Of a DNA stretch of 64,000 nucleotides, positions 1 through 64,000 are shown piece after piece. The first letter of the stretch is position 1, and each line of letters begins with the position of its first letter. Source of the DNA: Phaeosaccion multiseriatum. Its lineage: Eukaryota > Protista > Ochrophyta, other classes. The notes beneath the pieces were generated by a model that did not search any database, was not told the origin of the DNA, and saw only the letters and a list, made by a program, of their open reading frames with translations. Made by a program: the position numbers and the translations under genes. The DNA lies in contig OZ218950.1 in assembly GCA_965112735.1 (NCBI GenBank), positions 2,542,001 through 2,606,000 on the forward strand, read 5' to 3'.

Positions 1-7372
<7,372 letters not shown>

Positions 7373-7530
7373 TTTGATCAGGGTATCGCCCCCATCCCAT
7401 TATGTCAACAAATCATCACGCGCTCCCTCTTCCTTCCCTCCTCTCTCTTCCACTGTCTCCTTGGAAAGGCTTCCCTCCATCAAATCTCTTCCAAGGCCAC
7501 CGCGGCAGGTCCCCATCTCTTGAGCGCATC

Positions 7531-9192
7531 ATGTTCGGTAAGCCACGAACTATAAAGGATGGCTACTCCGCGAGAAAAGCTGGCAACAGGAAAATAGCAA
7601 CGGCGGCGTGTGAACGATCGGATGACGAGAGCGTCCTCCCTTCCCCTCTCCTCACCGTGCTTCGCCAACAACTGGGCGAAGCCAAGCACCGAATGAGCGC
7701 GCTGAGTGCAAAGCTGGATACCGAAAGGGAGGGCTGGGCGGTGGTATTGAATATGATCGACGGGGGATTCGTTGGGGACAGCGAGGTGACAGCGACAGGA
7801 CTTCAAGCACCAAGCAGAGGCAAACGGCGAAGGGATGGAAATGAAACGGGTGGCTGTAGTGCTGGCCTTGGTGGCTGTAGTGAGAGCAAGAGCAGCTCCG
7901 AAGGACAGCTGTGCAAGGATGCGGGTGGCACGAGGGGAGGTGGTAGCAACGTGCCCGTGAAAACGGGCGATGGAGCGGTGCTGATAGATATAACGAGGGG
8001 GCAGCAGCAGCAGCAACAGCAGCAGCGGCGGCGGCAGGAAGAGACAGGAAAGGGAGCAAAGGGAGGCAGTGACATGTGCAAGGCTCCCGCGGTGCAACCC
8101 TCCCGCAGCTATAGCAATAGGAACGGGGAGGAGGAAGAGAACCAGCAGCACTTCTCTGATGGGGGACTCAAGCGTATGCACCTTGACGAGGATATTGCTC
8201 GCAGTGATAGTAGGGCGAGGGAGAGGGGGAAGCAGGGGGGCGCTGAGAGGATGAGGGGTGAGGTAGACATGGTCAACGAGGTTCTGGCAGAGTATTCATC
8301 AGCTCAGCACGACCATGACGAGGAAGAGGAGGAGGAGGAGGGTGAGGAGGAGTCTGACGACGAACGCCAAGACGAGGAGGGAGAAATTTACTCCACCGCT
8401 GCTCCTCCTTCTAGTGCTACTGCTACTGCTACTAGTACCAACCTGTCTTCAATCGAGAACGCGCGGGCATTGGCTCAAGCCCGGCAGGCACAGCTTGATG
8501 CGAACGGCGGAAAGCCACTCGTGCGTCTACACCCCCTTTCGCCATGCTCTCCCCAACTACAGTTACCTCCTCTTGTCGGACTCGATAGCATCGAGGGTAC
8601 CGCTGCTAGGGACGCGCGTCGACATCTGTGTCATGAAGGCAGGAGGCGCGGTGATGACTGTGAGGTGGGGGTGTCCGGGGATAGTTGGGACGTAACGCCT
8701 TTACCCCCTCACTTGTTTCGCCACGGTGAGGCATGCGCGAAAGGACTGCATCAGCAGGAGCAGCAGCAGCAGCAGCAGCATCAGGAGGAGCAGGAGGAGG
8801 AAGAGGGGGTGGGGGAGGGCGAGGGCGGGGAGCAGCAGCAGCAACAGGAGGAGGAGGAGGAGGAGGAGCAGGAGGAGGAGGCGGACGACGAGGAGGAGGG
8901 GGAGAGCGACGACGAGGAGGAGGAGAAGGAAGGCCACGGCGCAAAGGCTGCAGCCAGAGAAGTAGGAACAGCCAGATCAGCAGCAGCAGCAGCAGCAGCT
9001 GGTGATACAGCAGCAGCAGACAACAAACGGCGCCCAAAAACGCAAGCGAGGAGAAAGAAGCTCCCACTGAGCCGGAGCGCGGCCATCAGACAAATGCGAT
9101 TGGACCCCACCCCCGCAGGGAGAGAGGAACGGAGGAAGAATCTCAAGACGGCGCGACCGAAGCTGACCAAGCCGCATTGGCACCCCGAGTGA
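7531..9192 (+). CDS. Intronless hypothetical protein, about 550 aa, acidic and low-complexity, with a short N-terminal coiled-coil-like segment and a basic C-terminal tail
   Basis: Long uninterrupted ORF (7402-9192; more likely ATG at 7531, MFGKPRTIKDG), divergent from PEX6. It contains non-repetitive protein-like segments (LLTVLRQQLGEAKHRMSALSAKLDTEREGW; KKLPLSRSAAIRQMRLDP). I recognise no family. Confidence 0.6.
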   Translation: MFGKPRTIKDGYSARKAGNRKIATAACERSDDESVLPSPLLTVLRQQLGEAKHRMSALSAKLDTEREGWAVVLNMIDGGFVGDSEVTATGLQAPSRGKRRRDGNETGGCSAGLGGCSESKSSSEGQLCKDAGGTRGGGSNVPVKTGDGAVLIDITRGQQQQQQQQRRRQEETGKGAKGGSDMCKAPAVQPSRSYSNRNGEEEENQQHFSDGGLKRMHLDEDIARSDSRARERGKQGGAERMRGEVDMVNEVLAEYSSAQHDHDEEEEEEEGEEESDDERQDEEGEIYSTAAPPSSATATATSTNLSSIENARALAQARQAQLDANGGKPLVRLHPLSPCSPQLQLPPLVGLDSIEGTAARDARRHLCHEGRRRGDDCEVGVSGDSWDVTPLPPHLFRHGEACAKGLHQQEQQQQQQHQEEQEEEEGVGEGEGGEQQQQQEEEEEEEQEEEADDEEEGESDDEEEEKEGHGAKAAAREVGTARSAAAAAAAGDTAAADNKRRPKTQARRKKLPLSRSAAIRQMRLDPTPAGREERRKNLKTARPKLTKPHWHPE

Positions 9193-9635
9193 ATGCATCG
9201 ATAGACGACACGACAGCGTTGGTCTGATGTTTCAGTTCATTGTGTTGGAGGGAAGAGAGTCTGTGCCTCACAGGCCTGAGGCTCCCTCTATTCACGCTCT
9301 GAGCAGAGCGTCGTGCAGAGCACATGCACGCACGCACACACACACACACACACGGCATGACCTTGTTTAGCGAGGATGGAGGGGATTGGCAGCGTCTGGA
9401 AGGGAACGAATTGAACCAAACCGAAGGAGGAAGGGAAATAAAAAAAAACTCCAACACCAAAGCGCTATAGCTCTTCGTGTAGCTCTTTGATATGCCTACC
9501 GACACAGAGTCGCTTCATTTCCTTCCTTCCTTCCTTCCCTAATTTTCAGCATTTCCGGAGGAGGGGGGGGGGAGGGGAGGGCTTTATGAGGGCCGGTTTC
9601 GTAAGTCAGGGAATCCCCACCGAGAGAAGGCCGCA

Positions 9636-9991
9636 GAGAAGAGTGGCAGCGGCACGGCAACCAGCGACGGTAGAGCAGCATTAGGACCCTTGTCAAGCCT
9701 GAGAGCCGCGGAGACTCCGCTGGGAGTGGAGGTGGGCGTAATACGGCGGCGGAATATCGTTCTCTTCTGTTCCCGCCTCTTTTGACTCCGTCTCTTCCCC
9801 CACCTCTCTCGAGAGAAGAGCGGCACCCGCACGGAAACCAGCCACGGAACAGCAGTAGTGGGACTCTAGGAAAGCCTGGGAGCCGCGAAGACGCCGCTGG
9901 GAGTGGAGGTGGGCGCGATAAGGCGGCGGAGTATCGCTCTTGAGAGAACAGCGGCATCGGCACAGCGGCCAGCCACGGAGCAGCAGCATGG
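9636..9991. repeat. Imperfect direct repeat of about 130 bp, two full copies and one partial
   Basis: Units at ~9636-9766 and ~9813-9940 share GAGAAGAG-GGCA...CGCTGGGAGTGGAGGTGGGCG...GGCGGCGGA-TATCG; a third partial copy lies at ~9943-9991. Confidence 0.75.
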
Positions 9992-10384
9992 GAGGAGAAG
10001 GGTGTGCTTTCCGTGACCCTCAGTACGCTCTCAACGGGGGAGAGAGCAAGAGCATGAGCAGCTTGGGGGGAGGAGCAGCACAAGCAGCAGTGGCAAGAGC
10101 AGCAGCGGGGAGGGGGGGCAGCAACACGAGCGGCGCGGGTGGAGCAAGAGCAGAAGCAGGAAGGGGGGCCAGTAGCACGAGCGGCACGGGGGGAGCAAGA
10201 GCAACAACCACAGCAACAGATGGTGCAGGACCAGGAGTCCTTGTAACCCCTATATTCAGGACGAAAATTGTTCGCGTTGTTCGGTTATAGACGACGACAA
10301 AGAGAGTGCAAGAGTGCCTCAGGACGAAGGCTCTGCCCTTTCAGGCAATGAACAAGAGGAGCACGCTGATACGAGCAATGGAGG

Positions 10385-10742
10385 TAGAGAGGACGGTGAC
10401 GAAGGAAGACTCTGCGGGTAGCTAGTCCTCCTTGATCAAGCCGAGCGCGACTTTGATGAGAGCGAGAGAAGCCATACAGTCTTGCGTAGAATCCCCCCAC
10501 CCATAACAGTGTCAAAGTAGCGCAGTCCAGAGGAAGACCTCACAGCCGTCCCGTGAAGGGCCATCCCCCGCTGGCAGTCAAACTGGGTCGTGCCCTGCTG
10601 GCTGCTGTGTCTTTTGCAGGGGCAGAATTTGCATCTTGAAGTCGACCACAAAATGAAGGTTCTCCGGGTCCGTCTCTGCAGCTCTTGCATCCTCTTGTTC
10701 TGAGCGCAGGCTCGCCTTGCATGGCCGAGGTAGTTCCAAGAC
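10385..10742 (-). mobile_element. Decayed DDD transposase fragment, Sola3-like, with three frameshifts and one stop
   Basis: Stitching frames gives WNYLGHARRACAQNKRMQEL / ETDPENLHFVVDFKMQILPLQK / TQFDCQRGMALHGTAV...YFDTVMG / DSTQDCMASLALIKVALGLIKED*LPAESSFVTVLS. This follows the motif order H-x-x-R...Q, D-F-x-M-K-x-L-P, K-R-G-x-x-W/L-H, D-x-x-Q-D, then a strand leading to S-D-N, which I recall for Sola3-type transposases. The family assignment is from memory, not from a search. Confidence 0.6.
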
Positions 10743-11094
10743 CTTATACTTCGTATACATTATATACATATTGTGTGTCCTCCAATACACACATCAGTGT
10801 CTCTCGTCCTCTCTCTCTTGTGTTGCGGAAGCATCCCGCAGAGTGTCGTCGTGAACCACTTGGACACAGCGTCACAGTCGGGACAAAAGCCGTCCGTAGA
10901 GGTCGTTCTTGCCATGCTCTAGAAGCTTACACGGCACACGCTCACACGCCACACACGAAAGAGAGGGGGGGGGGGGCGAAAGAAGGGGTGAGGGGGCGGA
11001 GTGTCGACACGATTCACAAGATAGGCCGTATGTGTTTGCCCTGCCCTTGCTCTTTCTATCGATCGCGCACACACGCAAGCATTCGCGAACCCAC

Positions 11095-11135
11095 GCACAC
11101 ACACAAACACACACACATTCACACACATTCACACA

Positions 11136-11225
<90 letters not shown>
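11095..11225. repeat. (CA)n microsatellite
   Basis: Long near-perfect CA tract. Confidence 0.95.
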
Positions 11226-11228
<3 letters not shown>

Positions 11229-11866
11229 CCACCCACGCACGCACACGCACACGAAAGCACCTTGGAAATCCCACAGAAGATCAGTGGTAGCCACAGAAGA
11301 TCAGTGATAGCCACGCGCGTTGGGGGCATTCTTCTCCAGCTTGGGCCTGGGCAAGAGGGGAGCAAGAGGGCTGCAAGGGGGGGGGAGAGAAAGGGAGAGC
11401 GAGAGAGAGAGAGAGAGAGGCTCCTGTGCCTTACGTAAGGGCCATGCGGGTCTTACGTAAGGGTGTCTTGCAGCCCAGAGGGCACTCCCTCCCCCCCTAA
11501 AGTGCCTCTATCGCCGAGTTGAGCAGTTTTGGTTACGCGTCCCAGGCAGGGGTGGGTACCTAAGGGGAGTGCAACAAGACCCTCCATTTCTTTGGCACTG
11601 CACTACGCCAATCGCCTTTTTATGTGTCTCGGAGGTGAGTGAGCTCTCTTACAGTTGTATGTACTTTCGGACCAAAAAGGCACACGATAAAGAACGGCCC
11701 TTTATTCTTTTAATTATTTTTTTATTAAAAAATGAACGCAACTCGAGTGTTAATTAACGGTGAATTAATACTCACCCTTGCACTGCCTCACTGCATCACT
11801 GCCTCACAGCCTCACTGCCTCACTGCCTTACTGCCTTACTGCCTCACTGCCTCACTGCCCAGCCGA

Positions 11867-14800
11867 TCAGCTCGTGATAGCGATCATGTGGCGGCGGTAG
11901 GCGTTGGCGAAGGGTCCGTTGTTGTTGCACAGGGCCTGAAAGGAGCCACTCTCCACCACCTTGCCGCCCTCCAAGTACACGACTTGGTCTGCCAGGCGGG
12001 ATAGGTGCAGCTGACGGGTGGCAACCACTGCCACCTGAGGGGGGTGAGGGAGTGAGTGAGTGAGTGAGTGAGTAAGTGAGTGAGAAAGTGGGTGAGGAAG
12101 GGAGGGAGGGACGGAGGGAGAGGGTCAGTGAGCGATTGAGTGCGTGAGGGAGGGAGGGAGGGAGAGAGCGGGTGAGTGAGTGACGTCGTGAGTGAGTGAG
12201 TGAATGATAGAGTAACTAGGTGAGTGGATGATTGAGTGCGTGAGTGTGTGAGTGGGGGTGTGCATAAATGCAGCGGCAGCAGCAGCAGCAGCACTAAAAG
12301 CAGAAAGAGAGAGAGGAAGAGAGAGCAGAAGAAGAAGAGAGTGAGAGAGAGAGAAAGAGAAAGAGCAAGAGAAAGAGAAGGAGAAAGAGAGATATGCCCC
12401 CATTGCCTTCTCCACCACCCCACTACCCGATAGCCCTAATCGCTACGGACCTGCCGGAGCTGCTGCATTTGATTCTTGATACCCCCCAGCAGCTCGAGTG
12501 CGTCCTGAGCGTCAATGCAGTCGACAGGCTCATCCAACAGAACGGCTCTGCTGTCGTCAGCTCTCATGAATAGACGGCTCAGCATCACGCGCTGCCACTC
12601 ACCCTCCGACAGACCGCACCCCATGGACCTGTTTGTTTGTTTGTGTGTGTGTGTGTGCGTGTGTGTGTGGGGCAGGCAGGTGGAAGGGGAGAATAGGGTA
12701 ACTAACCGAACTGCAGAGAAAACAAATACTTTACTACGAAGTAGAGAGGTGGAGACAAGCCCCATTCCTCTCAGTCGTGCTCGTTCTCCATCTCCCTCTC
12801 TGCGTGTCGTTGCCTTCCTCGCAGCCCCCCCCCCCCCCCCCTCTCCCTCTCTCTATCTGTCCCTATCACTATCACTTCTGCTCCTTATGCCTCTCCCTCT
12901 GCATGCATACACTCCTACCCCACCCCAATCATCTACACCAGCACCAACACACACACACACACACACACACCTGCCGCTCCCCGCCCCTCCTCTCCCTCCC
13001 GGTATGCGTAGACCATGCCCATCTTCGAGCATCGTGTCAAACCCTCCGGGGAGGCCCTCAACGAGAGCTGCACACCCTGCTATGGCCGCCGCCTGTGCCC
13101 ACATCAGTCTGGTGGAGGGAGGGGAGAGGAGGGGAGAGGAGGGAGTTGAAAGGGGGCGTTTCCAGTCCGGGGTGAGCGGTCGGTCATTCACTCATTCAGA
13201 TCGATGTCGACTCAGCCCCCCCCCTCCCCCTCCCCTTCCCCTCACTCACTCACTCACTCACTCACTCCCTCACTCACCCACTCACTCCCCCACATACAAT
13301 ACATACTCCCTCAATGACCCCCCTTCCCCCTCCCGCCCTCCCTCCCACCCGCCCTCCCTCCCTAACTCACTCACTCACTCAATCAATACAAAACCACGTC
13401 CGCACCTATTCCCAAACTCTCGCTCGTCCCCCGCTCCGATGTTCTCCCCCACGCTAAGGTGGAAGCGAGCAGGCGCCTGCGAGATCCACGCCACTCGCTG
13501 CCGGTACGAAGCCGAGTCCCACTCGCGAAGGTCTCGCCCCTGCCATCACGGGCCATCACGGGCCATCGCACCATCGCACCATAGCACCAAAAAGATGGCC
13601 AAAAGATGGCAGCACATTGTAGGGGCGCCCCGCGGCAAGGCGGACAGACAGACAGACAGACAGACAGGCAGACAGACAGACACACAGACAGACAGACAGA
13701 CAGACAGGCAGACAGACGACAGAGACAGACAGACAGACGACAGAGACAGACAGACAGACAGGCAGACGGGCAGACAGAGAGACAGAGAGACAGACAGATA
13801 GATAGACAGAAAGGCAGGCAGGAGCGGTGGGTCGGGTGAGCGACAGGCCACCGCAGAGCAGAACAGAGCAGAGCAGAACAGAGCAGAACAAAGCACGGCA
13901 CAAACATCACACACATCTTCCTTCTAATACTACGAAAGGAAAAGGAAGCGCCGCCATCCACCCATGCACCCACCCATCCACACCCTCCCATCCCCACGCA
14001 CCCACCCACAATCCTACACACACACACATACACACACCTGGAAGGAGACCATCCCCCTGCCTTCACTGCTGACAAAGCCCAATAGTGCCCGCATGATCGC
14101 ACTCTTTCCCGACCCCTCCCCCCCCACGATCATCACCAGAGAGCCCGGTTCGGCCCTGAAGCTCGCCCCCTTAACTGCGAAGCTCGCCTGGCTACTACTA
14201 CTACTGCCGCCACCGCTACCGCTGCCTCCCTCTCCTCTTCGGCTGCCATCTCCCTCCTCTCCCCGGCCGGGGTAGCGCACCCACAAGTCCTCCACCAGCA
14301 GCCCTGCGGCCGGGTCCGGTCCCTCACTACTCCAGCCAGACCAATCCCAATTAGACCTGGAAGAAGAAGAAGAAGAAGAAGAAGGAGAAGAGCCGGAGCC
14401 CGAGCCGAGTGAGTCCTCCTCCCCCACCCCTCCCCTGACCGCCGCCTCTCGCTCGTCTTCCGCGGCCAAGGCAGTCAGCACCACAAGTTGCATCCTTCGA
14501 GTGACGGGGCGAAGGCAGCGCATGTTTAGGAGTGATGCGAGGCACCGGAGGAAGGTGCTGTGGGCCGTAAAGGCAAGGCCCACACCAAGCACGAGTTGAC
14601 TGAGGTCCCACTCTCCTTGCAGGGTCAGCTGCAGCATGCGAAGGAGGCCGTACGCAACCCCTCCTGTCGCCAAACCCCACCACAGAAACCCTCGCACGAC
14701 CGCGAAGAGGCCCATTTTGTTGGTGGAGGTGGTGGTGCTTGCCGCCTTCGTAAGGGCTGCCGTCTGTGGTGTTTCCTGTTTGTCGAGGATGAAGCGATTG

Positions 14801-15074
14801 AGGTGCCGCACAGAGGCTTCGAACCCGCTCATGCTGCGGAGGGATCCCGTACTTCCCCTCGTTGCGGCACCTTCGAGGAGGAGCTTCTCCATTTGCTCCA
14901 AATCGTCGTCGTCTGTGAGTGTGCTGTCGGAAACCACACGCGAGAGGGCGAGAAGAAAGCCCTCGAGGAGGATGGAGACGAACACCGCCATTCCAAGCAA
15001 CAGAGGGCCCTGTGCAGGGGCGCACGGCGAGAGCAAAGCGACAGGCAGGGAGAAGCAAGGGGCCGAGTGAGCAG

Positions 15075-15119
<45 letters not shown>

Positions 15120-16684
15120 GGCGAAAGAGAGAGAAAGAGAGACCCCTCCCCTCCCAACCCACCCACCCACATCCACCCAACGCACCTCTCCGGGCCAAAG
15201 CAAACGCAGCGCAGCAACCCCCGCTGCGAGGCCCGCGAGACTGCCCCACAGCTGCATACCCGCAGCGGCGAAGTGAAAGGGCGCTGCTCCGAGCTCACCA
15301 AAGTCAATGAAGGAGGGACGATCGCTCCCGTCACTGCCACTGCGACCAGGGAGGAGCGTCTGCAGGAGGTACTGGCGGTTGGAGGCCCTGCGTGGGTGTG
15401 GGTGCGTGGGTGGGAGCCAATGTGGGTGGTGGCGCAGGTGGGAAGGTGGGGAATGGTGGTGGTGTATGGGTGTGTGTTGGTGGGTGTGGCGAGTTGGGGT
15501 GTGTATGTGTGTGCGTGTTTGTGCGTGTTTACGTGTGTGTGAGTGTGTAGTAGGTGTGCTTGTGTGCCAACCCAACAACCAACCAAAGAATTATCTACCA
15601 AACCAACCAACCAACTTTCCAACCAACCAAAGAATCATCTACCAATCCAACCAACCGACCAACCAACTATCCAACCAACCAAAGAATCATCTACCAAACC
15701 AACCAACCGACCAACCAACTTTCCAACCAACCAAAGAATCATCTACCAAACCAACCAACCGACCAACCAACTATCCAACCAACCAAAGAATCATCTACCA
15801 ATCCAACTAACCGACCAACCAACTATCCAACCAACCAAAGAAACATCTACCAAACCAACCAACCGACCAACTATCTCACCAACCAACCAGAGAAATCATC
15901 TACCAAACCAACCACCCAACCAACCAACCACCCAACCAACCTGGTGAGGGCTTCCGCCTTGGGCTGCAGCCACCCTCGCATAGCTCCCTTCACCACCGCT
16001 GTGACAAGCACGGCTCCTACCCACAAGCCAAAGAGCACCGCCGCATCCTTGGGGAGGGAAGTCCCAAACACGAAAGTGCTGCCCAAGGCAGGAGCTTGGA
16101 TGGTCTCTCTCACTCCATCGCCGCCACTGCCTCCACTGCCTCCAGTGGCTCCAGAGGCTCCAGCCGAGAGCCAGGCTGCTATGGAGGAGAGAGACAACTG
16201 ACTGCCTGGTCCACCCAGCCCACCACCCAGCCCACCCTCGTCTTGGAGTTGACGGCTGTGAGGAAGTTGGCCGAGCAAGACGGAGCCGAGGAAGATGACC
16301 AGCACCACCCCGGCACCCTGTGGCGTTGAGCAAAGGCAAAGAGCAGCACAGCTTCAGCTTTTTCAGTTTCAGCTTACTGACTGATCTCGATAGATCAAGA
16401 GACATCGAACGCATATATAACGAATGTCTCGATGCGCTGTCTCCAGATGGGGAGAGAGGGAGAGAGAGAGGGCCGGATAGAGAGAGAGAGAGAGAGCTGG
16501 CATGCACAAACCTGAAGGACGGAGAAGAGCCACCACAGGAGCAGAGGGAGGGAGGAGCCCCACTGGCGGCTCAAGATGCGGAAGTTGTCCACTCCGGTGG
16601 AGGTGATGAGCTGGGGCAAGCCGAAGAGGGAGAGGCACTGGAAAAGGGCTCTCTTGGCTGCGAACACCACCTGCAACGGAGGAG

Positions 16685-16751
<67 letters not shown>

Positions 16752-17520
16752 CAAGCAGAGAGAGAGAGAGAGAGGGGGACCCGAGGGTGGGTCCATCCTC
16801 CACGTGTCCCCCCCCCCCCTCCCCTCTCGTGCCTACCTCCCTCGCTTCCTTCCCTGACTTACCCACTTAAGCCTTTCTCATCTCCTTACCCTTGCCTGCC
16901 TCATTGACTTTACTCACCCCTTGCTCGTCGTCGTCGGAGTCCCAGCCCGCTTCCGCCTCTTTGTAACGGTTCTTCCTCCTCAACGCGAGGAGCCGCCCCG
17001 TCCCGATGGAGGGCATCGAAATGGACGGGAGGGATGGCACCAGACGGGATAGAGCGGAGAACCGACGCTCTTTGTCACCACCCTTCCGCCCCCCTCCCCC
17101 ACCTCCTCCGTCTCTTCCCCCTCGTCTTCCTCCGCCTGGGTCGTGCCAATTGCTTCGTCTCCATGCCTCCCCGTCATCCTCTGCGTCGCCATCTTCCCTC
17201 TGCGCTGCAAAGAAGGCTCTAATCTCGGCCTCATCAATGTCTCCCGGTTGCCCTTGACCTTGACTCCTGTCACCGGCACTACCCGTTCCCTTCCCCTCTG
17301 TTCCTATCTCCCTCCCCCCTTCGCTGCTTCCTACCCCCGTAGGAGGAGGAGACCCTCCTGTCTGTGCTCCCCCCCCTCCAGGACCTGAGTGAGGGCCGGA
17401 GGGTGGCAGCGGCTGCTGCAGCTGCGGCTGATCGGGTGGTGGTGGGGGAGGTGGTACAGATGAGGAGGGGTACCCCGCTCTTGGCTGGAGCTCGTCGCCA
17501 TGCAGGCCATGCTGCTGCTG

Positions 17521-17560
<40 letters not shown>

Positions 17561-18733
17561 GAGGGAGGTCCTGGCTGACCGTAGAGAGACTGCTGCTGCT
17601 GCTGTTGCCCATATGTCTGCTGCCCATATACCTGCTGCTGTCCTTGATTGGGAGGGGGCCGTCTCGGCGCAGCCCCGTACCGGACGTCGAAACCTTCGTC
17701 GGCACTGGACTCGCTCTCCTCGTCGCCCCAGCCCCCAGCAGCGGCACCCCCCCCTTGCATTTGATGGCGCGAGGGCGGCGGTCGACCTCTTGGGCCTCGG
17801 TTTCCGGGTTTGGGTCGGCGGGAGGATCCTGCAGAGGGAGAGCGAGAGGGGGTGGGGGTGGGGGTGAGGTGGGCGCCGAGGGAACAGTGAGTTGGTGCCA
17901 CAGACTGGTATGATGGACCAAAGAATAATCATGAGTATACCACCCGTAACATTCCTCGCCCTGAGTGGACAGAGGCTGCTGAGACGTGGAAATTCCGGCA
18001 ATTCCTGTTTACCCTCTCACATGACATGCATCCGAGACGCCCAGGGTATGGTGCTGAACTCACCAAGTGTAAAGACCTTCCGGAAGGAGCCTTTGATAGC
18101 TGCGACACTCTCTGCCATTCGCCCCCCCTCCACGACCTCGTGTAGGGGCGGGCCCCACTCCTCTGAATCCTCCTGGCCCCACGCTCCTTCACGCCGCTGC
18201 TGCTGCTGCTGCTGTCGACCCTGCGGCCCCCTCCCAAACCCCTGCTGCCTCTGTCTCTGTCCCTGCCCTTGCCCTTGCCCTTGCCCCATGTCATCCATCT
18301 CAGACTCCGAGTCGTCCTCCAACTCCGGTACGGTATATCCTGACGTATAGCTCGCCATGAACCCTCCGCCGCCGCCTTCACTTGCACCATCGGTACCACC
18401 GCCTTGCCTGAGAGCTTCGGCCAAGCCTTGCGGTCTTCCCCTGGACCCAAAGCTGACCTTGGATGTGCGCTCATCGAGGTGTCCCTCCTGGTACCACTGC
18501 CTAATCTCACCCAGGCTGTATGGGCCCTGGGGCGGCTGATGGGGTGAAGTATGAAGGAACCAGTTGTTTGCACTGCCACCACCACCCCCAAAGCCGCTTG
18601 CAGCAGCCCATAGGTGGCTCCTTGTTGAGGTTGACGAGGAGTGAAGCAGCAAGATGAGCGCGGACGTGACGAGGACCCTTGTATTGCTGCGCCCTCTTCT
18701 TGGCCGCCGGCGCCGGAAAGACTGCTGCTCCAT
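11867..18733 (-). CDS. ABC transporter-like protein: N-terminal hydrophobic presequence, GYF_2 domain, low-complexity linker, multi-pass membrane region, C-terminal degenerate ABC ATPase. Exons approx. 18733-18064, 17829-16918, 16670-16512, 16318-15941, 15388-15186, 15010-14037, 13539-13406, 13108-12971, 12628-12451, 12034-11867
   Basis: GYF_2-like WFLHTSPHQPPQGPYSLGEIRQWYQEGHLDERTSKV. Walker A IVGGEGSGKSA. GRDLREWDSASYRQRVAWISQAPARFHLSVGENIGAGDE. Signature variant LSEGEWQRVMLSRLFMR. Walker B VLLDEP. C-terminal LADQVVYLEGGKVVESGSFQAL. Junctions are phase-consistent GT-AG. Upstream in-frame ATGs exist at 18757 and 18817. Confidence 0.8.
15567..15940. repeat. Intronic minisatellite, unit about 60 bp built on CCAA plus AAAGAATCATCTACC
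   Basis: About 6 tandem units containing CCAAAGAATCATCTACCAA within an ABC-gene intron. Confidence 0.85.
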
Positions 18734-19082
18734 ACTCTCGCTCAAGGACACCCCCATCAACACGCGGCGGATCGGGATGGGAGGGAAGCAAGGGAAGGAT
18801 GGCAGTGGAAGGCGCATACGTCCATGAGCGCCCGGAATCCCCGGAAAGCAGCGATCAATCTTCGATTTCTGGAAAAAGAATAACAGGTACTCATCAAAAT
18901 CAATCAAGACAGAGAATAAACAAGGGGGGTAATAAGAAGGAAGAAACTTAGGAGAGGACACACAGAAGGAGCAGCAGACAAGCGCAGCTGCAGCAGCAAC
19001 AGCAGGAGAATCCCCTGAGTTGCAGCTGAAAACCCGTTGGGGGGGAGAGGAGGAGGCAGGAGATTTTTTTTTTTTTTTGGGG

Positions 19083-20812
19083 ATGGGGACCACTCCCGAA
19101 GAGATCCAGGTCGAGCTGATGCGCGACGATGAAGCCGCGACCGCAGTTGTAGTGGCGTCGGAAGGAGCTGTAGATCCCCCCCTTGATATCGTTCCTTCCT
19201 TTGGAGGTACACCTTCACCAGACCAAGACAAAAGTGGCGGACTGAAGAGCGAGGGCCACGAGGAGACGAAGGGGGGGGAGGAAGTGGGCAGTAACGTACG
19301 ACTGGCAGGCAAGTGGCAGGGGAAGACGCTGGAGCTGGAAGTACCCCTCACGAGCACCATCGCGGAAATCAAGGTGAGTCGAGACGAATGAAGTGAAGCG
19401 TATGTATTCCTGAGGCCGTCAACAGCAGCAGGTCGCAGCCGTGTGCCTAGTGTTTTCGGCCCCTTCATCTGTGTGTTGCCTTTTTGCTGTGTGACGTGAC
19501 CTCCCTGCTTACTCCTTCCCGCCCCCGATCCGTTGTAGGTTCTGCTCCAAGAGCGCACGCACGTCCTGGCCAAGCGACAGAAGCTGATGGGCCTCAACAT
19601 CAAAAGCAAGCCCGCCCCGGACGAAACGCCACTCTCCGCGCTCAAGCTCAAGGATCCGCAGAAGTTTATTCTCATGGGCACGCCAGAGGTAGTTGGGTGC
19701 TCTCTTTGAAGAAGAGGGAGGAGAGGAGGAGGAGGAGGAGGAGGAGGAGGAGGAGGGGAGGGGACCCTGGATTTTCATTTCGCCCTCACACTCGTCGCTT
19801 TTGTCATGCCTGACTTGTAACCCTTCGCCTTCTGTCGCCCCTGCCTTGCCTTGCCTTGCCTTCCTTGCCTTGCTCAGGCCGACCTTTTTGTTGACCCGGA
19901 GGACATGGACGATCTCCCCGAGGTGTTCGATGACTTCGACCTTGAGGTAGGGAGGGGAGGGGAGGGGAGGGAGGTAGGGAGGAGGAAGGAGAGGAGGGCA
20001 TGGGGAGGGGGGGGAGGGGAGGGAGTGGAGGGAGGGGAGAGAGGCAGTGGAGGCAGGAGGGAGGAGAGGAGGGGGGGGGGAGGAGGAGGGAAGGAGGAAG
20101 GAAGTGAGCAGGGAAGGGAGGGAGGGTAGAAGAGGTCAGGGAAATGCTCCCTCTTGCGTGCTGATGAGCCTGCGTGCTAAAGCTCAAGCTCACATCCCGC
20201 AAGCATGTTCTCGACCCGCGATTTGCTCCTTTAAGCTCCGCTCCTCTCCCCTCTTCTCCCCACCCCATCACCACCCCCTCACTCTCTCTCCAAGGTCTCC
20301 CACAACAGCGAGGACTGGATCCGAGCCATGGAGAACCAAAGCAACCTGGAGAAGTTCACGCAGGCCACCGAGGTGGTATTCATGAACCCCCCCCGGCCGG
20401 GCAAGCGCCTACTCGTGCTGGACCTAGACCATACGCTGCTGGACTTTAGCCGCAGGGAGACGCACATGGAGAGTCAAAAGAGACCCTTTATGGACGATTT
20501 CCTGGCAACGGTGTACGAGGTGAGCAGATGGATGGCAGTGGATGGATGCGATGGTAGTGGATGGACATACAGTGCGTGCGTCAGTTGTTTGTGTTAGTGT
20601 GATAGGGAGTGTATAGGGTGAGAGAGAAGGAAGAGGCATGGGCATACCAGTAGTACGTACCAATGAAGCTATGCCCGTGCACTGCCATCGCCCTTTAGCA
20701 CTACGACCTGGTGGCGTGGTCACAGACGTCCTGGGTGTGGTTGGAGACCAAACTTCAAGTGCTTGGCATGATGAGGACCGACCGCTACAAGTGAGTGAAT
20801 GTGTGTGTGTGC

Positions 20813-20868
<56 letters not shown>

Positions 20869-22152
20869 GTGGGGGGGGGGAGAGTGTGTGTGTGTGTGAC
20901 AGAGAGGTAGTACTTCGAAGTAGGAGAGAGTGTGTGGGAGCGAGGGTGTGTTGGAGAGAGAGAGAAAGAGATCACTACAAGATGAGGCGTGTTCCTGTAT
21001 CGGGCTTCGTCCTCTTACTCTCCTACTCCTCCTCCTCCTCCTCCTCTCCCTTCCCTTCTGTGGACGTATCGAATTGATTGCTTGTGACTGGGCTGGGCTG
21101 TAACAGGTTCTGCTTCGTGCTGGACAAAACGGCAATGTTCCACATCACCAGCACCCTCAAAGACGGCTCCGAAAAGAGGCACCAGGTAGGCACGCACGCA
21201 CACACATGCACACTCCTCTCCGTCCTGTATAAAACAAAGGGGGTTATGGTATTGGGTTCTGTAACGCATGTCTACCTGGAGACGGAGGCTGGAGGATAGA
21301 TCTGCGGCGGAGGCAACGAGGGAAGCGCCTTGCTTGACGGCATGTTGAGCGGAGTCTCATCAACATCGTTGTGGTTGTCTCCCTCCCCCCTCTCTCTCTC
21401 CCTCATTCTTTCTCTCTCTTTCTCCCTCCCTCCCTCCCTCCCCTCTCTCTCTTATCTCTATCTCTCCTCGTTCTTCCCCCCTCCCTCTCCTCGCTCTCTC
21501 GCTCTCCCTCTTCATGCTTCTGCCTTGCCGCACTGGGCCTATTCTGTCTCCTTGCCTCTCACTATCACACCCGAAGGTGAAGCCCCTAAAACTCATCTGG
21601 AGCAAGTTCGAGCAGTGGAGCGAGTCAAACACAGTGCACGTCGACGATCTAAACCGCAACTTCGCCCTCAACCCAAAAAACGGTATGCAACTTGAGAAGC
21701 ATGGCACTCCTCCTACCCTCAGGGTATAATTTATAATTTAGGCTCAATCCTCTCCCCTCTGTGTACCACCAACAGGCGTGCTCTGCTCTGCCTTCTACCG
21801 CAAGAAGCAGCGCGAGAAGGACGTGGAGCTTGTGGCGCTGGCCAAATACCTCACGCATGTGGCCAGGCTCGACGAGAAGGAGGCCATCACCGACCATCGG
21901 GTGAGGGGAGGGGGAAAGGAAGGAAGGAAGGAAGGAAGGAAGGGAGAGAGGAAAGGGAGGGTGGGAGGGAGGGCGGGAGATGGCTGCCCGTCGAGTATCT
22001 GTCAGCCATCCCTGATTGATATGCCTTGCCTTTATCATTCTCTGCTTAACTCTTTTCCTGTACCCACCCGGTGCTGTTTGCGCGCCTTCTCTTCCAACCC
22101 CTTCCCTCGTTCTGTGAAGGATTGGAGGTCACACTTGGACAAGATCCCCTGA
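19083..22152 (+). CDS. UBLCP1: Ubiquitin-like domain-containing CTD phosphatase 1 (HAD/NIF family). Exons approx. 19083-19373, 19539-19688, 19878-19946, 20294-20519, 20699-20790, 21107-21185, 21576-21682, 21776-21900, 22120-22152
   Basis: UBL domain (VRLAGKWQGKTLELEV...TIAEIK|VLLQERTHVLAKRQKLMGL...KFILMGTPE) followed by NPPRPGKRLLVLDLDHTLLD (intact DxDxT), HYDLVAWSQTS, VKPLKLIW and NTVHVDDLNRNFALNPKNG. Confidence 0.93.
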
Positions 22153-23024
22153 TTGGGGTACCCTGATTGGGGTGTCAAGATACCCTAATTGGGGTCCCCC
22201 GAGTGCCCAAATAGGAGTAGTGGGGAGAGCGCGAGATGAGACAAGAGGAGAGGACGTTTGTCCACCGCACACAAGTTTGCGAGCCCCTATGGGCCGTATT
22301 ATGATGTCATGGGGGTCGATTGGTTGTGAGCCGTTACGTTACGGCAACAGTGTGCAGCAGTTGGAAGAGAAGTGGGGCAAGGAGGAGACGTAGTTAGCAG
22401 CGGTTCAGACGTATCAGAGGAGGGAGAAAACGATGTATGTTATGTGTTGTGCCTTCACTTGTGTGTGTACGCTGGCGGGTGGTGGTGGGACTCAGAGCTT
22501 CGATGACAGCAGGCGGCTGAGCTTCAGCGGCTGAGCTTGAATACATTCCATGCTCTAGCCCCTCTCCACCTCTTCTGGCTTTTTATGACTAAATTTACTT
22601 GGTTTTAAGTATTCAAGTAGCAAGTAGGAAGAAGGGGGGAGGAAGGAAGAACGATATAGAAACCCCAGTCAGTTGAGTGTCTGTCGGTGAGCTTGTGCCA
22701 AGCCATACGTAGTAGCACGTAGTAGTACGCAGGAAGAGGAGCGTAGCACAGCACTGCACTGCACATAGATGGGGCACTCACTCTATTATGCATTATATGT
22801 ACATACACTTCATGCCGCGGACGTGCGGCCGGCCGGTCGATCGGTTCGTGTTTCTCTTGTGTCTCTCTTCGTCTGCATGGCATGGGCTCATTCGTTCGCC
22901 AACACCCCGAATCCGGAAACCGCGTTGTCGATCGAGGTCCTTCCTGACACCCCGTTGTGACGATCGAGGGCGTCTGTTCTTGGTCTGAGCGTCCCTGGTC
23001 GCCGTTCTTTGCTCCCGTCTTTGC

Positions 23025-23605
23025 TCAGCTCACACCTCTCTTTGCCTTTGGCAGAGAGAGAGTGACGTGTATAGGGCAGTGGTCGCTCCCTTGGACGTCG
23101 TAAGAGTGCCAGCACGCCTTCAGCAGCGGCAGCGCCGTGGTGGTGAGCAAGCCATAGTCCAAGCGAAAGCCCTTGTTCTCCGGACGCTGGAGAGGGACGC
23201 AGGAAGGGAGGGAGGGAAGGAGAGGGAGAGAGAGACGGAGACGGGGACAGCGACAGAGAGAGGGAGTGAGAGAGAGACGGGGAGAGGGAATGGGGGCGAA
23301 TGGCGAAGAGTGGCAGGCAGCGGGAAGAAGGTAACACCCCAGTAGTGCGGACGTTGACTTGCTCACCGCGACGGTCTTCATGCTCCACCAAGTGTAGTGC
23401 CCCTTCTTGTCGCCGTGTAGATGGCGAAAGGCGTCCGTGACTCCGTCCTCCCCCAGCCAGCGTGAGAAACTGTCGCGCTCCTCCGCGGTACACCCGCTCT
23501 GCTTCTTGATGTGCTGTGTGTGGGGAAAACCGCATAATTGACTTGATCAATGCTCAAAAAGAAAAAGATGGAAGCGAAATGGTTGAGAAGATTCGACTCA
23601 AGGCT

Positions 23606-23643
<38 letters not shown>

Positions 23644-24714
23644 TGAGGGGGAGAGGGTCTGATGGAGCGGCAAATCTACCCCAACCCACCGACTTACCGG
23701 CTTGCTGTAGTTGTAGATGTCAATGTCTCGGTGCGCCACATTCAAATCGCCCACAACAAGCACGGGCTTTCCCTTGCCCCCCTCCTTCTCCTCCAGTCCC
23801 CGAACGTAGCTGCGAAGAGCAAGGTCCCACCCCTCTGTGCGATGCTGGAGCCGCTCGAGCTTCTGTCCGCTGTTGGGCACGTACAGCGCCACCACGAAGA
23901 GGGAAGCGTACTCGACTGTGAGAGACCGCCCCTCCCCCTGGTAGGCGGCGTCGTCGATCCCGGTGCGAACGCTCAGTATTCGGCCGCAGCTGTTGATGTT
24001 GATACTGGGGATGGTGGTGGTGGTGGTGGTGGTGGTAGTGGTTGCTTTGGGGGCGGATACCGCTCCTGCTTCTTCCTTCTTTTGCTTCTTTGCTCCTCCA
24101 AAAAAGTCTCCGATCTTCTTTTGTTTCGCATTCGATCCCGCTACGGCCTTGCTACCTCCTGCTTCGCCTCCAGACGCAGTGTTCTCGGGGGCACACTCTT
24201 TCGGGAAGAAAATCGCAGTACCTGAGTAGCCCTTCTTATCTTGTGAGCAGCTGAACACTGAGTCCCAACCGGGGATCAAGTCCAGCTTCTGCATCGCAGC
24301 CACGTCCTTCTCCTGCAGCTTTGTCTCCTGAATGCAGACGAGGTGGGGCCGTTCTCTCGCCACCAGATCACTCAGCACCGTTGGGCACTTCTTCACAAAC
24401 CCGCGCAAGCCGTTCACGTTGAAGCTTACCACCTTAAAGTCGCTATCATCATCCGCCTTCACGTCCTCCCGGGGAGCCAAGTGTTCCCTGTCCGTCACGT
24501 CAGGTATCTTCACTGCTTTAGCCTTCTTCCCCTTCCCTGTTGCTTCTTCCGCAGCCGGTCTCTTCCCCCCCTTCTTTGTCGGCGAATCCTCTGGCTCCTT
24601 CTCTTCGTCTACACTATCAATACTCGACTGCCCAGCCTTCCCCCGCTTCTTCGTCTGCTTCTCATCGTCAGCCTGCTGCTTCATCTCCGGCTGCTGCTCC
24701 TTCTCCTTCTCCAT
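23025..24714 (-). CDS. APEX1: AP endonuclease of the exonuclease III family (APE1-like). Exons approx. 24714-23698, 23513-23367, 23186-23025
   Basis: Lys-rich N-terminus, then KVVSFNVNGLR, CIQETK, KKGYSGTAIF, EGRSLT, YVPNSGQKLERL, GDLNVAH, DAFRHLH...YTWWS, NKGFRLDY and GSDHCP. All the ExoIII/APE catalytic motifs are present. An alternative in-frame ATG lies at 24837. Confidence 0.92.
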
Positions 24715-24837
24715 ACTATAAACCCTCGATTTCTCGGGTCGAAGACGGGGTGATCCGATTGGCTGTTTGTAGACGCGAGGATGGGGGGGGGGGGAAATTG
24801 AAAGAGATCGCCTTCCAGCTTTCGAATCCAGATCCAT

Positions 24838-24980
24838 CTGTGACTGCTAGAAGCGCTCGGCGATAATCGTCGCCGACTCGGGGCCCGAGTCGCTCGTCGC
24901 GCGGCACATCCAGCCACTTAAGGGTGTAATATATAAGAGACATCCTGCCAGCCAGCGAGTGCATCCAGCGAGTCTGCTAC
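24838..24980. promoter_or_regulatory. Putative compact bidirectional promoter between APE1 (-) and the sirtuin-Nudix gene (+)
   Basis: The divergent ATGs are 143-266 bp apart. The gap has a perfect 9-bp inverted repeat CGACTCGGG-G-CCCGAGTCG (24874-24892) and a TATA-like TATATAAG (24930-24937). Confidence 0.5.
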
Positions 24981-25192
24981 ATGGCGAACGGGGCCGCAAG
25001 GCGGGCTTCAGCCAGGAGGGGAAAGGCTGGCGCCCTGTCGAGCCTCGCCAAACTCATTGCGAGCGGGGAGAAGGTTGTCATAATCACGGGCGCGGGGCTC
25101 TCTGCTGCGAGTGGTATCCCCACTTTCAGGTGCGTGCGCTTATACACCTCGAGCTCTTTCTAGCTGCCTGCTTTCATGCCTACTGCGCTCTG

Positions 25193-25239
<47 letters not shown>

Positions 25240-28200
25240 GCTACTGTTCCGTCCTTGCCGTTTGTTGATGTGGACAGAGGGGCATCGGATAGCATATGGG
25301 GTGTGACCAGCACCGCCAAAGGCAGGCGGAGCGTCTTCCTCCACAGCCCCCTGCAGTGGTACAACGACTTCTGGTTAAAGCACTTCCACGTCAAGTACAC
25401 TAAGAAGACGCCCAACGCCGGTGAGTGGGAGCGACCCCACAAGTCTACGCCGCCACCCCTCCCCTCCTCCTCTTGATCTTATCTGACTGATCTGCTTTGC
25501 AATCCATCATGAACACCAACCACACAAGGCCACGAAGCGATTTCTGCCTTGGCCAAGAGCAGCAACGGATCGGTGACGGTGGTGACGCAGAACATCGACA
25601 CCCTGCACCAGAGCACGCGCACCGAGTGGGACTTCGAGCAGCAACTGGTGGAGGTGCATGGGAGGCTGGGCCTGTATAAATGTACGACTTGAGACAAAGG
25701 GAAGGGCGGGGAGTGTGTCGAGGGGACGAGTGATAGCATTCATCGAAGGTACGAAAGGTAGACGCGCTTCCACGCCATTTACTAACGCCTACCTCCCTCC
25801 CTCTCTCCCCCCCGCCTTGCTCCTGCCCCACTATAGGTGTGGAGGGCGAGGCGCCCGACTTAGACGATGATGTCACCATACACGGAGGCGAGGGGAGGTG
25901 TCCGTATGCTTGGGATAGGGTGCTCCAAGAAGGAGATCTCGTGCCGAAGGGTATTGGGGCGCTGCTCCGTGGCGACGAGGAGGAGGAGGAGACAGAAGGG
26001 CGAGAGTACAATGGAGGTGCTTCCTCGTCTTCTTCCGCGGGGGATGCAGCGGGGGTGGGAGGAGGAGGAGGAGGAGGAGGAGGAGGAGGAGGAGGAGGAG
26101 GAGGAGGAGGAGGAGGGGGAGGAGGAGGAGGAGGAGGAGGAGGGGGAGGAGGGCGGCTGACTACCGATATGCCTTTGTGCCCGTCCTGCTCTATGCCGTG
26201 CCCACCTCTGTCGCTGCTCTTTGACGAGGACTATTCCAGCCACTCCTTTTATCAGGTGAGGCCTGTGTGTGTGTGTGTGTGAGAGTGAGTGAGTGCGTGC
26301 GTGTGTGTGTGGTGTGTGTATGCGTGTGTGTGTGTGTGTGCATGTGTGTATGTGTACGTACGGATGTGTGTGTGTGTTTGTGCCCACACCAAGGGAATGT
26401 GCGGTTGGCAGGGGTGCTGTGCGTGTTGACGTACCTCTCGGAGCTCTCATGCTTCCTTCTCTCCTCCCTTTTACTCTCCTCCTCATCCTCGCCCCCCTCC
26501 TCCTCCCCGCATGACTAAATCGAATCGTCCGTCCATCCTAACATCTCTCTCTCCCCTCCGGCTGATTCACAGATGGATCGTGTGGAGGAGTGGTTGCACG
26601 GAGCCGCAGCCATGGTGTTTGTGGGTACATCCTTCACAGTGTCCATCACCTCAATCGCACTCGATGAGGTAAGTGAGTGAGTGGGTGTGGGAGGGAGGGA
26701 GGGACGGAGGGAAGGAGAGAGGGGAGGAAGGAGTGAGTGGGTGAGTGAGTCAGTGTAGACAGCAAAGAGCTCAGTACTACACCGTCTACCACAGACACTA
26801 CGATACACCACCCCCATTGTACCCGTCGATAGTCGTGGCGCGGTGAAGCAAGCAGCTATACCCTTGGCCTTGTCTCCGTCCCTCAACTCCCTCCCTCCCT
26901 CCCTCCCTCCCTCCCTCCCTCCCTCCCTCTCTCCCTCCCTCCCTCCCTCTCTCCCTCCCTCCCTCCCTCCCTCCCTTCCTCCCTCCCTCTCTCCCTCCCT
27001 CCCTCCCTCCCTCTCTCCCTCCCTCCCTCCCTCTCGCCCTCCCTCCCTCCCTCCCTCCCTCCCTCCCTCCCTCCCTCCCTCCCTCCCTCCCTCCCTCCCT
27101 CCCTCCCTCCCTCCCCTCACCCTACTCTACCCTACCCTACGTCAACCCCCTCCCTCCACCCCTATACCCCTATGCCCCAGGCTAAGCGCCGAGGTATCCC
27201 GGTGTTCGACTTCAACTTGCACTCCACCCTCTCTGCCTCGCGCTCCCTCCGTCTCCAGTGCGTGCCGGGAAGGGCAGAGGAGACCCTCCCACAGCTTCTC
27301 TCCTTGGTGGAGGCGCTGAGGAAGGAAGGACTGGGGCGAGAGGAGGAGGAGGAGGAGGAGGAGGAGGAGGAGGAGCAGGAGCAGGAGAAGGAGGGGGAGG
27401 AGGAGAAGGAGGAGGAGGAGAGGCACTCGCCTGCCCCTGCTTCCTCCGTCCCTGTCCCATCCTCCGGTGCCAGCGCTACTGCTACTGCTACTACTACTGC
27501 TGCTGCTGGTGATGCTACTGCTGCTGCTGCTGCTGCTGCCGATGTACCACCAACTGCTGCGGCTATTGCTTGTGGTGGTACCGGTGGTCGCGCAGCCTCG
27601 GCTCCCTCTGCTGCGTCCGAGACCCCCTCCGCCTCCCCCCTCTCCTCCCCCTCCTCCCCCTCCGAGTTCAAGGGTGCGCCGGGTAGCCGTAAGAGGGGAC
27701 GGAGAACAGCCTTCCCCTCCTCGGCCTCGGGCTCTGATGGCTCTGCGGTAGGCGCTTCTCGAACTACCACCAAGGAGGAGGAGGAGGAGGAGGAGGAGGA
27801 GGAGGAGGAGGAGTCCCACGGAGGGCGGTTTACGTTGTCATTTGTACCGCGTGCTATGCTCGCGAGAAGCCAGGTGCGTGGGTGCGTGCGTGCGTGCGTC
27901 GACTTGGGTATCTGCTCTGGTCGGGTGTGTTGGTTTGCTTTGTGTCGTCTTCTTCTGCCTATCCCCGTTGTGTCTTGTCATGTGTGAATGGCGATGGGAT
28001 TGGCGCGTCATGGAGCGAGGGAGGGGGGGGGGGGTTATTGACATATAGGAATCAACCCAAGAATTACTTATTATTATTAATGCGTGTGTGGGGCGGGGGG
28101 TGTGTGAAGTATTCGAATGCGTAAGGGGAAGGACAGCAGGAACGGCGCGGTACGGAAGGGAAGGGAAGTGATGAACCACCATCTAAGCAGCAGAGCAAAG

Positions 28201-28338
28201 TGATGAACCACCATCTAAGCAGCAGAGCAAAGTGATGAACCACCATCTAAGCAGCAGAGCAGAAGCTCTACGTTTCCTTTGCGCGTGCCTCGATATTGCA
28301 GTCCATTCTCACAACCCCGCATGTGTGTGTGCGCGCGC

Positions 28339-28370
<32 letters not shown>

Positions 28371-30391
28371 TATGCGCTGTGTGCCCACGTGTCTCTGTGT
28401 GTGCGTGGGTGCGTGGGTGGATGGGTGGGTGGAAAACAACAGGTGGTTGCACAGCTGAGTCTCTCCTTCTCCAGACAACTGCACCCGTCCCCTGCGGTGG
28501 AGGCGGGGGTGGAGGCGCTGTGGGCAGAGCAAGTCAACAAGAACCCTAACATGTTCAACGGGTCCAAGTTCCGACTCGCTGGGTTGGACTATCGCCCTGC
28601 TCCTCCTCCTGCTGCTGCTGCTGCTGTATCACCAACTGCTGGTGGTAGTGGTGGTGGTGGTGATGCTCCTGCGGGGAAGGGGAAGAAAGAGGAGGGGATG
28701 AAAGAGGAGGGGATGGAAGCGGAAGCGGAGGCGGAAGAAGGCGGGGCAAGAGCAAGGGCAAGGGCAAGGGAAGGGGCAAGGCTGCTTCTGCGCTTGTCTC
28801 TGACGGACTACAAAGACTTTAGGGGCACGAATTGGTGAGTGACTTGGGGGCAGTTTCAGATGATTGACCCCTGACCAATACTCCACCCTTCTTCACCATA
28901 TGCACACCTCTACGCATCTACACGAGAGAAAACTACCTAAGAAGTCTATAACTCAAACTAACCAACTGACTAACTACCGTCCAAACAAACGCCCCAAACG
29001 AACGCGTCAACAGGTCTCCACACAGTGCCCAGCTGGCAGCAGATGGCACTCGACTGCACGGAGACAGCTCGGCCTTCCTCAGTCAGAAGCTCGGGGTGGG
29101 TGCGGTGGTGCTGACGGCCGACAATCGCTGTGTGCTCATCAGGAGGAGTGGGAAAGTGGCCGAGGGACGGGGCGCCATTGATGTGCCGGGTGGACACCCG
29201 GAGCCGGCCAAGATTGGCTTCACGCATGCCACTCTGAAGGCTTTGGAGGAGATGGAGGAGGAGGGGGGGGAGGAGGGGCACGGGCAGCGGCAAGTGCAAG
29301 GGCAAGGGGAAGGGGAAGGGGAAGGGGAAGGGGAAGGGGAAGGGAAAGGGCAGACTCTCACAAGCACTAGCACTGGCACTCACACAAGCTCAAGCAGGGG
29401 CAGCAGCACCGGCAGGAGGAGGAACAGGGAGGAGTGGGGTTTGGCCGCCGTCGGAGAGCTGTTCGACAGTGTGCTGGACGAGGTCTGTGACGAAACGAAC
29501 GTTCCGAGAGAGGTCCTGAGCGACCCGCTCCTCATGGGTATTGTGGGGCAGAGCAACAGTCAGGGCTGCCCCTCCAGTGCCTTCTTGGTGCGCTGTCGGC
29601 TCACGGCGGAGGAGGTAGGTGGGTGGATGGTTTAGGGTTTGTGGGTTGTGAGTTTTGAGTTTGAGATTTGAAGGAAACGGCCTCAGTCCCTTACCCTTAC
29701 TTTGCCCGTGTTTGCCTGCTTGGCTGCCTGCTTGGCTGCCTGCTTGGTTGCCTGCTTGGCTGCCTGCTTGGTTGACTGCTTGGGTGTACTCGTTGTCACC
29801 CCTCCCCCGCCCCTGCTTGGCATACACAATCCAACATACGACCACCCCACCCCCTTGTTTGGCAAAGACAAAACCCCCGCCATCGCCCCACCCCCCCCCT
29901 AAACATCTCTGAAGCCTCCCTCAATTCTGCTGGCTGCTGCCTTCCTCTTGATGCCCAACCAATGCCTTGGATCGGATCTGATGCCCAAACAGGTGAAGGA
30001 GCGATATCGACAGGGGCCTCGGGAGGCCTTCGAGACCACGGCTCTACACTGCATCCCCATGGCCTCCGTGTCGCGGCAACTCAAGCGGATAGGCGGGATG
30101 GCGGGGCGAAGGGGCAGAGTGGGAAGGAGGGAGAGCGGCGACAAGGCTGATACTGAAGCTGATGCTGATGCTGAGGCTAAGGCTGGAGCTGAGGGCGGGC
30201 CTTCTGGACCTTGGGAGGGTAGGCCTTCAAGGGAGAGGGAGGCGGAGGGGGAGGAGGAGGAGGAGGAGGAGGAGGAGGAGGAGGAGGAGGAAGGCGACGA
30301 GGAGGGGCGTCTTCTGGAGACCGCCACACCTTCCTGCGAGGGATGTCTGGTCTTATTGGAGCGGATGATGCGGCGGGAGGGGTGGCAATGA
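24981..30391 (+). CDS. Fusion of a Sir2-family NAD+-dependent deacylase and a NUDT22-like Nudix hydrolase. Exons approx. 24981-25129, 25278-25420, 25529-25681, 25837-26255, 26573-26668, 27181-27873, 28443-28834, 29014-29614, 29993-30391
   Basis: Sirtuin motifs: [32 protein letters not shown], Zn cysteines (YKC...RCPY...CPSC), LFDE, FVGTS, FN. NUDT22-type motifs: [72 protein letters not shown]. Exon 27181-27873 has no stop, carries the end of the sirtuin and the start of the Nudix domain, and splices in phase 0 (CAG|GTGCGT...AACAG|GTG). Confidence 0.85.
28166..28261. repeat. Three perfect tandem copies of a 32-bp unit, intronic
   Basis: AAGTGATGAACCACCATCTAAGCAGCAGAGCA x3 with no spacers. Confidence 0.95.
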
Positions 30392-31357
30392 GAACACCAA
30401 GTGTCTTTTTAATTTAGTACTTCGTACTTCAAGTATGGGTATGGCACGTGGAATCCGTTTCAACGCAGCGAGGCTGGTATTGAAAGCGTGGGGAACATTC
30501 TGGGAACTTTCTTGCGAGGATGATGAGGCGGCAAGGCGCGCGGTCTGCCACTCCCGTCAATATTCGCGAACAAGGGCATGCCGTGTGCGCGTGCGTGCGT
30601 GGGTACGTGCGTGGGTATCGTCCTCCCTTCCTCGGTGAAGAAGTTTTTTTCAGGCCATTCCATCAGTGGTCCTTCCTTGTGGTGTGGAAGAGGTAAATGG
30701 GGGGGAACTTTAACTTCCCAGTGGAACTGAACTGCCTGTCTCTCTGCGGACTCTGAGGCTGAGCTCCAATACGAATACACCTGCCCTCTTGAGAGCCTGC
30801 CTGTTGGCCTGAACATCCTTACGGTTGGGAAATGGTGCCCGCTGCCTGCAGATCTACCCGAGGGCCTTAAGGGTGGCCTATTTGTCGCCGTATGTAGTTT
30901 CGATGTAGAGTAGTACCGCGCATGTGGGAAGAGGAGGAGCCTGAGCAGCAGCACAGCAGCAGCAACGCCGATCTGAATGGCGCCCAAGCCGCTCAGCAAC
31001 AGCCCCGCCGCGCCTTTCGCTGGTCCTCTCCGTCGCGCACATGGGGTGTGACAGCGCACAGCAGGAAGGAAGACCACCACGGACAGAGGCAGCAAGGTGC
31101 GCACAGAGTGAGCACCACACAGAGCCGTGCGTTCGAGTGCGTCGCTGGGAACGAGACACAGGAGCACGCACTTCAGGCAGGAGCACCTTTGGGGAGGGGA
31201 GGGCAGACCGACGCGGGAGAGGGGCGCGAAGGCAGCAGAGGATGAAGGAATCGCTGTGGGGGAGGGAGGTCACGAAAGAGTGACTGGACGGGGACGGAGG
31301 TAGAGCCCAAGGGCCGTGCTTTTCAGACATGATGGTTAAAATCTTCAATTCAATACA

Positions 31358-34300
31358 TCAATTGATTGTGATGGGAACATCCGGATGCTGCTCGGAGAGT
31401 TTCTTCCAAAGCTGCGCCTTTGGGTCAAGGGGCTCCTCCCGCAGGCGCTGCTCCATCCTTCGCTTAGTGGACCTCTGCTCCTCCTCGATCCGCCGCAGCT
31501 CAGCATCCATTTTTCTCCCCTGAATAGCAGGGAGACAACGAGGAGGAGGAGAAGGAGGACGAGGAGGCCGAGGAGAGGAGGAGGAGGAGGAGGAGGAGGA
31601 GGAGGAGGGAGGGGAGGAGGAGGAGGAGGAGGAGGAGGAGGAGGAGGAGGAGGAGGAGGAGAAGGAGAGGGAGAGGGAGGAGGAGAGGGAGAGAAGCAGG
31701 AGGAGCAGGGGGAGGAGGAGGAGGAGAGGAAGAGGAGGCCGAGAGGAGGAGGAGGAGGAGGAGGAGGAGGAGGAGGAGGAGGAGGAGGAGGAGGAGGAGG
31801 AGGAGGGGGGGGGGGAGGAGGAGGAGTAGGAGAAGAAGAAGAGAAGGGTTGAGGTGTACCATCATGGCACGAAAAAAGGGGCCAAAGAGCACGTCCGGGG
31901 ATGCGGCAAGTGAGTCTCAAATGAAGACGGGCTGGGGTGGCGTAAGGGTCGAGCACACTCCTAACCACAGACACACACACACACACACTACCACTACCAC
32001 TATCACCAACACTAACACAACACACACACGCACGCACACACGCGCGCGCACACACACACACGCACACACACTCAACACACGAACCTCTTCCTCGGACACC
32101 TCCACCTCCTCGCCCGTCTCGCGATTGAGCACCTTCCTAACACCCCCACCGCCAACAGAGCCGGACCCACAGCCACCACCAGCGCCGCCCCCAGCCGCAG
32201 CTCGATTGGCCCTGTCCTTTGCGTGTTGGGGAAGTCCATCAAGGTCCAGGGCCGAGCACAGAGTGACGTCGACCCCATCGTCCTCCCCTCCTTCTCCCTC
32301 TTGCTCGGGCTGTAGCACACGCGCCCACCACTCGTGCCCCGGGGGGCCCTCTGCCAGCAGCTCCTTGGTGAGGTAGAGTGTGATCTGACCCCTCCTCTCC
32401 ATCATCCACAGTGACTCATCCACGAGAATGGGCCTGCTCAGAGCACCACTGAGCGCATCTACAACCCGCACCGCCTCCTGACCCGTGCTGCCTCCTTCTT
32501 CCCCCTTTCCTTGACTTACGGGAGTCTTGTAGCTCACGCGCACTCTCTGTCGCTTCAATTGGACCTCCACGTCTCTCCTCGTCACAGGCATAGGCAGCTC
32601 CACAAACACCCTAACCTCCTCTACCGACTGCCCCCAGCGATACCCCGAGGGCCCACCTCCCTTGGCCACTCCACCGTTGTGCAGCAGCACCTTTTGTCGG
32701 TGCTCCTGCTGCTCCTCCTCCCTTTCCATGAGCGCTCGACGGATGATAGCCGCCTCCTTCTCCTCCTCACTTTCCTCCTCCTTATCCTCCTCACAGGGAG
32801 GAGGGAGAGTCTGCTGTCCTCCTCTTGCACACTCCTCCTCAGGACAGGCCTCCTCCTGCTTCGTGCATGGGCCAGACTCTGAAGATATGGGTGCTGCAGA
32901 TTCCGATTTGGCTGGAGGAGGGAGAGCTTCAGCAAGCCCAGCAGCCTCCAATCTCTTCTTCTTCTTCTTCTCCTCCTCCTCCTCCTCCTCCTCCCCCTCC
33001 TCCTCCTCCTCCTCCTCCTCCGCCTCCTCCTCCTCCTCCTCCTTCTCCTTCTGCTTCTGCTGAAGGAGGGCTTCGTTGGCTTTCTTCGCGCGCTGCTTCT
33101 TCCTTCTTCGGCCTTCTTCCGTGTCCCTGTCACGTCATGGGCCCAAAGGCACACACAGAAAGGAGAGTCAAGGCGATTCATTAGCCTTTCTGTCCGCCCC
33201 GCCCGTCACACCGTACCACCACACACACACGCACACACACACGCACACACACACGCACACATCAACACACTCGCATGCACACATGCGATACACATAAACA
33301 CATACGCACACACACATGCACACACACGCACACGCACATCAACACACACGCATGCACACACACGCACACACACATCAACACACACGCATGCACACACACA
33401 CACACCTTCTCAGCTTCTCCTTCGCCCTTGCCGTGGCCAGGCTCTGCTTCACCTCCTTTAGTGCGAGACGGAGGTGCTTGTCGCTGGGGCACAGACGAAG
33501 GGCGGCCCTCAGGTCATGCCATCGCGCCTCCAGCAGCTCCGACGGCGACAGCATCACTGACTTACTATCCCCCGTTCCCCCTGACTTGCTACTATCGATG
33601 TGGTTGTTGTGGTCCACCGTCATCTCGTGGCGGGTTTGGGAGCGTCGGTAAAAGGCCTTTGCTGCGCACTTCCGGTCGGCCTCCGTGACTGGCACTGGGG
33701 AGGGAGGGGGGAGGAGGAGGAGGAGGAAGAGGAGGAGGAGAAGGAGGAGGAGGAGGAGGAGGAGGAGGAGGAGGAGGAGGAGGAGGAGGAGGAGGAGGAG
33801 GAGGAGGAGGAGGAGGAGGAGGAGGAGGAGGAGGAGGACGAGAAGGAGGAGGAGGAGGAGGAGGAGGAGGAGGAGGAGGAGGAGGAGGAGGAGGAGGAGG
33901 AGGAGGAGGAGCTGGTGGATAAGGGACAGGTCAGGACAGGTTGGGACAGGTGTAGTCCTCATGGACCGGCCCCTACCCTGACGAGAGCGACCGAGTGCAG
34001 AGGCTATAGTTAGACTGGACAAGTGGAGTGCCTCTCTACGGCACACCTTCTTGGGAGCAGAGCCGAGTAGCAGTACACTCCCTTGGTGCCTCTGCTCTTG
34101 ACGGTTACGTACACTGGCGAGGACCATCCGCACTGTTTCAGTTCTGCCTACTCCCTCTACGCACCTCCACCCGTGGCTTCTTCACTCAGCTCCAGCCGAG
34201 AGAGAGGGACGGCAGTTCGGGGTTGCTTCTTGTCCACCTGGACCCCACCCTCAGCTGCCATCTTCGCAGCCTGCGCCTCTTCCTCCTCCTCTGCTGCCAT

Positions 34301-35100
34301 CGCAGCCGCCCCAGCCACGCGGACGCCCTCCCCGCAGACGGTGAGCACCGCTTCACAACACGCCAGAGCGGGGCCGTACTCCTTGAGAAGAAGGTTGCAA
34401 GCCGAGAGGTTAAGATAGAGCGCCTGTCGGAGCAGTGCCACTCTGCTTATCGCAGCCGCTAGGCGGGCCTCGGACCCCTCCCCCACTGTCACAGAGGTCT
34501 CTTCTTGCTGGTTCAAGAGGGTTAGGAGTTCGTCCGCCTCGGCGCAAGCCTTAAGACCGAGAGCGTACTTCATACACGCCTCGCCGAGGGCATCTTTGCC
34601 TGTCGGTGGGGGTGGGCGGGGTGGGGGGGGGTGTCGGCAGGGAGGGGGAGGAGGTGGACGCTCGGACGTTAGAAGGGAAACAAAATTGATAGCTTGAGGT
34701 AGACCTCTATCATGCGCCTATCCCTCCTACTGCTCTGCTGACAATTTTCTCTTTTGCACCCCTGAGACGGCGTTCTTCTACGGCCTTCCCCTCCCGTCCT
34801 CTCTTCGCTTCCCCACTTGCCTGCCGTGTGCTGCGCCATGACCCTGCCGAGGAAGTAGTGCTTATTCCCTTCTTCTTTCAGCCCCGAGACCTTGCTGCTA
34901 AGCTCCTCCAAAGAGTCCACCGCCTCGTCCAACGACTTTGGTACAAGCAGTGGGCCCTTCTCCCTCTCGGCCTCGAGCATGGCTCGCATTTCCTCCCTCT
35001 TCTCCAGTTCCCTCTCTGCCCGTTGCTGCTGCACGAGGGTCGGCAGGTCCACGCCCTTCGCAGCCGCCGCAGCCCTCATCTCCTGCTCGACGGACGTCAT
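31358..35100 (-). CDS. TPR-repeat plus NudC-like CS (p23) domain co-chaperone. Exons approx. 35100-34821, 34599-34165, 33694-33406, 33126-32085, 31519-31358; first intron probably GC-AG
   Basis: TPR helices LKEEGNKHY, ALYLNLSACNLLLKEYGPALACCEAVL, KAFYRRSQ and HDLRAALRLCPSD. CS domain YRWGQSVEEVRVFVELP...DVEVQLKRQRVRV...LSGALSRPILVDESLW...LYLTK...EWWARVL. NudC-like tail ...KAQLWKKLSEQHPDVPITIN*. Confidence 0.8.
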
Positions 35101-35423
35101 GCTTGTCGCTGAGTCGCACCGTTCCTCCTCCTCCTCTTCTCCCTCCCTGCCGGTCTCCTCCTCTCCCTACTACCTCTCCCTCCCTCTCTCTCTCGATTCG
35201 CGTCCGCCTAGATGTAGAATAACAAGGAATGGGAAGGCCAAGGGAAGAGGGCAAGGAGAGCAGGACAGCCGATGGTATGGAGGGGCCGGCGGATAGGAGC
35301 TAATCAGCTAACGCTCCTATGCTGCGCTGGATTGTTAAAAGGTGAAACGGGATTTTCTGATTCTCTGCATTTTGTGCCATTACATCAGAGACGGACAGAG
35401 AGTGGCAGAGGGCAGGGGAGGCC

Positions 35424-38400
35424 ATGTCTTCTCAGGACCCTCCTCCTGTGAGTCCGTTGCGGTATCGAGACGGATCTCGTGCCCGGCCGCCACATGCCGT
35501 CCCCTCTCTGTCCACTTCTTTGCGGCTTCACCCCCCTCACCCTGCAGCATCATCCTCCACGCTCCGAGCTACCCCATTCGACAAGCGAGAGATACACGCG
35601 CCCCACTCTCTCTCCCTTGATCGCATTCTCAATGGTCGAGAGGTTGGAGGGCCAGCCGGAGCATCAGCAGCAGCAGCACGGTCAGCAGCAGCAGCGGCAG
35701 CAGCCCTAGTGGGCGAGAACAGTAAGGCCGTCATTGCAATGTCTCAGTCGTCTTCCACTCCAGCCTTCGGGACCAGAGCAGCGTTACGCGTCAACGCCGC
35801 TCTTCGCCTCGAGCAGGATCACCACGGCGCCGAAGATCCCAGCGAGGGTGACCGCGGAGGTCGCCTTCTTCCGCCAGGTCGTCGTGACAGAGACTTCCCT
35901 GACTCGTACTATCAAGGGCAGGGGACAGAGGACAGACTGTCTCGATGGAATAGTGCCTCTTTCTACCCCTCCAGCTACCAGTATCAGCATCAGCCTCAAC
36001 AGCAGCAGCAGCAGCAGCAGCAAGAGCATGGGTGCGGGGCGGAAGGAGGCCAGCCTTCGCCCTTCGGCTCACGCGCAATAACTTGCATGGAGGAGGGCCC
36101 CAACAACAGACCGGGAACCGCCTCCGACGAAATCTTGAGTCGAATTTTCCAGGACTTGGAGGACTGGAACGAGCGTGCTGAGAAGGTGCAGCGGTGGAAG
36201 AGGAAGAAGGCCCTCCAGGCCATGGCTACGCAGCAAGCCGTGGAGGAGTTCGAAATCCGATCGGCTAAGTATGAGGTGAGTGAGGTGGCCCCTGTGTTAG
36301 TTTAGGTGAGGAGAGGTAGGCCTGAGTAGGAGGTGAGGAGGTAGGCCAGGCCATGGTAGCCAGGCACACCCCGCCAAGAAACACTTGAGGTGGAGGCAGC
36401 AGCCGCAGCAACAGGCCAGTGCAGCCTAACAGGGTTGTTTGGGGCCTTAAAAGCCCCCCCCGCTCACCCCCAAGAACAGTGGTGATTGCGCTTCTCATGC
36501 GCTCTCTCTTTCGTCGACGAATCTCTTCGCCCTCCTCCCCCTCCTCCCCCTCCTCGCCCTCCTCCTCCCCGCCCTGATCCTTCTGATCCTTCTCACCCTC
36601 CTCCTGACCCTCGTCCTCCCCTTCTCCTCCCCCTCCCATCTCCCCTCCAGGCTAGGATGCGGGGCGTCTACGACGGGTACTGTCCCAAGGCTCAGAGGTG
36701 CGCCTCCGCAGCAGCCACAGTCACCAACGAGAGCGTCAAGTCTTGGAGACAAGCCATGGCAGCAGACCCGGTATCGATCAGTAAGGAGGACAACACAGCT
36801 CAACAGCAGCAGCAGGAACAGGACCTGACCATCCTGCGACAGCGGCAGCAGCATCGGCAGCTCGTGGTCCAGCAGCAGCAGAAGCAGAAGCAGCAGGGGG
36901 AGAACAGGAATCAGGAGGACGTGAGACCTCGCGAGGGGATGGGAGAGGAGCAGGTGGTCCAAGGTGTCGTGAGGAGGGAGCGGGGCGGCAGGTATGGCCC
37001 AATGCTGGACGGAGCAACGCCACCAATGGCAGAGGAGGAGAGCATGTCAGGATCATGCTTGCATAACGCACCAGAAGGGCAAGAAGAAGGGGAAGGAGGC
37101 GGAGGAGTGAATTCCGGGCAACAAGGGGCAGAAGGAAGGCAGCCCATGGAGGAAGGAAGGCAGTCTATGGAAGAAGAAAGAAGGCACCCTATGGATCTCC
37201 ATGAGCTCGACTTTCGGGGAGGAGAGACGGAGCTATTGAATGACTTACTCAAGGTGGGGTCAAGGGAGTGGGTCAGTGTTGTCGACGAGATGGAGGGGGT
37301 GGGTGGGGGAGGAACCATGCTCCTCCCTGTTGAAGCGGCAGACAGGCTGGCTGCTGCTAAAGCTGCTACTGATGCGAAGGCGGCTGGTGGTGGTGGTGGT
37401 GGTGGTGGTGGTGGTGGTTGGGGAGGAGGACGAGGAGGGGGGTGGAAGAGAGGGGAAGTGAGAGCTGGAGGTGCAGGGGCACGGGCAGAGGCAGGGAGGC
37501 GAGCGAAGGACCAAGTCCATAGCCGCCTGTACAGCAAAGGAAGCTTCCCTAGGGGCGTTGGTAATACAGTCACAGAGGAGGAGGCGAGTGGATCCATGGG
37601 CAGGAGTATGGACAGGAGAACAGGGTCACGGCAAGTGGACTCCATGCACTTCGTCGAGCATATGCTGCATCGTGTGAGCAATGTCTCTGGAGAGTTGCCA
37701 GCAGCACCAACGGGAGGGGGGGGGAGTAAGGCGTCCGTCGCTGGCGCTGCTGCGGTGCCTGAGAGGGAACAGCAGGAAGAAGAAGAAGAAGGGGGAGCAG
37801 TAGGAGAAGGAGAAGATGACCACAGAGGCCTTGGGTATGGAGACTTGACCGAATTGCTCTCGGAGCACCGCGGGGGCACTGCCCAGAGGTACAAGCAAGG
37901 CAACCAGCAAGGGAGAGGCCCCTCTTGCAAGCCGCACCCGCAGCAGGAGCCGCAGCAGCACCAGCAGGGGATGGACAAGGCGAGGGAAGGAGGGGGTGGT
38001 AGGGGGATGCAACTTGACGCGCTGACACGCAACGATACAATGGTGTCGACGATCAAGTCCATGCAGGAGGTCAGCAAGGTGTTTGATGACATCATTAAGG
38101 ATGTGTTTGCACACAGGAGGCAGCTCGGGCAGCGGTTACAGGTACGATGAGACTAAGAGAGAGAGAGGGAGGGAGGGAGATAGGAAGGGAGAGAGAGAGG
38201 GGGAGGGAGGGAGGGAGGGAGGGAGGGGGGGAGGGAGGGAGGGAGGGAGGGAGGGAGGGAGGGAGGGAGGGAGGGAGGGTGGGAGGGAGGGAGGGAGGGA
38301 GGGAGGGAGGGAGGGAGGGAGGGAGGGAGGGAGGGAGGGAGGGAGGGAGGGAGGGAGGGAGGGAGGGAGGGAGGGAGGGAGGGAGGGAGGGAGGGAGGGA

Positions 38401-41400
38401 GGGAGGGAGGGAGGGAGGGAGGGAGGGAGGGAGGGAGGGAGGGAGGGAGGGAGGGAGGGAGGGAGGGAGGGAGGGAGGGAGGGAGGGAGGGAGGGAGGGA
38501 GGGAGGGAGGGAGGGAGGGAGGGAGGGAGGGAGGGAGGGAGGGAGGGAGGGAGGGAGGGAGGGAGGGAGGGAGGGAGGGAGGGAGGGAGGGAGGGAGGGA
38601 GGGAGGGAGGGAGGGAGGGAGGGAGGGAGGGAGGGAGGGAGGGAGGGAGGGAGGGAGGGAGGGAGGGAGGGAGGGAGGGAGGGAGGGAGGGAGGGAGGGA
38701 GGGAGGGAGGGAGGGAGGGATAGTGAGAAGCAGAAAGAGAGACGACGCTTCTGAGACAAACCAAGAGTCTCTCTCTCCTCTTTGTCAAAGGTCAGCGGCT
38801 CTTTCCGTCGCTCAGCTCAAACGCAACCCCCCCCCGCCCTCCCCTCCATCCACTGCCTTCTCCCCCTCACACACCAGACTATGCAGGGTGCTTACATCCG
38901 ACTCTTCGAGACAATGCTCTCAGAGATGCTCAAGATGCATCGGGCAGGGAGTAGGGCAGTGAGGGTGGAGAACAAGGTGAGGCATGAGGTGGCAGGTGGA
39001 AGGTGGGAGGTCGGACGTGTGCTTTCGGACTGACTTCGAAGGGAGGGAGGGAGGGAGGGAGGGTGGGAGGAAGGAAGGAAGAAAGCGTCGCTCACCCACC
39101 CACCCGCCCACCCACCCACCCCGCTCATCCACTCATCCACTCATCCATTGACATAGTACACTCACCAATCCATTGACATATTACACGCACCCAATCCCCC
39201 AAGGTGCTAAGGAGGGAGGTACTCAGGCTGAGTGACGTGGGAAGACTGTTGGGGTGGGAGCTTGGGGACGCAGGGGAGCAAGCAGACGCACTCAAGGATA
39301 TACGCAAGGTGAGGTGGGAGGGAGGGAGATGGAGGAGGAGGAGGAGGAGGAGGAGGAGGAGGAGGAGGAGGAGGAGGAGGGAGGTAGGGGGAGAGAAAGG
39401 GGGAGGAGGGACGGTGCTTCACTTCACTTCAAGCACTCGAACCTCTCTTCTCACTCTTTGTGCTGTGGTTGTGCTGTCGTTGTGCTGTGGTCCTCTCCAA
39501 CGACAACAACAATCACAACAACAACAACAGATTCTTCTCAACGAGAACGCCTTCCTGGAACAGAAGCTTGTCCACCTTGACGCCCTTGTCAAAGAGAAGG
39601 CCGCTTGGGAAGTGGAGCGCCAGGAGATTGTTGAGGGGCTCCAACGGGAGAAGGCCCTGCTCTATACAGAGCTTTACGACAGAGAGAGAGCCACCAAACA
39701 CCGCCTGCTGCAGGAACAAATTGCGGTATGTAGGGGTCGTTGAGTCGACGAAAAGGAAAGGCAAGGGAAGGGGTGGATGGGTGGGTGGATGGCAGTAGAT
39801 GGGAAGTGGGGAGTGGGGGAGGGGGGGGGGGATGGAACTGTACCATCTACTGCCATCCCCGACTCCTCTCAGCGCACTCTAACTGCCTACCCATCTGCTG
39901 CCATCCCCCATCCATTAATGGACTCTAGCCGCCTGCCCATCCATCTACTGCCATCCCACCCCCACCTAGCTCACTACCCATCTACCGCCATCCCACCCCC
40001 ACCTAGCTCCTACTCAACTCACTCCCATCTACTGCCATCCCACCCCCACCTAGCTCCCTACTTAACTCACTCCCATCTACTGCTATCCCCACCTTGCTCC
40101 CTCCTCAACTCACTCCCATCTACTGCCATCCCACCCCCACCTAGCTCACTACCCACTGCCCATCCATCTACTGCCACCCCACCCCCACCTAGGTCCCTAC
40201 TCAACTCACTGCCCGTCTATTGCCATCCCCATAAAACTCACTGCCCACTGCCCATCCATCTACTGCCATCCCCATCCCCCTGTTTCCCCGATCCCTCCCA
40301 CACAGGCCATGCAGGCCGCCTCCGATGTTAGAGGCAACCTCCGCGAGCTCGAGCAGAGCATGGGCAGGGTAAAGAAAGCCAATGAGCGTATTGCGAGCAA
40401 CAAAATCGACCCCGCCAAGTACAGGCCCATCATACCAACCTCGGACGCTTCTGCCCAGACGCTCGCCACCGATGATGGACTGTGGGATACGCAGAACGGG
40501 CCTTCGGGCTGCAGCGAGCGGCAGGTAAGTGTAAGTGTGCGGAGGGGGGTTGTGTGTATGGTTGTGTGTGTCTGTTTGTGTGTGTTTGTATATGTATGTG
40601 TGTTTGTATATGTATGTGTGTGTATGTGTGTTTGTATATGTATGTGTGTGTATGTGTGTGTGTGTGTGAAGGCTAAGGTTTACGTACTGCACTGGACTGG
40701 CTCATTATTGTTCTTTTTTTTTAAGTATGTTTGTTTTTATGAAGACAATTCCAATCCATCAATCCCTCAACCAACCAACCATTATCTTCGCGGTCAAGTG
40801 ATGCTTTCGCCTTGTTTCATACTCTCCTCTCGCCCCTGTTCTCTCCTCATTATTCATATAAATGTACTAAACAAACAGGTCCAGATGAGTGTGTGGGTGC
40901 GGCTTATGTGGCTGCGATTGCGACGCTTCGCCACCTGCCCAGGCTGCAAGGGTCACAACAGCGCCCTCGCAATGGTCACACTCAGCAGGCAGGCAGCGGC
41001 TAGTGAGTACGCGGCTGAGGCAGCCGAGGCGGAGGCGGAAGCGGCGCACGCACACGCCCACGAGGCTTCACAGTTGGCAGCAGCTTCGAATCGCCTTAAG
41101 GGACGGCATCGCAGCTCGTGTGGGCGCGTGCGTGGGAGCGTGGTGCTGACGGTGGCGGGGGCTGCTGCCGGAGGGGTTGGCATCAGCCCTGCCAATAGCG
41201 TCGACAGCCAAGCCAACGCGGTGGAAGGTGGTGTATCACCAACTAGTGCATCACCAAGCCGTCGAAGGAGTAGCTATCGCCGCAGCTTCCGGGGCAGCAC
41301 GTCGTTAGGGTGGAGGAGGAGCAGCAGCAGAAGCCAATCCCCGTCCCGAGGAGGGGGGCAGAGGAGGGAGAGCAGCAGCAGCAGAAGCAGGAGCAGGAGC

Positions 41401-44400
41401 CCAGATGGGCGATGCTCGACGATTCGATCCAACCCGGGGAAGAAACGGAAGGGTAGTGTAGGAGAAGCTTTGAGAGGAGGAGGGGAGAGAGGAGGAGAGG
41501 GAGGAGGGGAGAGAGGAGGTGAGGGAGAAGTGGAGGGAGGTGGGGAGGGAGGAGCAGGAGGAGGAGGAGGAAGAGGGTTGTTGTCCCTAGGGGTGAGCGA
41601 TCCACCCGATGCAGATGCAGCAGGTGGTGATATGGCACCCGTCCTAAGCACCACGTGGAGCCCTGGGAGCCACACAAACCTCCTCGGCCCTTCCCCTTCC
41701 CCTGCGGCCTTTCGCAAGAAGAGGAGCACGCTGCACACTCATCGAGGCACAGCGGCCAAGACAGGTTCTGCCGCTCACCTCAACCATCTGCACCCGCAGC
41801 TCGGTCGCAAGAGGAGTAGCAGGGGGATGAGGAGCGGTGGCGGTAAAAGCATCAGCGGCAGAAGTGTCAACAGCAACTTCGGCAGCAGCCACCACCCTTC
41901 GTCCGCTGCCATCCATCAGCATCGTCGGATCCATCGGAAGCGTGGCAACCTCGTTGATAAGAATTGGGGCATGCCAGAGTACCTCATTCGTTTCCTCAGC
42001 TCACTGCCCTTGACGGCCCAGGCCATGCCGTTGAAGAGTCTCAAGTGGGTGGTGAGTGCTGTGTGGTGTATCTACGACCTCAAGGACAATGCGGATGTGT
42101 TGGATCAGGTGGATGGCAACCCACGGCAGAGTATGCCGGACTTTGTCATCGAGCTCTACCTTCGACGTTGCGGCCTCAAGAAGGAGGCCGAGCTGCAGCT
42201 GTATGTGCTGGTCATGGCTGTCAAGGCACATTATCGCAAGTCAGCGCTCGTCTTTACCTTCGCTCGTATGCTGGACCTCCTACAAGAGGCTCCTGGACCC
42301 GATGGGGGGGAGGCTGTATTACCAACGGGTGCAGCTGCCAGGACGACGAACAGCACACGTCACAACACTCACCACGCCAAAGGTGGTGGACAGAGCGACG
42401 TCGTCGGCAATGGCGACGAAGAGATGGACTCAAGCAAGAAGGACAAGGACGACAAGGGGGGCGACCATGTAGGCCGAGTTGGGGGGATGGGGTTGGGTGC
42501 CGACTGGGACTTTGGGGCAGGCTGTCCTCCGCGGTATACGCCTCTGGGTACGCCATTTGTGAGTTTGTTCTTGCTGGCGAGGAGGATGCTGCTCCGTCGC
42601 ACTCGCATAGACGCGTTGCAGGTTGGGGAGTTGGCCTCGCATCAGGTGGGTGGGGAGGGATGGCAGTGGATGGGGATGGGTGAGGATGGCAGTGGGCGGG
42701 TATGGGTGAGGATGGCAGTGGATGGGCATGGGTGAGGATGGCAGTGGATGGGCATGGGTGAGGATGGCAGTGGACGGGTATGGGTGAGGATGGCAGTGGA
42801 TGGGCATGGGTGAGGACGGCAGTGGATGGGTATGGGTGAGGACGGCGGTGGACGGGTATGGGTGAGGATGGAAGTGGATGGGCATGGGTGAGGACGGCAG
42901 TGGATGGGCATGGGTGAGGACGGCAGTGGATGCGTGTGGGGTGGGGTGGGGTGGGGCAGCCAGAGCTCCTTGACTTGAACTTGCGCTCTGTCCAGGCCGT
43001 CATGTCCGTGCTTGTGCCGCTTGGCATCCACTGAATCACAGACACACCCCCAGATATACATGGAGGGAGGTGGAAAGCCGTGTACTGACTGCTTCCTTGA
43101 CGGACTCTCTCTCTCTCTCTCTGGTTCTCTCGCTCTCGCTCTCCCTCCCTCTCTCTCTCTCTCTCTCCTCTCTCTGACTCGCTCACTGGATACCTTGTCT
43201 TGATTCCTATCAGCTCCAAGGGCTGCGAAACAAAGTCGTGGCGGGCAGGGGCCCGTACGGCGGCGTCGGTAGCCAAGGCGGAGGAGGAGGAGAAGGAGGA
43301 GGGAGGGGAGGAAACAGAGACTTGCATCTCCATCAACAGATCCGGCAAGAAGCTTCAGCTAAGATTGTGGCCCGGCGACTGAAACTCAAACTCGGAGCAC
43401 TGGTGATGCTGAGGAGGAAGGAGAGGAGCGAGGCACGGAAGAAGGCGCGGCGAGAAAGGGCCGAGAGGAAAGAGAGGGCACAGAAGACAGACAAGGCAGG
43501 CAAGCACCACAACCGCGACGATGATGAGGATGATGATGAAGATGAAGGTGGAGAAACAGATGCAGCAGATGGCGACGACAACTCCGACGACCACCAGCTG
43601 GGCAAGGGCGAATTAAGTGAGCACAGGAAGGTTAGTCGCAAGCTTAGCGCCCAAGCGGCTCTGGTGGAGCTCGGGGGGGAGGCTTTCACCCTCACTGATA
43701 GCCATCACCCGCTGGACGACCACCACCTGCCCGACGGTCATCACACGCTGGACAGCATCGAGGGAGGAGCCTTTACTCTCGCTAACGACAATCTGGAACG
43801 AGGAGAGCCCTCCCCTCTCACTCACAATACTCACAATGACATCATGGGGGAACGCGAGTCCGTGTCTCTCACGGCCAGCAGCCTCCACGGCAAGTGCGAG
43901 GGCGAGGACGAGGGCGAGGACGACGAGGCCGGCACCAGGAGGAGGAGCAGTGAGGCTGCTGTTGGACAAGGGGGGGAGGAGGTGAAGGCGGAGGTGGAGC
44001 AGCAGTCGCCGGAAGTAAACTCATCGACCAAGGAGGGGGTTGGGGGGGGGGGAGTAGAGGTGAAGGTCAAGCAGCCGCCGTCCGAAGTGGAAGCGAAAGC
44101 GGAAGCGCAAGCGCTAGCGTGCTCCTCAGCGATGAACCAGGAGGAGAAGCGAGAGCAAGAGCAAGAGCAAGAGGAAGAGCAAGAGGAAGAGCAAGAGCAA
44201 GAGCAAGAGCAAGAGCAAGAGCAAGAGCAAGAGCAAGAGCAAGAGCAAGGGCAAGAGCAAGAGCAAGAGCAAGAGCAAGAGCAAGAGCAAGAGCAAGAGC
44301 AAGAGCAAGAGCAAGAGCAAGAGCAAGAGCAAGAGCACGAGCAAGAGCAAGAGCAAGAGCAAGAGCAAGAGCAAGGGCAAGAGCAAGGGCAAGGGCAAGA

Positions 44401-47400
44401 GCATAAGGAAGAGCAAGAGCAAGAGGAAGGGACAGGGAGGAGTGCCCCAGGCTCAGTGGCGAGTGGTTGTGTGATGGCCGAGATTGGACCCATCTCGTCC
44501 ATGTCGACGGAGCAACACGATGAAGAAGAAGAAGAAGAAGAAGAAGAAGAAGAAGGAGGAGAGGGAAGTACTGAGGACGGGAAAGTGGAGGCGACGACGG
44601 TGAGAGGGACTGTGGAGGGGCAGGGGCGGAGGGGAAGGGGAGGAGAGGAGGGCGAAGGGAGAGGTGGGGGAGATACGGAAAATGATAGGAGGAAGAGGAG
44701 GAAGAGGAGCAGCAGTGGTAGTAGCAGGAGCAGTAGCAGTAGTAATCGGAGTCGTAGTAGTAGCAGGGGAGCGGACAAGAATGGCAAGGGAAGACAAGAC
44801 GACAAGGAGGGTTCGCACTCAACTTGGCCTGGTGGAGTGACGGAGCCCGAGCCCGACAAGGCCTCTGCGGAGAAGGGCCAGCAGTCGAGCAAGCGGGAGG
44901 AGGAGGAGGAGGAGGAGGAGGAGGAGCAACAGCAGAGCGAGGAGAAGGATGACAACGGGAGACAAGGCGATCCTCTACAGCCTCCTCTTAGCGCGGCTGC
45001 TGCCCTCCCCGCCCCACCGGCTCCACCCTGTAGCAGCGACGTCGCCGAGAGCAGCCAAGTAGCCACAGCCGCTGCTGCCATGGCCACTCGTACTGCGACT
45101 GCCGCTCCCCCGGCAACTGCCATGGCTTCTCCGCTCACTGTCAGTGTCGGTGTCGGAGACAGTGAAGGAGGAGGCCGTGTCGTTAGAGAAACACGAAAGC
45201 ATGGCGGCATCTTCCTGCCACCTGGCAAGGGACATTCACTGAAGGTCAAGGCCAGCGGTGGAGAAGGTGGGGAAGGGCATGGAGAAGGGGGTAGGGGAGG
45301 AGGGATTCGAGGGGAAAGAGGAGGAGGAGGAGGAGGAGGAGGAGGAGGAGGAGGAGGAGGAGGAGGAGGAGGAGGAGGAGGAGGAGCAGGAGGAGGAGGA
45401 GTAGCAGGAGGAGCAGCAGGAGGAGGAGCAGGAGGAGGAGGAGGAGGAGCAGGAGGAGCAGCAGTGGGAGGAGCAGGAGGTGGGGGAGCGACTCCCCCGC
45501 CGGTGCGCCCCTCGGTCAATGCGAACGTTGTGCTCGACCTTCCATCGCACTTCTACACAGATGACAAGGTCAGGAGGGAGGGAAGGGTGTGCGTGTGTGC
45601 GTGTGCGTGTGTGTGCGTGAGTGTGCATGTGCGTGCGCGTGCGCGTGTGCGCGCTCCTTCGTATGTAAATTTCTCTTGCCCCTCGCCTCTCTCTCTCTCT
45701 CTCTCTCTCTCTTACTCCACTGAAGGTGATGCTCTACGTTGAGATATCGTCCATGGTAGACACCATGTGCACCGTGCTCTCTTGGATGCACCCCACGGGC
45801 ATCAGCAAGTGAGTACCGCACCCCCATCCCTTCCTTGTAAGCTCATTGTCTACTCTCTCTTCCGCGCTGAGGTGGGCTGTAACGCCCACTTCTGCCTGCC
45901 CATCCCTCCTCGACGATGTCGATATCGAGATCGCTCATCTCGATAACCATGTCGATATCGGATAACCATGTCGATATCGAGATCGCTCACCTCGATAACA
46001 ATGTCGATATCGAAATCGCTCCACCTCGATATCGATGTCGACATCCGGCACCCCTGCTCACCCCTGCCGGCCCGTATACCCCGTCCCCACCCCTCTGTGT
46101 GGTGTGGCTACCTCCCTCCCTCCCTTTCGTGTTCGACAGCGCCCTGCTGGCGGTGGAGAAGACAGCGGCGCAACTCACCTCGAGGGACCGTGTGACGAGC
46201 GCCGAGGGTTACCGAACCGTCATACGATCTATGGTGCGAAAGCTTCAAGGAGCGTACGAGAGTGGAGCCGGAGGTCAGTGAGTCAGTGGGGACAGGGGGC
46301 GGGGGGGGAGGGGACGTTGGGAAAGCAGGGTAGAGCAGTGAGCGGCACACTCACGCACTCACACAGAGAGAGGGCGGGAGGGAGGGAGGGAGGGAGGCGA
46401 AGAGGTAGGGAAGGAACGAAGGAACGAAGGAACGAAGGCTTAATCACTCACTTCCTCACTCAGTTACTCACTCACTCATTCAGTTAGTCACTCCGTCTCT
46501 CTATGTCTTTCTCTCTCTCTCTCTCTCTCCTCCCTCCCTCTCTCTCCTCTCTCTCCCTCTCTCCTCCCTCCCTCCCTCTCCTCCCTCTCTGTCTCTCTCC
46601 TCCCTCCCTCTCACACACGCAGGCGGCTCGGTGGAGGTTGCTCCCAAGGGGCTCGAAGATGAGCGAAGAGTGGCCATTCGACCCATTGTTGACGCCAATC
46701 GAATCTTGCAGGTCAGGGAGGGAGGGAGGATGGCAGTGGATGGCAGTGGATGCGGGAGGGGGGGACGGGGGCGAGGGAATGGGGTGAGGTCGTTTGGGAA
46801 TGCAGAGGAGCGGAAGGACTGGGGCGTGTGTGCCAGAAGGCGCTCCAACCACACCCAATTATGCCCACTCATGCCCGCTTAACGACACCCAACACTTGCC
46901 CACTGAGTAACACCCAAACATACCCACGGAATGACACCCAAACATGCCCACTGAATGACGCCCAATCGCGCCCAGGTGATCCTGGAGGCCATGTCCCAGC
47001 GTGAGCAGACGATGGAGCAGCGCCTCTTGACGCTCTTCACAGAGGGCGACGACAACGGGGATGGGGTACTCTCCTTTGATGAGTTCCATGCTATCATCAA
47101 GCGGTGAGTCTTTGCGTGTGTGCGTCATGGGGTAGTTGCAGTTGCCGTTGCAGTTACAGACAGTTACAGCTGGTGGTTGCAGTTTCACCTTCATAAAGCC
47201 CAGGACCGTAATCCAAGAAGTATGACATGTAGAACGGGGGGAAAGGGGGGCGTAGACAACTATTAGGAGCCTCCCTCCTCCTCTTTCAGTCTGAATGTCT
47301 AATGCCTTTCTCTTTTCCTGCCTATTCTGGGCTCCCTCTGTATGAACGCATACATGGGATGGGGCGGCGCATCACACAGGGCTGCACCTTCGTTCTCGGA

Positions 47401-48028
47401 GCGACTCGTGCTCAAAATGTTCCGTGAAGCCGTTACGGAAGGAAACGGAGAGAGCATCGACAAAGAGGTGAGAGGGTCCACGGTTGGCTGGTTGACACCA
47501 AGTACTGGTGGCAGGCTGGCTGGGGTCGGGTAGTTGGATGATTTAGCCAGAAGAACCGGGTGGGGGGCTGAGTGGGTGGATGCTTGGCGGACTGACTGAC
47601 TGACTGACTGACTGACTGGCTGACTGATTGGTTGACCGACTGACTGACTGGCTGCTGAAAGACCGACTGACCGACTGACGGATTGACTGCCTGACTGCCT
47701 GACTGACTGACTGACTGACTGACTGACTGACTGACTGACTGACTGACTGCCTGCCTGACTGACTGACTCACTGACTGACTGACTGACTGACTGACTGACT
47801 GACTGACTGACTGACTGACTGACTGGCTGACTGGCTGACGGGCTGACTGGCTGACTGACTTCCTTGCTTGCTACCGCTGTGATGGGTGCATACCTACATG
47901 CCCGTGCACGCACTCAGGTGTTCTGCCGAATCTGCAAGCGTCAAGGTCTGATGGATTTCGTTGACATACCTGCGCTGGAACTCCTCTGCGATGAGTGGTG
48001 TCGCAAACAGCAGCGGTGGGCGGGGTAG
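35424..48028 (+). CDS. Very large coiled-coil protein with C-terminal EF-hands, reminiscent of TSNAXIP1-like/flagellar proteins. About 14 exons: 35424-36275, 36651-38141, 38878-38976, 39204-39308, 39531-39725, 40306-40524, 40879-42645, 43214-45568, 45726-45808, 46140-46273, 46623-46711, 46976-47103, 47380-47467, 47918-48028
   Basis: Phase-consistent GT-AG chain. Coiled-coil exons; a globular segment SLKWVVSAVWCIYDLK...SMPDFVIELYLRRCGLKKEAELQLYVLV...VFTFARMLDL; a canonical EF-hand loop FTEGDDNGDGVLSFDEFHAII and a degenerate partner (KMFREA...SIDKEVFCRIC). The start codon is uncertain (35424 or 35739). Confidence 0.72.
38165..38719. repeat. About 550-bp (GGGA)n polypurine microsatellite in an intron
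   Basis: Near-perfect GGGA tandem array. Confidence 0.97.
39787..40280. repeat. Intronic minisatellite of the GATGGCAGT(A/G)GATGG family: one forward copy and many inverted copies
   Basis: GGATGGCAGTAGATGG at 39787-39802, then repeated CCATCTACTGCCATCC units from 39843 onward. Confidence 0.85.
42658..42933. repeat. 26-bp tandem minisatellite, about 10 copies, same GATGGCAGTGG family
   Basis: Unit GGATGGCAGTGGATGGGCATGGGTGA, immediately downstream of a splice donor. Confidence 0.9.
44151..44422 (+). repeat. Coding hexanucleotide repeat (GAGCAA)n encoding poly-(Glu-Gln)
   Basis: About 45 units in frame within exon 43214-45568. Confidence 0.95.
45914..46045. repeat. Palindrome-rich intronic repeat built on TCGATATCGA
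   Basis: Repeated ATGTCGATATCGA(G/A)ATCGCTC...CTCGATA units. Confidence 0.85.
47590..47860. repeat. (CTGA)n intronic microsatellite
   Basis: Imperfect tandem CTGA in the 3' half of the last intron of the EF-hand gene. Confidence 0.92.
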
Positions 48029-49284
48029 GAGCAGGAGCAAGCCCTTGCTGATACAGCAGCAGTAATTGTAGGGCAACGTCCGAAGCTTCAAGGAGCACCG
48101 GGTAGGCAACTACAAGACTGCGCACGGGGTGTGTGGCGACAAGGATGGGCCTACCAAGGGCGAACCTTGTGTGTACTCATGGGAATAATGTCAAATTTTG
48201 TTCTCTCTCTCTCTCTCTCTCTTTCTTCCAAGTCTTATGTGTTACACCCAGTATCCAGCAGTATCCTCGTCATAGTTTCAATTCCAGTCTCATTGGCGCA
48301 TTGCCGCAGCCACAACGCTCTCATCGCCAGCCAAACTTGTTGCGTTACGGAGGGACCAGCTTCTTGTTGGTACACGCACCATGGAGTATGAAACAGAAAA
48401 GAGAAGGATGTGGGCAATTACGCTGGCGATGTCCCTCATAGTAGGAGCTAGTTAGGAGCAGTCAGGAGCAAGCTGACCCACCAACCCTACTGACACCTCT
48501 ATTTCTCTGAAGTGCTCCTAAACCTCTTTCAAAAAGAGAGTTCTTCGAATGGCTGGTTTCCGTGGTAAACGTTTTTTTTTTCTTCTTTTTCCCCCTTTTG
48601 TCACCAGCGTCTTTTTCCCAAGGTGAAAGGGTTGCAATGTGAGCGAGTAGGAGGGACCATCTCTCATCAGAGGTGGATGAAAGAGGGGGATCAGAAGAAG
48701 CAGAGAGACAAAGAGAACAAACAAAAGGAAGAAAGAACGAGTAGTATATAGTAGGCGACTTGTGCGAAAACCGTCTCTTGCTTCTCTCATGCCACACGTC
48801 TCTCATTCAGATGAGGCCCGCACAGCTTTGCTCTAACCTGAGAGGTGGCTGTAACCAGAAACCATACCCCAATCATCAATGAATATTCCAATGATATGAT
48901 GTCATCGGCACTCAGCCAAAATATCATTTCCGCTCGTCGCTCTCGCAAGTCAATGGCATGGCTGAAAAAAAAAGAAATATAGCTACCTCTACGCGTCTCG
49001 TCAGCTAAAGAAGCTTGTGGTCAGCATCAGCTACAATTGTATTGACCGTGGGCCCCGTGGCCTACTACTACGTGTGGGAGGCGGGATGAATCATGCAGCC
49101 AGATCGTGTCATCGAGCGATGCCACGTTGTGGACTGGCTGGTGGACGACAACTCTAGCTAGGGACCCAGCTTTGCAGCTGGCCACGCCCGAGCCAAGGCT
49201 CGTCAACTGCCAGACCCTCAGGCTTGGTCATTCCCTCCCCTCCTCCCCCCGGCCGCAAGACCAGACCACGCACGTCTCTTCGCT

Positions 49285-52122
49285 TCAGTAGTGTCCGCGC
49301 AAGAGGATGGGGTTCAGAAGGAATGGCCCACAGACGTGAAGGAGGATGTAATTGAAGACGGGGAAGGTGAGGCGGACGTCGCCCCATGGCATATCCGTGA
49401 GCCACATGGTAAGGCAGAACACAATGGTGTAGCCCGACATGAAGACGAACATGCTCTTGTAACGCTCGAAGGTGGCCCTGAGCTCGACACCAAACGAACT
49501 TCCTTTCTCTGTCTCCTTCGCCGTCGCACCCCACACCATCGGGATGTCCCAAAAGTAATTCCAGCAGGCGGTAGTGAGGTGCCACAGCATAGAGCCGAAG
49601 AAGATTGTCACGACGGGTAGGAGCTGAATCTCGCTGCACACGGCTCCGAAGATGCTCTTGCAGTGACGGGCATAGCCCATGCGGTAGCGAATGGTGCCGG
49701 AGCCCAAGCAGCCAATGCCTCCAAACAGCAGCAAGGTGGTCATGTAAATGTCGAAAGTGTTGGTCATTTGCTCCTGGAGGGCGGGTGCGAGCATGCGCAT
49801 GGCGACGTACGTACTAACCCCGACGATGGTGTAGGCCATGGCAAGGTAGGTGCCCAAGTACCCGGACATGGCCAGTTTCGACGACCAAGGCACCCCCGGG
49901 CAGGAGAGGTACCTGCGATACAGTGGGGTGATGGGGCCGTGGGTGGGCCAGTCCATGAAGCGGTTCAACAACATCTCGCAAGCACCGAAGGCGTACTTGC
50001 GAAGACGAATCACCTCGTCTGCGGCTGTCAAAGACACCCCCTCCTGGAAGCCGGGCCCGGTGTAGGTGCAGTAGCGGCCAATGTAGCCCAGCGTCTGCAG
50101 TCGTAGCGACAGGTCGAAATCCTCGCTGACATGTGCCTCGCTCCAAAACTTCCGCTCCCCGTCCTTCTTATCCACCCAACTGGCCTGCTTGACGGCGTCC
50201 CATCGCAGAAAGGCATTGTGCCCGACAAGAGGGGCGGGGTCGCCCGCCGAAACGGCCAGGGCGATGCCCACGTCGTAGATGGACTCGGTAAAGTGCCCAA
50301 TCATATCCTCCCAGTAGTTGGCGTTTGCGCGCAGAGGAGTGGTACGGCATTGCAAAAAGCCCAGGCTCGGAGTGAGCACAAACTCGCCCAACACGTTCGT
50401 GAGGCAGTCAGGAGGCACTCGTGTGTCGGAGTCCACTAGCAGGATGATGTCTCCAATGCTCACGTCTCCTCCGATGAGGGCTTCGTCGTTCCACGCCTTG
50501 CGGACCTGTGTGTGTGTGAGTGTGTGTGTGTGTGTGTGCGTGTGTGTGTGTGCGTGTGTGTGTGTGTGTGTGTGCGTGTGCGTGTGCGTGTGTGCGTGTG
50601 TGCGTGTGTGTGTGCGCGCGCGTGACACGAGCGATGGGAGACACGAGGAACAGCATGACAGGACGAAAGAGACGCCGACACGAGATGACACGAGACAGAA
50701 GGGGGCAGGGCGGCGAAAGAAAGGCAGAGAGAACTTCTTCAGATTCACTTCTTCGCGCCAAAGCCAAAGCCAGGCACGCGGCCGCACTGCAACGTGCCAC
50801 CCCTCATTTTCCTCCCGCTCCCCTCCCCTCCCGTCTCACTTCTTTCCTCTCCCCTCTCCCGTCTTCCCCCCTCCCTGCGCTCCCCTCTCCTGCCCCCTCC
50901 CCTCCCCCTTCCCCGCCCCCCCCTCTGGCTGGATCTGGGCTTCTTCCTCCATGACCCATCATCCACCCACCTTATCCGTTGCTTCGCTGAGAGTTGCGCC
51001 ATTGTCTCTCAGCCCCTGCACCTCGAGGCTGATGTTGAGCGCGTAGTTCATGTTGGAAGCCTTCTTGAAGAGACCTACCCGTGGCCTCACAGATGGGTCA
51101 GGGCGGGCGACGTAGCCAACCTCATGTTGGTGATACGCTGTAATCCGAGCTCTCCTGTCCTCCTCGCTGATGACTTGCAGGCCGTCGTCGTTGATGAAGA
51201 TGCTGGCCTGTCCTCCGGCCTTGCGATAGTGCCGAATGGCGACTTCGAGCGAGAGGATTGTGGGAAGGATGGTACTGTGCAGTCCTTCCTTGTACACGGG
51301 CATTTGGATGGTCATCTTGGGGTAGTGGAGCGGTCGGGGGGGGGCAATGGCGCTGAAGAACTGCGAGTTGGACTGCATGTGTGCCACGGGGCCCAGGATG
51401 CACACCACTTGGTTGACGGCGTACTGAACCGTAAAGAGCATGAAGAAGACAAAGACGGGGACCCACAGCACGTTGATGATTCGCAGCCAGAAGCGATCCT
51501 TGAGGGTCAGCTGTACTTGGTCGTAAATGAACAAGAACTGCGAGATGGCAATAGCAATGACGACGAGGACTTGCGTGTACATGCCTTGGTGCCTCGTCTG
51601 GCGGCGCTCAATCGCATCCGCCCGGGCCTTGTCCAGGCTCAGTGCTTGCTGCCTCCGTAAGATGAGGTCTTGCCGTCGGAGCTGGCTGGGAAGGGTGCGC
51701 TCCGCTTCCTTCTGAAAGCGACTTCGAAGCTGCTTCTCTTGGAGATATCGTTTCATCTCCGCATCAATCCTCTCCGCTGACTCCTCCTGGTCGTCTTCAC
51801 CCTCCACTTCCAAAGCCGGAGCCAAAGATGCTGCCGCCCCACCCACGTCCTTCTTTGTATGCTCCCCACCACCATCGCCACATTCCTCCTTAGTTTCCTC
51901 CCCATGGCCAGCACCACTCTCCACGCCAAACGCGCCAACACAACCACCTTCTTCCTCGGCCCCAGTTGGAGTCAGGAGCTCGCCGCGGATGTAGGGAAGC
52001 TCGGTGATGGCGGTGTCTGCGAGGACGGCTCTTGGCCCTGCCGTTTCTGCTGCTACCCGCCTCTCCTCCCCCTCGGCGGCGGTTGGGGCATCACTTGCGG
52101 AGACTGATTGAACGCTCGCCAT
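49285..52122 (-). CDS. Membrane-bound processive glycosyltransferase family 2 (Glyco_trans_2_3-like, fungal-type subfamily). Two exons: 52122-50971 and 50505-49285
   Basis: Two N-terminal TM helices, then TIQMPVYKEGL, INDDG, FKKASNMN, LLVDSDTRVP (DxD), VGHNAFLRW, WSEAHVSEDFD (ED catalytic base) and FQEGVSLT..DE..RLRKYAFG in the QxxRW position, followed by several C-terminal TM helices. Confidence 0.9.
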
Positions 52123-52909
52123 TTGCTCCCCCTCTTGCTTGTGCTCTTGCCACACACCGAAAGACACTTGGCTCACACCGCAAGAAGCATTTGCGCGGAA
52201 GAGTCTCAGTACAGCTTGATTCCCCTCTTAAGGAGAGAGAATCAAGGCCGAGCCTCGTCTCAGCTGCTCTACCTTTTGTTCTGACCGGTGCTCAACACTG
52301 CTGCCGTTTGGTTCACACCACAAGAACCATTTGTGCGAGAGAGCTGAGGCTCCGTAAAGCTTGACTTCCCTCTCAAAGAGGGCGAACCAAGCCCCCAAGT
52401 CGATGGGTCTGATGGCCTTGCCTTGTCTCTACTGCTCTAGCTCTGCCGTTTGGTTCCTACTCTGGGGCGGTTTCTCGCTGGAAGAGAGGGTAAAGCTTGG
52501 CAGAGCTTGGCTCCCCCCACAAAGAGAGTAAACCAAGCCACAGGGTGGAGGTGGGATGCTTTTGCCTCGTCTCTGCTGCTCTGCAAGCCTCCCTCTTTTC
52601 TCTCCCTTCCTTGTTCCTCCTCAGGCCCTCCCGATCCCGGGGGGGGATTTTACTTTACTATTACCCCCCCTCCCTCTACCCCTCGCCTCGCTCTCAGCAC
52701 ACACGCAGTTTGCAACAAGGTCTTCCTTTCCATCGCAGCCAAAGCTCACACAATATGGTGCGGTGCCCTCATTGCAAGGGACATCGGCTTCTCTATGCAT
52801 AGAGGGACACTCCCACTGATACTAGGCCCGCTGCGGCTGCACGTCATGCTTCCATTCAGATCTTTACTTTTTTTTGGCTCTGAATCGTCAAGAAGAGGTA
52901 GTAACAGGG

Positions 52910-53566
52910 GGGGAGGGAGGGAGGGAGGGAGGGAGGGAGGGAGGGAGGGAGGGAGGGAGGGAGGGAGGGAGGGAGGGAGGGAGGGAGGGAGGGAGGGAGG
53001 GAGGGAGGGAGGGAGGGAGGGAGGGAGGGAGGGAGGGAGGGAGGGAGGGAGGGAGGGAGGGAGGGAGGGAGGGAGGGAGGGAGGGAGGGAGGGAGGAAGG
53101 GAGGGAGGGAGGGAGGGAGGGAGGGAGGGAGGGAGGGAGGGAGGGAGGAAGGGAGGGAGGGAGGGAGGAAGGGAGGAAGGGAGGAAGGGAGGGAGGGAGG
53201 GAGGAAGGGAGGGAGGGAGGAAGGAAGGAAGGAAGGAAGGAAGGAAGGAAGGGAGGGAAGGAGAGAGGGAGGAAGGTACGGAGGAAGGAGGAAGGAAGGA
53301 AGTAGGGAAGTAAGGAAGTAAGGAAGGAAGGAAGGAAGGAAGGAAGGAAGGAAGGAAGGAAGAAAGAAAGGAAGGAAGGAAGGAAGGAAGGAAGGAAGGA
53401 AGGAAGGAAGGAAGGAAGGAAGGAAGGAAGGAAGGAAAGAGGGAGGGAGGGAGGGAGGGAGGGAGGGAGGGAGGGAACGAACGAACGAGCGAAGGAAGGA
53501 AGGAAGGAAGGAAGGAAGGAAGGAAGGAAGGAAGGAAGGAAGGAGGGAAGGAAGGGAGGGAGGGAG
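52910..53566. repeat. Compound (GGGA)n/(GGAA)n polypurine tract
   Basis: About 650 bp that grades from GGGA to GGAA; intergenic. Confidence 0.97.
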
Positions 53567-53795
53567 GCCTTAGGCGAACATGCCGAGAGAGAGGGAAGGA
53601 CTTGGATGACTTGATAAAAGACATGCTGTACGAGTTCATTGAGTTTAATCAAAAGCTGAAAGCGTATCTCGCCCCTACTACAGACACACACGGGCGATGC
53701 AGGCGAACGCAGCAGACACAGCGTTGGGCTGGTCCTGTTGATGTGCAGGCCCCTTCCCCCCAACCCCACCACACCATCACAGATGGCAGTCGATT

Positions 53796-55912
53796 TTACG
53801 CCCAGCCCCGCTGCACTGTGACGGGCGGTCTGAGCATGGCAGTACGCCTTCCGTCCGGTCCTTCCACAATGTGCAGGGCTCTGAGGACCAGCGTGCAGAT
53901 TGCAGTCGATGGCGTGGCAGGCACGGTAGGTGGGAGGGAGGGAGGGAAGGAAGGGAGGAAGGAAGGAAGGAAGGAAGGGAGGGAGGGAGGGAGGGAGGGA
54001 GGGAGAGAGGCAGGTAGGTAGGCAGGTAGGTGGGTAGGTAGGTAGAGACGGCATGAGTGGCTTGAGTTGAGGGTTGGATGGGACTCAAGTCATCAAAGGC
54101 GTCAAGCTCAAGCTGCAAATGAAAAGCGCTTCATCAGGGGCATCGCATCTCGACACATGGCCGTACGTAAGAGGCTGGACCAAATACGTAAGAGGCTGGA
54201 CCAAATACGTAAGAGGCTGGACCAAATACGGAAGAGGCTGGACCAAATACGGAAGAGGCTGGACCAAATACGTAAGAGGCTGGACCAAATACGGAAGAGG
54301 CTGGACCAAATACGCGCGCACACACAAACTTACACACGCACACACACGCGCGCGCACATACACAAGCCCGCACGCATACACAAACGTACACACACACGCA
54401 CACACACGAACACACACACGTACGCACCTCTTGGGCTCTTGCTTGAGCAACAAGCACTTGGAGTCCTCCCAGGTGCGCTTGGCACGAGTGCCAAGCTCCT
54501 CTCGAAGCGCCACTTGTTTGCCCCCCCCTGCTGTACCACCAACGGCTGTACCACCGACTGCTGAACCACCAACTGCTGCAACACCAGCTGCCGTTTCACC
54601 ACCGCCAATGCTGCTGCTGTGGCTTGCACACACTACTCTCACCTCCAAGCGAGCCTCTTCCCGAGTAGCTGCAACGAGCTCCAGTAAAGCAGGAGAGAGG
54701 ACGGACCCAGCGGGGGTTGGAGCTGGGCCATTTTCAGGTCTGTCCTTCGCTGCTGCTGTACCACCAACTGCTTCAGCTGCTCCTGCTACAAATGAAACCG
54801 AAGCGCGGCCCGCCTTCGGAGTCGCCGCCGTCTTCGTCGCCTTCCAGCCAGAGAGTTCCATCGCACAGCTCGCATGAAATCGGACGGAGCAAGGGCGAGT
54901 ACTACCACCACCAGATGTGCTCAGACCTGAGTCGATGCCAGAGCAACCACCGTCAGTGCCACAGCTGCAATGTAAGAGGGCCCATTCCGGGTGTGGGGTA
55001 CTGTCACAAAACTCGCAGTGTTCACCCCCCCCTCCACTGCCATCCTCATTGGCATCACGGCTTTGGAGTTCCCCAATGAGTCTGCCAGAATGAACCTGGG
55101 CGAGCGAGTGATAGAGAGAGGGGGGGGGGGGGATGGAGAGAGAGAGTGTGTGTGTGTGTAGATAAGAGAGGGAGACAAGACCCTCTCCGCAGAGGCGGAA
55201 GTGGTCAGAGTGCCCCTTCTCGCTTGAGGAGAGAGAGGGGCTCGAAGAGGCACAAACGCACTTACGAAAAGGAATGTGTGTGTGTGTGGCGTCGCTCTGC
55301 TTCATCCTCACCCTAAGCCCTGCCCCCTTCTCTCACTCTCCCTCCCTCCCTCCCTCCCTCTCTCTCCCTCCCTCTTTCTCTCTCTCCCCCTCTCCCTCCC
55401 TCCCTCTCTCTCTCTTTCTCTCTCCCTCTCTCTCTCCCTCCCTCTTTCTCTCTCTCTCCCTCTCTCCCTCCCTCCCTCCCTCTCTCTCTCTCTCTCTCCC
55501 TCCCTCTCTCTCCCTCTTTCTCTCTTTCTCTCCCTCTCTATCTCTCTCGCCCTCCCTCTCTCTCTCTCCGCTGCTGCCTCGGTCTCAGAGCCTCTCCCCG
55601 TCACTCCGTCTCTCTGAATTGGAAGGGTGGTCAGCTCAGCAGACCCCCCCTCCCCGCCTTCCCTCCACACAAACACACTTGTAAGTCAACGACATATGCC
55701 ACAGTGGGTGGTATCTCGATGCCCACTAAAGTCAATGACCTTACACAAGAAGCCCCACAGTAGCCCAACCACAGCCCAACCACAGCCCGACATCAGCGTA
55801 CCTGGAACTGAAGTCGAATGCGGTGAGGACTTGCCAGTGCGCACAGAACATGCACGTACCGACGTGGACGAACCTCCATCACCCCTCCTGCTGTACCACC
55901 AACGGCTGTATC

Positions 55913-55948
<36 letters not shown>

Positions 55949-57673
55949 TTCTTGCACTGCCACAAGTGCCCCGCCTCTGAGCGGACACAACATGCATGCT
56001 CCCTTGACCGCGTCACTGTCCTTCTTCTTCTTCTTCTTCTTCCTCGCTGCTGCTGCTGATGAAGAGCTCCCCGCCCCACCCCCGCTCTGCTCTTGCTGCT
56101 GCTGCTGTTGTTGATGTTGTTGTTGTTGCATCACTAACTGCGGTGCTGCCCCTGTCGCCCCTGTCGCCCCTCCCGCTGCTCCCGCTGCTGCTGCCGTTGC
56201 TGCTGCTGCCGTTGCTGCTGCTGCCGTTGCTGCTGCTGCCGTTGCTGCTGCTGCCTGGCTCCGCTCCTCCTCCACCCCCTCACACCGCTGACAGAGCCAC
56301 GTAGCCAACTCAAGCTCCCTGGCCGCCTGCCCATAGACTCCGTAGCACTCCCGATGCACTCCCACTCTACACTTACAGCACACAAGCAGCCCCTGTGCCC
56401 GGTAGCACACTGCGCACACCTTGGCCATGCGCGCTCCCTCCACCCGAAGCCTCTTCCTCCTCGCGCGTTTGGACAAAGTCGGGCCTTCCCACCCACCCCC
56501 CCCCCCTCCTCCTCCTCCTCCTCCTCCTCCTCCTCCGTCGTTCTCCGAGCACTCTTCCTCCTCATCGGTGAACTCTTCATCCGCTGAAGAATCAGCGCTG
56601 CCCTCCACATCGCTGCTCCTCCCACTGCTGGTCATGTCTCCACCACCACCATCATTATCACCGTCGTCGTCAACATCTTCTCCTTCCTCGTCAGAGGAAA
56701 CGCCCCCAATTTGATCCTGATACTTCTTGAGCGTTAACCATGTCGGGCCCTCTCTCTCCCTTGTGAGCTGAACGAGACTGTAACCGTCCTCAAACTCGCA
56801 CCACACGTAGCCGGCGTCTCTCAGCAGCTTGCGCTCCTCTCTCTCCGGAGCCAGCTCTGGTCCACTCGACTTGGGGTTTAGTATTGGGTTGCAAGTGGGA
56901 GAGAGGGAGAAGGAGAGGGAGGGAGAGGGAGAGAGGGGGGAGGGGAGGGAGAGGGAAAGGCAGAGAGAGGGAGAGGGGGGGGGGAGGTACAACAGAGGAG
57001 GGGCGAGGATCTTAACGCGACATTCAATCGGCAGAATATCTTCATCTCATCTCTCACCTGGATCAGTCCCCGATACCACCTGAAGTTCGTGCCCCTCATC
57101 TTGAACTTGTGGTAGATGAATTGGTGCCCTTTGGAAGGCAACCCCAGCAAAGCAGGACGTCGATGGAGGACGAAGAGGACGATGAACAGGTGTGAGCCGA
57201 CAGAGAGGGAGGGCGCCATTTAGTGACAATCAACCAAACACAGATTCACAAGAATAAAGAATACCTTCTCGTCCCCTCTCTCTACTTCTCTTATTTACTC
57301 ACGCAGCTTCATTCCCTTATTCCTGTGTTTGTGTCTTTTTCTCTTCCTATGTCGTATGTCTTCCCTCTGTCTCCCCCTCCCTTTCCCTCCCCTCCCTTTC
57401 TCCCCCTCACCTTTGGAGTCTCGAGGCACCTTATTGACGCAACTTGGCCCCCCTGCTATTTTCTTCTTGCAGTCCTTGTGCTGAAGTGGAAGCGTGTGAG
57501 GAAGCATGGGCCATTAAGGGGGCGTTGAGTCTGTAAGAGGGGGGAGCCACGATGAAAGCTTGGCACCTTCTGCTCACCTCGCAGGACTGCGTACTCTTCC
57601 CGTTCTTATGATTGACCACGTTGACAATGCAGCATTCCCCACACACCCACTTGATACGAGCTGGTAGCGGCAT
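53796..57673 (-). CDS. PHD plus extended-PHD (PZP-like) chromatin-reader protein. Exons approx. 57673-57578, 57480-57411, 57129-57058, 56869-55802, 55095-54428, probable last exon 53880-53796
   Basis: PHD CAVCYRAQGLLVCCKCRVGVHRECYGV...WLCQRC. ePHD CMLCPLRGGAL...YVHVLCA...CEFC...HCSC...CSVRFHASCA...VCASH. N-terminal Cys cluster and an aromatic beta-rich segment. The terminal exons are less certain. Confidence 0.75.
54164..54314. repeat. 21-bp tandem repeat x7, intronic
   Basis: TACG(T/G)AAGAGGCTGGACCAAA repeated 7 times without spacers. Confidence 0.95.
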
Positions 57674-57954
57674 GGTGCACAGAGAGGCGAAGCGTCCAAG
57701 GGAAAGTTGGGTAGAGGAGAAGGGAGGACCAATATCCTGAAATTCACACTTATTTCCATATTCTTCTTGCGTTACATTGTATCCTCCCTCCACCTCTTCA
57801 TCCTCCTCACCCTCCACCCTCCCTTTCCTCTCCTCGCCTCCCTCCACCCCTCCATCCTCCTCACCCTCTTCTAACCAGTACTTTTCTTCCACCTTCCCCC
57901 CCCTCCTCCTCCTCCTCCTCCTCCTCCTCCTCCTCCTCCTCCTCTCAGTCCTCC

Positions 57955-60900
57955 TCATCGCCTGGCCTGCTTCATCTTCTTCGCCAGACGCTCCTCTTCC
58001 CCAAATCCGACGCTGTACGCCGTGCTATCGCTCTCCATCTTCCTCCTGAGCAACTTCAGTCCAGCCAAGTTGGTCCCCACCACATCCTTTGCACTGTGCA
58101 GCTGCTGCCTCAGCTGCTGCCTCAGCTGGTCCAAGAGGTAGATCATGGTGTGATTAGAGACCATTTGAGCGTGATGCACGCGAACGAGGAAGGTGGCGCA
58201 GCGAGCCATCGACTCCACCTCCAGCCCTGTACATGTACATGTAGCGAGTCAGCATAGAAAGTAGAGAGAGGGAGAAGGGAGGGAGGGAGGGAGGGAGGGA
58301 GGGAGGGAGGGAGGGAGGGAGGGAGGGAGGGAGGGAGGGAGGGAGGGAGGGAGGGGAAGGGTCATGAGCGAATGGCATAAAAAAAGGAAGGGGGACTTCC
58401 AGTCTTTGACCTCCAGGAGGCACCAGAAAGCACATGACAGATGGCAGCAGATGACAGATGGCAGAGATGAGGGAGGAAGAGGAGGAAGGTGGATCAACAG
58501 AAAAACACAGCCCCTGCCCCGCGCACGCGCACACCCACATCCCAAACGCATACATACGCACGCACACATCCACACACGCACGCCACGCACGCACGCACGC
58601 ACACACGCACACACGCACACGCGCACCTCTCCAGAGCAACTCCACGAGAAAGCCTGTGAGGGCCTCGACATGGCTGAAAGACAACACAAGCAATGCCTGC
58701 TCCAGCTCCGGGGCCTGGAGAGGAAGGAGGCAGCGCAGGAAGAGAGGGGGAAGGGAGGGTGGAGAGAGGGAAGAGAGAGGACAGAATAGACACGGAAGGG
58801 AGGGAAGAGAAGGAAGAGAAAGAAGAGAAACAAGAGAAGGCAGATTGGAAGGTTGGTCATTCGTGAGGATTGGACTGAGTCGTGTGTGAGTGAGTGAGTG
58901 AGTGAGTGAGTGAGTGAGTGAGTGAGTGAGCTGAGTGAGTGAGTGATTGAGTGAGTGAGTGAGTGAGTGATTGAGTGAGTGAGTATTGAGTGAGTGGGTA
59001 AGTGAGTGATTGAGTGAGTGATTGAGTGAGTGAGTGGGTAAGTGAGCGAGTCCGCCAGGGCCTTTCTTCATAGTGCAAAGACACCCCAACCAAGATAACT
59101 CTCCAACCCCTCCACTGCCATCCTCTCCCTAACCCACCCACTGCCATCCCCTCTGACCAAACCCATCCACTGCCATCCCACGCACTGACCTTGATGGCCT
59201 GCAGAGTGCGCAGCATGTAGCGGAGGGGGGTGAGGTTGAGCAGGAGGGGGTTCGCCTTGCGAGTAGAAGGAGGGGGGGGCTGTCCCTTCTTCAGGGCCTC
59301 CTTGACGGTGTTGTTATAGGCCTTCTCTGCCTCCCTCTGCATCATGCGTACAGAGAGGGAAAGGGTGAGGGAGAGGGAGGGGAGGGAGGGAGGGAGGGAG
59401 GGAGGGAGGGAGGGTGGGAGGGAGGCAGGGAGGGAGCGAGGGAGGGAGGGAGGGAGGGAGGGAGGGAGGGAGGGAGGGAGGGAGGGAGGGAGGGAGGGAG
59501 CGAGGGAGGGAGGGAGGGAGGGAGGGAGGGGGGGGGGAGGGAGGGGGGAGGGAGAGGAGGGAGGAAAGGAAAGGAGGGAGGGGAGGGAGGGAGGGGATGG
59601 ATAGAGGGAGGGAGGGAGGGAAGGGGGGGGGGGGACAGGGAGGCAGGGGCTTTCAGTTTCGGTTATTTATCCCAACTAACGTCGAGACCGGATACCGATG
59701 CGCTGAAGATGGGGAAGACAAGGCCGTCGAGTCAATCCATCGACTGCCATCCACCCGTAGGAAGAGAGCAACCGACATTTGTAGGTGGGGCTACTGACGA
59801 AAGAGATTCAAACACGCACCCACGAATCCACCTACCCCGCTCATGCTCGCCTTCACTTTCTTCCTTACTCACTCACTCACTCACTCACTCACTCACTCAC
59901 TCACCCACTCACTCACTCACTCACTCACTCCCTTGCCTTCCTCTCTCCCTCCCTCACTTCCTCCCCGACGGACCTCTCTGGTGGCCAACTCGAGTGCCTC
60001 CATGAGCCTTTCCCCTGCCTTCACGGACTCCACACTCTTCTGCGTCGCCAGGCCTGACTCTGGCTGACCTCCCCCTGGAGCGCAAAGGGCGGCAGTTGGT
60101 GATACAGCCAGCAGCGGTTGGTGATTCAGCAAGCAGTAAAAGTAGCACAAGGAGGAACAACAGCAGCGGGGGCGGCGGCAAGACATTGACCAACCACCCA
60201 ACCCACCCACCCCTCACCCAGCCACCCAACCAGCCAACCAACCAACCCACCCACCCCTCACCCAGTCACCCAACCAGCCAACCAACCAACCCACCCACCC
60301 CTCACCCACCCACCCAACCAGCCAGCCAACCAACCCCTCACCCACCCCTCACCCACCCACCCAACCCAACCAACCCACCCACCCACCCACCCACCCAACC
60401 ACCCAACCAACCAACCCACCCACCCCTCACCCACCCACCCACCCAACCAGCCAACCAGCCAACCAGCCAACCAACCACCGCTGATCCATCCACCCACGTA
60501 TTCACCCATCCACACACTCACCCTCCCACCCACCCACCCACCCATCCAAACAACACCAAACCAACCAACCAACCAACCAACCAATAATCCAACCAGCGCC
60601 ACCTTACCTTCCTTCGCAGCCTGCATCCCCCCTTCTTTTGGTCCTCCCTCCCTGGCAAGGTCCGCCTCGAACATCGCCTCCAGCGCCTTCTCACGCTCCT
60701 CCTCCAGAAACACCATCTCCTTCAAGGGCGAGAGAAGAGAAGAGCGGGTCGACGGACGGACGAGGTGAGAGAGGAAGGGGGGGGGGGGTAGAGAGGGAGA
60801 GAGCGAGCATTGAACATCTGAATATCCGCTCCCACACGCGGAAGGATTTCCCCCGTAGATAGAAACTACACTGAAGCCAAGTCTTTCCTTAAACCCCCTC

Positions 60901-63900
60901 CCTCCCTCCCCTCTCCTCCCGTTCCCTCCCTCTCCCCCCTCTACCCACCTCTGTCCTACTCCACACCCTCAGACTTCGATCGTGCCCCGCCGTGAGCACG
61001 AAGCTTCCATCCCTGGACACATCAAGCCCCCAGATCTCTGCTCTATGCCCTCGTAGCTCTATGATCTGCTCAAAGTGATCGGCGTCCCAGTGCTTGAGTG
61101 TCTTGTCTTTGGACACGGAGAAGAGGTAGTGGGTACCTGGTTGCAACGGAGGGAGAGGGAGAGGGAGATGGAGGGAGGCAGAGAGTGGGAGAGAGAGAGA
61201 GAGAGAGCGGGAGAGAGAGCGGGGGAGAGACAGAGAGAGGGAGAGAGGGAGAGGGGGGGGGGAGAGAGAGCGTGGGAGAGAGTGGAAATTAGGAGAAGGA
61301 GAGATAGGCGTAAGCACTTAGTCTCCTTGTGAGGGGGATACACCAGAAACGAAGAAAAGACGACCAGCAAGGGGCCGGCTTGACCACTGCTTAGTATTTG
61401 CTACACATCTACTTGACATCTACCTGACATGTGCTTGACATGTGCTTGACATGTGCTTGACATCTGCCTAACAGGTGTGCCTGACCACTGCTGGACTCAC
61501 TCACCAGGGACGAATCGGAGGCCCATGACCGTGTCTTCGTGCGCGAGCATGGAGCGATGGCAATCGCCGAAGTCCAGGCCCCAGAGCTTTATAGTCTTGT
61601 CCGCGCTCCCTGTAGGAGGGAGGGAGGGAGGGAGGGAGGGAGGGAGGGAGGGAGGGAGAGAGGGGGGGAGGGAGGGAGGGAGGGACCACATACACATACG
61701 CATACACCACATTGTAAGGGGCAAGAGGTCAGAGAGAAGCCGAGCCCACATTTCCGATCGATACAAGCAGCTGGTAGCCGCAGCAGAGCGGACACACACG
61801 CATAAGCACCAACACATACGCACTCTCCTCCTTCCCTCCCCCTCCTGTTCCTCCCTCCCTCCCTTTCCTCGCTCCCGCCCTTCTTCCCTCCCATCCATCC
61901 CTCCCTCTCTCCCTCTGCTTCTACATCCTGCCCTAATCCCTTCCTCGTTCCCTCCCTCCGTCCGTCCCTCCTTCCCTGCTGTCCCTCCCTCCCTCCTTCT
62001 CTCCTTCGCTCCCTCCGTCCGTCCGTCCCTCCCTCCTTCCCTCTCTCCCTCCTTCCCTCTCTCCCTCCCTCCCTCTCTCCCTCCCTCCCTCCTTCCCTCT
62101 CTTCCGTCCCTCCCTACCAGTGGCGAGCATCTCCCCGTCGTCGGAGATGTCCATGGCCATGACGGGGAGCTTGTGTCCGTACAGAGAGAGGAAGAACTTG
62201 AGCGAATCGTCAAAGAACACCTTCACAGTGCAGTCCAAGAGGGCCACAGCCAGCAGCAGCTTGGAGCTGGGGAAGGAAGGAAGGAAGGAAGGAGGGGAGG
62301 GAGGGAGGGAGGGAGGGAGGGAGGGGGGAGGGGGCAGCAGGGGTGAGGAAAGAAAACGAGTCCTCCTCCCCCCGCCCCGCACACACGCACACACACTTTC
62401 ACTCCTTCCTTGCTTGGTATCATTCTGTGTATTCAACTCTCTCACTCACTCACTCACTCACTCGCTCACGCACTTACTCGTTCACTCACCCACCCCCTCA
62501 CTCACGCTCTCACGCTCTCACTCTCTCACTCACCCACTCACTCACTCACTCCAATCTCTTAGCCACTCCTTCCCTCCTTCCCTCCCTTTCTCCCTTCCTT
62601 CCTTCCTTCCTTCTTTCCTTCCTTCCTTCCTTACCTGTCCTTGTGTCTGCTGTAGCGCACACACAGCACGTCGTCGCTGGTCTTAAGGGTGCGTGTGTGC
62701 ACAAGCCCAAGGCCCCCCTGGGTCATCTCGAACTCCCAACACTTGACCTGAGGAGGCATTGAGAGAGAGTGTGTGTGCGAGGGAGAGGGTCAGAGAGAGA
62801 TCGGCGGGGGGGGAGACAGAGAGAGAGAGAGGGAGAGGGTCAGAGAGAGAGAGAGAGAGGGAGAGATAGAGAGAGAATGTGTTGAAGAGAGAGAGAGACA
62901 GAGAGTGGTGTGTGAGAGAAAGTAGGGGGTGTGGGGGAGGGAGGGAGTGAGTGAGTGAGTGAGGAAGTGAGGGAGAAGGGCGGTCTCACATTATCTTTGC
63001 TTGGAAGAGAGGAGGTGGGTAAGGTGAAAGGAGCAAGACACAAGTCAGACGTATAGCGGCCATCACAAGCATATGAGCCATCACTAGTCGGAGGCATATG
63101 GGGGGTCAGAGGCCCTACCCTACCCTACCCTACCCTACCCTACCCTACCCTACCCTACCCTTCGCTACTCCTGTCCCTACCTGGTTGTCTGCGCCCCCTG
63201 TGGCCATTCCCCTCCCGTCCGGCTTGACGTCGAGGCTCCAAATGGGTCCCTCGTGGGCAGCGTAGTCATGCAGTAGCTCTCCGCTGGACAGCTCCAGCAC
63301 TTGCAAGTTACCCTACACGCACACGGGCACAAGCACACGCACACACGCACACACGCACACATTTGTTCGCATTCATGCACCAAGAGACACACAGAGAGAG
63401 AGTAGAGGGGAGGGTAGGATGGCAGTGGATGGGGAGAGGCGAAGAGAGGAGGGGGGGGGGAGGGCAGAGGCAGGGGCAGGAGCAGTGAGGAGACTTGAGT
63501 TTCCAGAGCACCAATGGTGACATGTTTTTTACCCACAGACATTACCCTGAATACCCCTGGTACATGGCGTGATAAAAGCCCTCAGAAAAGGAGGGAAGAG
63601 AAGGAGGGATAAGAGATGGAGAGAGATATAGACACAGAGAGAGGGGGGGGGTGAGAGAAAGGGAGAAGGAGAGAGAGAGATGAGATGAGATGCAGCACGG
63701 CAGGAGACAAGAGACTTATTCATTCATTCTTTCCCGCGCTCACCGCTCACGACCACTCACCTGCTTGGTGCCAATGAACAGCTGGCGGTCTCCGGGGGCA
63801 AAGCTCAGGCACAGCCCAAAGCCGCATGCCGAAGTGCGTATGCAGTTTCGGGTCTTGGCATTCCACACTATTGCGCAGGGGACGGAGGAGGGGAGATGGG

Positions 63901-64000
63901 AGAGGAGGGGAGGGGACAGGGGAGGGAGGAGGGGAGATGGGAGGGGAGGATTCAGGATAGTTCCACATCATCCACTGACGTATTCCTGCTCCTACTACTA
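57955..64000 (-). CDS. WDR3: WD-repeat SSU processome protein WDR3/UTP12/DIP2; 5' part off-window. Exons approx. 63867-63761, 63312-63181, 62746-62635, 62267-62118, 61610-61505, 61136-60949, 60720-60608, 60074-59974, 59336-59190, 58715-58627, 58226-57955
   Basis: [108 protein letters not shown], and the Utp12 domain ELEQALLVL...HHAQMVSN...[11 protein letters not shown]. Confidence 0.94.
63113..63160. repeat. (CCCTA)n pentamer; reads (GGGTA)n on the WDR3 sense strand just inside a splice donor
   Basis: About 9-10 perfect copies. Confidence 0.9.

Follow-up and report, generated by a model that had tools for sequence, protein, structure and literature searches.

The segment 24981-30391 of the window (the 64,000-nt stretch of Phaeosaccion multiseriatum DNA that was analysed) is read here as one gene for a bifunctional 1014-aa protein of a Sir2-NUDT22 family, whose Nudix half would clear the product of its sirtuin half; we put the probability of this reading, mechanism included, at roughly 0.55. 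Judged from sequence comparison, the fusion of a Sir2 domain and a NUDT22-type Nudix protein in one gene is highly probable. It belongs to a family that is conserved among ochrophyte (photosynthetic stramenopile) algae and has yet to be described, and it offers a testable clue to the role of the poorly understood NUDT22 enzymes.

Gene structure

The exon model, rebuilt from the sequence, comprises nine GT-AG exons on the plus strand. The CDS of 3045 nt has no internal stop codon, and all eight introns run from GT to AG.

Exon 1, 24981..25129, plus strand: start codon, N-terminal helix and sirtuin NAD-binding motif
Exon 2, 25278..25420, plus strand: cofactor-loop region of the sirtuin, with PNAG (model and orthologue alignment)
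Exon 3, 25529..25681, plus strand: TQNID, catalytic His141 (VEVHG) and first zinc Cys149 (Pfam SIR2 match)
Exon 4, 25837..26255, plus strand: zinc module Cys170, Cys263, Cys266; FDEDY…SHSFYQ (model and orthologue alignment)
Exon 5, 26573..26668, plus strand: second Rossmann half, VFVGTS motif (model and orthologue alignment)
Exon 6, 27181..27873, plus strand: sirtuin C-terminus (aa 321-~369), linker (~aa 370-533) and NUDT22 first strand (aa 535-551)
Basic patch SRKRGRR, 27685..27705, plus strand: in the linker, aa 489-495 (read from sequence)
Intron 6, 27874..28442, plus strand: GT..AG, phase 0; within the NUDT22 N-terminal domain, not between the two domains
Exon 7, 28443..28834, plus strand: NUDT22 N-terminal domain with a ~65-aa low-complexity insertion (human NUDT22 alignment)
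Exon 8, 29014..29614, plus strand: Nudix domain with modified NUDT22 Nudix box, split by a ~70-aa low-complexity insertion
Exon 9, 29993..30391, plus strand: C-terminal NUDT22 part, TPSCEG, acidic insertion; TGA stop at 30389-30391

Exon 1 aligns to the N-terminal ends of its fused orthologues (Scytosiphon P0158, Chrysoparadoxa P0011, P0015). The zinc module of exon 4 is interrupted by an acidic and a ~45-residue poly-Gly insertion, and poly-Gly matches swamped the output of a PDB search with this exon; the orthologues also carry insertions, of variable kind, in the same loop. Exon 6 is one 231-codon open frame, as the original prediction had it, spanning the sirtuin end, the linker and a first Nudix segment, whose 17 residues lie at 27823-27873. 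The 27873/28443 junction is phase 0, and the in-phase splice foreseen there does lead into a full NUDT22-like domain, both exons 7 and 8 matching human NUDT22. Intron 6 carries three tandem copies of a 32-nt repeat as well as (TG)n. The C-terminal TPS.EG motif of exon 9 is conserved and aligns with all orthologues.

The two domains

The homology of both halves is far above chance; HMMs built from the fused orthologues give the window model 356 bits for its Sir2 half and 277 bits for its NUDT22 half. The sirtuin motifs named earlier are all present in the rebuilt model: GAGLS (aa 37-41), TQNID (117-121), His141 in VEVHG, the four zinc cysteines Cys149/170/263/266 and GTS (306-308). No NAD-binding, catalytic or zinc-binding residue is missing from this half. 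Exon 3 by itself reaches 26.9 bits against Pfam SIR2 (cut-off 24). The nearest solved structures are class-III-type sirtuins (SIRT5, archaeal Sir2Af2; E=1e-16), and the motifs GAGxSxxSGIPTFRG, PNxGH, TQNID, the catalytic His and four zinc Cys are common to SIRT5, Archaeoglobus Sir2Af1/Af2 and Plasmodium Sir2A. The window protein differs from these enzymes in its large zinc-module insertions. In SIRT5 the Tyr102/Arg105 pair selects succinyl- or malonyl-lysine. This acyl-carboxylate pair is not conserved, its equivalents, assigned via a P0015-SIRT5 alignment, being Phe/Pro in P0015 and Phe81/His87 in the window protein.

By its sequence, the C-terminal half is a typical NUDT22 in which both domains of that protein are present. 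Exon 7 matches human NUDT22 at E=6e-5 (residues 24-69 and 74-95) and exon 8 matches it (5LF9) at E=2.9e-27 (residues 100-162 and 171-234). Both domains are common to the human protein (5LF9, 5LOR, 5LOU), as are PGGHPEP…E…E…E, KFRL and TDY..GTNW. The human enzyme is a stand-alone 303-aa protein, whereas the window domain sits behind a sirtuin and has three added low-complexity insertions of ~65-85 aa. Exon 7 retains the conserved K593, F594, R595, T672, Y674 and T680; exon 8 retains every family-invariant residue, with the modified Nudix box formed by PGGHPEP and E830, E838 and E842. A position counted as conserved if 80% or more of the 89 stand-alone NUDT22 proteins shared it. All 35 such positions are kept in the 12 fused sequences compared, one of them tolerating substitutions, and the metal-binding and catalytic glutamates and PGGHPEP are invariant in 12/12. 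Since the 35 positions are kept, Nudix catalysis is probably intact, and it is likely that both halves are catalytically active.

A conserved family of fused proteins

The same colinear architecture occurs in 11 other sequences, whose sources are Nannochloropsis, brown algae, Phaeothamnion, Chrysoparadoxa and metagenomic algae; a HMMER search for it had been suggested with the original prediction. When exon 8 was run by phmmer against the full database, long proteins with a C-terminal NUDT22 came back, and Pfam detects SIR2 at their N-termini, with scores of 71.7 bits (P0011), 79.3 (P0015) and 76.8 (P0057). The named database orthologues (Nannochloropsis salina, N. gaditana, N. oceanica (P0162), Scytosiphon, Ectocarpus, Choristocarpus, Phaeothamnion, Chrysoparadoxa) are 35-46% identical to the window protein, colinear over their full length and the same in domain order. 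Shorter linkers and insertions account for their smaller size (605-937 aa). Sir2 and NUDT22 are separate genes in diatoms and oomycetes.

The original statement that no described sirtuin-NUDT22 fusion was known agrees with the literature, in which full-text searches found no paper on one, but the architecture already lay unrecognised in public protein databases. Labels there mention Sir2 only (N. gaditana EWM27191.1 / UniRef W7U2V3 'transcriptional sir2 family'; N. salina TFJ81716.1), and the Scytosiphon, Choristocarpus, Ectocarpus, Phaeothamnion and Chrysoparadoxa orthologues are Phaeoexplorer 'unnamed protein products'. Precomputed Pfam for the database orthologues lists PF02146 alone, so their Nudix half is unannotated.

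An AF2 model of P0015 (pLDDT 89.2, pTM 0.74) places the NUDT22 beta-1 strand straight after the last sirtuin helix; this strand (298-308) corresponds to F537-L547 of the window protein. Foldseek with the model returned NUDT22 5LOR (TM 0.89, 36% identity) and Sir2Af2/SIRT5 (TM 0.73-0.81).

Evidence for one gene rather than two

The single Sir2-NUDT22 gene of the original prediction has strong comparative support from (i) colinear orthologues; (ii) two intronless ORFs; (iii) a shared intron position; (iv) the NUDT22 N-terminus in the sirtuin-linker exon. The end-to-end alignment with orthologues is colinear through the exon 6/7 junction. Uninterrupted fused ORFs occur at L001 199-2229 (676 codons) and L003 3120-4937 (605 codons), in eustigmatophytes no intron separates the two halves of the fused gene, and in Scytosiphon a single exon covers the sirtuin C-terminus, linker and start of NUDT22. 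The metagenomic locus L002 has a 146-nt phase-0 GT..AG intron (5528-5673) at a position homologous to window intron 6.

It is highly improbable that two neighbouring genes occupy the locus, a sirtuin that stops unspliced at 27987 and a NUDT22 starting from Met546 (~27856), with the fused model an artefact or minor isoform. An in-frame Met does lie 6 codons ahead of the donor, and the open frame of the low-complexity linker is uninformative by itself: the repeat composition keeps further frames, and the opposite strand as well, open there. Against two genes stand the 11 other fused sequences, two of them single ORFs, and the intron position that the window shares with L002, in whose NUDT22 part the first Met is residue 694 of 720, which leaves it no start Met of its own. 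Moreover, the conserved first beta strand is encoded upstream of and across M546, the sole candidate internal Met; stand-alone NUDT22 proteins begin at the equivalent of aa ~532-534, where the window poly-Glu tract ends. A separate promoter has neither room nor signal. A frame read into retained intron 6 reaches the stop at 27987, and a sirtuin-only isoform of this kind, or a Nudix-only transcript from Met546, may exist as a minor product of the fused gene.

Proposed function

Partners in a fusion usually have a metabolite in common; for Sir2 paired with an NDP-sugar pyrophosphatase, this is ADP-ribose. The fused protein would join an NAD+-dependent lysine deacylase to a nucleoside-diphosphate-sugar pyrophosphatase that depends on Mg2+. 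The sirtuin would use NAD+ to yield nicotinamide and 2'/3'-O-acyl-ADP-ribose; the tethered Nudix half would cut the latter (or derived ADP-ribose) to AMP and (acyl)ribose-5-phosphate. Such cleavage would terminate the signal, ease the accumulation of product around the enzyme and feed AMP back into the pool. Taken alone, this product-clearance mechanism is tentative, somewhat short of an even chance. O-acetyl-ADP-ribose is a sirtuin product with dedicated hydrolases (PMC7050489), and the Nudix enzyme Ysa1 controls ADP-ribose/O-acetyl-ADP-ribose levels (PMC4004948).

Human NUDT22, which stands apart phylogenetically from the other human Nudix proteins (PMC5688067), hydrolyses UDP-glucose (PMC10101856). 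It gave no clear activity when screened on 52 substrates (PMC5688067), a set that, judging by the paper's NUDT5/NUDT14 account, included ADP-ribose and ADP-glucose. These data count against product clearance and favour retention of the known activity (UDP-glucose/UDP-galactose to UMP and hexose-1-phosphate), the coupling then being regulatory or metabolic. NAD+/acylation status would thereby be tied to UDP-hexose turnover, as pyrimidine salvage or as UDP-glucose for beta-glucan storage or wall polymers; the fusion might also do no more than keep the two activities at equal dose and in one place, or the Nudix half or a common partner might be a target of the sirtuin. The sequences point the same way. 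The 35 positions kept include KFR and T.Y…T of the N-terminal domain, the whole human chain superposes on the fused orthologue model, and in the tree the fused sequences nest within the stramenopile NUDT22 clade with branches of ordinary length. Neither conserved positions nor branch lengths in the fused clade give any sign of a switch from uridine to adenine nucleotides, and the new NUDT22 substrate envisaged originally is unsupported by sequence. We nevertheless regard retained UDP-hexose hydrolysis as possible but doubtful, as the literature searched offers no biochemical link between sirtuins and UDP-hexoses and no assay of NUDT22 on O-acyl-ADP-ribose, and ADP-ribose is the metabolite in common.

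That the NUDT22 half serves chiefly as a ligand sensor, binding a nucleotide-sugar or NAD metabolite and regulating the sirtuin in cis with turnover unnecessary, is very unlikely: the inactive Nudix-like domain of DBC1, proposed to regulate SIRT1 (Anantharaman and Aravind 2008, as cited in PMC5389931), is a precedent and the pTM of the two-domain P0015 model gives a hint that the domains are arranged in a defined way, but the invariant glutamates and PGGHPEP argue that hydrolysis is retained, and several lineages have long disordered linkers, contrary to a tight allosteric interface.

Product clearance by the fused protein would have parallels. SirTM/Zn-macro pairs and the macrodomain/ARH3 O-acetyl-ADP-ribose hydrolases likewise link a Sir2 enzyme to a processor of its ADP-ribose moiety (PMC7050489, PMC11490716). 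There, however, the partner fold is macro or ARH rather than Nudix, the bond cleaved is an ester or glycosidic one rather than a pyrophosphate, and sirtuin-macrodomain pairs are mostly operon partners rather than a eukaryotic fusion. The ADP-ribose/O-acetyl-ADP-ribose pyrophosphatases, yeast Ysa1 and human NUDT5, NUDT9 and NUDT14 (the last acting on ADP-ribose and ADP-glucose; PMC5688067), are also Nudix enzymes cleaving NDP-sugars, but have a canonical Nudix box and another subfamily architecture, and none is sirtuin-fused. In DBC1/CCAR2-SIRT1 a Nudix-fold domain is functionally tied to a sirtuin, as here, yet it is inactive and acts in trans, whereas the window protein has intact Nudix catalytic residues and its domains in cis.

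Linker and predicted location

The two domains of the window protein are joined by a low-complexity Glu/Ala/Ser linker of ~165 aa. Linker length ranges from ~0 to 190 aa across the fused sequences, and a fixed channel joining both active sites is therefore unlikely. No signal or plastid presequence was found in the 1014-aa protein; this and the KR-rich patch tentatively suggest that it probably acts in the nucleus or cytosol. The basic linker patch noted originally, SRKRGRR, is a possible nuclear localisation signal, and similar K/R patches occur in other linkers (Scytosiphon SSKRARR, Phaeothamnion NKRMR, Choristocarpus GKRPGK).

Structure of the fusion gene

Rebuilt from the raw sequence, the gene comprises nine exons and eight GT..AG introns on the + strand, with a coding sequence of 3045 nt that specifies 1014 amino acids and has no internal stop.

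Exons of the Sir2-NUDT22 fusion gene, linked by GT..AG joins
24981-25129, + strand, exon 1
25278-25420, + strand, exon 2
25529-25681, + strand, exon 3
25837-26255, + strand, exon 4
26573-26668, + strand, exon 5
27181-27873, + strand, exon 6
28443-28834, + strand, exon 7
29014-29614, + strand, exon 8
29993-30391, + strand, exon 9

Exon 6 is a single frame of 231 codons that joins the C-terminus of the sirtuin, by way of a linker rich in Glu, Ala and Ser, to the beginning of the Nudix protein, whose first segment is residues 535-551; the junction that follows (27873/28443) is phase 0. The original prediction had described just such a stop-free exon, and every sirtuin, linker and Nudix motif that it listed is found in its place in the spliced model. 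Its central claim, that one gene joins Sir2 to a NUDT22-type Nudix protein, is strongly supported by comparison with other algal sequences, and we estimate a probability of about 0.93 that one fused protein is encoded here. In a word search of sequencing runs, four runs from one sample matched 0.92-0.94 of the words tried; since introns are among the matched words, these runs are DNA, and they are probably the source of the assembly. RNA runs matched 0.05-0.07 of the sampled window words, probably repeats.

The sirtuin half

Exon 3 by itself scores 26.9 bits against Pfam SIR2 (PF02146; cut-off 24), colinear orthologues score 72-82 bits, and an HMM built from the Sir2 halves of the orthologues gives the window model 356 bits. 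Exon-by-exon Pfam searches returned nothing for most short exons and low-complexity noise only for the linker and C-terminal exons, and matches in a PDB search with exon 4 were dominated by poly-Gly linkers. The spliced model contains GAGLS (residues 37-41), TQNID (117-121), the catalytic His141 and GTS (306-308); GAGxS, TQNID, the catalytic His and GTS are kept in every orthologue that covers those regions. The four cysteines of the zinc module (149, 170, 263 and 266) do not vary among the aligned orthologues.

The nearest solved structure to the Sir2 half is SIRT5 (E=1e-16), and by fold the half is closest to Sir2Af2 and SIRT5 (TM 0.73-0.81, from the model of P0015, a compact 605-residue orthologue). 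The Tyr-x-x-Arg pair with which SIRT5 binds the acyl carboxylate (Y102/R105) is, however, not conserved, being Phe and Pro in P0015 and Phe81 and His87 in the window, a comparison that is moderately secure as it is taken from the HMMER alignment of P0015 with SIRT5, which has a three-residue gap nearby. A succinyl or malonyl preference is therefore not to be assumed.

The NUDT22 half

Against human NUDT22 (5LF9), exon 8 reaches E=2.9e-27 in two stretches, residues 100-162 and 171-234, and exon 7 reaches E=6e-5 across residues 24-69 and 74-95, so that both the N-terminal domain and the Nudix domain show significant similarity. The whole human chain (5LOR) superposes on the P0015 model with a TM of 0.89 and 36% identity over 312 alignment columns. 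In the window a modified Nudix box (PGGHPEP … E-x7-E-x3-E) is formed by P740, G742, H743, E745, P746, E830, E838 and E842. Exon 8 does not fit the canonical box of Pfam NUDIX (PF00293, GX5EX7REUXEEXGU) and scores 19.2 bits, under the cut-off of 21.1. Human NUDT22, an outlier of the Nudix family, likewise has no conventional Nudix box (PMC5688067). Because the NUDT22 half falls below the Pfam cut-off, databases annotate the Sir2 half only; recognition of a Nudix half that is invisible to Pfam corrects that annotation.

Conservation was assessed in an alignment of 101 NUDT22 domains, using columns in which 80% or more of the 89 stand-alone proteins have one residue in common. All 35 such columns are kept across the 12 fused proteins, the equivalent of G83 alone being widely substituted; the window itself is changed at two of the 35 (Ser670 at the G83 equivalent, and Thr897 for Ser). 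Among the retained columns are KFR, T.Y…T and PGGHPEP, as well as the glutamates of the box (E830, E838 and E842 of the window). Since positions conserved in the family are retained, the NUDT22 half is very probably catalytic.

Fused orthologues

A phmmer search of 1.84 billion representatives with exon 8 recovered ordinary NUDT22 proteins of about 300 residues and also long proteins with a C-terminal NUDT22 match, at whose N-termini Pfam finds SIR2.

Fused orthologues from cluster look-up and profile search
Nannochloropsis salina, TFJ81716.1
Nannochloropsis gaditana, EWM27191.1 (UniRef W7U2V3, 'transcriptional sir2 family')
Nannochloropsis oceanica
Scytosiphon promiscuus, CAM9481315.1
Ectocarpus sp. 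13
Choristocarpus tenellus, CAM9470057.1
Phaeothamnion confervicola, CAM9212534.1
Chrysoparadoxa australica, CAM9597837.1
Several metagenomic and Logan proteins

Twelve non-redundant sequences, the window model among them, are matched by the HMMs of both halves with Sir2 ahead of NUDT22, so that the architecture sought in other proteomes recurs in 11 sequences besides the window. The window protein and all orthologues align colinearly between the first helix and the TPS.EG motif at the C-terminus (35-46% identity), the extra length of the window protein consisting of low-complexity insertions. An Atlas fold search gave stand-alone NUDT22 and Sir2 clusters only, an Atlas protein search gave no usable match, and a homologue search from the database protein P0001 recovered little, its choice of candidates being dominated by low-complexity words.

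Evidence for a single gene

Two contig loci carry the fusion as an uninterrupted ORF: 676 codons at 199-2229 of a Nannochloropsis-type contig (L001), and 605 codons at 3120-4937 of locus L003. In a further eustigmatophyte-type copy (L007 and L008) an intron interrupts the Sir2 domain, but the two halves are not separated by one. In Scytosiphon one exon encodes residues 313-603 and takes in the C-terminal part of the sirtuin, the linker, and NUDT22 as far as HPDPE.

A metagenomic locus (L002; JGI metagenome 3300081709, 4502-6810) had been divided by a prokaryote-style caller into a 348-residue 'SIR2' and a 375-residue 'hypothetical' protein 131 bp apart. A donor (CAG/GTGAGA, 5527/5528) and an acceptor (TAG/GTG, 5673/5674) define a 146-nt phase-0 intron, whose removal restores …RFTLSTLLPPLAQVQ joined directly to VRVVLSPAASRIPH…; since this spliced junction matches that of the window, the two introns lie at a homologous codon boundary. 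The spliced protein, 720 residues long, has no Met between residues 197 and 694, which means that its Nudix half cannot be made as a protein on its own. That the gap separates two adjacent genes is ruled out by the GT..AG ends, the phase, the conserved sequence restored and the fact that the 'start' of the downstream ORF is only a GTG. Prokaryote-style gene callers thus split the Sir2-NUDT22 gene at its intron. Stand-alone 'NAD-dependent deacetylase' entries of 348-372 residues (P0164-P0166) may be split calls of the same kind. Because split calls occur, counts of stand-alone against fused forms drawn from metagenome annotation are unreliable.

When 6503-7375 of the Scytosiphon promiscuus contig L005 is set against window exon 27181-27873, the intron in the NUDT22 N-terminal domain of Scytosiphon lies 18 codons downstream of the site shared by the window and L002, following HPDPE whereas theirs follows …SQ or …VQ. 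The model from Ectocarpus sp. 13 (P0163) has a gap at that place that looks like a mis-called splice site. Mapping of the Phaeothamnion locus by tblastn recovered the first two exons only.

Stand-alone NUDT22 proteins start 53-62 residues ahead of FNGSKFRL, which corresponds to residues ~532-534 of the window protein, directly after the poly-Glu tract and upstream of Met546, the sole candidate internal start. In the AlphaFold2 model of P0015 (pLDDT 89.2, pTM 0.74) the last sirtuin helix leads directly into the first strand of NUDT22 (residues 298-308; F537-L547 in the window). Judged from this model, a start at Met546 would cut that strand.

Phylogeny and origin

A quick IQ-TREE tree of 103 NUDT22 domains places every fused sequence in a single clade (SH-aLRT 96), together with stand-alone proteins of diatoms, Thalassiosira exigua KAL7546623.1 among them. 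Within this clade are two well-supported fused groups, one of brown-alga, Phaeothamnion, Chrysoparadoxa, window and L002 sequences and the other of eustigmatophyte sequences; two rows labelled 'unfused' inside these groups are the L002 split call and a truncated fragment. The nearest relative of the window is Phaeothamnion, with 50% identity across the NUDT22 domain, which places the source among the ochrophyte algae with no close relative named in the databases. A sirtuin of this subfamily also occurs by itself in diatoms (Cyclotella), where it has no NUDT22 match. The Thalassiosira NUDT22 gene lies 243 bp from the end of its contig, too near to it to inform on linkage to a sirtuin. Stand-alone NUDT22 clusters occur in oomycetes, chordates and green algae. 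Since these groups and the diatoms show stand-alone forms, the fusion arose within the ochrophytes, once or twice.

Functional interpretation

The fusion places two catalytically equipped domains in one polypeptide that has been conserved across a deep algal radiation. We infer that both halves are active, and their functional coupling is plausible. The chemistry common to both is that of the ADP-ribose moiety. The sirtuin half would convert NAD+ and acyl-lysine to nicotinamide and O-acyl-ADP-ribose, and the tethered Nudix half would act as a pyrophosphatase, cleaving this nucleotide by-product to AMP. Such clearance is our tentative reading, held at somewhat under even odds, on the grounds of the shared moiety and of two precedents. 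O-acyl-ADP-ribose made by sirtuins is degraded in cells by dedicated hydrolases (PMC7050489), and its level has been linked to Ysa1 and similar Nudix enzymes (PMC4004948).

Human NUDT22 is a UDP-glucose/UDP-galactose hydrolase (PMC10101856). The Nudix half may have kept this specificity, in which case the fusion would tie NAD+ or acylation state to UDP-hexose or pyrimidine metabolism. We regard this as the main alternative, somewhat less probable than clearance. It is favoured by the conservation of the 35 NUDT22 positions and by a screen of 52 substrates in which NUDT22 had no clear substrate (PMC5688067); judging by what that paper says of NUDT5 and NUDT14, ADP-ribose was among the 52. The sequence gives no sign of a change of substrate, against the earlier suggestion of a new one for the NUDT22 clade. 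Given that the catalytic residues do not vary, a purely regulatory, non-catalytic Nudix half of the DBC1 type is unlikely.

The fusion could also be read as a 'Rosetta stone', with NUDT22 enzymes partnering sirtuins in the cell and acting as pyrophosphatases on O-acyl-ADP-ribose or on a similar nucleotide derived from NAD, an overlooked role that the stand-alone animal, plant and oomycete NUDT22 proteins, the human one included, would share; we consider this extension improbable.

NUDT22 has one known in-vitro activity, UDP-glucose hydrolysis, and its biology is only starting to be understood. Retention of the fusion from eustigmatophytes to brown algae is independent genetic evidence of joint action, and the protein offers a direct and inexpensive test of NUDT22 function, AMP from O-acyl-ADP-ribose against UMP from UDP-glucose. 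If the former is true, sirtuins gain a dedicated, built-in Nudix product hydrolase and the NUDT22 substrate question is re-opened; if the latter, NAD+/acylation signalling is unexpectedly linked to the metabolism of UDP-sugars or pyrimidines in beta-glucan-storing algae.

The fusion is analogous in logic to sirtuin-macrodomain pairs. A full-text literature search found no paper describing a Sir2-NUDT22 architecture, in agreement with the original prediction, in which none was known, but the proteins themselves are already public, labelled Sir2 or unnamed products. What is new is the conserved combination of two known enzyme families, of which the window gene is one member.

Linker, repeats and gene neighbourhood

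Linker length ranges from about 0 residues (P0015) to about 165 (window). The window linker carries a basic patch (SRKRGRR, residues 489-495), and other brown-alga-type members also have a KR-rich patch in their linkers. A signal or plastid presequence is absent from the fusion protein, which might perhaps be nuclear or cytosolic.

Coding microsatellites of (GGA)n/(GAG)n and GGGCAA-type units lie at 26058-26150, 27330-27420, 27770-27815, 29276-29352 and 30238-30291. They add about 45 residues of poly-Gly to the zinc module of the sirtuin, poly-Glu tracts to both linker and C-terminus, and an insertion rich in Gly, Glu and Gln to the Nudix box, keeping the frame throughout; the orthologue loops at these sites are much shorter. 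Intron 6 contains a perfect 32-nt tandem repeat in three copies (AAGTGATGAACCACCATCTAAGCAGCAGAGCA) followed by (TG)22 (28166-28261), and intron 8 a 12-nt repeat in six copies (29713-29783).

An Exo_endo_phos (APE1/ExoIII-like) ORF (23554-24837, - strand; Pfam 42.4 bits), probably only the first exon of its gene, lies head-to-head with the fusion gene. The two start codons are 143 bp apart, a divergent spacing that suggests a shared bidirectional promoter. A WD40 beta-propeller gene follows the fusion gene on the same strand in L001 (2878-3810) and in L007/L008 (5615-7300); as this neighbour recurs, local synteny of the eustigmatophyte type is conserved. It is not obviously shared by the window. 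Among other architectures, the 1059-residue protein P0098 has ALS2CR8 and Asparaginase_2 domains ahead of a C-terminal NUDT22, and P0013 and P0046 (639 and 618 residues) each have two tandem NUDT22 units; all three may be merged gene models.
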